Assembly: GCA_050125095.1 (NCBI GenBank)
Contig: JASFEA010000098.1
Location: forward strand, 1 to 11,700
DNA length: 11,700 bases
Origin: a bacterium
GTDB lineage: Bacteria; Arandabacterota; Arandabacteria; Arandabacterales; JALGWA01
Reading direction: 5' to 3'
Made by a program: the position numbers and the translations under genes
Part shown: positions 1-11,700 of the stretch, one piece after another
Layout: every line of letters starts with the position of its first letter
Numbering within the stretch: the first letter of the stretch is position 1
The notes under the pieces: model-generated
Database searches by the model: none
Told to the model about the DNA's origin: nothing
What the model saw: the letters and a program-made list of their open reading frames with translations, nothing else

Positions 1-1
1 C

Positions 2-2263
2 GTTATCATATCCGACCTCAATGGAAATATACAGCAGGTCAACCGCTCAGCCATAGGCATGCTTGGTTATGAGAGCAAGGAAGAACTGCTGGGCAGCCAC
101 GCTTATCTATGCATAGCCGAGAATGACCGGCAGCGCGCGTCGGAGGAAATGATGCGCGCGCTTAAGATGAATGAGCGCATCGTGGACGTTTACAGCTTCC
201 TTAAGAAGGGCGGCGGCACTGTCTCCTGCCATGTCGATGTAGATCTCTTGAGAGACAAAGACGGAAACGCCGTGGGATTCGTCATGCTCGCGAGAGACGT
301 GACTGAAAGCCGGGAAAAAGAGAAGGCCATGCAGGATGACGTCAGTAAGTATAAGAGCCTGCTCGAGGGTCTCGAGGAGGCTGTTTTCCGAGTCAGCCTG
401 CCGATAGGGAAGTACGACTATGTGAGCCCGGCGGTGAAACGTGTATTCGGGTACACCGGGGAGGAGTTCCTCAAGAATCCGCTCCTTATGAGGAAGCTCA
501 TCCATCCGGACCACGCGGGCCGTTTCAATGAGATGTGGAAGGACCTGATCCAGGGGCATATACAGCCCAGCTATGAATACAAAGTAATCAACCGTGACGA
601 AAGGGAGAGGTGGATACTCCAGAAGAACCGCCGCGTGTTCAATGAGGCGGGCAAGGTGCTTGCCATTGAGGGGGCCTGGAGGGACATCACCGAACAGAAG
701 CAGGTGGATGACTCGATCCGCGAGAACGAGATACAGTTCAGAATGATGTTCAATGCTTCTAGCATCGCTCTCGAGTGCTACGATGCGAACCGGACGCTTG
801 TGCATGCCAATCCCGCCTGCTTTGAGCTCTTCGGCGCAGACGATCTGGGCATGCTTAGCAAATTGAACCTGCTCACGCATGAAAGCGTCCCCGATTATGT
901 GAGGGAAAAGATCAATACCGGCGAGGCCGGCACCTGGACGGCCAATCTGGACTTCGCCGCCCTGAGAGCAGGCGGCGTCCTGGTAGGCGGCCGGTCGGAC
1001 GCTGCGGAGTTTGAGATAACCGCATGTCCTATAGATGCTGGTTACGGGGCTCCCGGCTGGTATCTCGTGGAAATTCACAGTGCCTGTGCGAAGCAGGAGG
1101 GCAGGGCGCAGGTCATGCAACCTGGCAGTATTGATTCGGCGGCAAGGCTGTGCAGGGCCATAGCCGAAGACTTCAATGACGCCCTCACCGGCATCATGGG
1201 CTACAGCGAACACCTTTCCGGCGTACTGGCCGACGACGAATCATTGAGCAAAGAGGTCGACGAGATTCGGAAGGCGGCGGAGTCAGCCGTCGCGCGTACG
1301 AGACAGCTGCTGACTTTCTCGCGCGCAGCGGCGCTCAAGTCCATGCCGCTGGATCTCAACACCGTAATCGCCCAGTGTCAGGATGAAATCAAGGAAACCC
1401 TGGGGGAAGACAAGAGACTTGAAGTGAAACTCGACCGTTCCATGGGCGAGGTACGGGCGGACAGGGATCAGATTGAGACGATACTGCTTAATCTCGCTGA
1501 GAACGCCTGTGAAGCCATGAATCCGGGCGGTACGCTGAGAATCGAAACCACGGCAATTAACCTGGATGGTGAGCAAGAAGCGTCTCTCCAGGACCGCAAA
1601 TCGGGACATTATGCGCGTCTGACCGTCTCCGATGACGGCAGAGGTATGGACGAGAATGTCCAGGGCCGCATCTTCGAGCCCTTCTACACGACCAGGGACG
1701 GCAAATCGGGGATGGGGCTGTCGGTGGTCTACGGAAGCGTAAGACAGCACAGCGGGTATATAGAGTTCTCAAGTGAAGTGGGCAAGGGGACTACCTTCGA
1801 TCTGTATTTCCCGGCCCAGGTTGCCAAGCGCAGGAAGAGCAGCAGAGAACCCGCGGGATCGGCCGGGCTTCATGGTAGCGGAGAGAAGATCTTGCTGGTG
1901 GAGGATGATGAAATCGTGCGCACGATGGCGGCCAAGGTCCTGAGGGAAAGAGGGTATGTCGTATCCGCGGTCGAGAGCGCTTCCGAAGCCAAAAAGGAGT
2001 TCGACGAACGCCAGCGTGACTTCGATCTCATCTTCTGCGACATCGTACTTCCCGATGGCAGCGGCACGGATCTGGCCGAGGAATTGCATTCCCTGAAGCC
2101 CGACGTCAAGGTCCTGCTTACAAGCGGGTACACCGACAGGCAAACTCAGGCGGCTGAAATCGCCGATACGGACTTCCCTCTTCTTGAAAAGCCATATGCG
2201 CTTTTTGATCTGCTGACCGCGATCAAAGACTCACTTGGCCAGCCGGTCGAGGCCGAGATCTAG
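2..2263 (+). CDS. PAS-domain hybrid sensor histidine kinase/receiver (CckA-like architecture), 5'-truncated, degenerate H-box
   Basis: Frame is open from position 2 (VIISDLNGNIQQVNRSAIGM, a PAS start), so the true start is upstream of the window. It has PAS/PAC repeats (YDYVSPAVKRVFGY...IHPDH...RDITEQK), a HisKA-like AIAEDFNDALTGIMGY, HATPase boxes (NLAENA, VSDDGRGM, IFEPFYTT, GMGLSVVYG) and a receiver domain (LLVEDD, CDIVLP, TSGY, KP). Stop is TAG at 2261-2263. Confidence 0.92.
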   Translation, partial: VIISDLNGNIQQVNRSAIGMLGYESKEELLGSHAYLCIAENDRQRASEEMMRALKMNERIVDVYSFLKKGGGTVSCHVDVDLLRDKDGNAVGFVMLARDVTESREKEKAMQDDVSKYKSLLEGLEEAVFRVSLPIGKYDYVSPAVKRVFGYTGEEFLKNPLLMRKLIHPDHAGRFNEMWKDLIQGHIQPSYEYKVINRDERERWILQKNRRVFNEAGKVLAIEGAWRDITEQKQVDDSIRENEIQFRMMFNASSIALECYDANRTLVHANPACFELFGADDLGMLSKLNLLTHESVPDYVREKINTGEAGTWTANLDFAALRAGGVLVGGRSDAAEFEITACPIDAGYGAPGWYLVEIHSACAKQEGRAQVMQPGSIDSAARLCRAIAEDFNDALTGIMGYSEHLSGVLADDESLSKEVDEIRKAAESAVARTRQLLTFSRAAALKSMPLDLNTVIAQCQDEIKETLGEDKRLEVKLDRSMGEVRADRDQIETILLNLAENACEAMNPGGTLRIETTAINLDGEQEASLQDRKSGHYARLTVSDDGRGMDENVQGRIFEPFYTTRDGKSGMGLSVVYGSVRQHSGYIEFSSEVGKGTTFDLYFPAQVAKRRKSSREPAGSAGLHGSGEKILLVEDDEIVRTMAAKVLRERGYVVSAVESASEAKKEFDERQRDFDLIFCDIVLPDGSGTDLAEELHSLKPDVKVLLTSGYTDRQTQAAEIADTDFPLLEKPYALFDLLTAIKDSLGQPVEAEI

Positions 2264-2442
2264 GGGAATGCGGGGCTGCGTGTCCGGAATAGGCCGCGAT
2301 CACTGTGTAATAGACCTCCCGGGCACCTATGTTGTTCTTCAGCAGGCCGGCTAAATGCCGATTTCTTATATATAGCGAACTTTGCGGTGATGCAGCAGTT
2401 CAGAGATGATTGAACGCCAAAGACCATGGTGGGGGGCACACA

Positions 2443-3207
2443 ATGGACAATCTGGATACAAACCAGGCTCTGGCGGAATTCCAGGAGGAGAGATCCGCCG
2501 AGGAGAGGATCGAGCAGGCCAGAATGCAGCGGATGCTCGATGAATGCGGTACGGAATACGCGAAGATGAAGAAGAATATACGCTCATGGGGATTCTGGCT
2601 GGTGGGAATAGGAATCGTGAGTATGGTTCTCTCATTCCTGCTGGACCCGTCATGGGGGCTCATGCTCATGGTTGTGGGCCTTTCCTCTTTCTATTTCTGC
2701 GAGTCATCCATGTTCGTTGTCTACGGGTCGATACTGGCCTGGGCTGCCGTCTCGAATCTCATGGCGGGGACGCTCTGGGCCGTATTCGCTGTATTCCAGG
2801 CCATTCTCGCATTTAAAGTATTCCGGCAGTACGGGAAGTGGCGCAAGGTTGAGAAGACCTATAGATATCACCACAAGATGGGGCGCGTCAATACGCCTCC
2901 CACTCCTGAGAGGGCAGCCAGGATCTTCCCCTGGCTGAGCGCGATTCTGTCGATCGCATCGCTCGCGACGCTGCTTGGCGTGGTGGGCGGTATGGCTGTC
3001 AGCCCCGTTGTCGAAGAAGACCTTGCGGTTATGACGGGCCTGGATTGGGCGGCGATCTTCGCCGTGAATCTCGGGGTGCTGGGCCTGGCCCTTGGAATCG
3101 CCTCACTGCTCTCCAGATACAAGCAGAAGCCGTCCAGCGTGGCCGGAGTCGTGATCGGGGGCCTGGTGCTTGTATTCACGATCGGCGCCATGGTCGCGGC
3201 CGTTTAG
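2443..3207 (+). CDS. Hypothetical polytopic membrane protein (C-terminal part DUF4190-like)
   Basis: ATG at 2443 follows a G-rich RBS-like tract; the ORF track starts at TTG 2410. A charged N-terminus is followed by about 6-7 hydrophobic segments. The C-terminal LGLALGIASL...SVAGVVIGGLVL resembles the DUF4190 pattern. Confidence 0.75.
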   Translation: MDNLDTNQALAEFQEERSAEERIEQARMQRMLDECGTEYAKMKKNIRSWGFWLVGIGIVSMVLSFLLDPSWGLMLMVVGLSSFYFCESSMFVVYGSILAWAAVSNLMAGTLWAVFAVFQAILAFKVFRQYGKWRKVEKTYRYHHKMGRVNTPPTPERAARIFPWLSAILSIASLATLLGVVGGMAVSPVVEEDLAVMTGLDWAAIFAVNLGVLGLALGIASLLSRYKQKPSSVAGVVIGGLVLVFTIGAMVAAV

Positions 3208-3267
3208 AGGCGGGTCGCAGGACCCGAAATCCACCCCGGGGCCAGACTACTGTGGCCTACGAGCCGC

Positions 3268-3331
3268 GGCCCCGTCGGGTGTGCATTTCAAGACCTGGCC
3301 CCGTCGGGTGTGCATTTCAAGACCTGACCCC
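3268..3331. repeat. Perfect 29-bp tandem duplication plus partial third copy, REP-like
   Basis: GGCCCCGTCGGGTGTGCATTTCAAGACCT occurs at 3268-3296 and 3297-3325, followed by GACCCC at 3326-3331. There is no spacer between the copies. Confidence 0.9.
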
Positions 3332-4167
3332 TACTGGAGGGCAGCAAGCAGCTTTTCCGCGCTTTCCCGCAGTAGTTCTATGTAGGATTGGCTCTCGGGG
3401 TATCTTTTCAGTACGACCCTCGTCGCGCCGATCTCATCGGCTATCCTCTCGCCTGCGTCCGGGCCTCGGTGGAAATCGTCGACCACCAGCCGGACGCCGT
3501 TCCGCTCGCCGACCTCGATAAGGCGGGCGGTCTCGCCGCGCGTGAGGTCGTCGGGACTTCCATAGGTTCCTATGATGTCGAATCCCATGTAGTCGAGAAA
3601 ACCGGCCTGCGCATCCGCGCATATGACTCGCGCCTCGTCGAGCCTCAGCATCGACGCGCACAGGTCCTCTGCCTCAAGCGCCAGCCTCGACCGGTAGTCG
3701 TTGCGGTTGAAGCGATACAAGACTTCTGCTTCGGGGTCCCTGCGCACCAGCGCCTCGGTGACGCTGTCGGCCGCATCGAGATGGTAGTAGGGAAGCATAA
3801 GGTCGGCCGCGATGCCGGTAAAGGCCAGATTCTCCTGCGTCTTCACGGCCGCGCTCATCCGGGGCGCCCACTTCTCGTAGCCGCTCATGATGACAAGGTC
3901 GGCGCGGGAAGCGGCGTCGATTTGTCCGGGGCCGGGCTCGAAGTTCTCGGGGAGGGCATCGTAGGGGACGATGGAGGTGGTCTTGACTCTGTCACCGCCG
4001 ATCTCTCTGACTATTGAGCCGAGCATGGTCGTAGAGGTCACAATATTGAGCTCGGTTTCCCGCCCTTCCCTCTGGCAGCCTCCGGCGAAGGTCAGGCAGG
4101 CGAGTCCCCCGAGACAGAGCGCCGCGATGCAGCGCGACAGCCTTGTGTCCGGTTTCATTCGGGGCAT
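3331..4167 (-). CDS. Metal ABC-type substrate-binding lipoprotein, ZnuA/TroA (cluster A-I) fold, atypical ligand set
   Basis: Signal peptide with lipobox-like FAGGC; NIVTSTTMLGSIVREIGGDRV; FEPGPGQIDAASRADLVI..GYEKW; EALVRRDPE...YRFN; C-terminal SYIELLRESAEKL. Alternative start is ATG 4158. Confidence 0.85.
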   Translation of the reverse strand: MPRMKPDTRLSRCIAALCLGGLACLTFAGGCQREGRETELNIVTSTTMLGSIVREIGGDRVKTTSIVPYDALPENFEPGPGQIDAASRADLVIMSGYEKWAPRMSAAVKTQENLAFTGIAADLMLPYYHLDAADSVTEALVRRDPEAEVLYRFNRNDYRSRLALEAEDLCASMLRLDEARVICADAQAGFLDYMGFDIIGTYGSPDDLTRGETARLIEVGERNGVRLVVDDFHRGPDAGERIADEIGATRVVLKRYPESQSYIELLRESAEKLLAALQ

Positions 4168-4172
4168 CTCTG

Positions 4173-6017
4173 CTATTCCCCCAGGTCGTAAGTCACACCG
4201 ACAAGAAAACGCCGCCCGGGCATTCTGTAAAGCCCTGTCTTGCCCCCCGGCACGGACGTGTATATATCGTATTCTTCGTCGGTGATATTCTCAATGGAGA
4301 AGAATGCATCGAATCCGGCCGCGACGTAACTCGAGAGACGCGCATTGAGGACAAGATAGTCGTCGATCCTCTCCTGCCGGTCATCAGCGGCGTAGTAGTC
4401 ACCGACATACTGGAGGCTGCCGAGCAGAGTGAACCGTCTTATATAGACAATGCCCGCGACGTCCAGCTTGTCACCGGGCCTGCCCGCCGTGTTGCGGCCG
4501 GGGTCGAGGTAAGCATAAGAGATCCGGGATTCCATCGAGGTATGCGGCCTAAGGCTGAGCGACGCTTCGGCGCCCGAGAATTCTATCTCGCCGACGTTCT
4601 CGTAAACCGGCTTGTTACCGTGCCCCTTGTGCGGCACAAGCTCAATGAAGTCCTGGCCGTCTATGCGGAATACGGAGGCGGACAGCCTCGCTGCGCTTGC
4701 TACGCGATGCGTGAAGCCGAGCTCGAAGCTCCAGATCGTCTCCGGGCCGAGTCCGCTGTTGGAAGTCTCGAACATAAAGAGCTCGTCTATCTGCGGCGAC
4801 CGGAATCCACCGGACACGCTTCCCCTGAGGGTGGTGGCGTCGGTGACGTCATAGACTATTCCCAGATGCGGCGCGGGTGTGGTTCCTGAGATCTCATCTA
4901 TGTTTATCCTGAGCCCGGCGGTGGCCACGGCGACCTCCTTGAGGAAGAACTGGGCCAGGCAGTAGAAGCCGTATTCGTATTTGCTCCACTGGCCCGGGTC
5001 GGGGCTGATCACCTCGCCGCGCTGATGCCTGAAGTCGAGGCCGCCGTTCAGAAGTGTCATCTCGCCGATGAAGCGTGTCTGGTAGGCCATCAACCCCATG
5101 TACTTGTCTTTGGAGCGCCAGCCGTCGGAGAATTCGTAGTCTCCTGATTCCACATAGGTCTTCAGTGTGGACTTGCCCCCTCCGAATCGCGACGAGACCT
5201 CAAGGTCCACTGTCCCCCTTGTGTAATCCGTCCATGCGTCAGACACCGTTTCCGGCGGGTCGCTGGACGGGGCCGGTTCCTCCTTGTAGCCGTTGTAGTA
5301 CTTGGCCAGAAGCGCGACATTGGTCCTCCCGGCCCTGCCCGTCACCTTGGCCAGGAAATCGGTGCCCCTGTACTCAGAGTGGGGCAGATGGCCGTCAGAC
5401 TGGCGCCGGTCGACGCTGAGCACATAGCCGAGCCGGCGGATCCTGGCCGAATTGAACGCGCTCAGCTTATAGGTATTGTAAGAGCCGTATGTGGTGTTTG
5501 CGCGGAGGGCAAAACCCGTCGACGGGGGAGAGGTCACGATATTGACAACGCCCCCCAGGGCGTCCGAGCCGTAGATTACGGAACCGGGGGTGCGGACGAG
5601 TTCGATCTGGTCGATATCGGCGACGGTGAGTCCCTGCGTGAATGTCGCTCCCGTCAGCCCGGACTTCACCGGATGCCCGTCCATGAGGATCATAACCCGC
5701 CTGCCGGTATCACCCAGCCCTCTTATGGAGATATCGGCCTGGCCGAAGTCACCGGTCTGTTCGATGAAGACGCCGGGTAAGTAACCCACAGCGGCTGTGG
5801 CCGAGTTCGCGCCGTTCAGCATTATCTCATCGCGGGTGGCGACGTCCACGGACGGCGCGACGCTGCCGAGCGGCAGGTCTATTCGCGTGGCCTTAACTTC
5901 GATTTCTTCCACGCTGTAGACTTCCAGCGTGTCCTGTGATTCGGCGGCGGCCAGGGAGAACGCAAGAGACAGTATAACGGGGAACATGCCTGCAGCCGGC
6001 ACTCTGCTCGATCCCAT
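4173..6017 (-). CDS. TonB-dependent outer membrane receptor (BtuB/CirA-like size)
   Basis: GGAGG RBS, signal peptide, TonB-box-like DTLEV/EEIEVKATR, plug motifs (YLPGV, ISIRG, IELVRTPGSVIYGSDALGGVVNIVT), barrel motif GFRSPQIDELF and C-terminal IENITDEEY...PGRRFLVGVTYDL. Confidence 0.95.
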   Translation of the reverse strand: MGSSRVPAAGMFPVILSLAFSLAAAESQDTLEVYSVEEIEVKATRIDLPLGSVAPSVDVATRDEIMLNGANSATAAVGYLPGVFIEQTGDFGQADISIRGLGDTGRRVMILMDGHPVKSGLTGATFTQGLTVADIDQIELVRTPGSVIYGSDALGGVVNIVTSPPSTGFALRANTTYGSYNTYKLSAFNSARIRRLGYVLSVDRRQSDGHLPHSEYRGTDFLAKVTGRAGRTNVALLAKYYNGYKEEPAPSSDPPETVSDAWTDYTRGTVDLEVSSRFGGGKSTLKTYVESGDYEFSDGWRSKDKYMGLMAYQTRFIGEMTLLNGGLDFRHQRGEVISPDPGQWSKYEYGFYCLAQFFLKEVAVATAGLRINIDEISGTTPAPHLGIVYDVTDATTLRGSVSGGFRSPQIDELFMFETSNSGLGPETIWSFELGFTHRVASAARLSASVFRIDGQDFIELVPHKGHGNKPVYENVGEIEFSGAEASLSLRPHTSMESRISYAYLDPGRNTAGRPGDKLDVAGIVYIRRFTLLGSLQYVGDYYAADDRQERIDDYLVLNARLSSYVAAGFDAFFSIENITDEEYDIYTSVPGGKTGLYRMPGRRFLVGVTYDLGE

Positions 6018-6033
6018 TAAGAAACGCCTCCCG

Positions 6034-6729
6034 TCAGGTCCGCAAGATCATGTAAACGCCCGCCGCAATGATAAGAACTCCGCATACCTTCCTCAAAACG
6101 CCCACGGCCCGGGAGCCGGAGGTCCAGTTGAGATAGTCCTGCACCACTTCAGTGAATGTCCCGGCCGCCACGATAACGGCGGCATGTCCGACGCCGTACA
6201 TCCCGATCAGGAGCATGGCGTAGGGGATATTGGTGCTGCCGAGCGACAGTGTAACCCCGAGCATGGGGGCCATGAAAGCGAACGTACACGGTCCGACCGC
6301 GATTCCGAAGACAATGCCGAGAGTGAACGCCGCCGCCGCCCCCCGCTTCGAATGGACCTCGCCGCCGGGGCGGGGCAAGGGGAGCGGTATTACTCCCAGG
6401 AAGTGAAGACCGATGACAAAGAAGACAGCTGCCACTACGTAGGTTATGTTGGCGCCAAGGTCCCCGAGCATCCTTCCAAGGGCGGCAGTGATGGCGCCGA
6501 CCGCTCCGATGGTCACCAGAATACCGACCGCGAAGAAAAGCGAGAGGCGAAAGGCTCTACCGGCCGCAGCCGTTCCCTGCTCACCGATGAAACCGATGAT
6601 CAGGGGTATGCTGGCCAGATGACAGGGGCTCAGCACGACGCTGAGCACGCCCCAGGCGAACGCCGCCGACATAGCCACGGGAGGCGTCCCGGCCACCGCC
6701 TCGGTCAGTGTCGTGAAGAGGCTACCCAT
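6034..6729 (-). CDS. ccdA: CcdA / DsbD transmembrane-domain disulfide interchange protein
   Basis: About six TM segments with both catalytic Cys motifs (LSPCHL, GPCTF). It overlaps the upstream thioredoxin gene by 8 nt. Confidence 0.9.
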   Translation of the reverse strand: MGSLFTTLTEAVAGTPPVAMSAAFAWGVLSVVLSPCHLASIPLIIGFIGEQGTAAAGRAFRLSLFFAVGILVTIGAVGAITAALGRMLGDLGANITYVVAAVFFVIGLHFLGVIPLPLPRPGGEVHSKRGAAAAFTLGIVFGIAVGPCTFAFMAPMLGVTLSLGSTNIPYAMLLIGMYGVGHAAVIVAAGTFTEVVQDYLNWTSGSRAVGVLRKVCGVLIIAAGVYMILRT

Positions 6730-7177
6730 CGGGAGGCTCCACCCCCATCTCTTTGAGCTTCTCTATAATCGTCTCCTTGGGGAGGAATCCCTCATGCCGC
6801 CATACCTCGTTGCCCTCGGCGTCGAAAAAGACCTGGGTCGGCATGACCCTCATTCCGTACTGTTTGACAGCTTCGGGTTTATCCCCCACGTCGATAATCT
6901 CGATAATAAGCCTTCCTCGGTACTCATCCTTGAGCTCCGCAAGAATCGGGGCCATCATCTTGCACGGTATGCACTCACCTTTCCCGAGGTCCACCAATCT
7001 GGGAAGAGCGGCCCTCTGGTCGACGACGCCGGACACGGCCCTTCCCGGGGTTGCGTAGGTGGCTACGGTATCGGTCTGTGCCGCCTTAATGCCCGATTCG
7101 TCGGTTGTCTCGCGGCCGCATCCTGCGAAAAGGCAAGCGGCTATGAGCAGAAGCGGCATGATGGTACCTGCCTTCAT
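6722..7177 (-). CDS. Exported thioredoxin-family lipoprotein (CIPC)
   Basis: Lipobox LFAGC, DLGKGECIPCKMM active site, cis-Pro motif VMPTQVFFD and RHEGF. ATGA overlap with the upstream gene. Confidence 0.9.
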   Translation of the reverse strand: MKAGTIMPLLLIAACLFAGCGRETTDESGIKAAQTDTVATYATPGRAVSGVVDQRAALPRLVDLGKGECIPCKMMAPILAELKDEYRGRLIIEIIDVGDKPEAVKQYGMRVMPTQVFFDAEGNEVWRHEGFLPKETIIEKLKEMGVEPPDG

Positions 7178-7404
7178 GAGATCAACTCCTTGATCTCCTC
7201 GACCGACGGCACCTTGCCGGATATTTTTACCTCCCCGTCTATTGCCACAGCCGGCGTCATCATCACGTTGAATTCCATGATGGACTTGAGGTCCTCTACT
7301 TTCTCGACCTCCGCCGCGACTCCGGTCTCGCCTAAGGCCTTCCGGACGTTCTCATAGGTCTTGTTGCATTTGGGGCAGCCTGTGCCCAGCACCTGTATTC
7401 TCAT
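7174..7404 (-). CDS. Small redox-active disulfide protein, MTH895/TM0996-like (Thioredoxin_3), CPKC
   Basis: MRIQVLGTGCPKC...VMMTPAVAIDGEVKISGKVP, preceded by an AAGGAG RBS. Confidence 0.92.
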   Translation of the reverse strand: MRIQVLGTGCPKCNKTYENVRKALGETGVAAEVEKVEDLKSIMEFNVMMTPAVAIDGEVKISGKVPSVEEIKELIS

Positions 7405-7529
7405 TGGGCTCTCTCCTTCTCAATCTCGATGATGTGCCCTGGCGACGGCGCCCGTCCGGCCGCGCGTCTCGCGCGGTTTCCGGCCGGCATCTGCCCGGCG
7501 CCTGCTTTCTCTGTGAATACTTGTTTCAT
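7401..7529 (-). CDS. Candidate 42-aa small ORF
   Basis: MKQVFTEKAGAGQMPAGNRARRAAGRAPSPGHIIEIEKERAQ*. It has a GGGAG RBS upstream, and its TGA overlaps the next gene's ATG (ATGA). It fills the only sizeable gap in the operon. No recognisable homology. Confidence 0.35.
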   Translation of the reverse strand: MKQVFTEKAGAGQMPAGNRARRAAGRAPSPGHIIEIEKERAQ

Positions 7530-7548
7530 GCGGTTCTCCCCGGCCCCG

Positions 7549-8847
7549 CTATCCCCAGAAAGTCCCGAATATCTTGCCGGTCACTGTCGCCATGATGACG
7601 ATAAGACCCAGGAAAACCAGCGTCTTCCTGGTTCCCATGATGCTCCTTATTACGAGCATGTTGGGAAGCGATACGGCCGGCCCGGCGAGCAGCAGGGCGA
7701 GCGCCGGGCCCTTCCCCATGCCCGCTCCCAGAAGCCCCTGCAATATGGGGACCTCCGTCAGCGTGGCGAAATACATGAGCGCGCCGGCTACGGACGCGAA
7801 CAGATTCGACTGAATGGAGTTGCCGCCCACGAGTCCTGCTATGTAGCGCGATGGTATGAGCCCCTCATGTCCGGGACGCCCCAGGAGCGAGCCGGCTATG
7901 AGCACGCCGACAAGGAGTAGAGGAAGCATCTGCCTGGCGTAGGTCCATGTCGATGAGAGCCAGTCCCGGCCCTCTTCTCCGTCCCTCCACAGCAGCACCG
8001 AGAAGGCCACCAGGCCCGCCGAGAACGGCACCAGCGGATTATCGCGTACGACGAGGGCCGCTGCCAGCACAAGCGCGCCGGCCGCGGCAATATATAGAGT
8101 CTTAAGATCGAGCCAGAACTTTAGGATTACAGCCAAAGCAAATGCCAGACCCGCGGTTATTATCCACTTATAGGAGAAGATAAGTTCCCAGGCGCCTGAG
8201 CCGCCTGCGGGGCGGGCCCAGTTGGCGAAGACCAGAATGGCGATCATAGCCGCGAAGTAGAGCGCGGTCTTATAGAGCGGCCTCGTCTCCTCGACGCTGA
8301 GCTCTGGAGCAGCTTCGGCCCTTTTGAGCTCTTCCTTCCTGAAAATCAAGTGCATGAGGAGCCCGATTACTATACTGAATACGACGGCGCCCACCGCGCG
8401 CGCCACTCCCATCCGGGGGCCCAGCACTTTGGCCGTAAGCACTACCGCCAGCACGTTTACCGCCGGCCCGGCGTACAGGAATGTAGAGGCCGGTCCCAGC
8501 CCTGCGCCCCTCTTGTATATCCCGGCGAACAGCGGAAGCACCGTGCAGCTGCACACGGCCAGTATTGCCCCCGCCACGGACGCGACGCTATAGGCCAGCG
8601 CCTTGGCGGCCCTGGGTCCAAGGTACCTGAGAACGGAGGCCTGCGAGACGAATACGCTGATGGCGCCGGCGATGAAGAAGGCGGGGATCAGGCAGAGAAT
8701 GACGTGCTCGCGGGCGTACCATGTGGCGAGGGCGATGCCCTCGAATACGAAGTTGTCGAACTCGATTCTCTCGAGCGGGAGGTAAAAGAAGACCAGGAAG
8801 ACTGCGATCATCAGTATAAGATGCCTGTATTCACTGTTGCCGGGCAC
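7549..8847 (-). CDS. ArsP_1/DUF318 family permease
   Basis: YAREHVILCLIPAFFIAGAI, ILAVCSCTVLP, GAGLGPASTFLYAGPA, MYFATLTEVP and LLLAGPAVSLP motifs. GTG start with a GAGGTG RBS. Confidence 0.92.
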   Translation of the reverse strand: MPGNSEYRHLILMIAVFLVFFYLPLERIEFDNFVFEGIALATWYAREHVILCLIPAFFIAGAISVFVSQASVLRYLGPRAAKALAYSVASVAGAILAVCSCTVLPLFAGIYKRGAGLGPASTFLYAGPAVNVLAVVLTAKVLGPRMGVARAVGAVVFSIVIGLLMHLIFRKEELKRAEAAPELSVEETRPLYKTALYFAAMIAILVFANWARPAGGSGAWELIFSYKWIITAGLAFALAVILKFWLDLKTLYIAAAGALVLAAALVVRDNPLVPFSAGLVAFSVLLWRDGEEGRDWLSSTWTYARQMLPLLLVGVLIAGSLLGRPGHEGLIPSRYIAGLVGGNSIQSNLFASVAGALMYFATLTEVPILQGLLGAGMGKGPALALLLAGPAVSLPNMLVIRSIMGTRKTLVFLGLIVIMATVTGKIFGTFWG

Positions 8848-8880
8848 TTTTCACCTCGCTCGGTCCGCCTGGCCGCCGCG

Positions 8881-9177
8881 CTAAAGGCGTTCCTTGAGAA
8901 CCCTGGAAGCACAGGAGAAGAAGTTGATTACGCAGGGAGTGACGAGCCTGTAGAATACCGCGTTCCCGCGGCGCTCGTCGTCGACGACTCCGGCCCCTCT
9001 GAGTATCGCCAGATGCTTGGAGACCGTCGACTGGTCTGCTCCTATCAGGCGCACCAGTTCCCCGACCTGGCATTCGCCCTCGCTCAGGCGGTCTACAATC
9101 ATCAGCCTGGTCTCATTGGCCAGAGCCTTCATGATGCGGGCCTGCTGTTTGTATTTGTCTCTGGTTTTCATCTTCAT
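8881..9177 (-). CDS. ArsR/SmtB family transcriptional repressor
   Basis: KALANETRLMIV...ECQVGEL...DQSTVSKHLAILRGAGVVDDERRGNAVFYRL winged HTH, with C-terminal PCVINFFSC. Start is probably ATG 9177 (AGGT upstream) or 9171, not 9315. Confidence 0.95.
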   Translation of the reverse strand: MKMKTRDKYKQQARIMKALANETRLMIVDRLSEGECQVGELVRLIGADQSTVSKHLAILRGAGVVDDERRGNAVFYRLVTPCVINFFSCASRVLKERL

Positions 9178-9205
9178 GGTCAGACCTAAAGGCATATTAG
9201 AACTG

Positions 9206-9231
9206 TATGCAATTATGACAATAATGCCATA
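9206..9231. promoter_or_regulatory. Putative ArsR operator (imperfect inverted repeat)
   Basis: TATGCAATTAT-GACA-ATAATGCCATA; 9 of 11 positions are symmetric. It overlaps the predicted -10 of arsR and resembles the 12-2-12 ArsR/SmtB operator geometry. Confidence 0.7.
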
Positions 9232-9246
9232 TTGAATAAAAGTCAA
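9212..9246 (-). promoter_or_regulatory. Putative sigma70-type promoter of the arsR operon
   Basis: Minus strand TTGACT (9246-9241), 17 bp, TATTGT (9223-9218). An alternative extended -10, TGtCATAAT, lies at 9220-9212. The region is a sharply AT-rich patch in a GC-rich window. Confidence 0.65.
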
Positions 9247-9331
9247 TATATACTTATTATGCCTGGTTGGTAATCCCAGGGTGTGGAGGGGGGCGGGGAC
9301 GGTGACCGGGCCCACAGGCCCCCGATCGCCG

Positions 9332-9562
9332 TCAGAGTAGAGACTTTATCTCGGCGACGGTGGGCACCCTCCCCACGAATTTTACTTCGCCGTCTATGGC
9401 CAGGGCGGGCGTGACATATACGCCGAATTCGCGTATGGCGCCCGGGTCTTCAACGAGCTCGACTTCCGCTTCGATGCCGAGGTCTCGGATGGCATCCTCA
9501 GCGTTCTTCATGACCTGGTCGCATTCCGGGCACGCCATACTCAGTACCTGTATTCTTGCCAT
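9332..9562 (-). CDS. Second MTH895/TM0996-like small thioredoxin (CPEC)
   Basis: MARIQVLSMACPECD...GVYVTPALAIDGEVKFVGRVP, 76 aa from ATG 9562 with a GGGAGG RBS. The ORF-track extension to 9670 is unlikely to be real. Confidence 0.9.
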   Translation of the reverse strand: MARIQVLSMACPECDQVMKNAEDAIRDLGIEAEVELVEDPGAIREFGVYVTPALAIDGEVKFVGRVPTVAEIKSLL

Positions 9563-9644
9563 ACCGCTTCCTCCCTTTCGGAGATTGTCGCACGATTGAC
9601 GCCCCGAATCCAGAAGGATCGGCGCCGGCGCCTGCTGTTTCCCG

Positions 9645-9673
9645 TTGACAGAGCGTCCGGCTTGGGGCAAGAT
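9645..9673 (+). promoter_or_regulatory. Possible promoter for the phosphatase/peptidase unit
   Basis: Perfect TTGACA at 9645-9650, 17 bp, then a weak -10 (CAAGAT). Confidence 0.35.
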
Positions 9674-9683
9674 ACTGCTTGAG

Positions 9684-9709
9684 AAGGGGGGGCATCCCCC
9701 TTATTTTTT
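9684..9709 (+). terminator. Intrinsic terminator-like hairpin in the 5' leader of the phosphatase gene
   Basis: AAGGGGG-GGCAT-CCCCCTT followed by ATTTTTT, ending 5 nt before the GAGGAG RBS. Confidence 0.5.
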
Positions 9710-9731
9710 GCCCTGAGGAGATAAACCGGCC

Positions 9732-11483
9732 TTGGCAACAGACAGAAAATCGCTCGAAATCCTGCTTGAAGCGGGCAAGATCCTGAACTCGACGCTCGAG
9801 GTGCGCAGTCTCGTATCTCTCGTTTACGACCTCGTGCTGGCTTCGGTGGACTGCGAAACGTGTTCGCTCGGGAGACTGAGAGAGAAAGGCAATGAGATAC
9901 GCGTGCTGATGGCTTTCGGCAAGCAGGGGGATGAGGTGGAGGATCTCATGGTGGATCGCGGCGTAGGAATCATGGGCACGGTTGTCGAAACCGGTGAGCC
10001 CCTCATCCTCAACAAGCCCGAGGACATAAAGAAGTATGAGGACCGGATCGACGCAAGATTCGGTTTCGAGAAGCGCTCCTGCGTTTCGGTACCGCTCCTC
10101 AGGGGCGGGAAGGTCATCGGCGCGCTCGAGGCCATCAACAAGGAAGACGGCAACTTCACCGGCGGCGACGTTGAGATGCTGACAGATCTCGCCGAGCAGA
10201 TCGCCATCGCCGTGGACAACTCGCGGCTTTATGAGCGTGTGCAGAGAGAGGTCAGAGAGAAGGAGCTTCTCTACGAGGTCGGCCAGCGCATCAGCTCGTC
10301 CCTTGACCTTGAGGAAGTGCTCGACCTCATCCTGGACTGCCTGGGCGAGGTGGTGGCGTTCGCGGCCGGGGGCATCTACGTGGTAGATCCTGACATGCGC
10401 GAGATAGCGAGCCTGGCGATCACGGGGTATGACCCCGGCATGGAAGAGAGGGTGCAGCTCAAGTTCGGTGACGGCATCGTGGGCTGGGTGGCCAAGAACC
10501 GGGAGCCCGCTGTCGTGGGCGACGTCAGCAAGGACTCGCGCTACATCAGCGCGCGCAACGAGACCCGTTCGGAGATCGTCGTTCCGCTTTTCGCCGACGA
10601 CAAGATAATCGGGGTGATCAATCTCGAGAGCGACGAGGCCGGGGCGTTCACCGAAGACGACCTCGAGCTCATCAAGGCCTTCGGCTCCCAGGCCGCAGTG
10701 TCGCTGGAGCGGGCGAAGCTACACGCTCAGATTCTGGAGCGCCGGAAACTGGTGGACGAGCTCGAGGTGGCCAGGCATATACAGAAGACTTTCCTGCCCG
10801 ACAGGATACCCGACATACCTGGATACGACCTGAGCGCCATCAACATCCCTTCGGAGGCCGTGGGCGGAGACTACTACGACATAATATTCATATCGGAAGG
10901 GCAGTGGGGCCTCACCATCGCCGACGTCTTCGGCAAGGGAGTTCCCGCAGCTCTGGTCATGGCGAGTTACAGGGCGAGCCTCCTGGCCGAGATACGGAAC
11001 AACTACAAGATCAATGCGATCTTGCGCAAGGTCAACAGGCTCATCTGGGAGAGCGTGGAGCCCGAGCGCTGCGTGACGGCATGCTATGGCGTGCTGGACG
11101 CCGAGTCGGGCGTCTTCACGTATTCGAACGCCGGGCACTGGCCGCCGATTATCATCGGCAGGAAGGGAATAAGGCATCTGGACAAGGGCGGCATTCTTCT
11201 CGGAGCAATAGACGGGGCGGAGTACCGGGAGGAGAGGGTGTACCTGGAACCGGGCGACGTCGCCCTCTTCTTCACAGATGGACTGACCGAGGCCGAGGAC
11301 CTGTACGGCGAGGCTTTCGGCGAAGAGAGACTGATTGAGACAGCTAAGGGGCTGGTCGATAAGCCCGGCTCCGAGATCGTGAAGAGCATTCACCAGGTCG
11401 TGTGGGATTTCTCCGGCGGACATCTCGGCGACGATTTCACGCTTCTGGTTCTGAAGGTTAAGGAGGAGAGGCATGTTCGGTAA
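9732..11483 (+). CDS. GAF-GAF-PP2C (SpoIIE/RsbU-like) Ser/Thr phosphatase
   Basis: Two GAF domains (GIMGTVVETGEPLI...VPLLRGGKVIGALEAINK...FTGGD; GIVGWVAKNREP...VPLFADDKIIGVINLES) and intact PP2C motifs GGDYYD, IADVFGKG, NAGH, FTDGLTE and DDFTLL. TTG start with a GAGGAG RBS. Confidence 0.95.
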   Translation: MATDRKSLEILLEAGKILNSTLEVRSLVSLVYDLVLASVDCETCSLGRLREKGNEIRVLMAFGKQGDEVEDLMVDRGVGIMGTVVETGEPLILNKPEDIKKYEDRIDARFGFEKRSCVSVPLLRGGKVIGALEAINKEDGNFTGGDVEMLTDLAEQIAIAVDNSRLYERVQREVREKELLYEVGQRISSSLDLEEVLDLILDCLGEVVAFAAGGIYVVDPDMREIASLAITGYDPGMEERVQLKFGDGIVGWVAKNREPAVVGDVSKDSRYISARNETRSEIVVPLFADDKIIGVINLESDEAGAFTEDDLELIKAFGSQAAVSLERAKLHAQILERRKLVDELEVARHIQKTFLPDRIPDIPGYDLSAINIPSEAVGGDYYDIIFISEGQWGLTIADVFGKGVPAALVMASYRASLLAEIRNNYKINAILRKVNRLIWESVEPERCVTACYGVLDAESGVFTYSNAGHWPPIIIGRKGIRHLDKGGILLGAIDGAEYREERVYLEPGDVALFFTDGLTEAEDLYGEAFGEERLIETAKGLVDKPGSEIVKSIHQVVWDFSGGHLGDDFTLLVLKVKEERHVR

Positions 11484-11700
11484 GAAGTCACTCGATTTTC
11501 TAAAACGATTCGTTGACACCCCGAGCCCGTCGGGCTTCGAGCGCCCCGCCCAGGAAGTGTGGCGCGAGTACGTTTCCGCTTTCGCGGACGAGGTGCACTG
11601 GGATGTGCAGGGCAATTCCATCGGTGTCGTGAACAGAGGCGGAAGCCCCAGGATAATGCTGGCGGGCCATTGTGACGAGATCGGCTTCATGGTGAAATAC
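11473..11700 (+). CDS. M42 family metallo-aminopeptidase, N-terminal fragment (3'-truncated by window)
   Basis: Not in the ORF track. Translates as MFGKKSLDFLKRFVDTPSPSGFE...DVQGNSIG...PRIMLAGHCDEIGFMVKY, with an AGGAGG RBS. It overlaps the phosphatase gene end by 11 nt. Confidence 0.92.
   Translation, partial: MFGKKSLDFLKRFVDTPSPSGFERPAQEVWREYVSAFADEVHWDVQGNSIGVVNRGGSPRIMLAGHCDEIGFMVKY

Follow-up and report, generated by a model that had tools for sequence, protein, structure and literature searches.

A probable lineage-specific fusion of a receptor and binding-protein gene pair to an ArsR-controlled ArsP/thioredoxin/CcdA cassette

We analyzed a stretch of 11,700 bases (the window) in which seven genes lie in the same direction on the minus strand and encode, in order, an ArsR repressor, a DUF318/ArsP permease, an MTH895-type mini-thioredoxin (Trx76a), a thioredoxin lipoprotein (Trx151), CcdA, a TonB-dependent receptor and a ZnuA-fold lipoprotein, hereafter SBP (Table 1). 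The intergenic gaps of 33, 144, -4, -8, 16 and 5 nt given in a preliminary description of this DNA were identical when recomputed from the ORF coordinates, and receptor and SBP are, as it had proposed, physically joined to the ArsR cassette, with 16 nt and a ribosome-binding site (GGGAGG) at the junction. An independent metagenome contig (L082, 355 kb) has the same genes in the same order and matches all 11,700 bases at 99.2% identity, which excludes a mis-assembly at the junction. Two absences described earlier also held: the only Rfam match at E ≤ 1 was to a snoRNA, at chance level, with zero riboswitches, and family searches of the window returned zero matches for arsC, acr3, arsB and arsM.

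Upstream of arsR and its promoter lies an eighth co-oriented gene, absent from the earlier list, for a second mini-thioredoxin (Trx76b) that has an ortholog of 79% identity in the sister species (G002). At the other end of the locus, the repeat that follows the SBP gene has 108 core matches genome-wide. A small ORF (sORF) had been proposed to fill the 144-nt spacer between the permease and Trx76a genes. The frame is indeed open, but tblastn gave no match in G002, where the spacer is unrelated, and the corresponding spacers of relatives (52-144 nt) are unrelated. Three relatives (G008, G011 and G017) carry an extra mini-thioredoxin in the same spacer; the sORF showed no significant similarity that would mark it as a remnant of such a gene.

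Table 1. Features of the locus, with positions in the window and the matches on which each assignment rests
Feature	Position	Strand	Evidence or remark
Two tandem copies of a dispersed REP-like repeat	3268..3331	-	Directly after the SBP stop; position of the ABC ATPase gene in relatives
ZnuA-fold (cluster A-I) binding lipoprotein, SBP	3331..4167	-	PF01297, 83.8 bits (cut-off 29), residues 42-275
TonB-dependent receptor	4173..6017	-	Plug PF07715, 77 bits, and barrel PF00593, 115 bits; signal-like N-terminus
ccdA-receptor junction, 16 nt, with GGGAGG	6018..6033	-	Stands where relatives have the nikR gene, promoter and NikR box
CcdA/DsbD-type membrane electron shuttle, SPC and GPC cysteines	6034..6729	-	PF02683 DsbD_TM, 39 bits (cut-off 27.1)
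Trx151, exported thioredoxin lipoprotein, lipobox LFAGC, active site CIPC	6722..7177	-	PF00085, 45.5 bits (cut-off 23.5)
Trx76a, cytoplasmic MTH895/ArsE-type mini-thioredoxin, CPKC	7174..7404	-	TIGR00412, 114.9 bits (cut-off 62)
42-codon ORF (sORF) in the ArsP-Trx76a spacer, probably not a gene	7401..7529	-	Zero family matches
DUF318/ArsP_1 permease, long type of ~430 aa, CSC motif	7549..8847	-	PF03773, 244.3 bits (cut-off 32.3), residues 41-428
ArsR/SmtB-family repressor	8881..9195	-	HTH_5 PF01022, 55 bits (cut-off 22); NF033788, 91.2 bits (cut-off 55)
arsR promoter region	9194..9273	-	Promoter-like matches
Trx76b, second MTH895/ArsE-type mini-thioredoxin, CPEC	9335..9562	-	TIGR00412, 81.9 bits (cut-off 62); PF13192

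Orthologues of the permease are present in 15 of the 18 genomes of the phylum at 63-82% identity. Its CSC is presumably the cysteine motif of the ArsP family. The protein scores under the cut-offs of the efflux-subfamily equivalogs SO_0444 (Cu/Zn efflux, 110 bits, cut-off 300) and SaoE (102, cut-off 325), and the NCBIfam models nearest to it are efflux families. Studied ArsP_1 (PF03773) members are described as efflux transporters in the accessible part of PMC9144182. The cysteines of CcdA sit in membrane segments reading SPCHLA and GPCTFA; together, Trx76a, CcdA and Trx151 would act as a relay bringing reducing power to the periplasm.

For ArsR, the preliminary description had placed the start at a TTG at 9246, which is possible, but the orthologues begin near 9177 or 9171. 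A CVC motif in the DNA-binding helix is the canonical As(III) site, known from R773 ArsR; this motif is not in the ArsR of the window, which reads GECQVGEL with a single cysteine there. Three cysteines stand out in the orthologue alignment (C42 kept in 10/11, C88 and C95 in 11/11), and the protein falls under the cut-offs of both the BigR and TsoR equivalogs. Its promoter region includes a candidate -35 (TTGACT, 9246-9241) and a palindrome, TATG-N10-CATA (9214-9231), that overlaps the -10, occurs as a single copy in the window and is a candidate ArsR operator. TTGAC and TATG..CATA are both kept in five genomes of the order. Judging by the tight spacing, receptor and SBP are probably co-transcribed from this promoter. 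We also found a promoter-like match (9/12) within ccdA (6096-6068), whose -35 is not kept in G002, and an internal promoter could conceivably drive the receptor.

The receptor and SBP belong to a family with a quite different usual setting. We defined this family from 45 related receptor loci and searched for a NikR box, GTRNYAC-N12-15-GTRNYAY, within 600 nt upstream. The usual order is nikR, NikR box, receptor, SBP, ABC ATPase and ABC-3 permease: nikR is adjacent at 21 loci and the box is present at 31/45, while the gene next to the receptor encodes an SBP at 21 other loci, followed by the ATPase in 20 and the ABC-3 permease in 17 (these downstream counts exclude 23 receptor loci without an SBP match). 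The receptor of the window shares 46-50% identity with its order-level relatives. It is not a BtuB, scoring 132 bits against TIGR01779 (cut-off 599.7), with no upstream cobalamin riboswitch in the Rfam search; the genome has seven TonB_C matches. In the receptor tree, it pairs with the G002 receptor (locus L028; SH-aLRT 100, stem 0.61), and the pair is nested (100) among three NikR-linked relatives. Consistent with the earlier claim that the receptor lacks uptake-type control, neither the window nor L028 has a NikR box and the window has no nikR; when the window was searched by tblastn at E ≤ 10 for traces of nikR and of the ABC genes, only chance-level matches came up. A NikR-box-like palindrome on contig C145 precedes a GntR regulator and an ABC ATPase and is probably a GntR-type operator.

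The ArsR-to-CcdA cassette likewise occurs on its own. Its five genes are self-contained in nine other genomes of the phylum, and all nine cassettes (9/9) end at CcdA and are followed by unrelated genes, with the receptor in 0/9. The fusion of cassette and receptor, with the same order and a tight junction, is found in only one other species, G002. In G001, which is filed in the same genus and is 83% complete, a TetR gene comes after the cassette, and we found no orthologue of the receptor. The preliminary description had envisaged an envelope-spanning system, and our neighborhood comparison shows that no such system is conserved: the pair is linked to the cassette only in two sister species, and in 0/44 receptor loci other than L028. 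The description itself had named a lack of linkage in relatives as refuting its proposal, and this is largely what we observe. The locus is thus a fusion, particular to this lineage, of two operons that are independent elsewhere.

The fused receptor and SBP have changed at positions that are otherwise invariant. The receptor has lost the family-conserved R93, M119, C124, R137, G143, H294, N411 and N430; other residues stand at M119, C124 and H294 in the window as well as in G002, and all 40 other receptors keep these three. It retains 86/96 conserved columns, compared with 91-100% in those 40. In cluster A-I proteins, the His/Asp/Glu ligands sit in the DPH, NPH and HxAF/ExAF loops. These canonical ligands are absent from the SBP, which reads LPENFE at the DPH position; NPH is missing from its whole family (a gap in the alignment to MntC), and the SBP lies far under the cut-offs of all NCBIfam equivalogs. 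CPGH, kept by all 21 other SBPs, is lost together with DNLQSG in the window and G002 alike, leaving 19/33 and 22/33 conserved columns, respectively, versus 75-100% in the 21 others. In an alignment to MntA (5hx7), CPGH corresponds to the DPHE ligand loop and DNLQSG to the ETSVD loop, which places the changed residues on metal-ligand loops of solved cluster A-I proteins.

Such losses could mean that a broken nickel operon has left receptor and SBP behind without a function and that both will be lost in time, as the disappearance of the regulator, the ABC genes and the invariant residues, and the G001 genome in which no receptor was found, would suggest. The SBP also ranks first in dN/dS among the ten genes compared (0.245, other genes 0.07-0.19, with the receptor at 0.116 between the window's genome, G000, and G002), values that are rough because dS is saturated (0.9-1.8). 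Measured against outgroups, its identity is 6-8 points below that of its sisters, the receptor's 2-5 points, a modest rate acceleration. We nevertheless regard decay as very improbable: neither frame is broken in either of two species whose receptors differ at 26% of residues and whose SBPs differ at 45%, all dN/dS values are far below 1, and the signal peptide, lipobox, ribosome-binding site and most conserved receptor columns are retained. By these substitution rates, receptor and SBP are under purifying selection.

If the two proteins are functional, they might still be doing their old work. Receptor and SBP would then scavenge a divalent metal, be it nickel or another, and pass it in trans to a ZnuBC-like ABC-3 transporter on contig C54, with linkage to the cassette a deletion accident and expression due to read-through or a weak internal promoter. 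The parts for such an arrangement exist, as G000 has this one ABC-3 permease and ATPase, [NiFe]-hydrogenase genes and TonB, and the genus retains nikR next to a second receptor. In our reading of the alignment, the changed SBP loops of both species share D231, H233, acidic residues at 74-77 and H129, which would suit a harder metal. We consider this explanation unlikely, because the C54 transporter is a paralogue with 29-35% identity to the lost permease and has its own canonical ZnuA with DPH, NPH and FHP motifs, and because the double loss, at residues that no other SBP or receptor of the family has given up, would not be expected if the nickel function were conserved. For the ABC-3 permease of the operon type, searches of G000, G001 and G002 gave no orthologue, only a paralogue at 29-32% identity. 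Loss of the ABC genes does not by itself prove a new role, since at one related locus (L063) nikR, receptor and SBP also stand with no ABC genes beside them.

We therefore favor, as the probable explanation, a recent lineage-specific operon fusion with a re-specified receptor and SBP whose expression now probably depends on the ArsR promoter. The comparison shows that, in the ancestor shared by G000 and G002, the cassette came to sit directly upstream of the receptor and SBP genes of a NikR-controlled nickel-uptake operon. The locus lost nikR with its promoter and box, as well as the ATPase and permease genes, the retained receptor and SBP swapped family-invariant Cys, His, Met, Asn and Gln residues, and both afterwards stayed under purifying selection. 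Read-through from the conserved arsR promoter would now transcribe the two genes, which would be derepressed by a thiol-reactive signal sensed by the three-cysteine ArsR. The two proteins would still serve as outer-membrane uptake gate and periplasmic capture protein, for a ligand other than the ancestral nickel species. A metagenome scan with derived-SBP patterns returned one same-species contig, two distant ZnuA-like matches and no further members of the fused lineage; known from two species and that contig, the arrangement could be young and selectively neutral.

A more ambitious reading, first put forward in the preliminary description, makes the whole locus an envelope-spanning importer, in which a metal(loid) or thiol-reactive compound enters through the receptor, is captured by the SBP and reduced by CcdA and the thioredoxins in the periplasm, and then crosses the inner membrane through the DUF318 permease in place of an ABC transporter. 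Several observations agree with it: the genes have one promoter region in common and tight junctions, three genomes of the genus have no cognate ABC genes and yet selection maintains the SBP, and the ligand-type residues of receptor and SBP changed on the same stem branch as the fusion. The cassette, however, works without receptor or SBP in nine other genomes, and both the studied ArsP_1 members and the nearest NCBIfam models speak for efflux. To our knowledge, no cluster A-I SBP docks to a non-ABC permease. A predicted complex of ArsP with the mature SBP, which scored 0.00 in two runs made without controls, speaks neither for nor against the model. On balance, we hold the importer to be a possible but doubtful explanation. 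Equally tentative is the idea that a nickel receptor and SBP, captured by the ArsR-controlled operon and stripped of their Cys/His/Met ligands, form a novel type of inducible trans-envelope pathway for a thiol-reactive metal(loid) species with the thioredoxin relay and the DUF318 permease, an ABC-type SBP then serving a non-ABC permease.

By model match, the mini-thioredoxin recalls ArsEFG (NCBIfam 'MTH895/ArsE family') and the permease recalls Campylobacter ArsP (Pfam ArsP_1). These are reportedly the work of Chen, Zhang and Rosen in 2019 and of Chen et al. in 2015, respectively. The cassette as a whole has the same gene content as a published ArsP/CcdA/thioredoxin set, in which ArsR and CcdA are accompanied by an MTH895-type mini-thioredoxin, a thioredoxin and an ArsP of the ~400-aa type whose TMS 4 and 5 are separated by an insertion; the accessible part of that paper states that the set's function is untested. 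Here, by contrast, arsC, acr3, arsB and arsA are absent from the vicinity and ccdA is followed by two genes of uptake type, an addition that does not appear in the same part of the paper. Behind their NikR boxes and often next to nikR, the receptor's relatives are, as nickel-repressed genes for outer-membrane uptake, reminiscent of FrpB4 and FecA3 of Helicobacter pylori, TonB-dependent nickel receptors under NikR control that are named in PMC11247825; the likeness drawn here is one of regulation, and the window receptor differs in having neither NikR box nor nikR neighbor and in the loss of family-invariant residues. Receptor and ZnuA-fold SBP also recall the outer-membrane and periplasmic metal-import steps of the ZnuD/ZnuABC-type pairing (PMC2895646), although the locus has no ABC-3 permease or ATPase, its SBP is without the DPH/NPH histidines and an ArsR-type repressor takes the place of Zur, Fur or NikR.

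The wider family may be of interest in its own right. By titles and abstract openings, the papers on cluster A-I proteins listed by our literature search appear to concern Zn or Mn, and the widespread NikR-box operon, with its receptor, a cluster A-I SBP carrying an invariant Cys-Pro-Gly-His and an ABC-3 transporter, may represent a nickel importer class not yet described. The fused locus would be a case of natural operon rewiring, in which an uptake module without its starvation repressor and inner-membrane transporter has come to lie behind a stress-type repressor, with ligand-type residues changed and yet still under selection. If receptor and SBP now serve the ArsR cassette, they would open a first way into the function of the ArsP/CcdA/thioredoxin set, which has long gone untested, as receptor and cassette should then have the same substrate.

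Our comparisons show that the operon in the window was fused, in one small lineage only, from two operons that are otherwise independent: a cassette of ArsR, a DUF318/ArsP permease, a mini-thioredoxin (MTH895/ArsE type), a thioredoxin lipoprotein and CcdA, continued by a TonB-dependent receptor and a ZnuA-fold (cluster A-I) binding lipoprotein (SBP). The window is the entire contig C98 (11.7 kb) of a MAG (G000) of 3.35 Mb, 60% GC and 91% complete. The family identities given to the seven genes in the preliminary description held up, with 7/7 above curated cut-offs, and its gaps of 33, 144, -4, -8, 16 and 5 nt were exact on recomputation. It was also right in reporting no ars reductase, Acr3/ArsB or ArsM (0 family matches in a profile search of the window), and an Rfam search of the window returned neither a riboswitch nor any other family. 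The 42-codon ORF said to fill the 144-nt gap is probably not a gene: it has no family match and was not found by tblastn in the sister species (G002), where the spacer is unrelated. Because an independently assembled same-species metagenome contig (L082, 355 kb) matches the window over its full length at 99.2% identity with gene order unchanged, the ccdA-receptor junction is real DNA. Between histidine kinase and SBP lies a 265-codon ORF (2410-3207, plus strand) with no Pfam or NCBIfam match; its last 37 residues alone are recognisable in G002, and it may not be a gene.

Features of the fused operon and its flanks, and a palindrome found elsewhere in the genome
Feature	Contig	Position	Strand	Remark
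PAS-PAS hybrid histidine kinase with receiver domain	window	59-2263	plus	flanks operon; syntenic in G002
ZnuA-fold lipoprotein (SBP)	window	3331-4167	minus	family profile above curated cut-off
TonB-dependent receptor	window	4173-6017	minus	family profile above curated cut-off
CcdA	window	6034-6729	minus	family profile above curated cut-off
Thioredoxin lipoprotein	window	6722-7177	minus	family profile above curated cut-off
Second mini-thioredoxin	window	7174-7404	minus	family profile above curated cut-off
DUF318/ArsP_1 permease, 432 aa	window	7549-8847	minus	family profile above curated cut-off
ArsR	window	8881-9195	minus	family profile above curated cut-off
AT-rich promoter region	window	between mini-thioredoxin (9335-9562) and ArsR	minus	
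Mini-thioredoxin	window	9335-9562	minus	family profile above curated cut-off
Double-GAF SpoIIE/PP2C phosphatase	window	9732-11483	plus	flanks operon; syntenic in G002
Region with a GTACTAC-N12-GTAATAC palindrome in a TTGACA promoter	L078 (G000:C145)	6300-7677		

As for the cassette, 15 of the 18 genomes from the phylum have an ArsP orthologue (63-82% identity). Where the contig permits, its gene stands in the context ArsR, ArsP, one or two mini-thioredoxins, thioredoxin and CcdA. In each of nine other genomes the cassette (L023, L024, L081, L096-L101) stops at CcdA: neither receptor nor SBP gave a match at E<=1e-4 in the 1.5-9.4 kb downstream, and the genes found there are mutually unrelated (an opposite-strand nitroreductase, methyltransferases, TPR and TetR genes, others). 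In G001, filed in the same genus, a CcdA 64% identical to that of the window is followed by a TetR gene, and no receptor orthologue was found in this 83% complete genome. Mini-thioredoxin copy number and position vary (L096 4060-4284; L097 3395-3613; L100 3259-3483; window 9335-9562): G008, G011 and G017 have a divergent additional one between ArsP and the main copy, and the window and G002 have theirs upstream of arsR instead. The arsR promoter (TTGAC, 17 nt, then the -10) is conserved in five genomes, as is a TATG-N10-CATA palindrome over its -10, present once in the window. ArsR, which lacks the classical CVC motif, has C88 and C95 in 11/11 orthologues and C42 in 10/11; these cysteines fit either an S3 metalloid site or a thiol switch.

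Receptor orthologues are found in five of the 18 genomes (G000 counted), at 73% identity in G002 and 46-50% in G004, G012 and G007. The arrangement in G002, filed in the same genus, is identical to that of the window from the GAF-SpoIIE gene to the histidine kinase. G004 and G012 carry nikR, receptor, SBP, an ABC ATPase and an ABC-3 permease, the G012 contig ending before the permease, and G007 has the gene set of G004, its nikR lying on the plus strand and separating GAF-SpoIIE from the receptor. A scan of the receptor family, taking one genome per species, gave 45 related loci, with record titles from Latescibacterota, WOR-3, Elusimicrobiota, Zixibacteria, Poribacteria, Fibrobacterota, Krumholzibacteriota and others. 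ArsR, ArsP, thioredoxins or CcdA occur at one of these 45, that of G002 (L028). Of the envelope-spanning cassette proposed earlier, the physical joining of receptor and SBP to the ArsR genes is borne out (window, G002 and L082), but the linkage recurs at none of the other 44 receptor loci or nine cassettes, so that a conserved system of this kind is not supported.

nikR adjoins the receptor at 21/45 loci (20 by tblastn, plus L031 by Pfam search) and an SBP at 21/45, L028 not counted; among these 21 SBP-bearing loci an ATPase follows the SBP in 20 and an ABC-3 permease is present in 17, three of the remainder being cut by contig ends, and at L063 (nikR, receptor, SBP) ABC genes are absent from the next 9 kb. 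The operon of nikR, NikR box, receptor, SBP, ABC ATPase and ABC-3 permease (L011 7060-11881; L013 2213-7058; loci L029-L068) is spread over several candidate phyla, and its SBP has an invariant CPGH motif and is missing the NPH histidine. It looks like a nickel importer of ZnuABC architecture, for which titles and abstract openings in a literature search held no description. Excerpts of PMC2895646 and PMC11247825 cover, respectively, the ZnuD/ZnuABC-type pairing of a receptor with a cluster A-I SBP and the names of known nickel receptors.

A NikR-type inverted repeat lies in intergenic DNA 5' of the receptors, often overlapping a TTGACA/TATA promoter. A strict box (GTRNYAC-N12-15-GTRNYAY, searched up to 600 nt upstream of the receptor) is present at 31/45 loci, and of the 14 others three have <150 nt of sequence 5' of the receptor. 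Across phyla, then, the receptor family belongs to the NikR regulon, and from the identity of the regulator we infer that its ancestral substrate was nickel or a nickel complex. The strict box has 0 matches in the whole window and in L028. A NikR-box-like candidate elsewhere in G000 (C145; see table) lies ahead of a small ORF and the genes of a GntR-family regulator and an ABC ATPase, and is probably a GntR/YtrA-type operator.

In the fused lineage, what separates ccdA from the receptor, in place of the nikR gene, promoter and box, is a short junction (window, 16 nt; G002, about 22 nt) with a GGAGG-type ribosome-binding site. G004 and G007 share the operon-type permease (67% identity), and each also has a 32-34% paralogue; in G000, G001 and G002 the operon-type protein was not found, the paralogue only. 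On C54 the G000 paralogue is accompanied by an ATPase of its own and by a canonical ZnuA with DPH, NPH and FHP motifs. Directly after the SBP stop (3268-3331), a ~29-nt unit (GGTCTTGAAATGCACACCCGACGGGGCC) stands twice in tandem; it is a dispersed intergenic repeat of REP-like type whose 16-base core has 108 matches genome-wide, and in G007 a similar unit separates nikR from the receptor. Orthologues of the GAF-SpoIIE phosphatase gene adjoin the ArsR cassette in G005 (L102, G005:C56, 3-3593) and nikR and receptor in G007 (L013 126-2776), which suggests that cassette and nikR-receptor module may at one time have bordered a common site; a simple deletion would then be enough for the fusion.

Decay of the two retained proteins, or an unchanged nickel function, would be the alternatives to a new specificity. 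Among 33 SBP columns at >=90% conservation in 21 other SBPs, the window keeps 19/33 and G002 22/33, versus 75-100% for the other 21, scored leave-one-out. Lost are C72, G74 and H75 of the invariant CPGH, and N231, Q233 and S234 of the invariant DNLQSG, replaced by DDFHRG (window) or DDLHMG (G002), along with N255, F256 and H95. Pairwise alignment to MntA (5hx7) matches CPGH to the DPHE loop and DNLQSG to the ETSVD loop, the carriers of the first and fourth metal ligands in cluster A-I structures. For the receptor, 86/96 columns at >=90% conservation among 40 other orthologues are kept in each species, versus 91-100% for the others. Both species share changes in the plug domain (R93Q, M119S, C124A/G, R137Q, G143T) and in the barrel (H294Y, N411D, N430S); M119, C124 and H294 are invariant in 40/40 other orthologues. 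In a quick IQ-TREE run the window and L028 receptors group together (SH-aLRT 100, stem 0.61) and nest with support 100 among L029, L030 and L031, all NikR-linked, so the fused state is derived. When G000 is compared with G002, Nei-Gojobori dN/dS comes to 0.116 (receptor), 0.245 (SBP) and 0.07-0.19 (eight neighbouring genes), values that are rough since dS is saturated (0.9-1.8); judged from the two sequences, both proteins are clearly constrained. Against three outgroups the SBP shows 28-31% identity where its sisters show 33-39%, and the receptor 34-41% where its sisters show 37-45%, a modest rate acceleration.

G000 has three matches to [NiFe]-hydrogenase large subunits and seven to TonB; NikR_C was not found in this 91% complete genome. 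In G002, nikR adjoins a second, different TonB-dependent receptor (L077, G002:C157 1125-3648), with an inosine-uridine nucleoside hydrolase homologue 3' of that receptor in the genus. The G000 orthologue (G000:C55 17755-19146) is cut by the end of C55 where nikR would come, so the absence of nikR is probably an assembly gap. Most likely, the lineage keeps NikR-controlled nickel uptake via another route.

CcdA/DsbD systems are established carriers of reducing power of this kind, and with the cysteine motifs and lipobox read in the sequence they suggest a thiol relay that starts at the cytoplasmic mini-thioredoxin, passes CcdA and ends at the exported thioredoxin. Given the spacing, and since the promoter once proper to the receptor is lost, receptor and SBP would be transcribed from the arsR promoter; a weak promoter-like match within ccdA, its -35 not conserved, might also contribute. 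The DUF318 permease, put forward in the preliminary description as the importer in place of an ABC permease/ATPase, is by its co-location a possible inner-membrane recipient. In the excerpts consulted, Castillo & Saier (PMC2963123) describe the gene set in ars operons, leaving its function open, and PMC9144182 is the source for ArsP, ArsE, ArsF and ArsG. Word searches of the open-access subset found no paper describing the fusion, which does not imply its absence from print. Our findings show that regulator and transporter partner were lost alongside the fusion and that soft-metal-type residues were replaced in a coordinated way in the two proteins kept, which then stayed under purifying selection, a pattern that fits re-specification better than decay or an unchanged nickel function.
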